Both the position numbers and the translations under genes were made by a program. A stretch of 50,955 nucleotides of DNA from Polyangiaceae bacterium. Lineage in GTDB: Bacteria; Myxococcota_A; Polyangia; Polyangiales; Polyangiaceae. The DNA is taken from positions 1 to 50,955 of the forward strand of contig DATBQU010000343.1 in assembly GCA_036560665.1 (NCBI GenBank), given 5' to 3'. Shown here piece after piece: positions 1 through 50,955 of this stretch. The number at the start of each line of letters is the position of its first letter. Position 1 is the stretch's first letter. Under the pieces are notes generated by a model, which was not told the origin of the DNA, ran no database searches, and saw only the letters and a list, made by a program, of their open reading frames with translations.

Positions 1-1181
1 CCGTCGACGGGCGCGTGGCCAGGCTCCTCGCGACCGAGGGTCAGGTCGTCGCCGTCAAGACGGTCATCGCCCAGATCGAGGAGGGGGCGACCGCGTCCCC
101 CACGCTGTCGGCCGCGCCGGGGGCGCCCGTGTCGCTCCCCCCCGCGTCGCCCATCTCGCCGCCTCTCGGCCCTCTCGCCACGCCGACGGTGCGCAAGGTA
201 GCCCTCGAGAACGACGTCGATCTGACGCGGATCCAGGGCACGGGCGAGCGCGGTCGCGTGACGCGCGACGACGTCATCCGCGCGGCGAGCACGGCGAGCG
301 CCTCGACCGCCAGCGACCACCCCGCCACGACGTCGCCCGCGGCCGAGGTCGCGGCCCCCTCGCAGCCGCCGCCGCGCGCGCAGCAGCTGGCGCAGCTCGT
401 CAACCAGGGCGGAGGCTTCGTCCCGCCCATCCCGGGCGTCGGCTTCGGCGCCTTCAAGGTGCCGCCCTACCGGCCCGCGGACGGCGACAAGGTCGTCCCC
501 TTCACGCGCCGGCGCCGCATCACCGCCGACCACATGACGTACTCGAAGTTCACCTCGCCGCACGTGGTGACGGTGGCCGAGGTGGACCTGCACCGCGCCG
601 GCAAGCTCCGCGACGCGAACAAGGATCGCTACAAGGCCGAGGGCATGAGCCTCACCATGCTCGCCTTCCTGGTCGTGGCCACGGCGCGCGCCCTGCGCGA
701 GAACCCGGCCGTCAACGCCCGCGTCCTCGACGACGCGTACGTCCTCCTCCACGACATCAACCTCGGCGTCGCCGTGGACTCCCCCGACGGCCTGGTGGTC
801 CCGGTCATCCGGCGCGCCGACGAGCTCGGCGTGCGCGGCATCGTCCGCGGCATCGACGACCTCGCCCGGCGCGCCCGCACCGGCAAGATCACCATCGACG
901 ACCTGAGCGGCGCGACGTTCAGCGTCTCCAACCCCGGGCTCAAGGGGAACCTCTTCGGCGGCGCCATCATCAACCAGCCCAACGTCGGCATCCTGCGCAT
1001 GGGCGAGATCCAGAAGCGGGTGGTGGTGGTCGAGTCCCCGGACGCCGAGGACCACATCGCCATCCACCCGGTGATGTACATGGCGCTCTCCTACGACCAC
1101 CGCGTGGTCGACGGCGTCGCCGCCAACGCGTTCCTCTGGCGCGTCACCGAGATCCTCGAGAAGGCGGAGCTCGAGGTCTGA
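1..1181 (+). CDS. 2-oxo acid dehydrogenase complex E2 component (dihydrolipoamide acyltransferase), truncated at its 5-prime end by the window edge
   Basis: The frame is open from base 3. It shows the end of a lipoyl domain (VDGRVARLLATEGQVV), an E3-binding domain (ATPTVRKVALENDVDLTRIQGTGERGRVTRDDV), Ala/Pro linkers and a catalytic domain with SYDHRVVDG. Stop TGA at 1179-1181. Confidence 0.9.
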   Translation, partial: VDGRVARLLATEGQVVAVKTVIAQIEEGATASPTLSAAPGAPVSLPPASPISPPLGPLATPTVRKVALENDVDLTRIQGTGERGRVTRDDVIRAASTASASTASDHPATTSPAAEVAAPSQPPPRAQQLAQLVNQGGGFVPPIPGVGFGAFKVPPYRPADGDKVVPFTRRRRITADHMTYSKFTSPHVVTVAEVDLHRAGKLRDANKDRYKAEGMSLTMLAFLVVATARALRENPAVNARVLDDAYVLLHDINLGVAVDSPDGLVVPVIRRADELGVRGIVRGIDDLARRARTGKITIDDLSGATFSVSNPGLKGNLFGGAIINQPNVGILRMGEIQKRVVVVESPDAEDHIAIHPVMYMALSYDHRVVDGVAANAFLWRVTEILEKAELEV

Positions 1182-1183
1182 AG

Positions 1184-2695
1184 GTGAGGTGGCGGGAGGC
1201 CGCCCTGGTCGGGCTCGCGGCCCTCGCCGTCCACGCCCGGACCCTCGGCTTCGACTTCACCGGCCTGGACGACCGCGACCTGCTGGTCGACGACCAGCCG
1301 TTCCTCTCGCACCCGTCGGCCCTCTGGCGCGTCTTCAGCCGCTCGCACATGCACGTGGTCGACGCCGGCCACGCCTACTACCGCCCGCTGGTGACCGCGT
1401 CGTACGCGCTCGACGCGCAGTGGAGCGGCGTCCGCCCCCTGGGCTACCACCTCACCAACGTGGCGCTCCACGTGGCGGCCAGCTGCCTGCTGCTCGCGCT
1501 CCTCCGGCGCCTGGCGCTCGGACGCGGCGCTGCGCTCGCGGGGGCCATGGTCTTCGCCGTCCACCCCGCCCTCGCGCCGGCGGTGGCGTGGATCCCGGGG
1601 CGCAACGACTCGCTGCTCGCCGTCTTCGTCCTCGGGGCGTGGCTGCTCTTCCTGCGCGATCGCGCGCGTCCCTCGTGGGGCGCCCGCGCGGGGCACCTCG
1701 CCCTGTTCGCCCTGGCGCTGCTGACCAAGGAGACCGCGGTCGTGCTCCCGCTGGTCTGCCTGGCGCACGTCGCCCTCCTCGAGCCGCAGGCGTGGGCACG
1801 CCTGCGCCGTCCCGCGGCCCTGACCGGCTTCGCGGCCGCCTGGGGCGCGCTGGTTTGCGCGCGGTTGCTGGTGCACCCCGGCGGCGGCGCGGCGACGGCC
1901 CGCGACCTGGCCGCCAACCTGCCGCTCCTCGAGATGAGCCTGGGCGCGCTCGTGCTCCCGGTGCGCCCCACCGTGCTGGCCGTGGTCGGCGATCTGCCGC
2001 TCTGGCCTGGCGTCGTCGCCCTCTTCGGGCTGGCCGCGGCGACGCGCCTCGTCGCGGGCGTGCGGCTCCGCGTCGTCGCCCTGGGCGCCGCGGTGTTCGT
2101 CCTCTTCCTCGCCCCCTCGCTGGCGGTGCCGGGGACGCTCGTGCTGGGGCATCGCCTCTATCTGCCGGCCTGCGGCGTGCTGCTCGTCATCGCCGAGATC
2201 GTGCGCGCCCTGGCGCTGGAGCCGAGGGTGCTGGCGGCGTGGGCGGGGGTGACGGTGGCGACCCTCGCGCTGCTCACCGTCGCCTTCGAGGGGGCCTACC
2301 GCGATCGACGCTCGTTCGCGCGCGAGGCCGTGGCAGGCTCGCCCGGCTCGGCGCTCGCCCACTTCTGCCTGGGGCAGAGCCTGCAGCTCGACGGCGACGA
2401 CGACGGCGCGCTCGCCGAGTACCGCGCCGCCCTCGCCATCGGCCCCACCGAGGTCGCGCACAACAACATCGCCGTCATCGCCATGCGCCGCGCGCGCTGG
2501 GCCGAGGCCGAGCAGGAGCTGCGCCAGGAGCTCGACCTCGACCCCCGCTACGGGCGCGCCTACTACAACCTGGGGATCGTCCTGCGGCGAGAGGACCGGC
2601 CGGGCGAGGCCTGCGCCGCCGAGGAGCAGGCCCTCGCGCTGGCCCCCGGCGACGAGGCGGCGCGGCAGGAGCGGGACCGCGACTGCGCGCCCTGA
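1184..2695 (+). CDS. Polytopic membrane protein of the GT-C / TMTC-like glycosyltransferase type with C-terminal TPR repeats
   Basis: GTG start 2 nt after the E2 stop. N-terminus has the YYRPLVTASYALD...GYHLTNVALH pattern followed by about 10 hydrophobic helices. C-terminus has TPR-like repeats (ALAHFCLGQSLQLDGDDDGALAEYRAAL, RYGRAYYNLGIVL). High GC3. Confidence 0.75.
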   Translation: MRWREAALVGLAALAVHARTLGFDFTGLDDRDLLVDDQPFLSHPSALWRVFSRSHMHVVDAGHAYYRPLVTASYALDAQWSGVRPLGYHLTNVALHVAASCLLLALLRRLALGRGAALAGAMVFAVHPALAPAVAWIPGRNDSLLAVFVLGAWLLFLRDRARPSWGARAGHLALFALALLTKETAVVLPLVCLAHVALLEPQAWARLRRPAALTGFAAAWGALVCARLLVHPGGGAATARDLAANLPLLEMSLGALVLPVRPTVLAVVGDLPLWPGVVALFGLAAATRLVAGVRLRVVALGAAVFVLFLAPSLAVPGTLVLGHRLYLPACGVLLVIAEIVRALALEPRVLAAWAGVTVATLALLTVAFEGAYRDRRSFAREAVAGSPGSALAHFCLGQSLQLDGDDDGALAEYRAALAIGPTEVAHNNIAVIAMRRARWAEAEQELRQELDLDPRYGRAYYNLGIVLRREDRPGEACAAEEQALALAPGDEAARQERDRDCAP

Positions 2696-2699
2696 AGCG

Positions 2700-4040
2700 C
2701 TACTCCTCGAGGATCACCTCGTCCAGCTTGCCGGGGTTGGCGCGGACCCGCACCTCGCGCCCCATCAGCATCGCCACCTGGTGCTCGGGCACGAGCTTGC
2801 GGAACGACGAGGCGTACGGCCCGTGCGGGCCCATCACCTGGAGCACGAACTGGTACACCGGCACGTCGTTGATCATGGTGCCCGTCCGCTGCGCGTCGAC
2901 CACGCGCGCCTGCAGCGGGATGCCGTTCACCCGCATCCACGCCGCGTGCTTGCCCTTCGCGCGCGAGCGCAGGACCACCACCACGCCGATCACCAGGAGC
3001 AGCACGCCGATGACGCCGTTGACCAGGTTGCCGCTCAGCCAGTCGTCGGTCGCCAGCGAGACCGCCACGCCGACGCCGATCTCGACCAGCCCGACCACCG
3101 CCAGGATGGCGCCGATGAGGCACCCGATCCCCCCCGCGCTCGCCGCCGCGCGCTGGCTCGCCTCCTGCGTCGTCACCGCGCTGTAGGCGCTGCCGGACTG
3201 CGCGCAGACGTTCAGCGCCGGGAAGCGCGCCTTCACCAGCTCGAGCATGCGCGGGTCGGGCAGCTCGCGGAGGATCTGCGCCGCGGCGCCGACGTTGCCG
3301 AGCAGCTCGAAGGCGTTGGCGCGGAACACCGAGGCCATGGGGTCGAGCGAGTCGGCGATGGGGACGGCGTCCTTCTGCTGCCCGAGCAGCACGAGGACGC
3401 GGTTGGGGTCTCGATCCAGGGTGGCCAGGATGGCCGCCGCGACGCGGTACTCCGAGTCCGCCTCGAGCTCCGGCGCCATGGGGATCATCCAGGACAGCAG
3501 CGCCATCGCGCGCGGGCGGTTCCCCTGCCCCGCCGCCAGCCGGACCAGGCGCCCCAGCTGCTCCTGCTTGTGCCGCGGCAGCACCGCCGCGTCGAGCGCG
3601 CTCTCCGAGAGCGCCTGCGACAGCTCGGGCTGCGACTGCATCGCGGGCTGCTGCACCATGAGCAGCGTCAGGATGGTCAGGTCCTCGCTGGCGGCCACGT
3701 CGCCGGCCGTCGCGCGCGCGCGCAGGCTCTGCCAGATGGCGAGCGCCTCCTGCTCGCGTCCGGCCTGCACGTTGTCTCCCCCCAGCACCGCCTGGAGCGT
3801 CGGCGGCACGAGCCGCGGCCGCCCGTCCTGCACGCGCAGCTGCGCCAGGCGCCCCATGTCGTTGTTGGGAGGCTGGAGCGGCGCGCCCGCGCTGGCGAGC
3901 ATGCCGCTGCGGTCGGGCAGGGTGTAGGGCGTGCGGCAGCGCTGGCAGCTGACGTTGCCCCCCTGGATGGGCGCCGGCGAGGGCGAGCTGCACCCCGGGC
4001 ACACGTAGAGGCGATCGGCGCTGCTGTCGCGGTACATCAT
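2700..4040 (-). CDS. Hypothetical membrane protein with an N-terminal zinc-ribbon-like CxxC...CxxC, a helical repeat region and two TM helices
   Basis: ORF 2700..4064. The start is preferred at ATG 4040 because AAGGAG lies 8 nt upstream. N-terminus reads YVCPGCSS...VSCQRCRT. TM helices are GGIGCLIGAILAVVGLVEIGVGVAV and LVNGVIGVLLLVIGVVVVL. Confidence 0.75.
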   Translation of the reverse strand: MMYRDSSADRLYVCPGCSSPSPAPIQGGNVSCQRCRTPYTLPDRSGMLASAGAPLQPPNNDMGRLAQLRVQDGRPRLVPPTLQAVLGGDNVQAGREQEALAIWQSLRARATAGDVAASEDLTILTLLMVQQPAMQSQPELSQALSESALDAAVLPRHKQEQLGRLVRLAAGQGNRPRAMALLSWMIPMAPELEADSEYRVAAAILATLDRDPNRVLVLLGQQKDAVPIADSLDPMASVFRANAFELLGNVGAAAQILRELPDPRMLELVKARFPALNVCAQSGSAYSAVTTQEASQRAAASAGGIGCLIGAILAVVGLVEIGVGVAVSLATDDWLSGNLVNGVIGVLLLVIGVVVVLRSRAKGKHAAWMRVNGIPLQARVVDAQRTGTMINDVPVYQFVLQVMGPHGPYASSFRKLVPEHQVAMLMGREVRVRANPGKLDEVILEE

Positions 4041-4231
4041 GGCGTGAGGGCTCCTTGCGATCACGCCATCCTATGCGATCGCCGGGGCGCAGACCCGGCC
4101 GTCGTCGCCGGCGGTGACGCGACCGTGGCCTCGAGCCGTGACGGCAGTCGACGAGCAGATCGCCGCCACGTCACTCGACCACGTCCGCGTCAACACCGGC
4201 GACCACGACCGGGCCGCCGTCGGCGCGCTCC

Positions 4232-4945
4232 TCAGCCACCTCCCGCGTCGACCGCGCCGTCGACGATCTCGAAGTAGAGCGTGGTGCTCGGGCTCGCCGT
4301 CCCTCCGAGGTTGGCGAGCGAGTAGGGCGTCACCACCAGGACGTGCTTGCCCACGGGGAGGGTGCAGGGGGTGATGACCCCGGCGCCGTCGTCGCTGCAC
4401 AGCGTGTAGGGCACCGCGTTCTCGGTGTGCGTGGTCACCGCCGAGTCGAGCGCGAACCCCACGCTCCCCACCGTCGCCAGGGTGGTGTTCACGCGGATGC
4501 TCAGCAGCGCCCCCACCTTGCCCAAGTCGATGACCGCGTTCTCGGCGATGGGGTCGTAGCCGGGCACCGGCGAGCCCAGCACCACGTTGGTGATCGACGT
4601 GTCGATGAGCGAGAAGGTGTTTCTCGGATCCCCCGCGTCCACCGGCGCGGCCTCGGCGGCGTCGGCCGCGTCGCTCGCGCCCGCGTCGGCTCCGCCGCCC
4701 TCGGGGGTGGGCGCCGGCGCCGAGGCCTCCGCCGGCCCCGGGTTGCCGGGGGGCGGCGTGGTGGACGAGTCGTCGCCCCCGCTGGGGCCGCCGCCGAGCG
4801 GACCGCCGCCGCTCGCGGCCAGGGTGACCTGGTCGGCCGCGCCGGAGCTGCAGGCCGCGACGACCGCCGCGCACGACGTCCCCATCGCGAGCGACAGGAG
4901 CGCCGCGAACCCCGACCGCGCACCGCTACGCAGGACGATGTTCAC
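4232..4945 (-). CDS. Putative lipoprotein with a Gly/Pro/Ala-rich linker and a C-terminal beta-rich domain
   Basis: ORF 4232..5041. GTG 4945 gives VNIVLRSGARSGFAALLSLAMGTSCAAVVAAC, a signal peptide with a VAAC lipobox. The start position is uncertain. Confidence 0.6.
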   Translation of the reverse strand: MNIVLRSGARSGFAALLSLAMGTSCAAVVAACSSGAADQVTLAASGGGPLGGGPSGGDDSSTTPPPGNPGPAEASAPAPTPEGGGADAGASDAADAAEAAPVDAGDPRNTFSLIDTSITNVVLGSPVPGYDPIAENAVIDLGKVGALLSIRVNTTLATVGSVGFALDSAVTTHTENAVPYTLCSDDGAGVITPCTLPVGKHVLVVTPYSLANLGGTASPSTTLYFEIVDGAVDAGGG

Positions 4946-4958
4946 GTCACACCGGTGT

Positions 4959-4973
4959 TGCAAGGCGTGATCC
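4959..4973 (-). promoter_or_regulatory. Weak sigma54-like -24/-12 element
   Basis: The minus strand reads GGATCACGCCTTGCA. The GG-N10-GC spacing is correct and TTGCA is perfect, but the -24 box is poor. It sits about 14 nt upstream of the GTG at 4945. Confidence 0.2.
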
Positions 4974-5144
4974 CGCAGCCGATGGGCCCCCATGCGGAGC
5001 AAACGAGGGAAATTCCGCGGGTGCCGCCCGACGACGCCCATGGTCGCTGGATGTGGGCCGATTCACCCGCGCGGGTCGCCCGCGGACCAGCCGGACCGGC
5101 GGCGGAAAAGTGCACTTCGCCGGCGGCGTGGGTGCGTCACGCGG

Positions 5145-5828
5145 TCACGCGGCCGACAGCACCGCCTCGAACAGCTTCCTGCCGTCGGCGCCGCCGAGGA
5201 TGGCCTCGCTCATGCGCTCCGGATGCGGCATCAAGCCGAACACGTTCTTGCGCGCGTCCCCGTAGATCCCGGCGATGGCGTGCAGGCTGCCGTTGGGATT
5301 GGCGCGCTCGTCGAGGGCGCCCGCGCTCGTGCAGTAGCGCAGGGCGATGAGGCCGTCGTCCTCCAGGCGGCGCAGCGTGCGCTCGTCCGCCTGGTAGCGC
5401 CCCTCGCCGTGCGCGACGGGGAGCTTCCACACGTCGCCGAGCGCCCGCGTGAAGGGGCCCTCGGCCGTCACCTTCACGTGCCAGTCGCCGCACTCGAAGC
5501 GCAGCCCCGCGTTGCGCGTGAGAGCGCCGGGCAGCAGGCCCACCTCGGTGAGGATCTGGAAGCCGTTGCACACGCCGAGCACGTACCCGCCGCGCGCGGC
5601 GTGGGCGCGGATGGCCCCCACGATGGGGCTGACCTTGGCGATGGCGCCGCAGCGCAGGTAGTCGCCGTAGGCGAACCCGCCGGGGACGGCGACGAGGTCG
5701 GTCCCGGCCGGCAGGGCCGTGTCGGTGTGCCACGCCACCGTGGTCGGCGCGCCGCACACGTCGCGCAGGGTGTGGAGCATCTCGGCGTCCGCGTTCGAGC
5801 CCGGAAAGACGACGACGCAGGCGCGCAT
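5145..5828 (-). CDS. purQ: Phosphoribosylformylglycinamidine synthase I, glutamine amidotransferase subunit
   Basis: MRACVVVFPGSNADAE..., GVCNGFQIL (nucleophile Cys) and LMPHPER motifs. ATG at 5828. The longer ORF reaching 6194 only reads through the repeat array. Confidence 0.92.
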   Translation of the reverse strand: MRACVVVFPGSNADAEMLHTLRDVCGAPTTVAWHTDTALPAGTDLVAVPGGFAYGDYLRCGAIAKVSPIVGAIRAHAARGGYVLGVCNGFQILTEVGLLPGALTRNAGLRFECGDWHVKVTAEGPFTRALGDVWKLPVAHGEGRYQADERTLRRLEDDGLIALRYCTSAGALDERANPNGSLHAIAGIYGDARKNVFGLMPHPERMSEAILGGADGRKLFEAVLSAA

Positions 5829-5935
5829 GGCACGGTGAGGTAGCACACCCCTCGCGCGCGGGGAGGCCCGAAGAAGCCGCCAGGCCGCAGAGCCGCCGAG
5901 AGAAGGGGCCTGACGCGCGCTCCAACCCCCTTCTT

Positions 5936-5958
5936 CTTGGCGTCTTGGCGCCTTGGCG
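5936..5958. repeat. Three tandem copies of CTTGGCG at an 8-bp period
   Basis: CTTGGCG occurs at 5936, 5944 and 5952 in the purQ-purL intergenic region. Confidence 0.7.
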
Positions 5959-6004
5959 GCCCTCTCCTCTTCCCGGCCTCGCAGGAGGCCCGGAGCCCTC
6001 CGCT

Positions 6005-6172
6005 GGAGGATCGCGTCCCTGCGACGGAGGATCGCGATCCTGCGACGGAGGATCGCGCCCCTGCGACGGAGGATCGCGTCCCTGCGCCGGAGGATCGCGA
6101 TCCTGCGACGGAGGATCGCGATCCCGGGCCCGAGGATCGCGATCCTCCAGCGGAGGGACGCGCCCCTGCCGT
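6005..6172. repeat. Tandem array of eight 21-bp units, each carrying a GGATCGCGATCC-type palindrome
   Basis: Units start at 6005, 6026, 6047, 6068, 6089, 6110, 6131 and 6152, with consensus GGAGGATCGCGATCCTGCGAC. Perfect 12-bp palindromes lie at 6029-6040, 6092-6103, 6113-6124 and 6134-6145. The last one extends to 16 bp at 6132-6147, and the final unit is degenerate. Confidence 0.9.
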
Positions 6173-6234
6173 CCGGGGACGCCCTCCCGTGCATTGAGGC
6201 GCCCGCCTTTTGGCGCTAGGTCACTGTCCTCCGC

Positions 6235-8547
<2,313 letters not shown>

Positions 8548-8650
8548 CGGGCGATCCGGCCTACACCGGCCCATGGCGGAGCCTCTTCGCGTCGCGGGCA
8601 CTGTGGTAGGGTGAACGCCGAGCCTCGCCAGAGGGCGTGGCGCTCCTTCC

Positions 8651-9613
8651 ATGTCGTCCGCGAAGGTTCCGTCGCCCCTGCTGGGGTACAACAACAACGT
8701 CCGCCACAAGGGCAAGGTCTTCCACATCCAGACGGAAGACTCGGGCGTGAAGTACGGGCACATCATCACGCACCTCTTCATGGATGGCGGGCGCATCCTC
8801 AAGAGCGTCAAGACGAGCTACGCGGAGTACATCGGCAACGAGCGGATGGGCGACATCGTCCGCGAGATGATGAAGCAGCAGCACAAGGCGATGTTCATCG
8901 CCCTGCGCGACGGGAAGTTCGACCCCATGGCCGACGGGGCCGCGGACGCCTCGCAGGCGACGCGCGCGGTGGCGGCGGAGTCACCGCCCACGCCCTCGGC
9001 CACCGCGGAGAAGGTGACGCCCCCGCCCGCGCGGCTCGCGCCGCCGAGGCCAGCCGCGCCGACCCCGGGGGCCAGGCCGGCGCCGCCCTCGCGGACGCCG
9101 CCTCCCGCCGACCGCACGGACCGCTACGTCTCGCCCGGCGTCGGTTCGATGACGGATGCGGAAGGGCCGCCCACCATCCGCCAGCCGGCCCCGCCGGGCG
9201 AGCTCACGCTCGACATCGACGCGCTCGAGCGCGCGGCGGCGGCCAGCTCGGCCGCGCCGGCCATGCGCGCGGCCAGCGACCTGCCCCCGCCTCCCGCGAA
9301 CCTCTTCCGCGAGAGGACGACGGCGGGCAAGTACCGCATCACGCCGGTGCCGCCCGCCATCGCCGCCGCGCCGGAGGCCCCTGCGGCCGCACGGCCCCCC
9401 GCCGGGGCGGGCGCGGCCCCGGTGCGCAAGCCTTCGCAGGCCGCGATCGCCGCGGCCGAGCGCCGCTACGCGCCCACGCGGCCGGCGTCGATCTTCGGGC
9501 AAGCTCGACCGCAGCAGGGCAAGTCGATCTTCGGTGAGGACCTCATCAGCGACAAGTCGCTCGACGAGGTCATCCTCAGCTACCTGGCCGAGGATCTCGA
9601 CGAGAAGAAGTGA
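8651..9613 (+). CDS. Hypothetical protein with a conserved N-terminal domain and a Pro/Ala-rich low-complexity remainder
   Basis: The N-terminal 90 aa (LLGYNNNVRHKGKVFHIQTEDSGVKYGHIITHLFMDGGRILKS) look globular. They are followed by about 200 aa of P/A-rich sequence and an acidic tail (DEVILSYLAEDLDEKK). High GC3. Confidence 0.75.
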   Translation: MSSAKVPSPLLGYNNNVRHKGKVFHIQTEDSGVKYGHIITHLFMDGGRILKSVKTSYAEYIGNERMGDIVREMMKQQHKAMFIALRDGKFDPMADGAADASQATRAVAAESPPTPSATAEKVTPPPARLAPPRPAAPTPGARPAPPSRTPPPADRTDRYVSPGVGSMTDAEGPPTIRQPAPPGELTLDIDALERAAAASSAAPAMRAASDLPPPPANLFRERTTAGKYRITPVPPAIAAAPEAPAAARPPAGAGAAPVRKPSQAAIAAAERRYAPTRPASIFGQARPQQGKSIFGEDLISDKSLDEVILSYLAEDLDEKK

Positions 9614-9617
9614 CGAC

Positions 9618-9657
9618 AAAAAAAACGCGCCCGAACGACTTGCGTCATCCGGGCGCG
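9618..9657 (-). terminator. Rho-independent terminator read on the minus strand
   Basis: The minus strand reads CGCGCCCG-(16 nt)-CGGGCGCG followed by T8. The stem arms are 9650-9657 and 9626-9633, and the A8 run on the plus strand is 9618-9625. Confidence 0.7.
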
Positions 9658-9924
9658 GTGGGCTGCGCGGTGGGGGAGGGGTTTCGCGCCAGCCCTCAAG
9701 GTACGGTCGCCGCGCTCGCCGCTAGGAGGGAGACGGCCACGGCAAACCGCACGCACTCTTACTTGTGTCTGCTGCGCGACGCGGGCAAGTGGTGATTGCC
9801 TCTTTTCAGGTTGGGGTTGAGGGGACAACCTGGCGGGTCTGCTCCAGCTTTCCCGCCCTCTTGGAGCAAGACAGCGGGGGCCGCACGTCTATTCCGATGC
9901 CCCGCCGGGGCGCTCCGTTTCGCC

Positions 9925-11676
9925 CTATTCGGGACGGAAGAGCAGCTGCACGTCGGCCCATGCGTCGCCGGTGTCGACGCCGTCGATCTTCACGCGGGAG
10001 CCGGTCGCGATGCAGCTCTTGACCCCGGGCATCGCGTCGAACCCGCTGACCCGCGCGCCGACGACGTTCCCGCCCTCGTCGGTGGTGATGCGCAGCGTGC
10101 CCCTGCCCTCGATGCGCTCGGCACGGCGCTCGAGACCGGAGCGGTAGCACTGCGTCCACGAGCCGGCCCGGCGCGAGAGCGCGCGCTGCACGGCGCCGAC
10201 GGTGGCCCCGCCGCCGGCGCCGGTGACGCTCCAGTCGACGTGGGCGTGCGACGCGTCGAATCCTCCGCCGGACGCGGTCGCGGGCGCGGTCCCGGTCGCC
10301 GCCTCGGTCGCGGTCGCGCTCGCGGTCGCGGTCGCGGTACCCGTCGGCTTGCCGTGCGGGCTCGGCTCCAGAGGCGGCAGCTCGGCGGTGGGGTCGGTGA
10401 GCGGCTCGAGCGTGGTCGGCGCAGGAGGGACGACCAGCCCGGCGGCCTCGGGCGCGGGCGGCGGCGGGGGCGCGCCGGCGCGCATCGTCCACAGGACGAC
10501 CGCCCCGGCGCCGAGCGTCAGCGCCATGAGCGCCACCGCCAGCGTCCGGCTGCGCGACGGCTCGTCCGGCTCGGCGGCGGCGACCGTCCCGGCCGGCGTC
10601 AGCTTGCTGGAGGTCGCCTTCGACGCCGCGGCGGCGATCTGCGCCGAGTCGATGGCGAGCGCGGTCGGCGCGAGCGCCGCCGACGAGGGCGCGAGCTCGA
10701 CCGTCGCCGCCTGCGCGGGCAGCCCCCCCGTCCCGAGCACCGCGCGCAGCTCGGCGCGCATCTCGCGCGCGCTCTGGTAGCGCTCCTCGCGCTTCTTCTT
10801 CATCGCCTTCAGGCAGATGGCCTGCAGGCGCTCGTCGGCGAGGGGGTTCAGCGTCCGCGGCGGCGGCGGGTCCTCGGTCACGTGCTTGAGCACGATCCCC
10901 AGCGCCGTCTCCGCGTCGAAGGGCACGCGACCGGTCATCAGCTGGTAGAGGATGACGCCCATGGCGTAGAGATCGCTGCGCGCATCGAGCGACTCGCCCT
11001 TGCCCTGCTCGGGCGACATGTACTCGGGCGTCCCCACCACGATCCCCTGCGTCGTCAGCTTCCCGCCGCCGGTGGGGTGCGCGTCGCGCTGGTCGGTGAA
11101 CTTGGCGATCCCGAAGTCGCAGACCTTGACGATGTCGCGCGGGCGCCCCTCGTCGTCGGTGCCGCGCAGGATCATGATGTTCTCGGGCTTCAGATCGCGG
11201 TGCACGATCCCCGTGTCGTGGGCCACGGCGACGGCGGCCAGCGCCTGGGACACGATGTCGGCCACGCGCGCGCCGGAGAGCGGCCACTCCTTGCGGATGA
11301 GCGCGAAGAGGTCCCGCCCGTCGAGGTACTCCATGGCGATGTAGAGCAGCCCGTCGGGCTCGACGCCGAAGTCGATGACGCGCATCGAGTTCGGGTGGTC
11401 GAGCTTGCTGGCCGCCTTCGCCTCGCGCTGGAAGCGGGCCACGAAGGTCGCGTCCCCGGCGTGCTCCCCGTGCATGAGCTTGACGGCGACGTCCTTGTCG
11501 AGCGCGAGCTGGCGGGCCTTGTAGACGGCGCCCATCGCGCCGCCGCCGAGGTACGACTCGATGAGAAACTTGCCGGCGATGGTCCGTCCCAGGACCGCGT
11601 TTGCGCGGTCGGCGGACCTCGATGCCGGCTCGTCCATCGCCTCCCGAGTGTATGGCAGGGGGGCCGCCCGTGCCAT
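9925..11676 (-). CDS. Ser/Thr protein kinase with a TM segment and a two-Cys C-terminal domain (AgmX/PglI-tail-like)
   Basis: Hanks-type motifs are GGGAMGAVYKA, VAVK, HRDLKPEN, DFG and GTPEYMSPE. The C-terminal 100 aa contain two Cys (QCYRSG...KSCIATG). An alternative start is ATG 11637, preceded by GGGAGG. Confidence 0.9.
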   Translation of the reverse strand: MARAAPLPYTREAMDEPASRSADRANAVLGRTIAGKFLIESYLGGGAMGAVYKARQLALDKDVAVKLMHGEHAGDATFVARFQREAKAASKLDHPNSMRVIDFGVEPDGLLYIAMEYLDGRDLFALIRKEWPLSGARVADIVSQALAAVAVAHDTGIVHRDLKPENIMILRGTDDEGRPRDIVKVCDFGIAKFTDQRDAHPTGGGKLTTQGIVVGTPEYMSPEQGKGESLDARSDLYAMGVILYQLMTGRVPFDAETALGIVLKHVTEDPPPPRTLNPLADERLQAICLKAMKKKREERYQSAREMRAELRAVLGTGGLPAQAATVELAPSSAALAPTALAIDSAQIAAAASKATSSKLTPAGTVAAAEPDEPSRSRTLAVALMALTLGAGAVVLWTMRAGAPPPPPAPEAAGLVVPPAPTTLEPLTDPTAELPPLEPSPHGKPTGTATATASATATEAATGTAPATASGGGFDASHAHVDWSVTGAGGGATVGAVQRALSRRAGSWTQCYRSGLERRAERIEGRGTLRITTDEGGNVVGARVSGFDAMPGVKSCIATGSRVKIDGVDTGDAWADVQLLFRPE

Positions 11677-11692
11677 CGACGGGCCGGCGCGT

Positions 11693-13486
11693 TCACGGCG
11701 CCTTGAAGGCCATCGTCACCTCGGCGGTTCCGCCGCCGCGATCGACCTGCGACTTCGGCACGCCCACCCCCGTCGCGGCTCCCTGGATGCATCGGGACAG
11801 GCCGGGCAGGAAGTCGGCCCCGGTCACGATGGCCGAGCGCGTCGTTCCGTTCTCGTCGATGGACAGATTCAGCGTGGCCACGCCGGTCGCGCGCACCCCG
11901 CGGACCCTCAGCGCGCCGCGATAGCAGGACGCGAGCCCGACGCCGTGCAGGGCCGCTCGGACGGCGTGGTCGCGCACGCCCTGGGCGTTGATGAGGCCGA
12001 CCTCGACGTAGGCCCGGCCGGGATCGAAGTCGGGCTCCGGCGCCGGGACGTCGGTGCCCGCGACGGCGGGTGGCGGGACGACCGGAGGCGCCACCGAGGC
12101 GGCACCCGGCGAGGACGCGGCAGCGGCCGTGGACGTCGCGGCGCTCGGGCCGGGTCCGGCCGGCGGCGCGTGGGGGCCGTGCCCGCCGGGGTGGGCAGCC
12201 GCGGCGCTCCCTTCCGGGGTGGGCTCGAGCGCGGGGACGTCCCCCCCGCCCGGCGGGTCCTGCGACGGGGCCAGCAGCACCAGGGGGGGCGTGGCGCGGT
12301 CCACCGACGCGGTGCTCGCGGGCGGAGGCGGCGAGCGATGGAGCAGCATCACCGTCACCGCGGCCGCGGCCGCACCGGTCAGCGTGGCCACCAGGGCCAC
12401 CGTGGTGAGCCGCCGCGGCTTGCTGGCGATGGGCGCCTCCGTCCCCACCAGCGTCGGCTTCGAGGCCCCCTCGTCGCCCGCGGCCGCCGCCATCCGCACC
12501 GTGGCCGCGGTCGCCGCCTCCGCGCCGAACGCCGGGAGGCTCGGGACGCTGCCCGGATCGGGGGCGCTCGCCGTGTGCGTCGAGCCCGACTCGACGACCG
12601 CGCGCAGGTCGGCCCGCATCTCGCGCGCGCTGGGGTAGCGCTCGTCGCGCGCCTTGCGCAGCGCGCGCAGGCAGATCGCCTCCAGCCGCGGGTCGACGTT
12701 CGGTGACAGCTGCGACGGCCGCGGCGTCTCCTCGGTGATGTGCTTGAGGACCACGCCGATGGCGTGCTCCGCCTGGAAGGGGACGCGCCCGGCCAGCATC
12801 TCGAACAGGATGACCCCGACCGAGTAGAGATCGCTCCGCGCGTCGAGCTTCTCCCCCTTGCCCTGCTCGGGGGACATGTACTCGGGCGTTCCCACGAGGA
12901 AGCCGGCGGTGGTGACCGGCGCGTTCGACTCGCGATCGGTGCCACGGTACGCGCGCGAGTCGGTGATCTTGGCGATGCCGAAGTCGCACACCTTCACCAT
13001 GTCCTTGGGGCGGCCGTCGTCGTCGGTGCCGCGGAGCACGACCACGTTCTCCGGCTTCAGATCGCGGTGCACGACGCCCATGTCGTGGGCCACGGCGAGG
13101 GCGGCCAGCGTCTGCATCAGGATGTCGGCGACGCGCGCCGGGCCGAGGGGCCACTCGTCGCGTATCACGCGGTGCAAGCTCCGCCCGTCGAGGTACTCCA
13201 TCGCGATGTAGAGCAGCCCGTCCGGCTCGGCGCCGAAGTCGATGACCTGCATCGAGTTGGGGTGGTTCAGGCGGGAGGCGGCCTTGGCCTCGCGCTGGAA
13301 GCGGGCCGCGAAGGTGGGCTCGTCGGCGTGCTCGCCGTGGAGCACCTTGATGGCGATGGTCTTGTCGAGCGCGATCTGCCGGGCGCGGTACACCGCGCCC
13401 ATCGCGCCGCTGCCGATGAGATCTTCGACCACGAACTTGCCGGCGATGGTCCGGCCGATCAGCGTCTCGTGGGACGATTTCCCCAT
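11693..13486 (-). CDS. Ser/Thr protein kinase, tandem paralog of the downstream kinase
   Basis: GSGAMGAVYRA, IAIK, HRDLKPEN, DFG and GTPEYMSPE motifs, with the same architecture: an Ala/Pro linker, a TM segment and a two-Cys C-terminal domain (SCYRGA...SRCIQGA). Confidence 0.9.
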   Translation of the reverse strand: MGKSSHETLIGRTIAGKFVVEDLIGSGAMGAVYRARQIALDKTIAIKVLHGEHADEPTFAARFQREAKAASRLNHPNSMQVIDFGAEPDGLLYIAMEYLDGRSLHRVIRDEWPLGPARVADILMQTLAALAVAHDMGVVHRDLKPENVVVLRGTDDDGRPKDMVKVCDFGIAKITDSRAYRGTDRESNAPVTTAGFLVGTPEYMSPEQGKGEKLDARSDLYSVGVILFEMLAGRVPFQAEHAIGVVLKHITEETPRPSQLSPNVDPRLEAICLRALRKARDERYPSAREMRADLRAVVESGSTHTASAPDPGSVPSLPAFGAEAATAATVRMAAAAGDEGASKPTLVGTEAPIASKPRRLTTVALVATLTGAAAAAVTVMLLHRSPPPPASTASVDRATPPLVLLAPSQDPPGGGDVPALEPTPEGSAAAAHPGGHGPHAPPAGPGPSAATSTAAAASSPGAASVAPPVVPPPAVAGTDVPAPEPDFDPGRAYVEVGLINAQGVRDHAVRAALHGVGLASCYRGALRVRGVRATGVATLNLSIDENGTTRSAIVTGADFLPGLSRCIQGAATGVGVPKSQVDRGGGTAEVTMAFKAP

Positions 13487-13526
13487 CGGGCTACCAGCTT
13501 ACCCGGGCCGGGGCCGGGAAGCAGGC

Positions 13527-14723
13527 TCACAAACGGCGCGGGCGTGCGGCGTCCATCGCTTCGGACACGATCGCCCGGTCGGCGTCGTCGACGTCGGCCA
13601 CGGCCTCGGCGACGTCGCGCGGGCGCTCGCCGCGGGCGATGCGCTCGCGCGCCTCGGCGCTGCCGGTGAGCAGATCGAAGGCGGGGACGTCGTCCCGGAA
13701 CTCGTACTTCTCGGTGCGGAAGGCGAAGCGCTGGGGGTCCTGCGCCCGGGCGAGGGCCACCAGGGCGAGGTAGGTGGCCAGCGGGCGGAACGCCGAGGCC
13801 TCGGTCACGTGGATCTGCACCCCGCCGCATGCGCGCCCGGCGTGCTTCTGGAACGTGGGCAGGAAGGTCAGGGGACGCGCGCGGAAGCCCGGCAGGGCCA
13901 GGGCGTGGAGGTCGTCGGCCAGGCGAACGCCGTCGATCCACGGCGCGCCGACGACCTCGAACGGCCGGGTGGTGCCCCGGCCCTCGGAGAGGTTGGTCCC
14001 CTCCAGCAGGCAGCCGCCCGGATACACCAGCGCCGTCTCGTAGCGCGGCATGTTCGGCGAGGGCATCACGAAGGGACGGTCCCACGCCGTCGCGTGCTCC
14101 TCGCGCTCCAGCCCGGCGACGCCGAGCACCGTGACCAGCTCGGGCGGGATCCGCTCGATCTCCGCCCGCCACGCCACGATCTCGCCCAGCGTGAGCGAGT
14201 GACGCACCGGCACCGGCTCGAGGCCCACGAAGGAGCAGTGCTCGCGCGTCTGGCGTCGCCCCTCGAGGCGGGCCATGTCGCCGCCCAGCGGGTTCGGCCG
14301 GTCCAGCACGAGCAGGCGCACGCCCGCGCGCGCGCAGGCGCGCATGGCGAGCACCGCCGTCCACACGAAGGTGTAGTAGCGCGAGCCCACGTCCTGTAGG
14401 TCGACCACCAGCACGTCGATCGACGCGATGTCCTCCGGCTTCGGCGAGAGGTCCTCGAAGCGCTCGCCGTAGAGGCTCCGGATGGGCGTACCGAGCGCGT
14501 CCCGCGCGTCCGCGACGCCGATCATGTCCTGGGCCTCGCCGCCGTAGCCGTGCTCGGGGCCGAAGACCACGACGACGGAGACGCCCAGCGCGTCGAGGAT
14601 GCGGCGGGCGTGGACGAGGCGGCGGTCGACCGATGCCGGGTGGGCCAGCAGCCCCACGCGCGAGGCGCGCAGCTCCGCACCCAGCTTGGGGTGGGTGGCG
14701 AGGCGATCGAGCCCGGTGCGCAT
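13527..14723 (-). CDS. DUF1343 family protein (NamZ-like exo-beta-N-acetylmuramidase family)
   Basis: The N-terminal half (MRTGLDRL...RVGLLAHPASVD...VVVFGPEHGYGGEAQD...VDLQDVGSRYYTFVW...VLDRPNPLGG) reads like the DUF1343 pattern as I recall it. Confidence 0.8.
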   Translation of the reverse strand: MRTGLDRLATHPKLGAELRASRVGLLAHPASVDRRLVHARRILDALGVSVVVVFGPEHGYGGEAQDMIGVADARDALGTPIRSLYGERFEDLSPKPEDIASIDVLVVDLQDVGSRYYTFVWTAVLAMRACARAGVRLLVLDRPNPLGGDMARLEGRRQTREHCSFVGLEPVPVRHSLTLGEIVAWRAEIERIPPELVTVLGVAGLEREEHATAWDRPFVMPSPNMPRYETALVYPGGCLLEGTNLSEGRGTTRPFEVVGAPWIDGVRLADDLHALALPGFRARPLTFLPTFQKHAGRACGGVQIHVTEASAFRPLATYLALVALARAQDPQRFAFRTEKYEFRDDVPAFDLLTGSAEARERIARGERPRDVAEAVADVDDADRAIVSEAMDAARPRRL

Positions 14724-14736
14724 GCTCCCCCCGATA

Positions 14737-15900
14737 CTAGAACGAGGCCTGCCCGAAGAGGGCCACCTGACCGCCGTCCGTCGAGGCGCCGGGAAAGACG
14801 TCGATGGGCAGTACGAGCGACAGCAGGGGGAACGAGACGGTCAGCTGCGTGCGGACTCCGACCCGCGTGGCCTCGCCCGTGCGCAGCTGGACGGGAACGC
14901 CCACGCCCAGACCAAGCGACGGGATGAGAAAGACGAGGTCGGGGGTGGCGGCCTCGATCAGCGGCACCAGCGTCGTCCGCCCCTGGAAGCTCGTCTCCAC
15001 GACCGCCGAGGTGATGAGCCACCACGGGTACGCCACCTCGTACCCCAGGCGCCCCCGGAGCTCCGGCGCGTCGAGCCGCCCGCCCAGTCCCAACAGCGGC
15101 CCTCCGAGCAGCAGCGAGGTCCCGGGCTTCACCAGCGAGAAGCGCAGGATGGACGCGTCGCGCGCCGGGATCGTCCGGCGCGCCACCCGCGCGCCACCCT
15201 CGCGCGCGACGGCCCACCCCTGCTGCCCCTCGGCCCAGAGATCGGGGCGGTCGCAGCGAACGACGACGTCGATGGAAGGCGAGCCGGCCCAGCCGCGGAT
15301 GGGCGAGAGCGCGTACTCGTACTCGTCGGAGGTGTCGACCCGGGCCTCCGTGCCGAGCCAGAGGTGCCGTACCTGGAGCGGGGCGAAGGCGAACTCGCCG
15401 AACTGCTCGCTGCGCGTGCCGAAGGTGGCCGGCTCGACCCTCCCGGCGAAGACGAGCGTCGCGCGCGCGTGCGCGTCGACGGTGAGACCGAACCCCATGC
15501 GCGCCGTCTTCTCGCCCGGCTCCGCCATCGCCGGGTCGATCGCCGCCACCACGTCGTCCACGGCGCGGACCTGCTCGGCCGTGAGCGTCCTGCGCGCGTC
15601 GCGGCCGTCGGCCGTGGCGGTCAGGCGCCGCGACGCGATGCCGTAGAACGCGCCCAGCACCTCCTCGCGCGCGTCGGTGGGGTTGAGCACGTGGTAGACG
15701 GCTTCGAAATCGCACCCGCCCACCTCGCAGCGAAACGTGAGCTCCTCGTGCTCCACCGCGAGCGCCGTCGGTTGCAGGACGAACGCACCGCCCTCCTTGC
15801 CCGGCACCCGGATGAACGGCGCGGGCGCGTTGGCCGCAGCGACGCCGGTGAGGGCGAACACGAGCAGGACGGCGAGGAGGAGGGCGGCGATCGGACGCAA
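14737..15900 (-). CDS. Secreted, possibly outer-membrane, hypothetical protein
   Basis: ORF 14737..16065. TTG 15900 gives the signal peptide MRPIAALLLAVLLVFALTGVAAANA. The C-terminal third is beta-strand-like and ends in Phe (ALFGQASF). The start is uncertain. Confidence 0.6.
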   Translation of the reverse strand: MRPIAALLLAVLLVFALTGVAAANAPAPFIRVPGKEGGAFVLQPTALAVEHEELTFRCEVGGCDFEAVYHVLNPTDAREEVLGAFYGIASRRLTATADGRDARRTLTAEQVRAVDDVVAAIDPAMAEPGEKTARMGFGLTVDAHARATLVFAGRVEPATFGTRSEQFGEFAFAPLQVRHLWLGTEARVDTSDEYEYALSPIRGWAGSPSIDVVVRCDRPDLWAEGQQGWAVAREGGARVARRTIPARDASILRFSLVKPGTSLLLGGPLLGLGGRLDAPELRGRLGYEVAYPWWLITSAVVETSFQGRTTLVPLIEAATPDLVFLIPSLGLGVGVPVQLRTGEATRVGVRTQLTVSFPLLSLVLPIDVFPGASTDGGQVALFGQASF

Positions 15901-15903
15901 GGG

Positions 15904-15962
15904 CTCGCGACAGCCTAGGCCACAGCTCGCGAGGTTCGCGAGCCATCGCGAGCCATCGCGAC
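15904..15962. promoter_or_regulatory. Candidate enhancer (UAS) or operator: five TCGCGA palindromic hexamers including a perfect 7-N3-7 dyad
   Basis: TCGCGA occurs at 15905, 15927, 15936, 15946 and 15956. The dyad CTCGCGA-ggt-TCGCGAG spans 15926-15942. The last three copies are 10 bp apart. The cluster lies in a divergent intergenic region. Confidence 0.45.
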
Positions 15963-16012
15963 CGGCGTGCAGCCTGCCTGCGTCGTTTCCTGCACGGGGG
16001 GAATCCGGAGGG

Positions 16013-16027
16013 GGCACGTCGGTTGCA
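16013..16027 (+). promoter_or_regulatory. Sigma54 (-24/-12) promoter candidate
   Basis: GGCACGtcggTTGCA matches TGGCACG-N4-TTGCW except for the leading T. The GC of the -12 box is at 16025-16026, so the predicted +1 is near 16038. Confidence 0.55.
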
Positions 16028-16042
16028 CTGTACGCCTGCGCG

Positions 16043-17011
16043 ATGATCCCCGACGCGGTGACCACGGTTCAGGACGTGGCCAACGCCGCCGGCTGCGCGA
16101 CCAGCGCGGTCTTCGGGCTGAGCAAGCAGATCGTGGACGAGGTCAACTGCCTCGTACCCAACGCCCTGGCGCCGATCCCCAGCCGCCCGAACCTCGTCCA
16201 GAGCTCGACCACGTTCGCGTTCCTCCAGCCCCCGGCGCGCGACGACCTGGTGAAGGCCCTCGACGCGAACACGGGGATGACGCTCGACGTCGAGTCGATC
16301 CTGCGGACCGTCGCCCAGCAGTACCTGCTCTACGCCTGGTACAAGATGGGGCTCTGCGGCATCCAGCTCGCCGCGACGCCGGGCACCTCCAACCACGAGC
16401 AGGGGCTGGCCTTCGACACGGCGGACCACGCCGCGTGGCTCAACATGCTGCAGAGCAACGGGTTCACCTGGTACGGGAGCGCCGACGTCGTTCACTTCGA
16501 CTACACCGGCGGCGGCGCGGTCGATCTCAACGGCAAGGACGTGCTCGCGTTCCAGAAGCTGTGGAACGCCAACAACCCGACCGACCTCATCGCCGAGGAC
16601 GGCTCCTACGGCACCGAGACGGAGACGCGCATCCAGAAGACGGCGGCGGACGGGTTTGCCACGGGCGCGTCCTGCGGGCCGACGCCCGTCGACGGAGGCA
16701 CGCCGCCCCCGGTCGACGGCGGAAACGACGGGGCCGCCGCGAGCGACGCGTCGTCGCCCCCTCCGCCGGGCGACGCCGGCACCGGCGACTCGTCCTCTCC
16801 GCTCCCGGGCGACGACGCAGGCGCCGGCGGTGGCGGGGGCGGTGGCGACGCGTCCACGCCCAACTTCGACCAGCCGGGCGCGGGCTCCGGATGCGCATGC
16901 CGGGCCGCCCCCGGGCCGAGCGACGCCGGCGTCACACTGGCGCTCGCCGCCGTCTGCGCGCTGTCCTACGCTCGCCGGCGTGGAGCCCGAGGACTACCGC
17001 GGCGCCGGTGA
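16043..17011 (+). CDS. Peptidase M15 (VanY / D-Ala-D-Ala carboxypeptidase-like) with a peptidoglycan-binding-like repeat and a C-terminal MYXO-CTERM sorting tag
   Basis: Zinc-site motif SNHEQGLAFD, then VVHFDY. PG_binding-like segment VLAFQKLWNANNP...DGSYGTETETRIQK, then a Gly/Pro/Asp linker. The C-terminus is GSGCACRAAPGPSDAGVTLALAAVCALSYARRR. No N-terminal signal peptide was seen. Confidence 0.8.
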   Translation: MIPDAVTTVQDVANAAGCATSAVFGLSKQIVDEVNCLVPNALAPIPSRPNLVQSSTTFAFLQPPARDDLVKALDANTGMTLDVESILRTVAQQYLLYAWYKMGLCGIQLAATPGTSNHEQGLAFDTADHAAWLNMLQSNGFTWYGSADVVHFDYTGGGAVDLNGKDVLAFQKLWNANNPTDLIAEDGSYGTETETRIQKTAADGFATGASCGPTPVDGGTPPPVDGGNDGAAASDASSPPPPGDAGTGDSSSPLPGDDAGAGGGGGGGDASTPNFDQPGAGSGCACRAAPGPSDAGVTLALAAVCALSYARRRGARGLPRRR

Positions 17012-17570
17012 CGACGAGGCGCACGACGCGATCCGCCAGCACTACGAGACGTTCTTCGACCGCGAGGGCCGCGAGCTCACCTGGCCGCGCGGGCCGGGCG
17101 CCCACCGGCTGGGGGCGTTCCGCGTCCTGGAAGTGCCGCCGAACGAGCGGACCGCCCTGTGGACCTATGCGTCCGTCGGCGCCTACGCCTTCACACCGCC
17201 CGGCGAAGAGGCGATCGAGCTGGTGCTGCTCACCGAACAGCCCACCGGCCGCGGCGTCGAGCTGGTGACGCTCGCGGCGACGTACCACCAGACGCGGCGC
17301 CTGCAGCCAGGTCATCGCCTGCCCCTCGGCGAGCCGTGGCTGGAGGGGGGGACCTGCGACGCATTCCTCGTGTCGCGCCCGCATCCGTTCGAGGCCACCT
17401 TCGGGACGATCCCTCTCGGGGCACGAAGTGTCCGCGTGCTCTGGCTTCTGCCCATCACGCCCGCCGAGCGTCGCTTCGCGGGAGACCACGGCGTGGAGGC
17501 GCTCGAGCAGCGCTTCGACGACGCGGTGGTCGAGTACTGGCGCCCGGGTCGTGCGAGCGTCGTCGAATGA
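16980..17570 (+). CDS. SUFU (suppressor of fused)-like domain protein
   Basis: GTG 16980 is the only start codon available in this frame and overlaps the upstream gene by 32 nt. Pattern: HYETFF...LWTYASVGAYAF...IELVLLTEQP...LWLLPITPAE. Confidence 0.65.
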   Translation: MEPEDYRGAGDDEAHDAIRQHYETFFDREGRELTWPRGPGAHRLGAFRVLEVPPNERTALWTYASVGAYAFTPPGEEAIELVLLTEQPTGRGVELVTLAATYHQTRRLQPGHRLPLGEPWLEGGTCDAFLVSRPHPFEATFGTIPLGARSVRVLWLLPITPAERRFAGDHGVEALEQRFDDAVVEYWRPGRASVVE

Positions 17571-18370
17571 CGATCACCGACCTCGAGCAAGCCTCCCGCC
17601 CCGTCCCGCGAGAGCAGGGCGTCTTCGAGGTCGTCATCCCCGAGGGGTGGCAGCAGGGTCGTGGCGCGTTCGGGGGGCTGACCATCGCCTCCCTGGCGCG
17701 GTCCATCCAGCTGTTCGCGGACACCCCCGACCGGCCGCTTCGCTCCCTGACGGCCCAGCTGCCCGGCCCGACGCTGGTCGGACCGGCGGAGATCCGCGTG
17801 GAGGCCATGCGCATCAGCTCGGGGCAATCGACCCTCGCCGCCCGGCTGACGCAGCAGGGCGAGGTGCGCGCGCTGGCCGTCGCCGTCCTGGCGCACCCGC
17901 GAGCGGTCGGGGCGGACGAGTTCTGCGAGCTCGCGCGGCCCGCGGTGCGGCCCTGGCGCGAGATGACGCCGATCTCCCCGCCCCCCGGCGCGGCCGCGTT
18001 CACGCAGCACTTCGAGTACCGCTCGGACGGCCCCTTCCCCTTCACCTCGGCGAAGGAGGCGAGGGCCGAGGGGTGGATCCGCGCCAGGACCTCGGGCGCC
18101 ATGCCGCACGACGCGCACCTGGCGGCCCTCATCGACGTGTGGTGGCCGGCGTCGTTCGTCCGCGCCGCCGCCCCCCGGCCCATCGGCACCGTCGCCTTCA
18201 CCATGCAGGTGGTCCGCTCGGCGTCGCCGGTCGACCCCGCCGTCCCCCTGGCCTACCGCGGTCGGGTCTGGGTCCAGAGCGAAGGCTGGATCGTCGAGCA
18301 GCGCGAGCTGTGGGACGAGGACGGCCGCCTGATCGCGCTCAACCAGCAGACCATCGCGGTCATCAAGTAG
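17567..18370 (+). CDS. Acyl-CoA thioesterase II-like (double hotdog) thioesterase family protein
   Basis: ATGA start/stop overlap with the upstream gene. GAFGGLTIASLARS and the TesB-like length and pattern. Confidence 0.7.
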   Translation: MTITDLEQASRPVPREQGVFEVVIPEGWQQGRGAFGGLTIASLARSIQLFADTPDRPLRSLTAQLPGPTLVGPAEIRVEAMRISSGQSTLAARLTQQGEVRALAVAVLAHPRAVGADEFCELARPAVRPWREMTPISPPPGAAAFTQHFEYRSDGPFPFTSAKEARAEGWIRARTSGAMPHDAHLAALIDVWWPASFVRAAAPRPIGTVAFTMQVVRSASPVDPAVPLAYRGRVWVQSEGWIVEQRELWDEDGRLIALNQQTIAVIK

Positions 18371-18381
18371 AGTCCTGGGCG

Positions 18382-19746
<1,365 letters not shown>

Positions 19747-19769
19747 CCAGGGGTGGGGCGCGCGCTATC

Positions 19770-20363
19770 ATGCCCGCCATGAGCAAGCGGGCGATGACGA
19801 TGGCGGCCGCCGTGGCGCTCGTCGCGTGCGGGGGTGGTGCGAAGCAGGCCGACTCACCGGGGACGTGCCCGGAGGGGACGGTGCTCAAGGGCGAGGACTG
19901 CGTCCCGCCGGGGTCGAGCGACGACTCGACGTCGCCCCCGCCCAAGCACGACGACGACGGGGACAAGCCGTCTTCCTCGGGCGGGAGCACGAGCAGCGGC
20001 GGCGGCAGCGGAGGCGGCGGCAGCAGCGGAGGGGACACGCCGCCGGCGACCGACAAGACGCCGTACGACAAGGACGCGGTGGAGATGCAGCTCAAGCGCG
20101 CCGCGCGCCAGGTCAAGGCCAACTGCGGCTCGGCCACCGACGAGGAGGGCAAGGCCACGGGCCCCTGGGGGACCACCAAGGCCAGCGTCGTCATCGGGCG
20201 CAACGGCCACATCAAGCAGGTGACGGTGCCCTCGCCCTACGACGGCAAGCCGGTCGGCGCCTGCGTGGTGCACGCCTTCCAGCGGATCCAGTTCCCGCCC
20301 TACGGGGGATCGACCGACGTCGTCATCGACTGGGACATCGAGATCGTCCAGCCCAAGCACTAG
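19770..20363 (+). CDS. Lipoprotein with a Gly/Ser linker and a two-Cys AgmX/PglI-tail-like C-terminal domain
   Basis: Signal peptide and lipobox MTMAAAVALVAC. The C-terminal domain (NCGSAT...VGACVVHAF) resembles the kinase C-terminal domains. Confidence 0.8.
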   Translation: MPAMSKRAMTMAAAVALVACGGGAKQADSPGTCPEGTVLKGEDCVPPGSSDDSTSPPPKHDDDGDKPSSSGGSTSSGGGSGGGGSSGGDTPPATDKTPYDKDAVEMQLKRAARQVKANCGSATDEEGKATGPWGTTKASVVIGRNGHIKQVTVPSPYDGKPVGACVVHAFQRIQFPPYGGSTDVVIDWDIEIVQPKH

Positions 20364-20387
20364 CCCCGGGCTGATACGCTCGGCGGG

Positions 20388-21794
20388 ATGCCCTTCGACT
20401 ACGACCTGGTCGTCATCGGGGTGGGCCCGGCGGGAGAGAAGGGCGCCGCGCAGGCGGCGTACTACGGCAAGCGCGTCGCGTGCATCGAGCGCGCGGAGGC
20501 GCCGGGCGGCGCCGCCGTCCACACCGGGACGCTCCCCAGCAAGACGCTGCGCGAGACCGCCCTCTTCCTGTCGGGGTTCCGGCAGCGCGAGCTCTACGGG
20601 CTGAGCGTCGACCTCGACCCCCAGGTGGCTGTCCCCCGGCTGCTCTCGCGCAAGAACGCGGTGCGCGAGCTCGAGGTGGCGCGCATCCTGTGGAACCTCG
20701 AGCGCCACCGGGTCCCGCTGCTGCGGGGCGTCGCCCGCTTCGTCGACCCCCACACCGTCGAGCTGACCGGCTCGGGCGGCGCCCCGCGACGCGTCACCAG
20801 CGAAGTGTTCCTGGTGGCGACCGGCTCGCGCCCGCACCACCCCCCCGACATCCCCTTCGACGACGAGGACGTGGACGACTCGGACACCATCCTCCAGATC
20901 GACCGGCTCCCGAAGACGATGCTCGTCGTGGGCGGAGGCGTGATCGGGTGCGAGTACGCCTCGATGTTCGCCGCCATGCGCGTCAAGGTCACCCTGGTGG
21001 AGGGGCGCCCGCGGCTGCTCCAGTTCCTCGACACCGAGATCGCCGAGCGCCTGCGGGGCGCGATGCAGTCGCTGGGCGTCGAGTTTCACCTGGGGCAGAC
21101 CACCCGGACCATCCGGCGCGTGGAGGGGCGCGGCATCGTCACCACGCTGTCGAGCGGACTGGAGATCGCCGCGGAGAAGGTGCTGGCGTCGAGCGGCCGC
21201 TCCGGCTGGACGGACGGGATGGGCCTGGAGGCGGTGGGCGTGCAGGTCGACAAGCGCGGGACCATCCAGGTCGACGGCGACTACCGCACCGCAGCGCCCA
21301 GCATCTACGCCGCCGGCGACGTCATCGGCTTCCCCGCGCTGGCCTCGACGTCGATGGAGCAGGCCCGCGTCGCGGTGTGCCACGCCTTCGGCTTCACCTA
21401 CAAGCGGCAGGTCTCGACGCTCCTGCCCTTCGGCATCTACACCATCCCCGAGGTGAGCTGCATCGGCCTGTCCGAGGAGCAAGCCCGGGAGAAGGGGGTC
21501 GACGCCGTGGTGGGCCGCGCGTTCTACCGGGACAACGCGCGCGGCAAGATCGTGGGCGACAAGGACGGCGTCATCAAGCTGGTGGTCGAGCGCGCCACGA
21601 GGAAGCTCGTCGGCTGCCACTGCATCGGCGAACGCTCGTCCGAGCTCGTGCACATCGGGCAGGCCATCATGCTCGGCGGCGGGACCATCGACGCCTTCAT
21701 CGAGATGGTCTTCAACTATCCGACGCTGTCGGAGATGTTCAAGTACGCCGCCTACGACGCGCTGGGGGCCATCGCACGAGGGGCGCCGCCGTGA
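20388..21794 (+). CDS. sthA: Soluble pyridine nucleotide transhydrogenase-like flavoprotein (SthA/Lpd family lacking the redox disulfide)
   Basis: FAD motif VVIGVGPAGEKGA, then GGAAVHTGTLPSKTLRE where the Lpd CxxxxC is absent, NAD motif VVGGGVIGCEYA and a dimerisation domain. Confidence 0.8.
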   Translation: MPFDYDLVVIGVGPAGEKGAAQAAYYGKRVACIERAEAPGGAAVHTGTLPSKTLRETALFLSGFRQRELYGLSVDLDPQVAVPRLLSRKNAVRELEVARILWNLERHRVPLLRGVARFVDPHTVELTGSGGAPRRVTSEVFLVATGSRPHHPPDIPFDDEDVDDSDTILQIDRLPKTMLVVGGGVIGCEYASMFAAMRVKVTLVEGRPRLLQFLDTEIAERLRGAMQSLGVEFHLGQTTRTIRRVEGRGIVTTLSSGLEIAAEKVLASSGRSGWTDGMGLEAVGVQVDKRGTIQVDGDYRTAAPSIYAAGDVIGFPALASTSMEQARVAVCHAFGFTYKRQVSTLLPFGIYTIPEVSCIGLSEEQAREKGVDAVVGRAFYRDNARGKIVGDKDGVIKLVVERATRKLVGCHCIGERSSELVHIGQAIMLGGGTIDAFIEMVFNYPTLSEMFKYAAYDALGAIARGAPP

Positions 21795-22507
21795 AGCCTG
21801 CTCGCCCCGCGCTGGCGATGGTCCTGTGCGCCTGCGGAGGCACATCGGCGCATGCCCCCACCCGCGACCTCGCCCCCGAGTTGCCGCCACCGCTCGCGTC
21901 GCTCGAGCAACGGCTGCTGTCGGCGCACAGCTTCCACATCCGCGCCCGCCTCGCCTCGGGCGGCCGCATCGAGAGCCACTTCGAGGGGACGCTCGTCGCC
22001 GGCGAGGGGCAGCGCATGCACCTCGCCCTGGAGGGCTCCTTCGGGGGGCGCGACGCCAGCGCGCAGCTCGTGTGCGACGGCTCGAAGATGCGCGGAGGAA
22101 GTCGCGAGCAGCCCTTCACCTTCGATGCACCGCCCGCGCTGCGCGAGGGCGTCGTGGTCGGCTTCGTGCGCATGGGTCTGCTCCACAACGTGGCCGGCCT
22201 CGCCAACGGCAAGCCGCCCGATCACGTCGACGGCAAGGCCAGGCTGTGGCTCGACGTCGTCGGCGCCGACCACGGGCCGGGAGAGACGGTCCGGGGCGCG
22301 GCCACGGAGCGGTGGACGTGGGCGCTCTACGCCGACCACAAGCGGGCGGCCGACGAGACGCTGTGGCTGGACGCGCAGACCGGGCTTCCCCTCCGCCGCC
22401 GGGTGACCGTCCACTTCGCCGAGGGCGACATGGACGTCGGCGAGGAATACGACGAGTTCGCCATCGACGAGCCCGAGGACGACGAGACGTTCCGCGTCGT
22501 GGAGTGA
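21791..22507 (+). CDS. Hypothetical lipoprotein
   Basis: GTGA start/stop overlap with the upstream gene. N-terminus VKPARPALAMVLCACGG is a lipobox-like signal. Acidic C-terminus. Confidence 0.65.
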   Translation: MKPARPALAMVLCACGGTSAHAPTRDLAPELPPPLASLEQRLLSAHSFHIRARLASGGRIESHFEGTLVAGEGQRMHLALEGSFGGRDASAQLVCDGSKMRGGSREQPFTFDAPPALREGVVVGFVRMGLLHNVAGLANGKPPDHVDGKARLWLDVVGADHGPGETVRGAATERWTWALYADHKRAADETLWLDAQTGLPLRRRVTVHFAEGDMDVGEEYDEFAIDEPEDDETFRVVE

Positions 22508-22519
22508 GCCGGCGGAGGG

Positions 22520-24454
22520 CTACGTCCCGATCCCCTCGTCGATGCGCCGCATCCCTTCCAGCAGGAGCGCCTCGGCCGAGTTGTGGATCACGCGGCCGGT
22601 CGGCTTGAAGGCCGGGTCGAGGCCGAACTCGCCCTCCTGGAGCTTGAGCATCGCGTAGAAGGCGTCCTCGCCGCGCATCTCGCCCCACAGGGCGTTGACC
22701 ACGTTGCCCTCCGCGAAGTGGATCTCGCCCGAGCCCTCGCGCGCGCGGATCCTCAGGTTGCCCGATTTGCGGGCGTGGAAGAGGACCTGCACCATGTCCG
22801 GCAACCCCATCTCGCTCAGCGAACCGCTCACGCCGCGCGACGATCGGGCGCTGGCGCGCTGATCGAGCATGGCCTTGAGCTTGGCCACCAGCACGTCGGC
22901 GTTGGCGGGCTTGTTCACGAAGTCGAGCACGCCGAGCTCGAACGCCTTCTGCGCCACCGCGCGCTCCTGCCGGCGCGTGTAGACCACCCAGGGCAGGTCC
23001 TTGCCCCAGGTGGTCTTGCGCACCTCGGCGAGGAGCGCGAGACCGTCGTTGGGGCCCAGGTCGATCTCGCCGACGACGAGGTCCGTCTCCCCCTGCGCCA
23101 GCACCTTCAGCGCCTGCTCGGCGCTGCGCACCGTCTTCACCACGAACCCCTGCTCGATCATCCTGAGCTCCAGCACCGTCGTTTCCTCGGGATCGACGTC
23201 GACCAGCAGCGCCGCCGAGCGGTTGGCGAGCAGGCGCGCTTTGACGTCCTCGCCCAGCACGGTGTGGTGGAAGAGGTCGACCAGGTTGGGGTCGAAGATG
23301 GTCGCCTTGTGCTTGGTGAGCGCGTTGCACGCCTCCTGCGGCCCCAGCGCCTTGCGGAACGGGTTGCGCGGGTTCTGCGTGAGGTCGGCGTAGGTGTCGC
23401 AGATGGCGAGCACGCGCGCCGGCAGCGGGATGTCCTTGCCGCTCGTGCCCGACGGGAATCCCTTGCCGTCGTACCGCTCGTACATGTGCTCGACGGCCTG
23501 CACCGTCTCCGGCTGCAGACGCACCGGCTCGAGCAGCCGCGTCGGCACGCCGTAGACCTTCTGCGCCGCCGACTTGTGGCCGTCGTACTCGCTGCAGTTG
23601 AGGGTGGTCAGGTGGTACTGGCCCATCTTGCCGAGGTCGTGCACGTAGGCGGCGGCCACCAGGGCGGTGGTGTTGCCCGCGTCGAGGCCCATCTTCTCGG
23701 CCATCCGGCGGCAGAGGCGCGCCACCTGGGCCGAGTGACCGCGCAGATCGGCGCGCGAGCTCTCCAGCAGGCTGACCAGCACGTTGAGCAGCTCGATGAA
23801 CGACGCGCTCGAGGCCGCGGCGGTGGTGGCGGCCGTGGCCGTGGAGCCGTGGGCCAGCTCCTTCTCGCTGAGCACGCGCTCGCGCGTCCGCGTCTTGGCC
23901 TCGCCGCGGGCGTGCGACGTGGTCATCGCGTCGTCGGAGACCAGGTTGCGCTCGTAGACGTCGAGCATGGCGTGGAACTGCATGTGCGCCTGCCGGTCGA
24001 GCAGGGCGAAGGCGTGGATGTCCCCCAGGTACGCCTTGCCGATGAGCGCCTTGACCGCGGCCGGACGCGCCAGGATGGGCCGCACCTCGCGCGCGCCGGA
24101 GGCGAGCTGCACCTCGCGCAGCGCCTCCACCTCGTCGGGATCGGCGGTGACCACGCTGAGCGCGTGCGTCTTGGCGTCGAACAGCACGGGGCAGACGCCG
24201 ACCTTCTCCGCGAAGCGCTGCGGGATCATGTCGAGCAGCGCGCGCGCCACGTCGGCCCGGGCCAGCTTCTCCGAGGAGATGAAGTTGACCTGGTACTGCG
24301 TGGCCAGGCTCTTGAGCATGTCCGCCTCGGCCACGAAGCCGAGGGCGAGGATGGCCTCCTCGACGCGGTCGCCCGAGGACTGGATTTGCCCGAAGACGGC
24401 CTCGATCTGCTCGGCCTTGAGCAGCTTGTCGCGCAGGAGGACGTCGCAGACCAT
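22520..24454 (-). CDS. Multidomain signalling protein: MshEN (T2SSE_N)-like, HD-GYP, receiver-like and DUF4388 domains
   Basis: N-terminus RVEEAILALGFVAEADMLKSLATQ fits the MshEN 24-residue motif. HD-GYP is supported by AAYVHDLGK and HMYERYDGKGFP. Receiver-like segment is LLVDVDPEE...DLVVGEIDLGPNDG...VNKP. DUF4388 segment is LSEMGLPDMVQVLFHARKSGNLRI...GEIHFAEGNVV. The ORF extends to 24499, but ATG 24454 coincides with the domain start. Confidence 0.85.
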   Translation of the reverse strand: MVCDVLLRDKLLKAEQIEAVFGQIQSSGDRVEEAILALGFVAEADMLKSLATQYQVNFISSEKLARADVARALLDMIPQRFAEKVGVCPVLFDAKTHALSVVTADPDEVEALREVQLASGAREVRPILARPAAVKALIGKAYLGDIHAFALLDRQAHMQFHAMLDVYERNLVSDDAMTTSHARGEAKTRTRERVLSEKELAHGSTATAATTAAASSASFIELLNVLVSLLESSRADLRGHSAQVARLCRRMAEKMGLDAGNTTALVAAAYVHDLGKMGQYHLTTLNCSEYDGHKSAAQKVYGVPTRLLEPVRLQPETVQAVEHMYERYDGKGFPSGTSGKDIPLPARVLAICDTYADLTQNPRNPFRKALGPQEACNALTKHKATIFDPNLVDLFHHTVLGEDVKARLLANRSAALLVDVDPEETTVLELRMIEQGFVVKTVRSAEQALKVLAQGETDLVVGEIDLGPNDGLALLAEVRKTTWGKDLPWVVYTRRQERAVAQKAFELGVLDFVNKPANADVLVAKLKAMLDQRASARSSRGVSGSLSEMGLPDMVQVLFHARKSGNLRIRAREGSGEIHFAEGNVVNALWGEMRGEDAFYAMLKLQEGEFGLDPAFKPTGRVIHNSAEALLLEGMRRIDEGIGT

Positions 24455-24515
24455 CCTGGTCCTAGGGGAGCCTGCGGCGGGGGGACGGACGGTCGGCACG
24501 TACGGGGACCAGGAT
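24453..24515 (-). promoter_or_regulatory. Inverted repeat spanning the udk to HD-GYP intergenic leader and covering the start codon
   Basis: The 10-bp arms ATCCTGGTCC (24453-24462) and GGACCAGGAT (24506-24515) are complementary. On the mRNA the downstream arm contains AGGACCAGGATG, which is an SD-like sequence plus the AT of the ATG. Confidence 0.3.
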
Positions 24516-24519
24516 TCTA

Positions 24520-25134
24520 TCAGATGCGTCCGCGCACGACGCCGAGGAGGAGCTCGAGCGCGACGCGGTTCTGTCCGCCCTCGGGCACGATCACGTCGGC
24601 GAAGCGCTTGCTCGGCTCGACGAACGCGAGGTGCATGGGGCGCACCGTCTCGTAGTACTGCTTGCGGATCTGCGCGAACGTCCGGCCGCGGTGCTCGAGG
24701 TCGCGCCGGACGCGGCGCATGAGGCGGATGTCGGCGTCGGTGTCGACGTACACCTTGGCGTCGAACCGCGCGCGCAGCCGCTCGTCGGCCAGCACCAGGA
24801 TGCCCTCGACGATGACCACGGGAGCCGGCGCGATCTGCAACCCTTCGGGCGCGCGATCGTGCACGGCGAAGTCGTAGGTGGGGCGGACGATGGCCTGGTT
24901 GGCCCGCAGGGCGTCGAGGTGCTCGATGAGCAGATCGAGCTCGAGGGCGTCGGGGTGGTCGTAGTTGACGCGCTCGCGATCCTCGAGCGGGCGGTGGGGC
25001 TGCGCGCGGTAGTAGTGGTCCTGCTCGATGAGGATGCCCACGCCGCGCGGCAGCGCCTCGAGCACCGCGCGCGAGATGGTGCTCTTGCCGGAGCCCGAGC
25101 CGCCGGCGATCCCGAGGACGAAGGGCGGGTTCAT
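24520..25134 (-). CDS. udk: Uridine kinase
   Basis: P-loop GIAGGSGSGKST, then QDHYY, NYDHPDA and VIVEGILVL, the typical Udk pattern. ATGA overlap with the upstream gene. Confidence 0.9.
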   Translation of the reverse strand: MNPPFVLGIAGGSGSGKSTISRAVLEALPRGVGILIEQDHYYRAQPHRPLEDRERVNYDHPDALELDLLIEHLDALRANQAIVRPTYDFAVHDRAPEGLQIAPAPVVIVEGILVLADERLRARFDAKVYVDTDADIRLMRRVRRDLEHRGRTFAQIRKQYYETVRPMHLAFVEPSKRFADVIVPEGGQNRVALELLLGVVRGRI

Positions 25135-26177
25135 GGATGGAGCACGCCCTCGAGGCGCTCGGGGTCGACGTTGCGGCCGGTGAGGACCACCACCAGGTCG
25201 CCGCCCCGCACGGGCTCCGGCAGGCCGAAGAGCACCGGGGCCAGGGCCGCGGCGGCGCTGCCCTCGAGCACCAGCCCCATGTCGCGGTAGGCGTGGGCCA
25301 TGGCCGCGGCGATGTGCGCCTCGGTGATCAGCACCACCCCCGCCACCGCCTCGCGCGCGCGCGCGAAGCCGTCGATCGAGATCCCGCCCTCCAGCCCTTC
25401 GGCGATGGTCTTGCCGCCCGTCTCCAGGCGCTCCACCGCCGCGCCCTGCTCGAGCGACATCGCCATGGCGCACGACGCCTCGCTCTGCACGCCCCACACG
25501 ACGCGCTCCGCCGGCCCGTCCGTCTCCGCCGCCATGGCCCAGGCCAGGCCCGTCGCCAGCCCACCGCCGCCGAAGGGAGCGAGGACGCGCTCGGGCACGC
25601 CTCCCAGGGCGCGCACGATCTCGAAGCCGAGCGAGGTGCCGTTGCCGAGCACCACCAGCTCGTCGTCGTAGGGCGAGACGAACGCCGCCCCCCCGGTCAT
25701 CGCCAGCTCCTTGGCCAGCGCCTCGGCGTCGTCGTAGTGGTCGGTCGCGGCGACCACGAGCTCCGCGCCGTAGCGCTCGATCTTCTCGCGCTTCGCCCGC
25801 GGGGCGCTGCGCGGGACGCACACCGTCGAGGGGACGTCGAGCACGCTGCCCGCGTAGGCCACCGCCGCGCCATGGTTGCCCGCGCTCGCCGCTACCACCC
25901 TGCCCCGCGACCGCTGGGCGTCGAGGGCGACGAGCGCCCCGCGCACCTTGAAGCTCCCGGTCACCTGGAGCGCCTCGAGCGCGAGCCAGACGCGCGTGGC
26001 GCCGCTGGGGTCCGCGCGAACGTCGAGCTCGGACGCCCTCAGGACCGGGACCTCGCGCAGGCGTGCGTCCGGAAAGCGGCGGCCCAGGTGGCGCACCGCA
26101 TCGAGCGCCTTGGCGTCCGGCAGGGGACCCACCGGGCGGCGGGAGCCCCGGACGGCCGGCGCGACGACGCAACGCAT
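25131..26177 (-). CDS. PLP-dependent threonine/serine dehydratase family enzyme
   Basis: PLP lysine motif TGSFKVRGA, then ASAGNHGAAVAYAG and the glycine loop PFGGGGLATG. ATG 26177 is preferred over GTG 26198. Confidence 0.8.
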   Translation of the reverse strand: MRCVVAPAVRGSRRPVGPLPDAKALDAVRHLGRRFPDARLREVPVLRASELDVRADPSGATRVWLALEALQVTGSFKVRGALVALDAQRSRGRVVAASAGNHGAAVAYAGSVLDVPSTVCVPRSAPRAKREKIERYGAELVVAATDHYDDAEALAKELAMTGGAAFVSPYDDELVVLGNGTSLGFEIVRALGGVPERVLAPFGGGGLATGLAWAMAAETDGPAERVVWGVQSEASCAMAMSLEQGAAVERLETGGKTIAEGLEGGISIDGFARAREAVAGVVLITEAHIAAAMAHAYRDMGLVLEGSAAAALAPVLFGLPEPVRGGDLVVVLTGRNVDPERLEGVLHP

Positions 26178-26225
26178 GCCTGGAGCTACGGACGACACGG
26201 TCCGCCAGGTTAGCGGCTCCGGCCG

Positions 26226-26987
26226 CTATCTGGCCGCCGCCAGCCAGCGGAGGGGGCGCCGATAGTTGGTGATCATCCGGTCGGCCGGGACCTCGTGGCC
26301 GAGGCCGGGGACGATCTTCACTCGCACCCGGATGTGCGCGTCCTTGAGCATTTCGCCCGCGCGCTTGGTGTTCTCCGCCACCTGGTCGTTCTCCCCGGTG
26401 AAGAGGTACACGCGGCGGATCTTGGCGCGGTTGGCCTCGAGGAGCTGGGGAGCGTCGCCCCACCAGTACTTGTCGTTGGCCGCCAGGATGAGCCACTTGT
26501 TCCAGTGCGACGGATCGCGCAAGCCGACCTGCTGCGCGATGTAGGCGCCCTCGCTGAAGCCGATGAGGATGTCCCCGCGCGTGCGGACTCGCCCCTTGTA
26601 CTTGTCCTTGAGCGCCGCCACCGTCGCGTCGATGACGTGCTTGGCGCTGTCGGCGTCGTTGTTCCAGGTCCGGCCGCCGCTGTCGGTGCCGCCCTGCCCC
26701 TGCGGGCAGACCACCCAGCCGAACCGGCGGGCGACGCGGGCCCACTTGCGGCAGTCCTCGAAGGCGTTGCCCCCGCGGCCGTGCAGGTACATGAGGATCG
26801 GCCGCGACGCCTTGCTACGCGGCTTGTAGTAGTACGCGTCCGGCTGGCCCGGGACCTCGAGGGTCATCGGATCGGGCGTGCTGGTGTCCTCCTTCGCCTC
26901 GGCGCGGCGGGCTCCCAGGAGGAGCACGCCGAGCGTCGCGACTGCGAGCACCAGGGCGAGGCGGATGCGGCGGGGCACGAGGGGCAT
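26226..26987 (-). CDS. Secreted alpha/beta hydrolase (carboxylesterase/phospholipase-like)
   Basis: Signal peptide MPLVPRRIRLALVLAVATLGVLLLGARRAEA, LMYLHGRGG, nucleophile elbow GFSEGA and a GLGHEV histidine region. Confidence 0.75.
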   Translation of the reverse strand: MPLVPRRIRLALVLAVATLGVLLLGARRAEAKEDTSTPDPMTLEVPGQPDAYYYKPRSKASRPILMYLHGRGGNAFEDCRKWARVARRFGWVVCPQGQGGTDSGGRTWNNDADSAKHVIDATVAALKDKYKGRVRTRGDILIGFSEGAYIAQQVGLRDPSHWNKWLILAANDKYWWGDAPQLLEANRAKIRRVYLFTGENDQVAENTKRAGEMLKDAHIRVRVKIVPGLGHEVPADRMITNYRRPLRWLAAAR

Positions 26988-27141
26988 CCATTATTGCATG
27001 GAGGGCCGCTCGGCAAGCCGCCGGCGTGAAAAGCCGATCACGGTGGCCGCCCCGGCCAGCAGGAGCGGAAGCCCACCGGGGCGGCCACAGTCGCGGATCA
27101 TCTCGAGCATGGGGCTCGATGCTACCCTCCGCCCGTTCCCG

Positions 27142-28041
27142 ATGCGCCCCCTCGTCTATGCCACGCGCCGGTCGATGCTGGCGCTCGCCCAGTGCAGGGC
27201 CTTCGTGGCGCGGCTATGCCGGGCGGTGCCCGCGCTCGAGACGCGCGAGCTCCAGGTGGTGACGAGCGGGGACCGCATCCAGGACCGGCCGCTGGCCGAC
27301 ATCGGCGGCAAGGGACTCTTCGTCAAGGAGATCGAGGAGGCGCTGCTCGACGGGCGGGCCGACTTCGCCGTGCACTCCATCAAGGACGTCCCGGGGACGC
27401 TGCCGGCGGGGCTGGTGCTCGCGTGCATCCCGCGGCGGGAGGACCCGCGCGACGTCCTCGTCGCCCCCCGCTACCGCACGCTCGACGCGCTGCCGCAGGG
27501 GGCGCGCGTGGGCACCTCGAGCCTGCGGCGGCTGGTGTCGCTGAAGGCGAAGCGCCCGGACCTCGACGTCGTCCCGCTGCGGGGCAACGTCGACACCCGG
27601 CTGCGCAAGGTCGACGCCGGCGATTGCGACGCCATCGTGCTGGCGCGGGCCGGCCTGGTGCGGCTTGGTCTGGAGGACCGGGCGACGGAGGTGCTCGCCG
27701 TCGACCTGTCGCTGCCGGCGGTGGGCCAGGGAGCCCTCGGCATCGAGTGCCGGGAGGACGACGCCGAGACCCGCGCCGTCCTGGGCCCGCTGCACGACGC
27801 CGACACGGCCACCTGCGTGGCCGCAGAGCGAGGAGTCCTCGTCGCCCTCGGCGGCGACTGCAAGACCCCCCTCGGCGCCTACGCCGAGCGCGACGGGGCC
27901 ACCCTTCGCCTGCGGGCCTTCGTCGCCGAGCCCGACGCCACCCGCATCGAGACCGGCGAGCGGACCGCCCCCTGGCCCGCCAGCGAGGCCGCGGCCCACG
28001 AGATGGGCCTCTCCATGGGCCGCTCGCTCGTCCCCCGATAG
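27142..28041 (+). CDS. hemC: Hydroxymethylbilane synthase (porphobilinogen deaminase)
   Basis: ATRRSMLALAQ, TSGDRIQDRPLADIGGKGLFVKEIE, AVHSIKDVP, GTSSLRR, LRGNVDTRL and GQGALGIE, with the cofactor Cys in GGDCKTPLGA. An alternative start is ATG 27109. Confidence 0.9.
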   Translation: MRPLVYATRRSMLALAQCRAFVARLCRAVPALETRELQVVTSGDRIQDRPLADIGGKGLFVKEIEEALLDGRADFAVHSIKDVPGTLPAGLVLACIPRREDPRDVLVAPRYRTLDALPQGARVGTSSLRRLVSLKAKRPDLDVVPLRGNVDTRLRKVDAGDCDAIVLARAGLVRLGLEDRATEVLAVDLSLPAVGQGALGIECREDDAETRAVLGPLHDADTATCVAAERGVLVALGGDCKTPLGAYAERDGATLRLRAFVAEPDATRIETGERTAPWPASEAAAHEMGLSMGRSLVPR

Positions 28042-28088
28042 CCCCCATTTCGCAACAAATGCCGCACCAGCGGGGGCCCCGGATTACG

Positions 28089-28898
28089 ATGGGCTCGATG
28101 GGACTCGAGTCGGAGTGCACGGTCCGAGTCGGCCGGAAGACGTCCGAGGGACGGGCGCTGCTCGAGGGTGAGACGCTGATCTTCCGGGGGGAATTCAGCC
28201 TCACCATCCCCTTCGACTCCATGCGAGACCTCGCCGTCGACGGCGACGCGCTGGTGGTCAAGACCGCGGACCAGGAGGCGCGCTTCGAGCTCGGCCCCGT
28301 CGTCGCCGAGCGCTGGATGCGACTCATCAAGGAGCCCAAGGGCCTGTTCGAGAAGCTCGAGGTGGGCCTGCTGTCGCGCGTGGCGGTGGTGGACGTGCGC
28401 GACACGCTGTTCATGACGGCGCTGCGCGAGCGCACGGCGAGCGTCGCCGAGGGGCGCGTGCCGGACGGCGCGGCCCTCATCTTCTTCGGCGCGGAGAGCC
28501 GCGACGCCCTGCGCCGGATCCCGCTCCTGCGGGCGCGCATGATGGACAACGGCATCCTGTGGATCGTGCGCCCCAAGGGCAGCAAGGCGATCACCGAGCA
28601 GGACGTCTACGACGTGGCCAAGGCGTCCGGCCTGGTCGACACCAAGGTGGTGGCCTTCTCGAAGACGCACACGGCGCACAAGTGCGTCATCCCCGTCGAG
28701 ATGCGCGGCCAGCCCATCCGGCCGAGGCCGCCCGTGCTGACCATCCCGCCGTCGGCGCCCGCGATGCAGCCGAAGAAGGGCGCGGCCAGGCCGGCGGCCA
28801 AGCCGTCGAAGTCCGCCGCGAAGGCCAAGCCGGTGGCCCGCAAGGCGGCCAAGAAGCCGAGCGCGGGCAAGCCCAAGGCGAAGGCGGGCAAGAAGTAG
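28089..28898 (+). CDS. DUF3052-like protein with a Lys/Ala/Pro-rich histone H1-like C-terminal tail
   Basis: Core segment GILWIVRPKGSKAITEQDVYDVAKASGLVDTKVVAFS. Tail is KKGAARPAAKPSKSAAKAKPVARKAAKKPSAGKPKAKAGKK. Confidence 0.75.
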   Translation: MGSMGLESECTVRVGRKTSEGRALLEGETLIFRGEFSLTIPFDSMRDLAVDGDALVVKTADQEARFELGPVVAERWMRLIKEPKGLFEKLEVGLLSRVAVVDVRDTLFMTALRERTASVAEGRVPDGAALIFFGAESRDALRRIPLLRARMMDNGILWIVRPKGSKAITEQDVYDVAKASGLVDTKVVAFSKTHTAHKCVIPVEMRGQPIRPRPPVLTIPPSAPAMQPKKGAARPAAKPSKSAAKAKPVARKAAKKPSAGKPKAKAGKK

Positions 28899-28902
28899 CC
28901 CT

Positions 28903-30288
28903 TCAGTGGGGCAGGCGCTCGTCGCCGTCGCCCGCGCCCTCGCCATCCCCCCCTTCGCTCGCCGACTCCTCCTTCGCCTCGCCGCGCGGCGCGTCCCTGT
29001 CTCCCGTGATCTCCTGCAGGTCGAAGAGGAAGCGCATCACCGCGGCCAGCTCCGCCGCGTCGTCCCCCTCCGCCGCCCTGGCCTTCAGCTTCGTGGTCGG
29101 CGCGTGGAGCAGCTTGTTCACCGCGCTCTCCATCATCTGCGCCAGCGCCGCCCGGTCCCCCTCGGGCAGGTGCTTCAGGCGGCCCGACAGCGAGCGGTCG
29201 AGCTCCGCCAGGAGCACCGCGCGCGCCCGCGTCCGCATCGCGACCACGGTGGGCTGCACCTCGAGGCCGCGCGTCCAGGCGAGGAACTGCTTCACCTCGT
29301 CGTCCACGATCTTCTCGGCCGCTTCGAGCTCGCCGTGCCGCGCCTTCATGCCGCGCGCGACCTCCTGCTCCAGGTCGTCGACGTTGTAGACGTACACGTT
29401 GTCGATCCCGTGGACCGTCGGCTCGACGTTGCGCGGGACGGCGATGTCGACGAAGAAGAGGGTGCGCCCCTTGCGCGCCTTCATCGCGCGCTTGACCATC
29501 TCGCGCGTCACCACCGGCGTGCGGCTGGCGGTGCTGGCGACCACCACGTCCGCCTGCAGCAGCTCCTGCTCCAGCTCGTCCCACGGCGCGGCGGAGGCGT
29601 GCATCGTGCTCGCCAGCGCCGCCGCCCGCTCGAAGCTGCGGTTGCAGATGCGCAGCGCGCGCGCCCCCTTGCCCAGGCTGCGCGCGGCCGCCTCCGCCAT
29701 CTCCCCCGCGCCGAGCAGGAGCACCACGTGGTTCTCCAGGTCGCCGAAGATGCGGCGCGCCAGGTCCACCGCGACGCTGGAGATGCTGACGCTCCCGGCG
29801 CCGATGGCGGTCTCGGTCCGCACCCGCTTGGCCACGGCGAAGGCGCGGCTCACGCAGCGGCCCAGCATCCCCTTGAGCGTCCCCGCCGCGACCGCCGCGT
29901 CGTGCGCGTCCTTCACCTGGCCGAGGATCTGCGGCTCGCCGAGCACCATCGAGTCGAGGCTCGCCGCCACGCGGAAGACGTGCGTCACCGCCTCGTCGCC
30001 GCGCTTGTCGTAGAGGAACGGCTCGAGCTCCGCGCCCCGGGGCACGCCCCCGTGCCGCGCCAGCTCCTCGCGGATCGCGCCGAGCGCGCCCTCGACGGCG
30101 TCGGGCTCGCCGGCCGCCAGCGCCACCACCTCGACGCGGTTGCACGTCGCCAGGAACATCACCTCGCGCAGCTCGCTCCGCCCCGCGAGCCGGGAGAGCA
30201 CCACCGGCAGCGCGTCGGTCCCGACCGAGAACCGCTCGCGCACCTCGATGGGCGCGGTGCGGTGGGACAGGCCGACCAGGACGATCAC
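28903..30288 (-). CDS. hemA: Glutamyl-tRNA reductase
   Basis: VIVLVGLSHRTAPIEVRE, TCNRVEV (catalytic Cys), SMVLGEPQILGQVK and the NADPH motif LLLGAGEMAE. The GTG start lies in a GTGA overlap with the upstream gene. Confidence 0.92.
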   Translation of the reverse strand: MIVLVGLSHRTAPIEVRERFSVGTDALPVVLSRLAGRSELREVMFLATCNRVEVVALAAGEPDAVEGALGAIREELARHGGVPRGAELEPFLYDKRGDEAVTHVFRVAASLDSMVLGEPQILGQVKDAHDAAVAAGTLKGMLGRCVSRAFAVAKRVRTETAIGAGSVSISSVAVDLARRIFGDLENHVVLLLGAGEMAEAAARSLGKGARALRICNRSFERAAALASTMHASAAPWDELEQELLQADVVVASTASRTPVVTREMVKRAMKARKGRTLFFVDIAVPRNVEPTVHGIDNVYVYNVDDLEQEVARGMKARHGELEAAEKIVDDEVKQFLAWTRGLEVQPTVVAMRTRARAVLLAELDRSLSGRLKHLPEGDRAALAQMMESAVNKLLHAPTTKLKARAAEGDDAAELAAVMRFLFDLQEITGDRDAPRGEAKEESASEGGDGEGAGDGDERLPH

Positions 30289-31142
30289 GGACCGCCCGCG
30301 GCCGACCCGGCCAGCGTGGCGAGGGTGCCCCCCGCCGCCGCGTCGCGAACCAGGTAGAGCAGCATGACCAGCACCGTGAACCCGAAGCCGGCGATGGTCC
30401 CGTAGGCCGCGCGCCGCCCGCGCCACCCGGCCGCGGCGCGCAGGAGCAGCACCATGCCGAAGAGGCCCCACGACACGTAGCCGAAGGCGGCCCGCGCGAT
30501 CTCCGCCGCGCCGCCGGCCTCGACCTCGCGCGCCCAGAGCGTCCCGGTGAGCACGCCGATGGTGAGCAGCGGGAAGCCGGCCACGAGGAAGCGATGCTCG
30601 GCGCGGTCGAGCGCGTCGAGCGGCGGAAGGCGCTGGAAGAGCCCCTCCAGCTTCTTCTGCTTCAGCCGCCGCTCCTGGACGAGGTACGCCACGGCGGCCG
30701 CGAAGGCGAGGGTGAACAAGGCCACGCCGAGCAGGTTGGCGGCGACGTGGAAGGGCAGGACCGCGCTGCGGAACCGCGGCGTGTCGCCCACGCCGACGCC
30801 GACGAAGCGCGACGCCAGGAGGAACGTGAGCGCCAGCGGCGCCACGAACGCGCCGACGACGTCGATGCGGAAGCGGGCCCGGGCCACGACGTAGGCCGCC
30901 GCGGCGAACATCGAGGCGACGCTCATCGCGAAGTGGATCCCGGCCACGGGACAGACGTGCAAGACCAGCGAGGACAGGACGATCTGCGCCGCGTGCAGCG
31001 GGACGCCGAGGGCGACGAGGCGGGGAGCCCACCGCGCCGCCCGCTCGGCGCGCCCCAGCAGGAAGGCGACGAAGAGGACACTGGCGGCCAGGTAGACGGC
31101 CGCCGTGGCGCCGAACAGCAGATCAGCGAGCTCGGGCTTCAC
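30285..31142 (-). CDS. Cytochrome c assembly (CcsA/HemX-like) membrane protein
   Basis: Eight predicted TM helices. The position directly upstream of hemA resembles Bacillus hemX. W-rich region FGYVSWGLFG. Confidence 0.75.
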   Translation of the reverse strand: MKPELADLLFGATAAVYLAASVLFVAFLLGRAERAARWAPRLVALGVPLHAAQIVLSSLVLHVCPVAGIHFAMSVASMFAAAAYVVARARFRIDVVGAFVAPLALTFLLASRFVGVGVGDTPRFRSAVLPFHVAANLLGVALFTLAFAAAVAYLVQERRLKQKKLEGLFQRLPPLDALDRAEHRFLVAGFPLLTIGVLTGTLWAREVEAGGAAEIARAAFGYVSWGLFGMVLLLRAAAGWRGRRAAYGTIAGFGFTVLVMLLYLVRDAAAGGTLATLAGSAAGGP

Positions 31143-31342
31143 GTAGAGGCGATCCTGCTACGTCGGCGCATTCTTCGCCAGCTCGTGCGCCCCGGCGGGG
31201 TGGATCGCCGGATCCGGGCGCACCGGAACAGGCCGCGTCCAGGGCAGGGAGGGCCCGCCCCGGCGAAAGCGCCGCAACCCCGCGAAAGCCGTGGACGAGC
31301 CGCGCGGGCCCGGTGTTCGCTAAGGAGCGGGTGACCCCGACC

Positions 31343-31879
31343 ATGCGCGTCCTTCCCGTCATCGCCACCCTGTCCCTGGCTGCCCTGGCCCTCGCCGCCG
31401 TCGGTGCCCTCGGTGGATGTGGGTCCGGCAGCACCGGCGGCACGCTGCCCTCGAACGGGGACGACGGCGGCAACCCGGGCCAGCTCCCGGGCGGCAACGA
31501 CAACTTCCCGCCCACCGGCAACAGCTACGTCGACGCCAGGCGCTGCCCGGCCTGCCACCAGACGCAGAACCCGCAGACCGACGGCTTCATGTCGGGCACA
31601 GTCGACCCCATCGCGGGCTCGTTCGGCCAGGGCGTGAAGCTCTACGGTCCGAACCTCACGCCCGACCCCACCACAGGCATCGGCAACTGGGACGACCAGC
31701 AGATCACCAACGCCATCATGAACGGCATCGACGCGCAGGGCGAGCGCCTCTGCCCGCAGATGCAGCATTTCCCGGACATGCAGCCCGACGAGCTGAGCTC
31801 GATCCTCGGCTACCTGCACTCGCTGACGCCGGTCGTGCACCAGTCGGCCACGAGCTCGTGCCCACCCCTGAAGCCCTAG
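31343..31879 (+). CDS. c-type cytochrome lipoprotein
   Basis: Signal peptide with lipobox MRVLPVIATLSLAALALAAVGALGGC. Single heme motif CPACH. Distal Met candidates lie in CPQMQHFPDM. The ORF opens at 31313, and AAGGAG is at 31322-31327. Confidence 0.8.
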   Translation: MRVLPVIATLSLAALALAAVGALGGCGSGSTGGTLPSNGDDGGNPGQLPGGNDNFPPTGNSYVDARRCPACHQTQNPQTDGFMSGTVDPIAGSFGQGVKLYGPNLTPDPTTGIGNWDDQQITNAIMNGIDAQGERLCPQMQHFPDMQPDELSSILGYLHSLTPVVHQSATSSCPPLKP

Positions 31880-31881
31880 CC

Positions 31882-32295
31882 TCAGAGGTGCTTCGACAGG
31901 AACGACGCCAGCAGGTCCTCGTCGGTGGTGGGCTCCGGACCGAAGGCGTCGGCGCGCGCCTCCTTGCGCGCCGCGGAGCCGACGTGCTCGGCGAAGGTGC
32001 CGACCGGCACGCCCACCCATCCCGGCTCGACGTCGTACGCGCACTCGCCGAGGAGCATCGAGCCCTCGACCAGCTCCGCCCCCATCTGCTCGAGGAACGC
32101 GCGCGTCTTGGCGCGGCCGACGAGGTCGTGCGTGTCCCCGACGCCGCTCACCTCGCGCAGCACGCGGACCGCCTCGGCGAGCCTGTACCGCCGCCCCTCG
32201 CCGAGGATCTCGAGGATCCCGTCGTCGAGCTCGACCGCCCCGTTCCCGAGCCACTGGTCGAGGAGCGCCTGCGGGAAGAAGACGCGGTTTTCCAT
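31882..32295 (-). CDS. Hypothetical protein (137 aa)
   Basis: ATG 32295 with high GC3. No recognisable motif. The longer ORF reaching 32916 is Ser/Arg/Ala-rich junk upstream of this ATG. Confidence 0.55.
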   Translation of the reverse strand: MENRVFFPQALLDQWLGNGAVELDDGILEILGEGRRYRLAEAVRVLREVSGVGDTHDLVGRAKTRAFLEQMGAELVEGSMLLGECAYDVEPGWVGVPVGTFAEHVGSAARKEARADAFGPEPTTDEDLLASFLSKHL

Positions 32296-32353
32296 GCGCT
32301 TGCCGGAAGAGCAAGGTACACCAGCTGACGCTGGCGCGGGTGAGTGAGCAGCG

Positions 32354-33034
32354 ATGGGAGTCCTCGAGACGTTGACGCGCATCGTGCAGCTCGGCGGCGT
32401 GGCGGCGCGCGCGCCGCGGGTGGCCGGGATGCGCGCCGACTTCGAGGCGCGGACCGGCGCGTTCTCGCCGGAGGACCCCTGGTTCGAGGAGCGCAGCCGC
32501 GCCTTCTGGTGCGACGCGGTGACCGCCGGGCGCTTCGGGCGCGAGGTGGCGGCGGAGCTGACCGACGACGAGCGCGCCTGGCTCGCCCCCCTCGAGCGCG
32601 CGCACCGGGGGCTCTTCCGTGCGGCCGGCGCCGCGTCGGACGAGGGCGACGTGCTGGTGGACGTGTGGAGCGGGGCCGAGCTGGCGGTAAGCCTGCTCGA
32701 CGAGGCGTCGCGCGCGGAGCTCGACGCGGGAGCGGGACAGCTCTTCGACGCGCGCGTGGTCGGGTGCGACGAGCCCTTCGTCGTGGCCCTGCTGCCCGGC
32801 GCGGTGTTCCACCCGCGCGACGCCACCGCCGCCATCGAGCCCGTCCTCGCGGCCGCGCGCGCGCGCCGTCTGCCCACCGGCGACACGCTCGACGCGCTGC
32901 TGCGGATGCAGCGCACGCTGCGCTCGCTCTCGCGCGTGAAGGCCGCCTACGCCTACCGCCCGGACGCCCTCTCGCCCCAGGCGCCGGCGGTGCCGCACGT
33001 CCCGGTGCGCCGTGCGGCGAAACCGCCTACATAG
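32354..33034 (+). CDS. Hypothetical protein (226 aa)
   Basis: ATG start, high GC3 and a balanced composition. No recognisable motif. Confidence 0.6.
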   Translation: MGVLETLTRIVQLGGVAARAPRVAGMRADFEARTGAFSPEDPWFEERSRAFWCDAVTAGRFGREVAAELTDDERAWLAPLERAHRGLFRAAGAASDEGDVLVDVWSGAELAVSLLDEASRAELDAGAGQLFDARVVGCDEPFVVALLPGAVFHPRDATAAIEPVLAAARARRLPTGDTLDALLRMQRTLRSLSRVKAAYAYRPDALSPQAPAVPHVPVRRAAKPPT

Positions 33035-33040
33035 AGCGCG

Positions 33041-33781
33041 ATGCCCCCGCCGCCCCACTTCGACGCGCGACTCGCGGCGGCCCGGGTGCTCTCGCCCAAC
33101 GTGCGCGAGCTCACCTTCGAGCGCGTCGACGGGGCGCCGATGGCGTTCGAGCCCGGACAGTGGGTCAACGTCGTGCTCCCCGTCGCCATCGCGTCCGGCA
33201 GCGACACCCGGCGAAGCTACTCGATCGCCTCGGCGCCCGACGGGTCGCCGAGGTTCGACATCGCCATCACGCGCGTGCAGGGAGGGCCGTGCTCGACGTG
33301 GCTGCACCAGGTCGAGACGGGCGCCGTGCTGACCTTCAGCGGCCCCCAGGGCTTCTTCACGCGCCCCGCCGCCGACCCGCCGCCCTCGCTGATGATCGCC
33401 ACCGGGACCGGCGTCACGCCCATGCGCAGCATGCTCCTCGCCTCCGCCGCCGCGGGCGCCCGCGCACCGACCTGGCTGCTGCTCGGCGTGCGCCACGAGG
33501 CCGACCTGCTCTACCGGGCCGAGCTCGAGGCGCTCGCCGCGGCGCACCCGTTCCTGCGCTTCGAGCCCACGCTCTCGCAGCCGCTGGGCCCCTGGACGGG
33601 ACGCCGCGGCTACGTGCAGACGCACGTGCGCGAGCTCTGGGACGGTCTGGCGGCGCTCGGCGCGGGCACTCCCCACGCGTACGTGTGCGGCCTGGAGCGC
33701 ATGATCAGCTCGGTGCGCGATCTGCTGCGCAAGGACATGGGCCTGCCGCGCCAGCAGGTGCACAGCGAGCGGTACGACTGA
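33041..33781 (+). CDS. Ferredoxin-NADP reductase-type FAD/NAD(P)-binding oxidoreductase
   Basis: FAD motif RRSYSIAS, then GPQGFF, NAD(P) motif MIATGTGVTPMRSML and AYVCG. Confidence 0.85.
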   Translation: MPPPPHFDARLAAARVLSPNVRELTFERVDGAPMAFEPGQWVNVVLPVAIASGSDTRRSYSIASAPDGSPRFDIAITRVQGGPCSTWLHQVETGAVLTFSGPQGFFTRPAADPPPSLMIATGTGVTPMRSMLLASAAAGARAPTWLLLGVRHEADLLYRAELEALAAAHPFLRFEPTLSQPLGPWTGRRGYVQTHVRELWDGLAALGAGTPHAYVCGLERMISSVRDLLRKDMGLPRQQVHSERYD

Positions 33782-33827
33782 CGCGCTGCGCTCGAAGCGG
33801 CCAAAAAGCAGGAAAGTGAGGGGCCCT

Positions 33828-33852
33828 GCCGCGGTGCGCCTTGTACCGCGGC
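33828..33852 (+). terminator. Possible terminator hairpin after the oxidoreductase gene
   Basis: GCCGCGGT-(9 nt)-ACCGCGGC followed by ATGCTCCTTCTATCAT, which is only a weak U-tract. Confidence 0.3.
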
Positions 33853-33880
33853 ATGCTCCTTCTATCATCGGTAGCAAGGC

Positions 33881-34807
33881 ATGAAGCGGGCTCCACTGCT
33901 CGCCGCGGCGATCGGGGTGGGTACCCTGGCGACGCCACCGGCGCACGGCGCAGACGCCAAGAGCGACTGCATCGCGGCGGCCGACCAGGGTCAATCGCTG
34001 CGCGACGACGGCAAGTACCGCGGCGCGCGCGACGCGTTCACGAGCTGCGCACGGGACGTCTGCCCCAGGCTGGTCCAGCGCTCGTGCATCGAGTGGCTCG
34101 GCCAGCTCGAGGACGCGATGCCCACCGTGGTGCTGGGGGCCAAGGACGAGAGCGGGTCCGACCTGGCGCGCGCGCACGTGACCGTCGACGGCGAGCCGCT
34201 GACCGAGGTCCTCGACGGCAAGCCCCTGCCCCTCGATCCCGGCCAGCACGTGCTGAGCTTCGAGCGCGGCGGCAGCGGAGCCGCGTCGACGAGGGTGGTG
34301 CTGCGCGCGGGCGAGAAGAACCGCGCCGTGACCGTCACCCTCCGCACGTCCCCGGACGCGGCGATCGCCTCGCCGTCCCCGTCGGCCGAGCCCGCGCCGG
34401 ACCAGACGCCGCACGCTTCGTTCTTCACCGCCGGGCACGTCACCGCGCTGTCGCTCCTCGTCGCCGGCGGCGCGGCGATCGGCGTCGGCGCCTACTTCCT
34501 CGGGCAGGCCGGCGGCGACGCCGACACGGCCAGCGGCATCCGCGGCACCATCCCGCCCGACGCCTGCACGCGCGATGCGTCGAGCGCGCCTTGCCAGAGC
34601 CTGAGCGCGGCCGTCGACGCGCACTACCGCGACGAGACGCTGGCGGCGGTGATGCTGGTGGGAGGCGGCGTGCTCGTCGTGGGCGCGGCCGTGGCGTGGC
34701 TGGCCTGGCCGAAGGCGGCCGACGAACGCCCGGCAACCGGCGTCCGCTGGGTCGCGCCGGGCGTCGCGCAGGGGGGGCCCTCGCTCATCGTCGGAGGCGC
34801 GTTCTGA
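33881..34807 (+). CDS. Secreted, C-terminally membrane-anchored hypothetical protein (Cys-containing N-domain plus PEGA-like beta domain)
   Basis: Signal peptide MKRAPLLAAAIGVGTLATPPAHGA. Four Cys lie in the first 60 mature residues. Beta-domain segment VTVDGEPL...GQHVLSFER. Two TM helices near the C-terminus. Confidence 0.75.
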   Translation: MKRAPLLAAAIGVGTLATPPAHGADAKSDCIAAADQGQSLRDDGKYRGARDAFTSCARDVCPRLVQRSCIEWLGQLEDAMPTVVLGAKDESGSDLARAHVTVDGEPLTEVLDGKPLPLDPGQHVLSFERGGSGAASTRVVLRAGEKNRAVTVTLRTSPDAAIASPSPSAEPAPDQTPHASFFTAGHVTALSLLVAGGAAIGVGAYFLGQAGGDADTASGIRGTIPPDACTRDASSAPCQSLSAAVDAHYRDETLAAVMLVGGGVLVVGAAVAWLAWPKAADERPATGVRWVAPGVAQGGPSLIVGGAF

Positions 34808-35979
34808 TGCGCGCTCACCTCGCGGCGCTGGGTGGAACGCTCTTGCTCCTGTCGGGCGCGGCCTGCAGCCCGAACGGCGACTGCACCGAGAAGGCCACGT
34901 GCCCGGACACCGCCGACGGAGCGACGGGCGACGACACCGGGCTGGCGGTCGACGCCAGCGCAGCCGAGGGCGGCGCGGACGCCACGAGGGGCGACGACTC
35001 CAGCGTCGACGCGAGCGATGCCGGCGACGCGAGCGACGCCCACTCCGTGTCGGACGTCGTCTTCGTCGACTCCGCGACGTGCCCGACCGGCTCGACCTGC
35101 ATCGACCCGGTGCCGGCCGGCTGGATCGGGCCGCTCGCGCTCTTCGACCAGACCGGCGGGCCGCCGCCGCCCACGCCGCCGGCGTGCCCGAGCGCGTTCG
35201 GCACCGACGCGTACGACGGAAACGCGAGCCCGACCTCGCCCCTGGCCGTCTGCGGGTGCACGTGTGCCGTGACCAGCACCTCGTGCAACGGGACGAGCGC
35301 GCCCTCCATCTCCATCTACTCGGACGCGAGCTGCATGTTCAATCCGACCTGCGGGACCGCCACGCTGCCGTACACCTCGCCGAACCCCTTCTGCGTCGGG
35401 ACGGGATGCACCGGCGGTCAGGGCGCCCGGGCGACCGAGCAGCCGGGCACCGGCTCGTGCGCGGCGACCCCCTCGACGTCCAAGCCGCCGTGGGGCTGGA
35501 CCGAGACGGCACGCGCCTGCCAGCCGTCGTCCGTGGGTGGCGGCTGCAGCGGCGCGCAGGTCTGCGTGCCGGTCCCGCCGTCGCCGTTCCTGGCGAAGCT
35601 CTGCGTCATGCAGACGGGGGACCTGCCCTGCCCCAGCGGCAGCTCGTACTCGCTGAAGCACTCCTTCTTCGGCAGCGTGAACGACGGGCGCAGCTGCACC
35701 CCCGCCTGCGCGTGCGGATCGGTGACCGGCGTGACCTGCTCGGGCGGGACGGTGGCCGTCTACTCGATGTACAGCGGCTCGACCTGCGGCGGCAGCATGC
35801 AGGACATCCCCATCGACGGGGCGTGCCACGCCCTCTCGCCGCTCGTCCCCGGCAACGTCTTCGCCCAGGCCAACTCCCCCTCGACGGCCTCGGGAGGCAC
35901 GTGCACGGTGACGGCCAACGGCCAGCCCCAGGGCTCCGTCGTGGCCGCGAGCCCCACCACGGTCTGTTGCCAGCCGTGA
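34807..35979 (+). CDS. Cys-rich lipoprotein (about 29 Cys) with an internal duplication
   Basis: One-nt TGATG overlap with the upstream gene. Lipobox LLLLSGAAC, then an acidic linker. Repeated modules are CGCTCAVTSTSCNGTSAPSISIYSDASC and CACGSVTGVTCSGGTVAVYSMYSGSTC. Confidence 0.75.
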   Translation: MRAHLAALGGTLLLLSGAACSPNGDCTEKATCPDTADGATGDDTGLAVDASAAEGGADATRGDDSSVDASDAGDASDAHSVSDVVFVDSATCPTGSTCIDPVPAGWIGPLALFDQTGGPPPPTPPACPSAFGTDAYDGNASPTSPLAVCGCTCAVTSTSCNGTSAPSISIYSDASCMFNPTCGTATLPYTSPNPFCVGTGCTGGQGARATEQPGTGSCAATPSTSKPPWGWTETARACQPSSVGGGCSGAQVCVPVPPSPFLAKLCVMQTGDLPCPSGSSYSLKHSFFGSVNDGRSCTPACACGSVTGVTCSGGTVAVYSMYSGSTCGGSMQDIPIDGACHALSPLVPGNVFAQANSPSTASGGTCTVTANGQPQGSVVAASPTTVCCQP

Positions 35980-35983
35980 CGCG

Positions 35984-36667
35984 TCAGCGCCTGCCGCGCG
36001 GATCCTTGCAGCAGCGGAAGCCCGTCTCGTAGTACCGGAACTCGGGCCCGTGGGCGTTGTTGGTAGAGTGGCAGGTGGGCTTGCCGCCGCCGTAGCAGCC
36101 GGACCAGTAGCAGCCGACGAGCAGGTACGGGTAGTCGTTGGCGTGCTCGCGCGTGCGGACCACCCACTCCTCGAGGTTGCCGGTGAGGTCGTTCACGCCG
36201 TCCTGCGAGACGCACTTGCGCTTCGAGCCGCTGCGCGACGCCTGGTAGAGGTCCTTGGCGTGGGCCTGCGCCTCCGGGGCCGGCCACCTGGCGAGGGTGG
36301 CCTCGTCCACCTGCTTCCACGGCTTGTCGTCGTTGCAGCGCTCGTCGACGTGCTCGGCGCCGTACGGATACGCGCGGTGCTCCTCGCCCTCGCACGCGCC
36401 GATCCACTCGTCCTCCGTGCACAGGCGCTTGTGGTGCGCCTCGCACCACGCATCGGCGTCGGTGGCCGACTGCATCGCCAGCGGGCGGGCGCCCCGCCGG
36501 TTGGGCGCCTCGTAGCGGTCCATGCAGAAGTCGCGCACCCGGACCATCCCCGACGGGCAGCCCGTACGGCGGCGCCGCACCCTGGCCCCGGCGTCCTGCC
36601 CGGCGGAGGACAGGACGACCAGCGCGGTCACGGCGAGCAGCGGCGACAGCAGGCGAACCGGGCGCAC
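35984..36667 (-). CDS. Formylglycine-generating enzyme (FGE/SUMF1) family domain protein, secreted
   Basis: Signal peptide present. CPSGMVRVRDFCMDRYEAP, KRLCTEDEWIGACEG, YPYG, DLTGNLEEWV and GFRCC. Confidence 0.8.
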   Translation of the reverse strand: MRPVRLLSPLLAVTALVVLSSAGQDAGARVRRRRTGCPSGMVRVRDFCMDRYEAPNRRGARPLAMQSATDADAWCEAHHKRLCTEDEWIGACEGEEHRAYPYGAEHVDERCNDDKPWKQVDEATLARWPAPEAQAHAKDLYQASRSGSKRKCVSQDGVNDLTGNLEEWVVRTREHANDYPYLLVGCYWSGCYGGGKPTCHSTNNAHGPEFRYYETGFRCCKDPRGRR

Positions 36668-36680
36668 GACGCGCCCAGCT

Positions 36681-38057
36681 TTAGTAGCCCTTTCGCGCCA
36701 CCGCCAGGTCGAGCTGCTCGATCTCGCTCTTCGACACGGTGACGACGCAGGTGGCGCTGTCCTTCTTCAGCGCGACCACGCGCAGCTCGCCGACCACCTC
36801 GTCGGGGTAGTTCTGCGCATCCTGGCGCGAGCCGGGGGTGTCCTCCAGCGCCGGCAGCGGCTTCTCGGCGTCGGGCGACACGCGCCGGCCCGCGGCGCCG
36901 GTCACCAGGCTGCGCCGCCACGCGTCGCCGCGCCGCAGGATGAACAGGCGGTTGCCGACCTTGAGCCCCGCCTCCTCGCCCTTGTCGATGAAGACGACCT
37001 GGTTCTGCCCGTAGAACACGTTGGGGTGGATGCTCGCCACCACGTGCGCCTGCACCTCGACGTCGTTGCGCTTGGGCGGCACGATCTCGAAGCGGCGCGC
37101 CAGCGGCCCGATCCTCGCGCCGCGCTCGATCACGTTGAGCGACTCGACGATCTGCGCGCGGGCCACGCGGTCCTGCGCGTTCCACTGGTCGATGCGCGCC
37201 GTGCCGTTGATCTGCACGATGGTCCCCGCCGCGGAGACCTTGATGGGCAGGAAGATGGTCAGCTCCTGGCCCAGGTGGACGTCGTGCCCCTTGTCGATGT
37301 GCAGGTAGATCTCGTCGAAGTCGGACAGGAACATCTTGTCTTCGGCCGAGCCGGTGATGTCGCCCCACACCTCGTCGTTGGGGTCGCGGATCCACCCCTG
37401 GTCGCGCAGGAAGACGGTGCCGTTCGGCACCTGACGCCGCCGGTCGACGAGGTTCATCCCCTGGTAGGGCAGCGGCACCTGCGAGACGGGCGGGCCGGCG
37501 CTGCCGCCGCCGCCGCTGCCGCCGCCGTCCTTCAGGCGCACCTCGTCGCCCGGGTAGATCCAGTTGGGGTTCCTGATCTGGGGGTTGTACGACCAGACGC
37601 GCGGCCACTGGTACGGGTTCTGGAAGTAGTACCCGGAGATCCCCCAGAGGGTGTCGCCCCGGCGGACCACGTGCGAGTACGGCGTCTCGCCGCCGTAGGT
37701 GGGGCCGCCGATGAAGATGGGGCCGGTCTCGTCGCCGTGCACCGAGCCGCCCGCTCCGCCCTGGTGGCCGAGGTCGAACGAGTCCTCCGCGTCGCCCGTC
37801 ACCGGGTGCGCGCTCGACTCGGTGGCGTTGCCGCCGCCGATGGTGCCGTTGGGCGACTGCGGGTTGCCGTAGCTGATGCCCGACGGCGGCGGGGCGTAGG
37901 TCATCGAGCCGGGGCCCGGGGGCTGGGCGGGCCCGGTGGGCACCGTGGCCGGCCCCGGCGGAGTGGCCGGCGTGGTCTGCGCGAGCGCGATGGCGGGCGC
38001 GAGCGCGGCGACGAGCACGAAGGGCGCGGCAGCGACGGTCCGGAACGAGCACGTCAT
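36681..38057 (-). CDS. LysM domain-containing periplasmic protein
   Basis: Signal peptide FVLVAALAPAIALAQ and LysM domain YSHVVRRGDTLWGISGYYFQNPYQWPRVWSYNPQIRNPNWIYPGDEVRL. ATGA overlap with the upstream gene. Confidence 0.85.
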   Translation of the reverse strand: MTCSFRTVAAAPFVLVAALAPAIALAQTTPATPPGPATVPTGPAQPPGPGSMTYAPPPSGISYGNPQSPNGTIGGGNATESSAHPVTGDAEDSFDLGHQGGAGGSVHGDETGPIFIGGPTYGGETPYSHVVRRGDTLWGISGYYFQNPYQWPRVWSYNPQIRNPNWIYPGDEVRLKDGGGSGGGGSAGPPVSQVPLPYQGMNLVDRRRQVPNGTVFLRDQGWIRDPNDEVWGDITGSAEDKMFLSDFDEIYLHIDKGHDVHLGQELTIFLPIKVSAAGTIVQINGTARIDQWNAQDRVARAQIVESLNVIERGARIGPLARRFEIVPPKRNDVEVQAHVVASIHPNVFYGQNQVVFIDKGEEAGLKVGNRLFILRRGDAWRRSLVTGAAGRRVSPDAEKPLPALEDTPGSRQDAQNYPDEVVGELRVVALKKDSATCVVTVSKSEIEQLDLAVARKGY

Positions 38058-38905
38058 CGGTGGTCCTCGGAGGCGGGTCCGCGCGGCGTGGCGGCGGGAA
38101 CGGTGACGGGCGGGATGTGGCGGGCGGCCTCGCTCTGGGGGTAGGTCTGCGCGAGGCGGTCGAAGCACTCCTTCGCCTTGGCCGGATTGCCGAGCTTCTG
38201 GTGGCTGATGCCGAGCTTGAGCAGCGCGTCGGGCGCCTTGTTGCCCGCGGGGAAGCGGGTGACGACGCCCTCGAACTGCTCGGAGGCGTGCAGGTAGTCG
38301 CCCTTGGCGAAGTAGCACTCGCCCCGCCAGTACATGGCGTTGTCGGCGTAGGGGTGGTCGGGCCACTTGAGCAGGAACGCCGCGAGCGCGTCGAGGGCGC
38401 GGTCGTACTGGCGGGCGTTCACCAGCGCGAGGGCGGCGTCGTAGGCGGGCTTGGCCTCGGGATCGAGCGCGCTCGACCGGCCCGGGCCCTCGGCGACGTT
38501 GGACTGCTCGACCTGGTCCTCGCGCCACGCGCCGCGACCGGCGCGCGGCGAGCCGAGCACGCGGATGGTCGGACGCGGAGAGGTGTCCTCGGTGTCGGCC
38601 GACTCGTCGTCCGGGCCCTGCGTCTCGCCGTCGCCCCCGACGTTGACCACGCGGGGCGGCGGCTGCGACGGGGCGGGCGCGCGCGCGGGGATACCGGCGA
38701 TCTTGACGGTGCGCGAGTCGGCCACCTGCGGGTCGAGCGTCTCGCGGTCGGCCTGGTCGCGGTCCTGCTGGACGCGCTCGATCTCGGCGCGCATGTCGTC
38801 GAGCTGGCGCTCCTCGGAGCTGCGCGCGCAGCCGAGCAGGCCGAGGGCCAGGCCGGCGGAAGCGGCGGCGAGCACCGCCAGGGGTAGCCGTGTGCGCGCT
38901 CTCAT
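38054..38905 (-). CDS. YbgF/CpoB-like TPR lipoprotein
   Basis: Lipobox LALGLLGC, a coiled-coil N-terminus and a C-terminal YbgF-type TPR (AYDAALALVNARQYDRALDALAAFLLKWPDHPYADNAMYWRGECYFAKGDY...APDALLKLG). Confidence 0.8.
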   Translation of the reverse strand: MRARTRLPLAVLAAASAGLALGLLGCARSSEERQLDDMRAEIERVQQDRDQADRETLDPQVADSRTVKIAGIPARAPAPSQPPPRVVNVGGDGETQGPDDESADTEDTSPRPTIRVLGSPRAGRGAWREDQVEQSNVAEGPGRSSALDPEAKPAYDAALALVNARQYDRALDALAAFLLKWPDHPYADNAMYWRGECYFAKGDYLHASEQFEGVVTRFPAGNKAPDALLKLGISHQKLGNPAKAKECFDRLAQTYPQSEAARHIPPVTVPAATPRGPASEDHR

Positions 38906-38954
38906 CCAGGAACAAGCGTATTGCGCGCGCGGGCGGGGGGCCAATTTCCGGTTC

Positions 38955-39557
38955 TCAGGTCCAGTGGAGGGTCGCGACAAATGATCCCGCCGCGTCGACC
39001 ACATGGGAGGCCCGCACGTCCCTGAACCGCGCCAGGGTGAGGATGTGGCGGAGCGACTCCGTCTGCCCCCGCCGCATCACCGCCGAGCGCGCATGGGGGT
39101 AGTCGGTCACGCGCAGGATGGCGCGCCGGTCGCCGAGCTCGACGCCGAGCTCGCCGTGGGTGTGGTCGTGACGCCAGATGGCCGGCGCGCGCCGGGCGAG
39201 CAGGCGCGGCGTCGCCAGGCGCAGCAGGGCCCGGTGGACCCAGCTCCAGCCGTGCTCGACGCCGGCGCGGACGAAGGTGTCGAACCTCTTCTCGTCCTCG
39301 CGCGCGAGGCCGAGCCACACCGCGTGGCACCAGCTCGCCATGATCTCCTCCGGGTACCAGGCCACCGGGACGACGATCTGCTCGCACAGCGCGTGGCGCG
39401 CTTCGGGCCCGAGCTGGTCGCTCACCTGGCGCAGGCCCGCGTCGCCCCAGAGCTCGCCGACGGCGCCGACCACGCCGGCCACGAGGGTGCCGCGAACGCT
39501 CGGGATGGCGCTCGGGCTCGGGTGGGCGGCGTGGACGGCGCGGACGGGGGGGCTCAA
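38955..39557 (-). CDS. DUF2378 / TIGR02265-like myxobacterial family protein
   Basis: ORF 38955..39776. No ATG lies near the domain start, so TTG 39557 is proposed. The length (about 200 aa) and the VRGTLVAGVVGAV...VAWYPEE pattern fit the family as I recall it. Confidence 0.55.
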   Translation of the reverse strand: MSPPVRAVHAAHPSPSAIPSVRGTLVAGVVGAVGELWGDAGLRQVSDQLGPEARHALCEQIVVPVAWYPEEIMASWCHAVWLGLAREDEKRFDTFVRAGVEHGWSWVHRALLRLATPRLLARRAPAIWRHDHTHGELGVELGDRRAILRVTDYPHARSAVMRRGQTESLRHILTLARFRDVRASHVVDAAGSFVATLHWT

Positions 39558-39663
39558 CGCGGGTGGACAAAGCCTAAGGCGCCGCGGCCCCGACGTCGTA
39601 TCTTTACCGCTCGCCGGTTCTGTGAGCACGATAGTGGCTCGCCCTGCGCGAGGAGCTCCGAAG

Positions 39664-40479
39664 TTGCCACAGCCCGCCCGCAAGCTCGATCTGCGCAAGA
39701 CCCTGTTTCTCTTGCCGAACATCATCACGCTCTCGAGCGTGTTCTGCGGGTTCGACTCCATCCGCATCAGCGCCACGGCCCAGGGGGACGACGACTACTA
39801 CCGGGCGTCGCTGCTGCTGGTGTTCGCGCTGTTCTTCGACATGCTCGACGGGCGCGTGGCGCGCTTGACGAAGACGCAGAGCGCGTTCGGCCTGCAGATC
39901 GACTCGCTGGCGGACGCCATCTCGTTCGGCGTGGCGCCGGCCCTGCTCGTCTACAAGTGGTCGCTGTGGCAGCGGCCGACGGCCGGGCTCATCGCCGGGT
40001 TCCTGTTCGCGGGGGCCGGCGCGGTGCGCCTGGCGCGCTTCAACGTGCTGTCGATGGGAGAAAAGGGCGCGCCGACCAAGCCGGGCAAGTACATCGTGGG
40101 GCTGCCCGTGCCGGGGGCGGCCGGGATCCTCATCTCGCTCGTGCTCGCCAACCACGCCATGGGCGACGAGCTGCGCCTGCACGGCCCGAAGTACGTGTGG
40201 GCGATGATCGCGCTGACCGGCTTCCTGTCGTTCCTGATGGTCTCGACCATCAAGTTCCGCAGCTTCAAGGATCTGCGCCTCAACGCGCGCACGTTCCTGC
40301 TGGTGGCCTTCGCCGTGGGCTCGAGCGCCATCGTGAGCCTCCAGACGCGCCCGGCGTTCGTGCTGGTGTGGCTGCTGTCTTTCTACGTGATCATCGGCCT
40401 GGTCGAGACCGTGCTCACCCTGATGCGGCGCGCGGCGCGAAGGGACGAGGCGCGCAGGAGCCTGCCGCCGACGGGGTAG
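39664..40479 (+). CDS. pssA: CDP-diacylglycerol--serine O-phosphatidyltransferase
   Basis: CDP-alcohol phosphatidyltransferase motif DMLDGRVARLTKTQSAFGLQIDSLAD with multiple TM helices. TTG 39664 has GAGGAG 8 nt upstream. Confidence 0.85.
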   Translation: MPQPARKLDLRKTLFLLPNIITLSSVFCGFDSIRISATAQGDDDYYRASLLLVFALFFDMLDGRVARLTKTQSAFGLQIDSLADAISFGVAPALLVYKWSLWQRPTAGLIAGFLFAGAGAVRLARFNVLSMGEKGAPTKPGKYIVGLPVPGAAGILISLVLANHAMGDELRLHGPKYVWAMIALTGFLSFLMVSTIKFRSFKDLRLNARTFLLVAFAVGSSAIVSLQTRPAFVLVWLLSFYVIIGLVETVLTLMRRAARRDEARRSLPPTG

Positions 40480-40502
40480 GCAGGCCGCGCTAGGCTCTTG
40501 CC

Positions 40503-42335
40503 GTGCTGGAGGATCTGTACATCCTGCGCGATCGGGCGCGCGCGGCGGCGGCGAAGGGGGATCTCGATGCGGCGATCGCGGCGCTGCTGTCGGCGGCGGC
40601 GCAGACGCACGTGGCCGAGCACGACTACGTGGCCGTGCTGCGTCCGCTGGAGGAGGCGCTGGCGAAGCGGGGCGACTCGCGCGGGGCGTGGACGGTCCTC
40701 GGGTACCTGGCGTCGACCGACGCGGCGGCGTGGAAGCGCGCGCTGTCGCTCCAGCCTCCGCTTCCGCCCGTCGACCGCGCGCGCATGCTCGCGGCGCAGG
40801 GGCACATGGCGGAGGCGGCGCGCGAGATGGAGGACGCGGGGCTGGTCGCCGCCGCCGCCATCTTCCGCGAGAAGGCCAAGGACTGGACGGCCGCGCGCGC
40901 GCTGTGGTCGCGCCTGGCGCACGTCACCGAGCGGGGCGACGACGCGTACGTCGCGGCGCTGGTGCGCTTCAACCTCGCGCGCTGCGCGCGGCAGTGCGGC
41001 GACGCGCTCCAGGCGCGCGACGCCACCGTGGCCAGCGTGCGGCTGGTCGAGGAGGCGGCCGACCACTTCGAGTCCATCGGGCAGCGCGAGCGCGCCTTCG
41101 ACTGCTTCCAGGTGCTGGTGCAGATCGGGCGCGAGAGCGGCGCCTTCGAGGACGTCCTGGAGGGGTTCGTCAACTGCATCCGCATCCTGCGCGAGGACCA
41201 CCTCAAGTACTTCGCGCTCGAGTACTTCGAGGAGTCGATCGCCGCGGCGGCGGAGCGCGGAGAAACGAGCGCTGCGGCCACGCTGGCGCGCGAGGCCTCC
41301 GACTACGCGCGCTCGCTCGGCCTCGCCTCGGCCGCGAGCGGGTACGCCGTGCGGCAGGCGGAGCTGTGGCGCGCGCTCGCCCGGCAGCACCTCGAGCGCG
41401 GCGCGCCGCCGGAGATCGCCGAGAACGCGCTGCTCGCCGCCATCCTGGCCTTCGGCGAGGTGGGGCAGTACGCGCGCGTGGGAGAGCTCTACCAGGAGCT
41501 CGGCGGCCTGGACCTCGAGGCGTCGCGGCGCCAGCACTACGCGCGCGTGGCCAAGCGCTACGTCAGCGTGAAGGACGAGGCGCTGGAGACGTCGAGCACG
41601 GTGGCGCACCCGCTGCGGCAGGACACGCACTTCACCGAGGTCTGGCACGTCGACGTCCTGGAGTGGGAGCAGCAGGGCAGCGCCGCCGAGGCCTGCGCCG
41701 ACGTGCTCCTCGACAAGCGCTGGCCGGACCTCATCCGGCGCAAGGCGATGCTGGCGCGGCTGACGGCCCTCCAGGTGGAGGGCAAGCCCGACGACGGGAG
41801 CGTGGGGCTGCTCAACGCGCGCCTGCACCTGGCCGAGCAGCTGGCGCAGCTCCAGCTCTACGCCGTGCTCTCGCCGCTGGAGAAGCTCTTCGCCCGGCCC
41901 GAGCGACGCACCAAGATCGCCGTCCTGCAGTCGCTCCAGACGCTCTTCTTCAAGCGCAGCTTCGTGACCGTCCGCGCGGGGCTGCGCGATCCCGACGCCG
42001 CCGTGGTGGAGCAGGCGTCCAAGGCGGTCGAGGCGCTCTACTTCCAGCACGCGGTCGATCCGCTCGCGCGCATCGTCCGCGAGGCGCCCGATCCCGCCGT
42101 GCGCGCGTCAGCCCTGCGCGCGCTGGCGAAGATCGACACGCTCGAGGCGGCGGAGTTCCTGCTCGGCGTGCTCGAGCACGGCGCGCCGGCCGACCGCATC
42201 GCGGCGCTGATGGCGCTCAAGGGGACGCGCGGCGCGAAGTTCGTCGAGCTCGCGCGGGTGGCGCTCCAGAGCGCGCAGGGGCCGCTGCACGCGAGCCTGC
42301 GCGAGGTGCTGAACGCGCGGGGGCTGGCGGCGTGA
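40503..42335 (+). CDS. Helical repeat (TPR-like N-terminus, HEAT/PBS-lyase-like C-terminus) hypothetical protein
   Basis: GTG start, 610 aa, all-helical composition. The C-terminus has HEAT-like repeats (DPDAAVVEQASKAVEAL, DPAVRASALRALAKI, ADRIAALMALKG). Confidence 0.7.
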   Translation: MLEDLYILRDRARAAAAKGDLDAAIAALLSAAAQTHVAEHDYVAVLRPLEEALAKRGDSRGAWTVLGYLASTDAAAWKRALSLQPPLPPVDRARMLAAQGHMAEAAREMEDAGLVAAAAIFREKAKDWTAARALWSRLAHVTERGDDAYVAALVRFNLARCARQCGDALQARDATVASVRLVEEAADHFESIGQRERAFDCFQVLVQIGRESGAFEDVLEGFVNCIRILREDHLKYFALEYFEESIAAAAERGETSAAATLAREASDYARSLGLASAASGYAVRQAELWRALARQHLERGAPPEIAENALLAAILAFGEVGQYARVGELYQELGGLDLEASRRQHYARVAKRYVSVKDEALETSSTVAHPLRQDTHFTEVWHVDVLEWEQQGSAAEACADVLLDKRWPDLIRRKAMLARLTALQVEGKPDDGSVGLLNARLHLAEQLAQLQLYAVLSPLEKLFARPERRTKIAVLQSLQTLFFKRSFVTVRAGLRDPDAAVVEQASKAVEALYFQHAVDPLARIVREAPDPAVRASALRALAKIDTLEAAEFLLGVLEHGAPADRIAALMALKGTRGAKFVELARVALQSAQGPLHASLREVLNARGLAA

Positions 42336-42370
42336 GGGCGAGCGGCTCCTGCGGATGATGTCGGAGAGCA

Positions 42371-44065
42371 TCAAGGCGGCCTTGGAGCCGAGCACTCGCC
42401 GTCGAGGGTCCGGTTCGCGTCGGGCGAGACCGGCCCCATGGCATCCGAGTACGCGAGGTTGACCGCGCCCGGGTAGCTGCCGAGGGCGGCGGGCGAGAAG
42501 GTCACGGTCACGGCGCACTGCGCCCCCACGCCGAGCGTCCCCGTGGAGCAATAGGGGACGCTCGTCCCGGGCGCGATCACGCTCCCGACGCCCCCCGGGA
42601 AGGCTCCTCCGCCCCAGGCGAACGGAGTGCCGAGCGGCGTTCCTTCTCCCAGCGACGTCACCGGCACGGCGCCCCGGTTCATGACGAACAGGGTGAGAGG
42701 CGCGGTCCCACCGGGGAAGGTCGAGACACCGGATGGAGCGCAGACGCCGTCCATGCATCCGAAGAAACCCGGTTCATCGCTCACGGTCACGAAGGCGCGC
42801 GGGGTGGCCGTGCCGTGCAGCGCGCAGGTCGCGCTCGGGAGGTACGCGCCGGTGAAGTCCAGCGTGAGCTGGCCGCTGCCGGAGCTGGCGGCCGTGTAGG
42901 TGACCGAGACCGTGCAGGTGCTCCCGGGGGCCAGCGAGCTGGAGCAGAAGCCGGTCCCGGAGCCGCCCGGGTAGGCGCCGCCGGCGGTCCACACGAACGG
43001 CGGCGCCAGGGACATCCCGTCGGTGATGCCGACCACCGCGCCGCCCGTGTTCGTCAGCTGGAACTGCGTCGAGATGGGGATCCCCGCGGTGCCGAAGTCG
43101 AAGGGCAGTCCACCGTCCGCGCCGCCCGGGAAGCTCGTCGAAATGGCGCCCTGGAGCTTCACGCCGGCGCAGTCCGAGCCCACCCGCGCGACGTCGCGCA
43201 GGTTCGCCGCATCCTCGGTGCTCAGCCCCGCCGGCACCTCGCTCTGGGCCGGCACCGGCTTGCCGGTCAACGCGACGTAGAACGTGGACGCCGCGAGATA
43301 GGTGCCGGCCACCGTGGGGTGACTTAGGTCGCTCTGCTGCAAGTCGATTCCCGGGAACCGGGCGCGCGAGCGCTGAAAGGCCTCTCCTGCGCAAGCGAGG
43401 ATGCTCTGGGGCCAGAGCTGCGCCACCTGTTCGTAGGCGATGGTGAGCTCGTCTTGCATCTCGGCGGGGCAGGCGAAGTTGCCATACGGCAATGGCGAAT
43501 AGATCGGATCGCCCGCCGCCCGGGCCCAGGTCACGAAGAGAGTGGGCTGGGCTCCGGCGCCGACGATGAGGTCACTGAACTGCTGCGCGTAGCCGAGGAA
43601 CGTGGAGGGACCCAGGGCAGTGAGCGGCTCCAGGCTCTGACCCTGGAGCACGACGTGGGTCCACTGCCGCTCCAGGATCTTCGCCTGAGCCAGTCCGTTG
43701 CCCCAGTGGACCTCCAGAGACGCGCCGCCCTGCACGACTTCGTCCGTCGTGATGGTGGGCGGCACGCCGGCAGTGGCGGCGATCCTCGCGAGCATGCCGG
43801 GCAAGTCATTCACGTAGGTGTAGCTGTTGCCGATGAAGAGCACGTGGAGAGCGGCGGGGCCGGCGTCCGCGGTGAGCGTGTCCGGCGCGCCGACGTCCGC
43901 GGTCGCGGCGTCCGCCGTGGGGGCGTCCGCTGCGGGAGCGTCGGCGGTGCCCGCGTCCAGTGCTTCGGCGTCCGCCGCGATCACCGTCCCGTCCGAGTCG
44001 CAGCCAGCCAAGGGGGAGAACGCGGCGAATGCCACGGCGACAGCGATGACTGCGCGACGGTTCAT
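42371..44065 (-). CDS. Lipoprotein with an SGNH/GDSL-like hydrolase domain and C-terminal choice-of-anchor-D-like beta domains
   Basis: Lipobox FSPLAGC, an Ala/Asp repeat linker (ADAPTADAATAD), an SGNH-type block I (LFIGNSYTYVNDLP) and repeated TNTGG...C...C..V.Y modules. Confidence 0.75.
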   Translation of the reverse strand: MNRRAVIAVAVAFAAFSPLAGCDSDGTVIAADAEALDAGTADAPAADAPTADAATADVGAPDTLTADAGPAALHVLFIGNSYTYVNDLPGMLARIAATAGVPPTITTDEVVQGGASLEVHWGNGLAQAKILERQWTHVVLQGQSLEPLTALGPSTFLGYAQQFSDLIVGAGAQPTLFVTWARAAGDPIYSPLPYGNFACPAEMQDELTIAYEQVAQLWPQSILACAGEAFQRSRARFPGIDLQQSDLSHPTVAGTYLAASTFYVALTGKPVPAQSEVPAGLSTEDAANLRDVARVGSDCAGVKLQGAISTSFPGGADGGLPFDFGTAGIPISTQFQLTNTGGAVVGITDGMSLAPPFVWTAGGAYPGGSGTGFCSSSLAPGSTCTVSVTYTAASSGSGQLTLDFTGAYLPSATCALHGTATPRAFVTVSDEPGFFGCMDGVCAPSGVSTFPGGTAPLTLFVMNRGAVPVTSLGEGTPLGTPFAWGGGAFPGGVGSVIAPGTSVPYCSTGTLGVGAQCAVTVTFSPAALGSYPGAVNLAYSDAMGPVSPDANRTLDGECSAPRPP

Positions 44066-44079
44066 TGGACGCGGTCCCG

Positions 44080-44095
44080 AGCACCAATCGTGCCA
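44080..44095 (-). promoter_or_regulatory. Sigma54 promoter candidate
   Basis: The minus strand reads TGGCACGATTGGTGCT. The -24 box is perfect, the spacing is correct, and the -12 box is GTGC instead of TTGC. The -12 C is at 44081 and the ATG is at 44065. Confidence 0.35.
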
Positions 44096-44267
44096 GCACT
44101 TCGGCCAGCGAACGACGGCCTTCTTCCCCTGACCACTGGGTCAAAGTGTGTCGGGCGCGCGGCGACAAGGGCTCGGGGGCCCGGTATCTTCGGGCCCCTG
44201 TCATGTCCCTGACGCTCCACCTCACCCTCGCCGACTGCTCCGCGCCGTACATGAAGATGTTCCCGCT

Positions 44268-45182
44268 ATGACCGCCGGGCGGCTCCCGCGACGCGACCTC
44301 CTGCTCGCCGCGACCTCGGTGATGGTCGCCGCCTGCGCATCGAAGGCGCCCGGGCGCTCCGCGACCGCGCGGGAGGCGCCGGAGGCGGACGGGGAGCTCG
44401 CGCGCATCGAGGCCCAGGTGGGCGGTCACGTCGGCGTGTTCGCGCTCGACACGGCGAGCGGGCGCAGCCTCGCCCACCGCGCGGACGAGCGCTTCGCCAT
44501 GTGCTCGACCTTCAAGTGGACGCTCGCGGCCGCCGCGTTCGCGCGCATCGACCGCGGCGAGGCGACGCTCGAGGAGCGCATTCCGTTCGGTCCGGCCGAT
44601 CTCATGGAAACCGCGCCCGCCGCCAGGGAGCACGTCGCCGAGGGTGCGATGACGGTCGAGACCATGGCGCGCGCCATCGTGACCGTGAGCGACAACACCG
44701 CGGCCAACCTGCTGCTCGCCTGGGTGGGCGGCCCCGGCGCGCTCACCGCGTTCTTCCGGCAGCACGGCGACACCGTCACCCGCCTCGATCGGAACGAGCC
44801 GAGCCTCAACTCGAACGACCCCGGCGACGTGCGGGACACCACCTCGCCGCGCGCCATGGTGGGTCTCATGCAGGCCGTGCTCGTGGGCGACGCGCTGAAG
44901 ACCGCCTCGCGCGAGCGCCTCCTCGCGCTGCTGCGAGCCTCCGAGACCGGCAAGAAACGCCTCCGCGCGGGCCTGCCGCCGGACTGGATCGTCGGCGACA
45001 AGACCGGCACCGGCAACTACGCCGTCAACGACCTCGCCATCGCCGTCCCTCCCGGGCGCGCGCCCATCCTGATGGCGGTGTACATGAGCGATCCGGGTGG
45101 CCCGGACGACGACGACTGCGTGCGCCACGAAGCGGGCGACGTGGCGATCGCGAGGCTCGTGGCGAGGCGGCTGGGGGGCTGA
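44268..45182 (+). CDS. Class A beta-lactamase with a Tat-type signal
   Basis: Twin-arginine signal MTAGRLPRRDLLLAATSVMVAAC. STFK, SDN, RNEPSLN (E166 region) and KTG motifs are all present. Confidence 0.9.
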   Translation: MTAGRLPRRDLLLAATSVMVAACASKAPGRSATAREAPEADGELARIEAQVGGHVGVFALDTASGRSLAHRADERFAMCSTFKWTLAAAAFARIDRGEATLEERIPFGPADLMETAPAAREHVAEGAMTVETMARAIVTVSDNTAANLLLAWVGGPGALTAFFRQHGDTVTRLDRNEPSLNSNDPGDVRDTTSPRAMVGLMQAVLVGDALKTASRERLLALLRASETGKKRLRAGLPPDWIVGDKTGTGNYAVNDLAIAVPPGRAPILMAVYMSDPGGPDDDDCVRHEAGDVAIARLVARRLGG

Positions 45183-45191
45183 GGGGCGCCG

Positions 45192-45626
45192 CTATCTCCC
45201 GGTCCTGGCCGATGCGAGCTCCACGACGCTCGCGAAGCACAGCAGGTTTCCGTCGGGATCGCGCACGATGAAGTCACTGGCGCCCCACGGCTCTTCCTTC
45301 AGCGTCTGCGCGAAGTCGACGCCGCGCGCGCGGAGCTCGAGAAAGAGCGCTTCGATCCCGTGCACCGGGATGTTCGCCGTCAGCACGTCGGGGTCGCCTT
45401 CAGGGCGGTAGTGCGCAGGCGCGTCCACGTGACGGAGGTTGATGCCCGCGCCGCCGCGCTCCACCAGTCCGTAGAACGGCGGCTCACCGTGCAGGTAGAC
45501 GACCTGGAAGCCGAGCTTGTTGCGATAGAACTCCGCGGCGCGCGCCACGTCGGAGACGAGCGCCTGCGGGAACGCGGCGACGAGGCGGGGGCCGTCCTTC
45601 TCTTGGATCCGTTGCGATCTGGGCAT
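45192..45626 (-). CDS. VOC (glyoxalase/bleomycin resistance) family protein
   Basis: VSDVARAAEFYRNKLGFQVV and DFIVRDPDGNLLCF. The ORF extends to GTG 45662, but the extra codons are atypical (CCA AAA TTG), so ATG 45626 is preferred. Confidence 0.75.
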   Translation of the reverse strand: MPRSQRIQEKDGPRLVAAFPQALVSDVARAAEFYRNKLGFQVVYLHGEPPFYGLVERGGAGINLRHVDAPAHYRPEGDPDVLTANIPVHGIEALFLELRARGVDFAQTLKEEPWGASDFIVRDPDGNLLCFASVVELASARTGR

Positions 45627-45856
45627 GACCTTCGGCTTCAGCGGTTCGTCCAATTTTGGCACTTTGCGTCGCGTTCGAAAAGCGCGACACCATGATCATG
45701 ACGATGGCGGCGGCCGTTGCGTCGTGTGCGCTCGTCGTGCCGCCGACAACGCGCACCAGCGCTGCACCCGCCTGCAAGCGTGCTCGGCGACCGACGTCCA
45801 GATCCGTTACGGCAGCGAGGGCCGACGCCGCGACGAGCACCGAGGGGGCCTGCCAA

Positions 45857-45876
45857 CCCGCGGTCGAGACCGCGGG
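45857..45876 (-). terminator. Possible terminator hairpin after the FN3 gene
   Basis: Perfect 9-bp inverted repeat CCCGCGGTC-GA-GACCGCGGG, 32 nt past the stop codon, followed by only TT on the minus strand. Confidence 0.3.
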
Positions 45877-45907
45877 CGCGGCCTGCACCCTCTCGCGCGC
45901 GCTGCGC

Positions 45908-46555
45908 CTACTTGACGATGAGCGCGACCGGCTGGCTCCAGTCCGCCTCGCCGATCTTGGTCACCGGGCGGTACCGGAACATCACGCTCGCCCCCGGCAC
46001 CAGGCCGGAGACCGTCGTCTTGGCCTGCAGCGAGGCGGAAGCGAGCTGCCAGGTCTTGCCTCCGTCGATGCTCGTCTCCCATTCGTACGAGGCGCGCCGG
46101 GCGGCGGACTGCGCCACCAGCGTCACCTGTCCGGACACCGCGCCCGACTTCGCCGCGAACACACGCGGCGGGTGGGCGCCCGTCTTCTTCACGCTCAGCC
46201 CCGCGCTCTGGATGAGCGTGGACGCCTGATCAGGGCTGGCGTCGGCGGCCTGCTGCACGCCCGCCTTCAGCTGGTGAAGCAGCGTGACCAGCGCGGCGCG
46301 CTTCACGTTGCGCGTCGCCGCCGCCCCCCGCGTCTTGGACTGGGTCGCCGTCTCGGCGGCCTCGAGGTCGTCAATGGCCGCCGTCACGGTGGCGAGCGGC
46401 GGGTTCGTCGTGGGGAACGCGCTGTTGCCGGTCATCGACTGCACGATGGCCCGGGCGACGGTGATGAGGGCCGGGACCTTGGTCGGCAACTTCAGGGAGG
46501 CGATGGTGCGGCGCGGGAGGGGTGCGGTCTTGGTCTTGGCGATGGTGGTGGTCAT
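45908..46555 (-). CDS. Fibronectin type III domain-containing hypothetical protein
   Basis: 215 aa. Helical N-terminal half (LKLPTKVPALITVARAIVQSMTGNSAFP...). The C-terminal FN3 has ASYEWETSIDGGKTW...FRYRPVTKIGEADWSQPV. Native high GC3. Confidence 0.8.
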   Translation of the reverse strand: MTTTIAKTKTAPLPRRTIASLKLPTKVPALITVARAIVQSMTGNSAFPTTNPPLATVTAAIDDLEAAETATQSKTRGAAATRNVKRAALVTLLHQLKAGVQQAADASPDQASTLIQSAGLSVKKTGAHPPRVFAAKSGAVSGQVTLVAQSAARRASYEWETSIDGGKTWQLASASLQAKTTVSGLVPGASVMFRYRPVTKIGEADWSQPVALIVK

Positions 46556-46569
46556 GATGGGCTCCTTCG

Positions 46570-46884
46570 GCTTCGCGGGTCACTGAAAGCAGCTTCTTGG
46601 TTCGTTCGAGCGGCTGTGAGGTCCGTCACAGCGGGTTTGTGCTTCGTCATCGCTGCTCTTCGGAACGCGAAAGCAGCTTGCTGGTTGCAACGAGCGACTC
46701 CGGGGTTGCCGTGAGCGACTTTCTGGTCACTCACAGCGACTTCTTGGTTCGACAACGCAGCTCGTGGGTCACTCACAACCGCTCTCGCGTCATCGAGAGC
46801 AGCTCGCGGGTACCGAGAAGCTGCTTTGTTGTTCGTTCGAGCGGCTTCTTGGTTCCAAGATGCGGCTCTGGGGTCCTTGCGCGC
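46570..46884. repeat. Degenerate tandem array of about 15 units of 21 bp in a lower-GC patch
   Basis: Units are in exact 21-bp register from 46591 to 46884, plus one 22-bp unit before them. Consensus is nGCTnnnnGGTnnnnnnnAGC. Perfect 7-6-7 hairpin units lie at 46612-46632 (GCTGTGA/TCACAGC) and 46780-46800 (GCTCTCG/CGAGAGC). Hand-counted GC is about 55-62% per 60-nt line. Confidence 0.85.
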
Positions 46885-47139
46885 CGCCTCGCGGACCGCG
46901 CGACCGTCGTCGAGGGCTCCTACCCTTGGGGCGTTCGCGCCCGAGGCGCCCCACGCCGCGGCCGGGGTGTGCGCAACTACTCGGTATCGGTCGTGTTCCG
47001 GCGCGCGCGCTCCGCCCCACGGATGCTCTGCCAGAGCGGGGGGATCTTCGCCTCGTGGATTGGACCATGTTCGCTGCTCCTCTCTCATCCCCTCGTCCGG
47101 GAGCGGCGAATCTGGAAAGGGCCGATGCATTTTCTTTCG

Positions 47140-47151
47140 TCGACCGGTCGA
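47140..47151. promoter_or_regulatory. Perfect 12-bp palindrome upstream of msrA (possible operator)
   Basis: TCGACCGGTCGA, 60-85 bp upstream of the msrA start candidates, in AT-richer sequence. Confidence 0.3.
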
Positions 47152-47224
47152 TTTCATGAGCCGAGCTGGCGGAAACCGGCGAAACGCACGCCCCCCCTCG
47201 CGCGTACTCATGGACAACGCCGCC

Positions 47225-47929
47225 ATGAAGCTCTCCCTCGCTCCGCTCCTCGTCTGCGTCTGTGCGCTGGCCTCGCTCCCCGCGCTCGCCTTGCTCGCCG
47301 GCTGCCACGCCTCCCGCACCACGGCCGACGTCACCCCCGAGCCCTCCACCGCCAGCGCGGCCAGCGCAGCGGCCGCGCCGGCGCACCTGGGGACCGATCC
47401 CGGTCACGCCGGAAGAGGCACGCCGCTCACGCCGACGGGGCACGACAAGCTGGCCGCCTTCGCGGCGGGGTGCTTCTGGGGCGTGGAGGACGCGTACCGC
47501 CACGTGCCCGGCGTGGTCGCCACCGCCGTCGGCTACGCGGGCGGGCAGACGACCGATCCGGACTACGAGCAGGTGTGCACCCACCGGACCGGGCACGCCG
47601 AGACGGTTCTCGTCGAGTACGATCCGACCCGCATCCCGTACGAGCAGCTGCTGCGCGTGTTCTGGAAGATCCACGATCCCACGCAGGCCGACGGCCAGGG
47701 GCCGGACCTGGGGAGCAACTACCGCAGCGTGGTCTTCACCTTCGACGCGGAGGAGGCGGCGGCGGCGCGGGCGTCGATGCAGGCCGAGCAGAAGACGCTC
47801 GACCGGCCCATCACCACGTCGATCGTGCCCATGCCCGCCTTCTGGAAGGCCGAGGAGTACCACCAGCAGTACACGGAGCGGACGGGGCACCACGGCTGCC
47901 CCATCCGCGTGCCGGTGGACACGCTCTAG
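47225..47929 (+). CDS. msrA: Peptide methionine (S)-S-oxide reductase with a lipoprotein signal peptide
   Basis: Active site AAGCFWGVE and GYAGG...YEQVC...GHAE. The N-terminus MKLSLAPLLVCVCALASLPALALLAGC carries a lipobox. An alternative start is ATG 47210. Confidence 0.9.
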   Translation: MKLSLAPLLVCVCALASLPALALLAGCHASRTTADVTPEPSTASAASAAAAPAHLGTDPGHAGRGTPLTPTGHDKLAAFAAGCFWGVEDAYRHVPGVVATAVGYAGGQTTDPDYEQVCTHRTGHAETVLVEYDPTRIPYEQLLRVFWKIHDPTQADGQGPDLGSNYRSVVFTFDAEEAAAARASMQAEQKTLDRPITTSIVPMPAFWKAEEYHQQYTERTGHHGCPIRVPVDTL

Positions 47930-49008
47930 CCGCCGCCCGCGGTTGCGGGCGGGGTGGGGGGCGGGGCGGGGACGACGACGCTCTCGGCGTCGACGAGCTG
48001 CCGCAGCTTGACCACGCTGTCGGCCTCGGCCAGCACGATGAGCGTCGTGCCCTCGCCGATGACGTAGTCGGGATCGGGGTTGTAGGTGAAGGCGAGATCG
48101 CTCCCGCGCACGGCGACGACGAGGGCGCGCGTCTCGCGGCGGATGGGCGTGTCCTTGAGCGCCATCCCCACGAAGGGCGAGCCGCGCCGCACGGTGACCT
48201 CCTCGAGACGCAGGTTCTTGTCCTTGTCGCGCAGCATCTGGTCGAGGAACTCGTTCACGTAGGGGCGAATGAGCTCGCTGGCGAGGCGGCGGGCGCCGAT
48301 CATGGTGGGGTTGACGATGGACGACGCGCCGGCCTTGAGGATCTTGGGCGCCGCCTCGTCCTCGACCACCTTGCTGACGATGCGCGCGCCCGCGTTGAAG
48401 CTGCGCGCGCTGAGGGTGACGTAGAGGTTGTCCTTGTCGAGCGTGAGCGCCGCGACCACGCCGCGCGCCCGCTCCACGCCGGCAGCCAGGAGCTGGTGGT
48501 CGTGCGTGGCGTCGCCGTGGACGTAGAGCATCTTGCCGCCGCAGAGGTCGGTGGACACGTGCTGGAGGGCCTGCTCGCTGCGGTCGATGACGACGAACGG
48601 CGTCTGCGTGGCCACCAGCTCCTCGATGACGTGCTTGCCCGTCCCGCCCGCGCCGGCCACGACGATGTGCTTCGACAGCTTCGCGATCTCTCTCTGCATG
48701 CGCCTTCTCCGCCAGGCATGACCGATGACGCCCTCGACGAGCAGGGCAGTGAGGTTGGACTGCATGTACGCCAGGACGCCGACGCCGCTGATGATGAGCC
48801 CCACGGTGAGGCCGCGCGCGCCCGGGACGTCGCTCATGTGGCCGAGCTCGAAGAAGCCGACCGTCGAGATGGTGATGACGGTCATGTACGCGCAGTCGGC
48901 CAGGCTCCAGCGCTCGTGGCCCAGCGCGAAGTAGCCCAGCGTCCCGATGGCGACGAGCGTCGCGAAGACGCCGACGGCGGCGACGAGGCGGCGGATGGAC
49001 GCGCTCAC
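47926..49008 (-). CDS. Two-TM potassium-channel-type pore protein with RCK (TrkA-N/TrkA-C) domains
   Basis: GTG start. TM1, a pore helix plus filter (MTVITISTVGFFELG), then TM2. Rossmann motif VVAGAGGTGKH. A TrkA-C-like C-terminus. Confidence 0.85.
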   Translation of the reverse strand: MSASIRRLVAAVGVFATLVAIGTLGYFALGHERWSLADCAYMTVITISTVGFFELGHMSDVPGARGLTVGLIISGVGVLAYMQSNLTALLVEGVIGHAWRRRRMQREIAKLSKHIVVAGAGGTGKHVIEELVATQTPFVVIDRSEQALQHVSTDLCGGKMLYVHGDATHDHQLLAAGVERARGVVAALTLDKDNLYVTLSARSFNAGARIVSKVVEDEAAPKILKAGASSIVNPTMIGARRLASELIRPYVNEFLDQMLRDKDKNLRLEEVTVRRGSPFVGMALKDTPIRRETRALVVAVRGSDLAFTYNPDPDYVIGEGTTLIVLAEADSVVKLRQLVDAESVVVPAPPPTPPATAGGG

Positions 49009-49020
49009 GGGCTGTCCAGG

Positions 49021-49887
49021 TTACCGCAAGTCGGCGAGCGCCTCGTCGATCCGTGGGACGTCGAAGGTGAAGCCGGCCTCGGTGAGCTTGCGCGGCGCCA
49101 CCCGCTGCCCCGTGAGGAGCATCTCTGCCAGGCCGCCCCCCAGCGCCAGCTTCAACGCGAAGGCCGGCACGCGGATCGCGGCCGGCCGGCCGAGCGCCGC
49201 GCCGAGCGCGCGCGCGAGGTCGTTCATGGTGACGGGGTCGGGCGCGACCAGGTTGACCGGGCCGGAGAGCGCGGCGTGGTCGACGGTGAAGAGGAGCGCG
49301 CGCACGGTGTCGCGCAGGTCGATCCAGCTGACCCACTGGGTGCCGGGGCCGATGGGGCCGCCGGCGAACCACCGGAAGGCGCCGGTCATCCTGGCCAGCG
49401 CGCCGCCACGACCGAGGACGACGCCGATGCGCGGATGAACGACGCGCACGCCGGCCGCGCGCGCGGGCTCCGCGGCCGCCTCCCACGCCACGACGATGCG
49501 GGCGAGGACGTCGTCGCCGGGGGCGGAGTGCTCGTCGAGGAGGGCGTCGTCGCGCCGCATCCCGTAGACGCCGATGGCCGAGCCGCTGACGAAGACGGCG
49601 GGCTTGCGGCGCGCCCCGGCGATGGCGCGCGCGAGGCGGTCGGTGGTGTCGACGCGGCTGGCGCGGATGCGCTCGAGGCGCACGGGGGTCCAGCGGGCGT
49701 CGGCCACCGGCTCCCCGGCCAGGTGCACCACGGCGTCGGCGCGCTCCACCTCGGCCTCGACGGCATCCCAGCGGACGGGGCCGCGGCGCGAGACGACGAT
49801 GGCCTCGTCTTTCCGCTCCTGGAGGGCACGGGCCAGCGCGGCGCCGATGAAGCCCGTCCCGCCGGTCAGGAGAACCCGCTTACCCAT
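49021..49887 (-). CDS. TIGR01777/YfcH-like NAD-dependent epimerase family protein (SDR39U1 type)
   Basis: N-terminus VLLTGGTGFIGAAL, about 290 aa, with a DUF1731-like C-terminus (LLTGQRVAPRKLTEAGFTF). Confidence 0.8.
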   Translation of the reverse strand: MGKRVLLTGGTGFIGAALARALQERKDEAIVVSRRGPVRWDAVEAEVERADAVVHLAGEPVADARWTPVRLERIRASRVDTTDRLARAIAGARRKPAVFVSGSAIGVYGMRRDDALLDEHSAPGDDVLARIVVAWEAAAEPARAAGVRVVHPRIGVVLGRGGALARMTGAFRWFAGGPIGPGTQWVSWIDLRDTVRALLFTVDHAALSGPVNLVAPDPVTMNDLARALGAALGRPAAIRVPAFALKLALGGGLAEMLLTGQRVAPRKLTEAGFTFDVPRIDEALADLR

Positions 49888-49997
49888 GGATGGTGCGCCT
49901 CGTGCATGCAGGGAGCCCCCCGAAGGCCCCGTTTGACGGCCGCTACGGCTGCACTATGGTGGCGCGCGCCCGGGAAGCGACGCGAGGCCCTTCTACG

Positions 49998-50955
49998 ATG
50001 TGGAAGAAGATACGCGCGTTCCTGTTCGGCGCGCCGAAGGACGTTCACTCGGCCAAGACGTTCCACAGCATCTCGCTGGTCGCGATGCTGGCGTGGGTCG
50101 GTCTGGGCGCCGACGGGCTGTCGTCCTCGTCCTACGGACCGGACGCGGCGTTCCGCGAGATCATGACGCCGGGGCACGACTACTCGTCGCTGGCCGTGTT
50201 TCTCGCCATCGGCACCGCGGTGACCGTCTTCATCATCTCCTACGCCTACACACGCATCATCGAACACTTCCCCTCCGGCGGCGGCGGGTATGTCGTCGCC
50301 ACGAAGCTGCTCGGGCCGCGGTTCGGCGTCGTCAGCGGCTCGGCGCTGCTCGTCGACTACATCCTCACCATCACCACGTCCATCGCCGCCGGCGGCGAGG
50401 CGGTCTTCTACCTCATCCCGCGCGGGTGGTTCGGGATCGCCGCCACGCGCTTGTCGACGGAGGACATCGGCACGTGGCTCGATCCGGTGCAGCGGACCAA
50501 GGTCGTCGTCGAGGTCGCCGCCACGCTGGTCCTGATGGTCCTCAACATCCGCGGCGTCAAGGAGTCGGTGGCGGCCATAACGCCCATCTTCGCCGCGTTC
50601 GTGCTGACGCACGCCGTTCTCCTCATCGTCGCCATCGGGGGCCATCTCGGGGTGGTGGCGGAGGTCACGCGCGAGACAACGGAGAACATGCACCACACGC
50701 TGGGCTCGCTCGGCGCCTTCGGCGCGCTCCTGCTCTTCGTACGGGCGTACTCGCTGGGAGGAGGCACCTACACCGGGATCGAGGCCGTCTCCAACGGCGT
50801 CCCCATCATGCGCGAGCCCAAGGCCCGGACGGCCAAGCGCACGATGATCCTGATGGCGACCTCGCTGTCGATCACCGCCGGCGGCATCGTGCTCGCCTAC
50901 CTCCTCGTGCACGTCTCGCCGGACTTCAACGACTCGACCAAACCGATGAACGCCA
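49998..50955 (+). CDS. APC-superfamily permease, KimA-like, truncated at its 3-prime end by the window edge
   Basis: My own translation from ATG 49998 is MWKKIRAFLFGAPKD...LGADGLSSSSYGPD...FPSGGGGYVVATKLLG...ALLVDYILTITTSIAAG. The frame stays open to the window end. It is absent from the ORF track because it has no stop codon. Confidence 0.8.
   Translation, partial: MWKKIRAFLFGAPKDVHSAKTFHSISLVAMLAWVGLGADGLSSSSYGPDAAFREIMTPGHDYSSLAVFLAIGTAVTVFIISYAYTRIIEHFPSGGGGYVVATKLLGPRFGVVSGSALLVDYILTITTSIAAGGEAVFYLIPRGWFGIAATRLSTEDIGTWLDPVQRTKVVVEVAATLVLMVLNIRGVKESVAAITPIFAAFVLTHAVLLIVAIGGHLGVVAEVTRETTENMHHTLGSLGAFGALLLFVRAYSLGGGTYTGIEAVSNGVPIMREPKARTAKRTMILMATSLSITAGGIVLAYLLVHVSPDFNDSTKPMNA

Follow-up and report, generated by a model that had tools for sequence, protein, structure and literature searches.

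A predicted sigma-54 promoter with helically phased TCGCGA sites upstream of an M15 peptidase gene, a likely member of a regulon in an uncultured Polyangiaceae genus

The enteric NtrC enhancer of glnAp2 consists of two 17-bp dyads (TGCACC-N5-GGTGCA) with centres near -140 and -108, and multiple adjacent sites of this kind are thought to nucleate the AAA+ oligomer of the activator. The Nla28 and Nla6 sites of Myxococcus xanthus are made up of 2-5 GC-rich 8-bp half-sites clustered upstream of sigma-54 promoters. Targets of Nla28 include lipoprotein genes and its consensus half-site is CT(C/G)CG(C/G)AG; the listed Nla28 sites are degenerate, have spacings from N3 to N67 and lie mostly inside genes (PMC9765219). 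Control of the bacterial exterior is a general theme of comparative work on sigma-54 (Francke et al. 2011, PMC3162934). Little is known of how secreted lytic enzymes are regulated in myxobacteria, and a review of predation ties sigma-54 and its enhancer-binding proteins (EBPs) to this behaviour only via the control of myxovirescin and a proposed coordinating role (PMC6971385).

The window, by which we mean the whole stretch of 50,955 nucleotides analysed here (contig DATBQU010000343.1), belongs to a metagenome-assembled Polyangiaceae genome that is 66.6% complete (4.8 Mb, 72.9% GC). Between two divergent genes it holds an array of TCGCGA hexamers followed by a match to a -24/-12 promoter. We refer to this combination as a module; all other genomes in which modules were found are metagenome-assembled too. 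We consider it likely that region 15905-16027 is a sigma-54 promoter module with a phased TCGCGA enhancer, and that it belongs to a regulon of this Polyangiaceae genus. The features of the locus are given below, with upstream positions counted from a predicted +1 set 12 nt after the C of the -12 GC.

13527-14723, minus strand: NamZ gene (Pfam)
14737-15900, minus strand: divergent gene for a secreted protein of 387 aa of no known family, with a TTG start and a signal peptide
15905-15910, no strand assigned: distal TCGCGA, starting at about -133 and 5 bp from the divergent TTG
15925-15943, no strand assigned: perfect 8-N3-8 dyad GCTCGCGA-ggt-TCGCGAGC, TCGCGA starts at about -111 and -102
15936-15961, no strand assigned: exact 10-bp tandem repeat of TCGCGAGCCA, 2.6 copies, TCGCGA starts at about -102, -92 and -82
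15966-15996, no strand assigned: inverted repeat CGTGCAG-N17-CTGCACG between array and promoter, partly kept (GTGCAGC...CCTGCAG) in the orthologous locus of genome G001
16012-16027, plus strand: predicted sigma-54 promoter gGGCACGtcggTTGCA, -24 GG at 16013-16014 and -12 GC at 16025-16026
16043-17011, plus strand: M15/VanY-type peptidase gene, the first downstream gene; MYXO-CTERM-like tail, no N-terminal signal peptide
17001-17570, plus strand: SUFU-like gene, overlapping the end of the M15 gene
17567-18370, plus strand: acyl-CoA thioesterase gene, overlapping the SUFU-like gene by 4 nt
18382-19746, plus strand: response-regulator EBP gene (Receiver, sigma-54 AAA+ and HTH_8 domains; GAFTDA loop), 11 nt past the thioesterase stop

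The spacer between the TTG of the divergent gene (15900) and the ATG of the M15 gene (16043) is 142 bp long, and TCGCGA starts in it at 15905, 15927, 15936, 15946 and 15956. A preliminary description of this DNA had listed the promoter match, the five hexamers, a dyad and 10-bp steps, and all of these were found where it had placed them; the dyad, described there as 7-N3-7, has arms of 8 nt and is slightly longer than claimed. This dyad is a putative single dimer site. The last three hexamers do not represent independent events because 15936-15961 is an exact 10-bp tandem repeat; three of the five copies are one recent 10-bp tandem duplication. Their positions are nevertheless those common to other modules (see below). 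The preliminary description had also expected about one TCGCGA per 3 kb, which agrees with the base composition (1 per 3.1 kb) but not with the 4.8-Mb assembly, where there is one hexamer per 2.1 kb. Five copies within 60 bp were found at two places in the whole genome, the window array and position 2750-2799 of contig C394, and a genome scan for the exact CTCGCGA-N3-TCGCGAG dyad returned the window copy as its single occurrence. The flanks of 56 TCGCGA sites are symmetric, with C at -1 in 59% and G at +7 in 59%, and therefore the unit is the palindrome cTCGCGAg. An oriented 8-mer, TCGCGAGC, is ruled out as the unit by this symmetry.

The promoter match, GGCACGtcggTTGCA at 16013-16027, has the canonical GG-N10-GC spacing, with the two doublets exactly 10 nt apart and with flanks near TGGCACG-N4-TTGCW. 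Scored with a position weight matrix that is our own approximation of the published statistics for this consensus, gGGCACGtcggTTGCA obtains 14.8 of 18.8 possible bits and ranks 35th in the genome. There are 35 sites of at least 14.8 bits, where base composition would give 34 and reversal of the sequence gives 29, and a 14.8-bit match by itself is no more than chance in a 73% GC genome. We therefore rejected the score alone as a measure of significance, which comes instead from context and conservation. The genome has the machinery to use such a promoter, namely rpoN (a Sigma54_DBD match at C160) and about 42 EBP genes, recognised by their sigma-54 AAA+ domains. Neither a sigma-70-like promoter nor a terminator was found in the spacer.

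Conservation was assessed on 78 Polyangiaceae homologues of the M15 protein, taken with 1.2-kb flanks. Sites of at least 12 bits were present on the coding strand within 500 bp upstream of 35 of the 78 genes; the opposite strand gave none and coding controls gave 2. M15 homologues in other families of the order have good -24/-12 sites, for example cGGCACGgccgTTGCT, GGCACGaatgTTGCT and TGGTACGgagaTTGCG, directly before their start codons. The site-bearing homologues include those of two cultured strains, Chondromyces apiculatus DSM 436 and Polyangium fumosum DSM 14668, so that the promoter part can be tested at the bench. A further comparison is offered by the M15 orthologue in the congeneric genome G001, which is preceded by CTCGCGAG at -101 and -81 and then by GGTACGgcgcGTGCA. 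The promoter there is weaker (12.2 bits), the upstream gene is a different one and is co-directional, and no EBP gene lies nearby. Conservation upstream of orthologues, proposed in the preliminary description as a check on the motif, is accordingly seen for the -24/-12 element across the M15 family and for array plus promoter in G001. In other Polyangiaceae genera none of the M15-family promoters had two or more TCGCGA copies; they carry GGATC/GATCC motifs at about -120 to -85, with a mean of 1.95 versus 0.35 per 115 bp. One gene family can, it appears, keep its promoter type while the enhancer sequence is swapped between genera. The conservation of the -24/-12 element, together with two further independent lines of evidence given below (the TCGCGA arrays at other sigma-54 sites and the kind of genes behind them), makes it very probable that 16012-16027 is a real activator-dependent sigma-54 promoter for the gene of a cell-wall-cutting peptidase.

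The distance to the start codon is in keeping with this. The M15 ATG lies 15 nt past the last promoter position. Genome-wide, and requiring a long reading frame of high GC3 behind the site, a start codon 11-15 nt downstream was found for 29 of 173 strong sites (17%) versus 3.5% of weak sites. Most of the products listed behind sites spaced in this way resemble signal-peptide proteins or lipoproteins, and a second example occurs within the window at 44095 on the minus strand. The peak lends support to the promoter call as well as to the predicted ATG at 16043. Transcription would start near 16037-16040, and the M15 promoter appears to fit a genome-wide class of near-leaderless sigma-54 transcripts.

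The array is tied to promoters of this type at other loci as well. Of the sites that reach 12 bits in this genome, 173 in all, 3 are preceded within 200 bp by at least three copies of TCGCGA, versus 0.09 expected from a background of 5.4e-4, and both genomic five-copy clusters lie, in the correct orientation, upstream of sites of at least 12 bits. Six loci (C343, the window, and C394, C377, C416, C284 and C401) show the same order of array, -24/-12 element and start codon of a secreted protein; besides these five further loci, about a dozen modules were found in congeners. The window hexamers start at -133, -111, -102, -92 and -82, and those of C394 at -126, -114, -102, -92 and -82. Starts at -82, -92, -102 and -113 recur in the congeneric genomes G001, G019, G021, G022, G023 and G045 and cluster at these values across 16-19 modules. 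A Rayleigh test for a 10.5-bp period gave p ~5e-4 for 12 independent modules, where the patterns used to find congener modules fixed the spacing between pairs of hexamers and left free their phase with respect to the promoter; the six loci that were found with no constraint on spacing gave a p of 0.013. TCGCGA copies in register versus out of phase numbered 7 versus 2 at strong sites and 11 versus 11 at weak sites. C394 and its G001 orthologue have both array and promoter in common. Hence the sites recur at a fixed distance from the promoter, within the range of about 80-150 bp upstream of it, and face the same side of the helix. The sequences from array to promoter are non-homologous between loci, and for this reason a mobile promoter cassette was rejected. 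Orthologues of the C401 amidase were sought in relatives as a further test of enhancer conservation, and that gene proved not to be conserved.

The register also bears on the NtrC-style geometry that the preliminary description had proposed. Its outline stands, in that four half-sites follow one another at 9-12-bp steps and resemble, as far as layout goes, two adjacent dimer sites. The 7-N3-7 dyad does not recur as a unit; it is unique to the window, and other modules have steps of 10-12 or about 21 bp. Together, the M15-family conservation and the register fixed at many loci support the central claim of that description, a sigma-54 promoter with TCGCGA as upstream activator sequence. They also make it very probable that the TCGCGA module marks a regulon rather than a one-off arrangement.

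Sequence comparison shows the nature of the genes behind the modules, as it does the motifs, their register and their conservation. These genes encode secreted proteins or lipoproteins, most of which are peptidoglycan hydrolases. Pfam families are VanY/M15 in the window, Amidase_2 at C401 and GH25 at C284 and at one G022 locus. In other congeners they are Peptidase_M23 (G045), Phage_lysozyme2 (G021) and an Rv2525c-like glycosidase (G023). MYXO-CTERM tails are present on many of the proteins. The window M15 protein, which also matches a phage endolysin family (PHROGs), may be atypical or its gene decaying, because it lacks a signal peptide although the tail is kept.

These results can be set against the reading that the locus is a coincidence, a chance -24/-12 look-alike beside a 10-bp microsatellite made by slippage, with no regulatory role. 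In its favour, matrix matches of this score occur at chance frequency and the array contains an exact tandem duplication. Chance does not account for the retention of the promoter in nearly half of the M15 family with clean strand controls, for an array register fixed at many non-homologous loci, for the G001 orthologue that keeps array and promoter despite its different upstream gene, or for the functional coherence of the downstream genes. This reading, already disfavoured, seems to us very improbable.

A different role for the array would be that of an operator, in addition to or instead of an enhancer, for the minus-strand operon encoding the secreted protein, NamZ and two Ser/Thr kinases. 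The most distal hexamer almost touches the TTG of that operon, whose promoter must lie within the same 142-bp spacer. The minus strand of the spacer has neither a -24/-12 site nor a sigma-70-like match, arrays elsewhere do not adjoin a divergent gene (the gene upstream of the G001 array, for example, is co-directional), and the register is tied to the plus-strand promoter. We regard an operator role as quite unlikely; it would be compatible with a sigma-54 enhancer serving the plus strand. The preliminary description had treated the region as shared between the two directions. This is correct in that both gene sets start from the same spacer, but no -24/-12 site serves the minus strand.

Compared with the described systems, the window module shares with the NtrC enhancer of glnAp2 a sigma-54 promoter, tandem upstream sites that would bind dimers, half-site centres about one helical turn apart, and the presence of multiple adjacent sites. 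It differs in that the site sequence, cTCGCGAg, does not fit the NtrC consensus and is unrelated to it, each half-site being itself palindromic. The sites also lie nearer the promoter (starts -82 to -113), and the candidate regulon consists of secreted cell-wall hydrolases and not of nitrogen assimilation genes. Both the window EBP and a second EBP discussed below fall under the NCBIfam cut-off for NtrC equivalogs. With Nla28 the window system shares its myxobacterial origin, clustered GC-rich half-sites before a sigma-54 promoter and lipoprotein targets. Unlike Nla28 sites, the window hexamer is exact and its register fixed, CTCGCGAG mismatches the Nla28 consensus at two central positions, and the window EBP has no adjacent histidine kinase. 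We therefore rejected an Nla28-type site on account of the two central mismatches and the different architecture. The targets, being envelope, secreted and cell-wall-related proteins, conform to the theme of Francke et al. (PMC3162934), a work that does not describe an enhancer made of TCGCGA or, for Polyangiaceae, a regulon of secreted lytic enzymes. Searches of the literature for a link between TCGCGA and sigma-54, and for a myxobacterial regulon of secreted peptidoglycan hydrolases under sigma-54, found none. Judged by its layout, the mechanism would be that of a standard sigma-54/EBP enhancer of NtrC-like organisation, with a site sequence that is neither NtrC-like nor Nla28-like.

Which EBP would bind the array was considered for two candidates. 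The first is the product of 18382-19746, which the preliminary description had suggested to activate its own operon by binding the TCGCGA array, in a positive autoregulatory sigma-54 unit. The gene is co-directional with those before it, the junctions from M15 to EBP are -11, -4 and +11 nt, and no terminator or sigma-70-like promoter was found between the M15, SUFU-like, thioesterase and EBP genes. In addition, block 14737-18370 stands in the place of the upstream region kept by EBP orthologues; since that region is lost in this genome, the gene probably depends on transcription that reads through from further upstream. A sign of foreign origin of this block was sought in its composition, which is unremarkable, and the idea was rejected. 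The GAFTDA loop is kept in 30 of 30 EBP orthologues, and in Desulfovibrio vulgaris this variant is considered functional (PMC4641369). The tight packing of the genes makes it probable that in this genome the EBP gene is co-transcribed with the M15, SUFU-like and thioesterase genes.

The comparative data argue against autoregulation. The linkage of M15, SUFU-like, thioesterase and EBP genes is exclusive to this genome, the only one with four genes between NamZ and EBP. The EBP gene adjoins divergent NamZ in 11 of 18 congeners, and M15, SUFU or thioesterase genes are upstream of it in 0 of 18. No TCGCGA array was found upstream of EBP orthologues, whose own conserved upstream region has a common segment ...tgaagagatttcgtacc-ATG and in many cases also a GCAAC-N2-3-GTTGC palindrome. 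None of the modules at the five other loci in this genome, or of the dozen or so in congeners, adjoins an orthologue of the window EBP, and the G001 M15 orthologue has the same module and no EBP gene nearby. EBP identity is 80-91% within the genus and falls to 55-77% across the order. Its helix-turn-helix hardly differs between congeners; these include G007, G012, G002, G015, G005 and G003, in which modules were not found, and there are congeners with an identical helix-turn-helix that lack modules. The suggestion of an autoregulated unit finds no support in these results, and we consider it unlikely that this EBP is the array binder; a more likely role for the co-transcribed protein is that of a passenger or of the next step in a cascade.

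The second candidate is another response-regulator EBP with a canonical GAFTGA loop, encoded at C401:9229-10617. The C401 module lies 1.8 kb downstream of its gene, with a Ser/Thr kinase gene between the two and the Amidase_2 gene behind the module, and orthologues of this EBP that are 84-93% identical occur in 18 of 31 congeners. The EBP is present in all genomes with a credible module (6-7 of 6-7), and a module is present in none of the 13 genomes without it. The corresponding one-sided hypergeometric p of 0.012-0.025 ignores shared ancestry and refers to a single profiled EBP type out of about 42. Against this candidate, 11-12 genomes that have the EBP show no module, and other EBP types lie near modules at about the chance rate, for example an FHA-type EBP at G023:C756. 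A search up to 8 kb from each of 12 congener modules found two EBP genes, of different types, about as many as chance would give. The synteny of EBP, kinase and module at C401 is not conserved in congeners and was for that reason rejected as support. We see this EBP as a possible activator of the modules, though a doubtful one.

On the basis of the geometry described above, the following mechanism can be proposed for the sigma-54 enhancer reading; binding, stoichiometry, transcription start and co-transcription are what we infer. Sigma-54 RNA polymerase would sit on GG(16013-14)-N10-GC(16025-26) as a closed complex. The candidate EBP would occupy cTCGCGAg units starting near -113/-111, -102, -92 and -82, one helical turn apart, plus the one at -133, and two adjacent dimer sites would nucleate the ATPase ring on a single face of the helix. 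The promoter would then open through looping of the DNA and hydrolysis of ATP. Transcription starting near 16038, about 3-6 nt before the M15 ATG, would give a nearly leaderless mRNA, which in this genome probably also carries the SUFU-like, thioesterase and EBP genes. Elsewhere the regulon would drive secreted proteins and lipoproteins, mostly peptidoglycan hydrolases.

In its widest form, which we put forward tentatively and hold to be slightly less likely than not, a single sigma-54/EBP circuit acting through phased cTCGCGAg at -82 to -113 would turn on secreted bacteriolytic enzymes from nearly leaderless mRNAs in one uncultured genus. These would comprise M15, M23, GH25, amidase, phage-type lysozyme and NlpC/P60-like proteins, many with MYXO-CTERM tails. 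Sister genera would keep the sigma-54 promoters with GGATC-type sites, and in this genome the uptake of a deeply conserved EBP gene into an operon of the regulon would create a cascade. The hydrolases may plausibly form a predatory, cell-wall-degrading arsenal. For Polyangiaceae, the results describe a candidate regulon under sigma-54 that comprises cell-wall hydrolases, giving its gene set as well as a precise cis-element and the geometry of that element.

Several of the module lipoproteins have no Pfam match, and PHROGs gave no match for any of the Pfam-negative proteins; sequence searches of the PDB with the C416 and C394 proteins returned nothing useful. Homologues of the C416 family have an invariant Cys and His, and in many Polyangiaceae proteins the C416 domain occurs as a fusion with GH25 or Phage_lysozyme2. 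An AlphaFold model of the C416 protein (pLDDT 83) has an NlpC/P60 domain as its best match (Foldseek E 6e-3, probability 0.99). As modelled, the C416 family has an NlpC/P60-like fold, the only fold resolved among the Pfam-negative module proteins.

In the window genome (gene 16043-17011) and in the congener genome G001 (locus L002), the M15 peptidase starts directly with its catalytic domain and has no signal peptide. In most other M15 homologues, some 150-250 nt separate the promoter from the start of the conserved domain, and the ones inspected open with a signal peptide. Despite lacking a signal peptide, the M15 proteins of the window genome and G001 retain a MYXO-CTERM tail.

Start codons close behind sigma-54 sites were found across the whole window genome, where they peak 12-13 nt past the site. 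At 29 of its 173 sigma-54 sites scoring at least 12 bits on an approximate PWM, a start codon follows after 11-15 nt; the products listed for these mostly look like signal-peptide proteins or lipoproteins. On sequence grounds, these short-spaced sites are predicted to represent a class of near-leaderless mRNAs. Example loci, and a second site of the window, are as follows:

C161:3601, C446, C134, C370 and C192:6633 (contigs of the window genome): start codon near a sigma-54 site
Window 44080-44095, minus strand: strong sigma-54 site TGGCACGattgGTGCT, 15.2 bits on the approximate PWM

A lipoprotein gene (MNRRAVIAVAVAFAAFSPLAGC...) begins with an ATG 14 nt past this second site, upstream of which a TCGCGA array is absent.

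Among the M15 homologues from other Polyangiaceae genera (L143-L212), GGATC/GATCC is 5.5-fold enriched at -120 to -85 of the sigma-54 promoters, commonly as GGATCC or GGATC-N-GATCC. These motifs occupy the position held by TCGCGA arrays in the window genus, which looks like enhancer turnover with conservation of the promoter. Both enhancer motif types found in Polyangiaceae are united in a palindrome whose TCGCGA core is flanked by GGATC arms, present in the window at:

6005-6172, between divergent genes: tandem 21-bp units carrying GGATCGCGATCC

The remaining N3-spaced TCGCGA pairs in the window genome are explained by an approximately 42-bp repeat with TCGCGAGGCTCGCGA (C311:900-1200, C459:4330-4470 and C386:4157), which bears no relation to sigma-54 sites.

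Between array and promoter, at about -55 to -45, a GATTCG(C)G(T)GG-like element recurs in modules C394, L063, L062, L099 and L101, and module L077 has a similar one; the only counterpart in the window module is GGAATCCGG near -36. This element may be an additional site for protein binding, or it may bend the DNA.

In congeners (L022-L039) the NamZ and EBP orthologues are separated by about 110-160 bp, and the EBP upstream region is conserved. The palindrome GCAAC-N2-3-GTTGC is present in many of these regions, and ...tgaagagatttcgtacc-ATG closes most of them. The window genome lacks this entire region and has four genes (14737-18370) in its place, including:

14737-15900, minus strand: gene for a 387-aa secreted protein ending in ...GQASF

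Searches of Pfam, NCBIfam and PHROGs gave no matches for this protein, and none of the fetched congener flanks was found to contain it.

A domain of Polyangiaceae proteins is found at:

C416:2095-3159 of the window genome (homologues P0001-P0120): unannotated domain with invariant Cys and His

The domain is predicted to adopt an NlpC/P60-like fold. Some proteins carry it as their sole domain together with a MYXO-CTERM tail, and in others it is joined to GH25 or Phage_lysozyme2.

Follow-up and report, generated by a model that had tools for sequence, protein, structure and literature searches.

Results

A tandem array of 21-bp units abuts an FN3 gene

The window, that is, the whole stretch of 50,955 nucleotides of Polyangiaceae DNA analysed here, contains a minus-strand gene for a protein with a helical and an FN3 domain and, directly upstream of it, a tandem repeat array (Table 1). 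The neighbouring genes identified with Pfam encode a glyoxalase, a beta-lactamase, MsrA, a TrkA channel and an epimerase, and none of the Pfam-scanned neighbours is of the Rep, ParA, ParM or ParR type. The msrA gene (PMSR) begins with an ATG at 47210 on the plus strand and is divergent from the FN3 gene. An earlier reading made from the letters alone (the sequence-only reading) had placed the FN3 gene directly downstream of the array and msrA divergent from it, and this arrangement was borne out.

Table 1. Coordinates of the array, its gene and the associated upstream features in the window
Feature	Position	Strand	Basis
Gene served by the array, 215 aa, N-terminal four-helix and C-terminal FN3 domain	45908..46555	-	Structure prediction, homologue searches
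Ribosome-binding site AAGGAG	46562..46567	-	Read from the sequence; within the variable part of the last partial repeat-like unit
Non-coding tandem array	46570..46900	-	Periodicity, column profile, unit-by-unit orthology with L081, no conserved ORF
Leader block upstream of the array (GGGGCGCCTCGGGCGCGAACGCCCCAAGGGTAGGAGCCCTCGACGACGGTCG)	46901..46953	-	40/42 identical to L081 (46901-46942)
Degenerate copy of the upstream element AAWTCGNC-N13-RAAATCG-N-CCCTTYCCGATTAAG-..GAGRGGAGCGA	47059..47155	-	Comparison with family loci

Between positions 46570 and 46884 we found 15 clear units of 21 bp arranged head to tail, and a degenerate 16th unit extends the array to 46900. Self-match values of 0.507, 0.538 and 0.448 were obtained at lags of 21, 42 and 63, respectively, and all other lags gave approximately 0.25. 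The lag-21 value corresponds to a z of 9.7 when compared to 5000 shuffles (mean 0.264, sd 0.025, maximum 0.35). TRF, which the sequence-only reading had proposed as a check, did not detect the array in the window even at its lowest threshold (score 30), because the units are only about 50% alike; lag statistics were used in its place, and these confirmed the periodicity.

On the plus strand, the conserved columns of the unit are nGCT (columns 2-4), GGT (9-11) and AGC (19-21), with T4 and C21 invariant. The conserved columns at the unit ends mean that a dyad, AGCnGCT, spans each unit boundary. In the orientation of the gene, the unit therefore reads GCT-N7-ACC-N4-AGC-n, with AGCnGCT recurring every 21 bp and an oriented ACC between the copies. 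The 21-bp register and the AGC/nGCT and GGT signature described previously were thus supported by both the lag statistics and the column profile, as was the drop in GC content (0.595-0.625 in the array compared to 0.70-0.78 nearby). No 10.5-, 7- or 3-bp harmonic of A/T content was found in the arrays, and there was no sign of DNA bending. A search of the array for intrinsic terminators or attenuators (a GC stem followed by a T run) gave one weak plus-strand match, which did not exceed shuffled sequences. The array ends 3 nt from the AAGGAG ribosome-binding site of the gene, and in the homologous locus L081 the ribosome-binding site is likewise placed in the variable part of a partial repeat-like unit.

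The downstream gene belongs to a large family confined almost entirely to Polyangiaceae

The gene downstream of the array has a host-like GC3 of 0.96, and its product has no Pfam match of its own. According to the AlphaFold model, the N-terminal part is a four-helix domain (pLDDT above 90) and the C-terminal part folds as a beta sandwich. In Foldseek searches of the PDB and BFVD, the sandwich matched only FN3 domains and the helical domain gave no match. Pfam, PHROGs, PADLOC and NCBIfam, together with Foldseek, returned nothing beyond the FN3 domain. More than 800 relatives were found at E below 1e-3; they are approximately 209 aa long, very well conserved and annotated only as 'hypothetical' or 'FN3 domain-containing'. 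Among species-representative genomes, members of the family are nearly confined to Polyangiaceae MAGs, each of which carries 9-12 dispersed copies. The carriers identified to date are all MAGs of uncultured organisms. We considered an origin of the family from mobile elements and dropped it, as searches of plasmid and phage collections gave no match. Since the Bacteroidota homologues described below carry an N-terminal membrane helix, the FN3 protein is probably extracytoplasmic, which would make it unlikely to bind its own leader or to read the motif.

Arrays of the same period accompany the gene throughout the family

We ran a lag-21/42 statistic, built to discount codon periodicity, on the window and on homologous loci. 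In the 51-kb window it picked out only the array upstream of the FN3 gene and one other. The sequence-only reading had tied the array to the FN3 gene, and far from being missing beside orthologues, a 21- or 42-bp array lies directly upstream of the gene at approximately 45 of the 55 Polyangiaceae loci with enough upstream DNA. The other loci (approximately 10 of the 55) have a low-GC upstream stretch with no detectable period. In total, 49 homologous loci carry a measurable 21/42-bp array of 150-700 bp that ends at the gene. Of these 49 arrays, 47 have a best period of exactly 21, and a stronger 42-bp super-period is present in ten; the number of units ranges from 7 to 33 (median 22), and the mean GC content is 0.60, compared to 0.68 for the gene. 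Arrays of this kind that are not linked to an FN3 gene were found only three times in 418 kb of scanned sequence, from which we estimate that arrays are enriched about 160-fold at the position upstream of the FN3 gene. The array is present even at the distant paralogues L061 and L062 (39-40% amino acid identity).

The unit sequences diverge strongly among paralogues and share only a loose consensus, ..GCCAAC..AAAG-N-CGCTCT... Such differing units with a loose common consensus make the arrays look homologous and rapidly turning over. Copy number can change by whole units: L019 and L023, which share 88% amino acid identity and near-identical leaders, have 23 and about 9 units, respectively, a difference of approximately 285 nt of array, and L003 carries 15 identical, freshly homogenised units. 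On the sense strand, A exceeds T in 39 of the 49 arrays (nominal P 4e-5, the arrays not being independent) and C exceeds G in 33 of 49. This bias may come from a common ancestral unit, which is why the 49 arrays do not count as independent.

The dyad motif and its spacing are conserved between orthologues

The closest homologue of the window locus is L081/L082 (protein P0004), found in two independent samples, with approximately 80% amino acid identity. The arrays of the window and L081 align unit by unit over 16 units. No indel occurs across the array and leader (approximately 370 nt), as compared to 105 substitutions in the 336-nt array. Ungapped, the stretch that runs from the leader block to the ribosome-binding site is 0.72 identical, the same level as at the third codon positions of the gene (0.73), and overall divergence is roughly neutral.

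Divergence is distributed unevenly over the unit. The AGCnGCT columns differ at 15 of 96 sites (16%), compared to 79 of 192 (41%) in the non-motif columns (Fisher P 9e-6), and the ACC columns differ at 11 of 48. As judged from these aligned sequences, the AGCnGCT dyad motif is under purifying selection. Because the units are only about 50% alike, homogenisation cannot account for the absence of indels, and we infer that the exact 21-bp spacing is itself constrained.

The array is non-coding in the window lineage and appears to be translated in Bacteroidota

Coding potential was assessed by six-frame stops, GC content by codon phase, period-3 variability, and synonymous versus non-synonymous changes between orthologues. 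A column-shuffle test of stop avoidance was uninformative, as its null keeps the column composition. In the window, one minus-strand frame is open through the array (ORF 46552-47349) and overlaps the gene start in an ATGA. In L081, this same frame contains two stops, each of the three sense frames is interrupted, and the two arrays have no open frame in common. Many paralogous arrays have at least two stops in all three sense frames. The 105 differences between the window and L081 are spread over the codon positions as 31/34/40, and non-synonymous changes outnumber synonymous ones approximately 4:1 in all six frames. In the window frame, the invariant column 4 is the third position of a codon whose amino acid varies, and the GC content of the array is 0.57-0.69 at each codon phase, compared to 0.95 for host genes. 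A coding heptad repeat in the window lineage was ruled out by the L081 stops, the lack of a synonymous excess and the lack of host codon bias, and the array is non-coding in this lineage.

A different picture emerged for the Bacteroidota subfamily (31-34% amino acid identity, 63 clusters), whose genes often lie within polysaccharide-biosynthesis operons with genes for glycosyltransferases, Wzy and Wzx. These homologues also have a 21-nt array directly upstream, with the same period, position and sense orientation as in the window. The window array is not an ORF; in the GC-poor Bacteroidota DNA, by contrast, the array has a single open sense frame, which at nine loci representing at least five lineages is the same as that of the gene, and gene callers annotate the stretch as an ORF. 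An in-frame stop separates this ORF from the gene. The heptads follow a consensus at the amino acid level, [GSD]xxxx[VI]T (SAKAPVT, GAKAPIT, GDVSTIT, GTTCKVT, DDMTCVT, GMTLPVT), and show no dyad excess. Changes between the loci are often synonymous or conservative, for instance GTA (Val) versus ATC (Ile). We think, from these sequence features, that the Bacteroidota array is translated. The GC-rich locus L009 also has a coding-like frame (GC3 0.85), and in the L022 consensus, as read from the unit sequence, one open frame reaches a GC3 of 1.0. A heptad-coding repeat may be the ancestor of the shared period of 21, although the array of the window lineage has been kept as non-coding DNA under a constraint of its own.

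Self-complementarity is a property of the consensus and not of individual units

The sequence-only reading had described perfect 7-6-7 hairpins at 46612 and 46780; both are present in the sequence, and the unit at 46843 pairs at 6 of 7 positions. It had further described the arms as covarying. We compared pairing within units to a null in which the 3' arms were permuted among units, thereby keeping the column make-up. The window array contains 58 within-unit arm pairs, compared to 52.4 +/- 4.1 after permutation (P 0.11; P 0.22 when G-T is allowed), and finding three units with at least 6/7 pairs has a P of 0.063. In 50 related arrays, the mean z for within-unit complementarity was -0.44, with a dyad centre chosen by consensus/trans score, which biases z slightly negative; only 3 of the 50 exceeded a z of 2. 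Pairing of the arms is thus not above permuted controls. Plus-strand G-U hairpins had also been proposed. Transversions (563) make up most of the non-Watson-Crick cells of paired columns, and the sense strand shows no G-U signal, G:T (111) not being enriched over A:C (169); the excess of A:C follows from the base composition of the arrays.

Local self-complementarity of the related arrays shows a modest excess over column-permuted controls (mean z -1.4; 37% below -2), which is the same for both strands and is absent from several arrays, including L003, L014, L019 and every Bacteroidota array. When both strands of the window array were folded, as the sequence-only reading had suggested, they folded better than dinucleotide shuffles (z -4.3 and -3.7). 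The excess of local self-complementarity arises because the unit consensus is dyad-symmetric, and the symmetry is not maintained per unit. The consensus dyads mostly have a centre of 0-1 nt, as in GCCAAGG-T-CCTTGGC (L034), AACGG-T-CCGTT (L024), GAGC-A-GCTC (L081) and AGC-n-GCT (window), so that an RNA hairpin cannot close. The sequence-only reading had favoured selection on structure over selection on one protein-binding sequence; orthologues instead keep a fixed AGCnGCT, an ACC and exact spacing. A fixed short motif with exact spacing marks a recognition sequence, which is contrary to that earlier conclusion. The original observation is therefore partly confirmed, the repeat array being real and its hairpins and arm covariation no more than expected by chance. 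Its interpretation is likewise partly supported: it was right that the array is no CRISPR array and is tied to the FN3 gene; selection for hairpins was not supported.

Upstream surroundings suggest that the array is part of the transcript

The leader block directly upstream of the array (46901-46942) is far more conserved than the array (approximately 70%) or the third codon positions of the gene (73%). Many loci share an element of approximately 60 nt further upstream, AAWTCGNC-N13-RAAATCG-N-CCCTTYCCGATTAAG-..GAGGGAGCGA, which in the window is about 100 nt farther from the array than in L081. This element is a candidate for the promoter or for the 5' end of the leader. A search for sigma-70-like promoters found none, including inside or after the array, and the upstream element could not be fitted by eye to ECF or sigma-54 geometry. 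A 5' stem-loop in the element (CCCTTCC...GGAAGGG) looked compensatory by eye and was rejected, as RNAalifold on a MAFFT alignment gave no consensus structure; the element also folds no better than shuffles (mean z -0.27).

At least 15 loci have a gene for a very divergent ECF-like sigma factor directly upstream on the same strand, the product of which has a C-terminal membrane helix. L081/L082 carry a conventional ECF sigma gene in that position; the window has msrA on the other strand instead. Transcription of the array together with the FN3 gene is very probable, given that the repeats run up to the ribosome-binding site and that the genes upstream often point in the same direction.

Comparison with known repeat systems

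The array is not a CRISPR array: its period-21 units lie head to tail without spacers, there is no cas gene among the Pfam-scanned neighbours, and PADLOC gave no match for the adjacent FN3 protein. No Rfam match reached the gathering score in the window (sub-threshold chance matches only), and none was found in nine related loci, in line with the previous statement that the array is neither CRISPR nor of a known repeat class. CsrA GGA sites, plus-strand T-loop mimicry, AT-hook (CarD) sites and tandem ECF promoters were also considered, and none fits the conserved columns.

Iteron and centromere-like arrays, such as plasmid R1 parC/ParR, TubR/tubC and Rep iterons, are bound cooperatively and double as operators. 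The array described here is similar to these in that helically phased direct repeats with a conserved motif and spacing lie right upstream of a gene, and in that the repeat sequence varies between paralogous systems. In contrast to them, it is chromosomal, has no Rep/Par neighbour and no plasmid or phage match, occurs at 9-12 loci per genome with 15-30 copies of a 21-bp unit, and precedes a gene for a probably extracytoplasmic FN3 protein. The 21-bp repeats of the SV40 early promoter contain Sp1 GC boxes and are present in three copies in a eukaryotic virus. They are comparable as promoter-proximal tandem 21-bp units that provide multiple in-phase sites for a transcription factor, whereas the array here is bacterial, has 15-30 copies and is located after the presumed promoter and ahead of the start codon. 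By analogy, the array would most resemble iteron/par operators or the SV40 repeats in its working, yet it lacks the features that define membership of either.

The sponge RNAs CsrB/RsmZ (GGA motifs) and CrcZ (A-rich motifs) are stand-alone sRNAs with irregularly spaced motifs in hairpin loops. As in these RNAs, many copies of a short motif recur approximately 20 nt apart, and several of the paralogous arrays, though only some, have A-rich linkers; the exact spacing, the dyad core, the lack of periodic GGA, the position as a gene leader and the lack of an Rfam match set the arrays apart. MIRUs are dispersed repeats of 46-101 bp that are not bound to one gene family. MIRU-VNTR loci share with the present array the intergenic tandem organisation, the change of copy number by whole units (23 in L019 versus about 9 in L023) and a spurious small ORF overlapping the start of the next gene. 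The window/L081 pair, unlike L019/L023, is stable at 16 units. The array also differs from MIRUs by its 21-bp unit, by a single period across approximately 50 paralogues of one gene family and by a motif under purifying selection. A search of the full-text literature found no description of such arrays. The array looks like an undescribed gene-control element.

Discussion

Our preferred reading, held tentatively and at somewhat less than an even chance, is that the array is a cis-regulatory leader with many phased sites, which a dimeric factor probably recognises at the DNA level. The helical and FN3 gene would have a conserved non-coding leader, with the array as its body. The array would behave as a gene-linked minisatellite in which selection keeps a dyad motif (AGCnGCT with an oriented ACC here, other dyads in the paralogues) and the 21-bp spacing. 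Two turns of B-DNA measure 21 bp. The 15-30 in-register sites would lie along one face of the helix and be bound cooperatively by a dimeric, sequence-specific factor, which would set the expression of the gene; bound after the promoter region and ahead of the ribosome-binding site, it would act as a roadblock or silencer. That the reader is a protein, that double-stranded DNA rather than the transcript is the target, and the direction of the effect are what we infer. A dyad with a 1-nt centre, equal behaviour of the two strands, the lack of a wobble signal and a two-turn period are what would be expected of in-phase sites for a dimeric DNA-binding protein. The family-wide association of array and gene, the non-coding nature of the array, the constraint on motif and spacing, and the position of the array against the ribosome-binding site also argue for this reading. 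Against it stands that no Rep- or Par-type binding protein was found among the Pfam-scanned neighbours, that the adjacent protein is probably extracytoplasmic, and that the unit motif differs between paralogues, which would call for several specificities or for a factor that reads structure. The missing 10.5-bp A/T sub-harmonic and the lack of a dyad excess in L003, L014 and L019 also do not favour it. Moreover, the sense-strand composition bias and the very probable location inside the transcript would fit action at the RNA level, and since the Bacteroidota period is explained by apparently translated heptads, a common coding ancestry is possible.

Action on the mRNA is the main alternative, which we consider only somewhat less likely. 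Here the array would be a 300-600-nt 5' UTR whose repeated modules, each a short GC-rich core with an A/C-rich linker such as ..ACCAAGAAGC.., serve as multivalent sites for an RNA-binding protein or nuclease that sets mRNA stability or translation, or as a sponge-like or processed RNA. The array reaches the ribosome-binding site with no sigma-70-like promoter inside or after it, a family-conserved element lies upstream of the arrays, and the ECF-like sigma gene is co-directional in at least 15 loci, all of which is consistent with such a leader. The same holds for the sense-strand excess of A over T and C over G, the linkers, many of which resemble (AAN)n, as does AACAAGAAAAG in L003, and the folding of both window strands beyond dinucleotide shuffles. 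However, exact spacing would not be required of independent RNA sites, whereas the 336 nt are free of indels and nearly all arrays have a period of 21. A core dyad with a 1-nt centre cannot form a hairpin, neither sense-strand G-U enrichment nor compensatory change per unit was found, no Rfam family matches, and the composition bias may be inherited among arrays that are not independent. The model of the sequence-only reading, in which the 21-nt units are 7-6-7 RNA hairpins with compensatory arms on a plus-strand RNA antisense to the FN3 gene, is largely refuted for the window array, and we regard it as very improbable. The two perfect hairpin units and the one pairing at 6 of 7 positions, the many arrays that exceed column-permuted controls and the sense-strand A:C cells, which correspond to plus-strand G-U and slightly outnumber G:T, speak for it. 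Arm permutation in the window and in the 50 arrays, the predominance of transversions and the base composition behind the A:C excess do not, and the conserved columns make a dyad across the unit boundary and not a hairpin stem.

The array could also be a minisatellite without function, a relic of a heptad ORF or a slippage-prone repeat that is periodic only through unequal crossing-over. Most columns diverge at or above the neutral rate (approximately 41% versus 27% at third positions of the gene), units vary widely among paralogues, copy number differs between the close orthologues L019 and L023, the units of L003 are identical, and about ten homologous loci have no detectable periodicity. 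Yet the motif columns are under purifying selection, and the window and L081 show no indels over 105 substitutions with units too diverged for homogenisation. In addition, the array is retained in approximately 80% of the paralogues, including the distant L061 and L062, with a consistently lower GC content and constant orientation, and we judge a lack of function to be quite improbable. The slimmest chance is given to a peptide of 7-residue repeats encoded by the array, as the homologous position seems to encode in Bacteroidota. The open window frame ending in ATGA, the nine Bacteroidota loci, in all of which the single open sense frame matches that of the downstream gene, and the GC3 values of L009 and L022 fit such a peptide; the stops in L081 and in many other arrays, the lack of a synonymous excess in six frames, the position of invariant column 4 and the codon-phase GC content contradict it.

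A bolder extension of the preferred DNA-level reading, which we consider unlikely, though slightly less so than a minisatellite without function, is that phased 21-bp dyad minisatellites are an undescribed class of cis-elements that act as nucleation tracks for a cooperative nucleoprotein filament, a chromatin-like gene switch. Alternatively, the arrays may be processed into phased RNAs of approximately 21 nt. Extrapolating from the three non-FN3 arrays in 418 kb, such a class would be genome-wide, in the order of 100 arrays per genome. If this were true, different genes would use different motif families, with the FN3 gene family as the main client, and the Bacteroidota heptad ORF would be an evolutionary source or sibling. 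The homologous arrays pose an unusual evolutionary question, namely whether a coding repeat became regulatory and non-coding or vice versa.

It is rare for bacteria to have conserved non-coding repeat arrays of defined architecture, and CRISPR arrays first came to notice as such. The array described here is tied to a wholly uncharacterised family with more than 800 clustered members in the abundant soil Polyangiaceae. Its two-turn period is kept over approximately 50 diverged loci, and its 6-nt dyad is constrained while the rest of the unit drifts. If the array is indeed a phased binding track, it would represent a new mode of bacterial gene control and a clean system in which to study cooperative, spacing-dependent recognition.

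Leader block and sigma factor genes upstream of the arrays

Between the array upstream of the FN3 gene and the conserved upstream element of the family lies a leader block, of which 40 of 42 positions are identical in the locus of the closest homologue, L081, well in excess of the ~72% expected under neutrality. A GGGGCG...CGCCCC inverted repeat is present within the block, as is AAGGGTAGGAG. A similar motif, CGCGAAC...AAGGGTA, was found in another homologous locus, L054.

In 15 homologous loci, the gene immediately 5′ of the array, on the same strand, codes for a highly divergent ECF-like sigma protein. This protein has a weak Sigma70_r4_2 match and a C-terminal membrane helix, and its gene is sometimes preceded by one encoding a small HEAT-repeat protein. 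At the corresponding position, L081 and L082 (a second sample of the L081 locus) harbour a standard ECF sigma gene. The window has no gene of this kind.

Coordinates of repeat arrays and associated features
Feature	Sequence	Position	Strand	Remarks
Second non-coding 21-bp array	window	5997-6169		8 units, super-periods 42 and 63 bp
purQ	window	5145-5828	minus	
purL	window	ATG 6236	plus	
Leader block	window	46901-46953	minus	
Spurious ORF	window	46552-47349	minus	265 codons, spans array
21/42/63-bp array	L081	257-836		not upstream of FN3-family gene
Standard ECF sigma gene	L081	2271-3215		
21/42/63-bp array	L013	3612-4065		not upstream of FN3-family gene
GC-rich array with coding-like frame	L009	170-490		
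GC-rich array with coding-like frame	L022	2260-2890		
Array	L019	2472-2958		23 units
Array	L023	131-314		~9 units
21-nt arrays (Bacteroidota)	L065, L067-L069, L084-L088	~100-600 nt upstream of gene		
Divergent ECF-like sigma genes	L007, L008, L011, L016, L018, L020, L022, L024, L031, L034, L036, L043, L048, L049, L060	~600-1500 nt upstream of FN3-family gene	same as array	

Coding-like frames in homologous arrays

Two GC-rich arrays of the family have a coding-like frame. In L009, this frame has a GC3 of 0.85 and matches the reading frame of the gene; the repeats that it specifies are 14 aa long (PKIQQNHPHFEPSR). For L022, the consensus is QRPFANW, the GC3 calculated from the unit sequence is 1.0, and no stop codons are present where 4.2 are expected (P 0.005). 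Judged by these frames, some arrays in the family may be translated. Among the Bacteroidota homologues, an open frame runs through the 21-nt array and specifies heptads of the form [GSD]xxxx[VI]T. This frame is without exception the one used by the downstream gene, which codes for a TM, helical and FN3 protein; 1-3 stop codons separate the array from the gene. Polysaccharide-biosynthesis clusters (glycosyltransferases, Wzy, Wzx) enclose several of these loci.

In the window, the spurious ORF across the array terminates in an ATGA overlapping the FN3 gene start and could mislead gene callers. In L081 the gene caller was misled, placing the start at 4001, whereas the likely ATG is at 4028, 27 nt further downstream.

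Unit number and additional 21-bp arrays

The loci L019 and L023 are close orthologues (88% aa identity) with near-identical upstream elements, and their arrays differ by ~285 nt. The number of units can therefore change fast, though the window/L081 pair is stable.

The second array of the window is located in the intergenic region between the divergent purQ and purL, ending ~65 nt 5′ of purL; the stop-to-stop frame of purQ extends through it. Its unit, CTGCGACGGAGGATCGCGATC, contains the palindrome GGATCGCGATCC. The TRF listing of the window also includes a CGGTCG hexamer run (10269-10338, 11.7 copies) and a 45-bp repeat (43852-43958, 2.4 copies).

The unit of the additional L081 array (..GGAGCGCGTCC..) is similar to the core of the purQ/purL array; this array precedes a DAO-family oxidoreductase gene, which is followed by the ECF sigma gene. 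In the L013 locus, inverted 21-mers alternate (ACGACCGCGGATC / GATCCGCGGTCGT) in an array that has the FN3 gene on one side and an unrelated gene on the other. Since neither array has an FN3-family gene downstream, 21-bp arrays look like a broader habit of these genomes.
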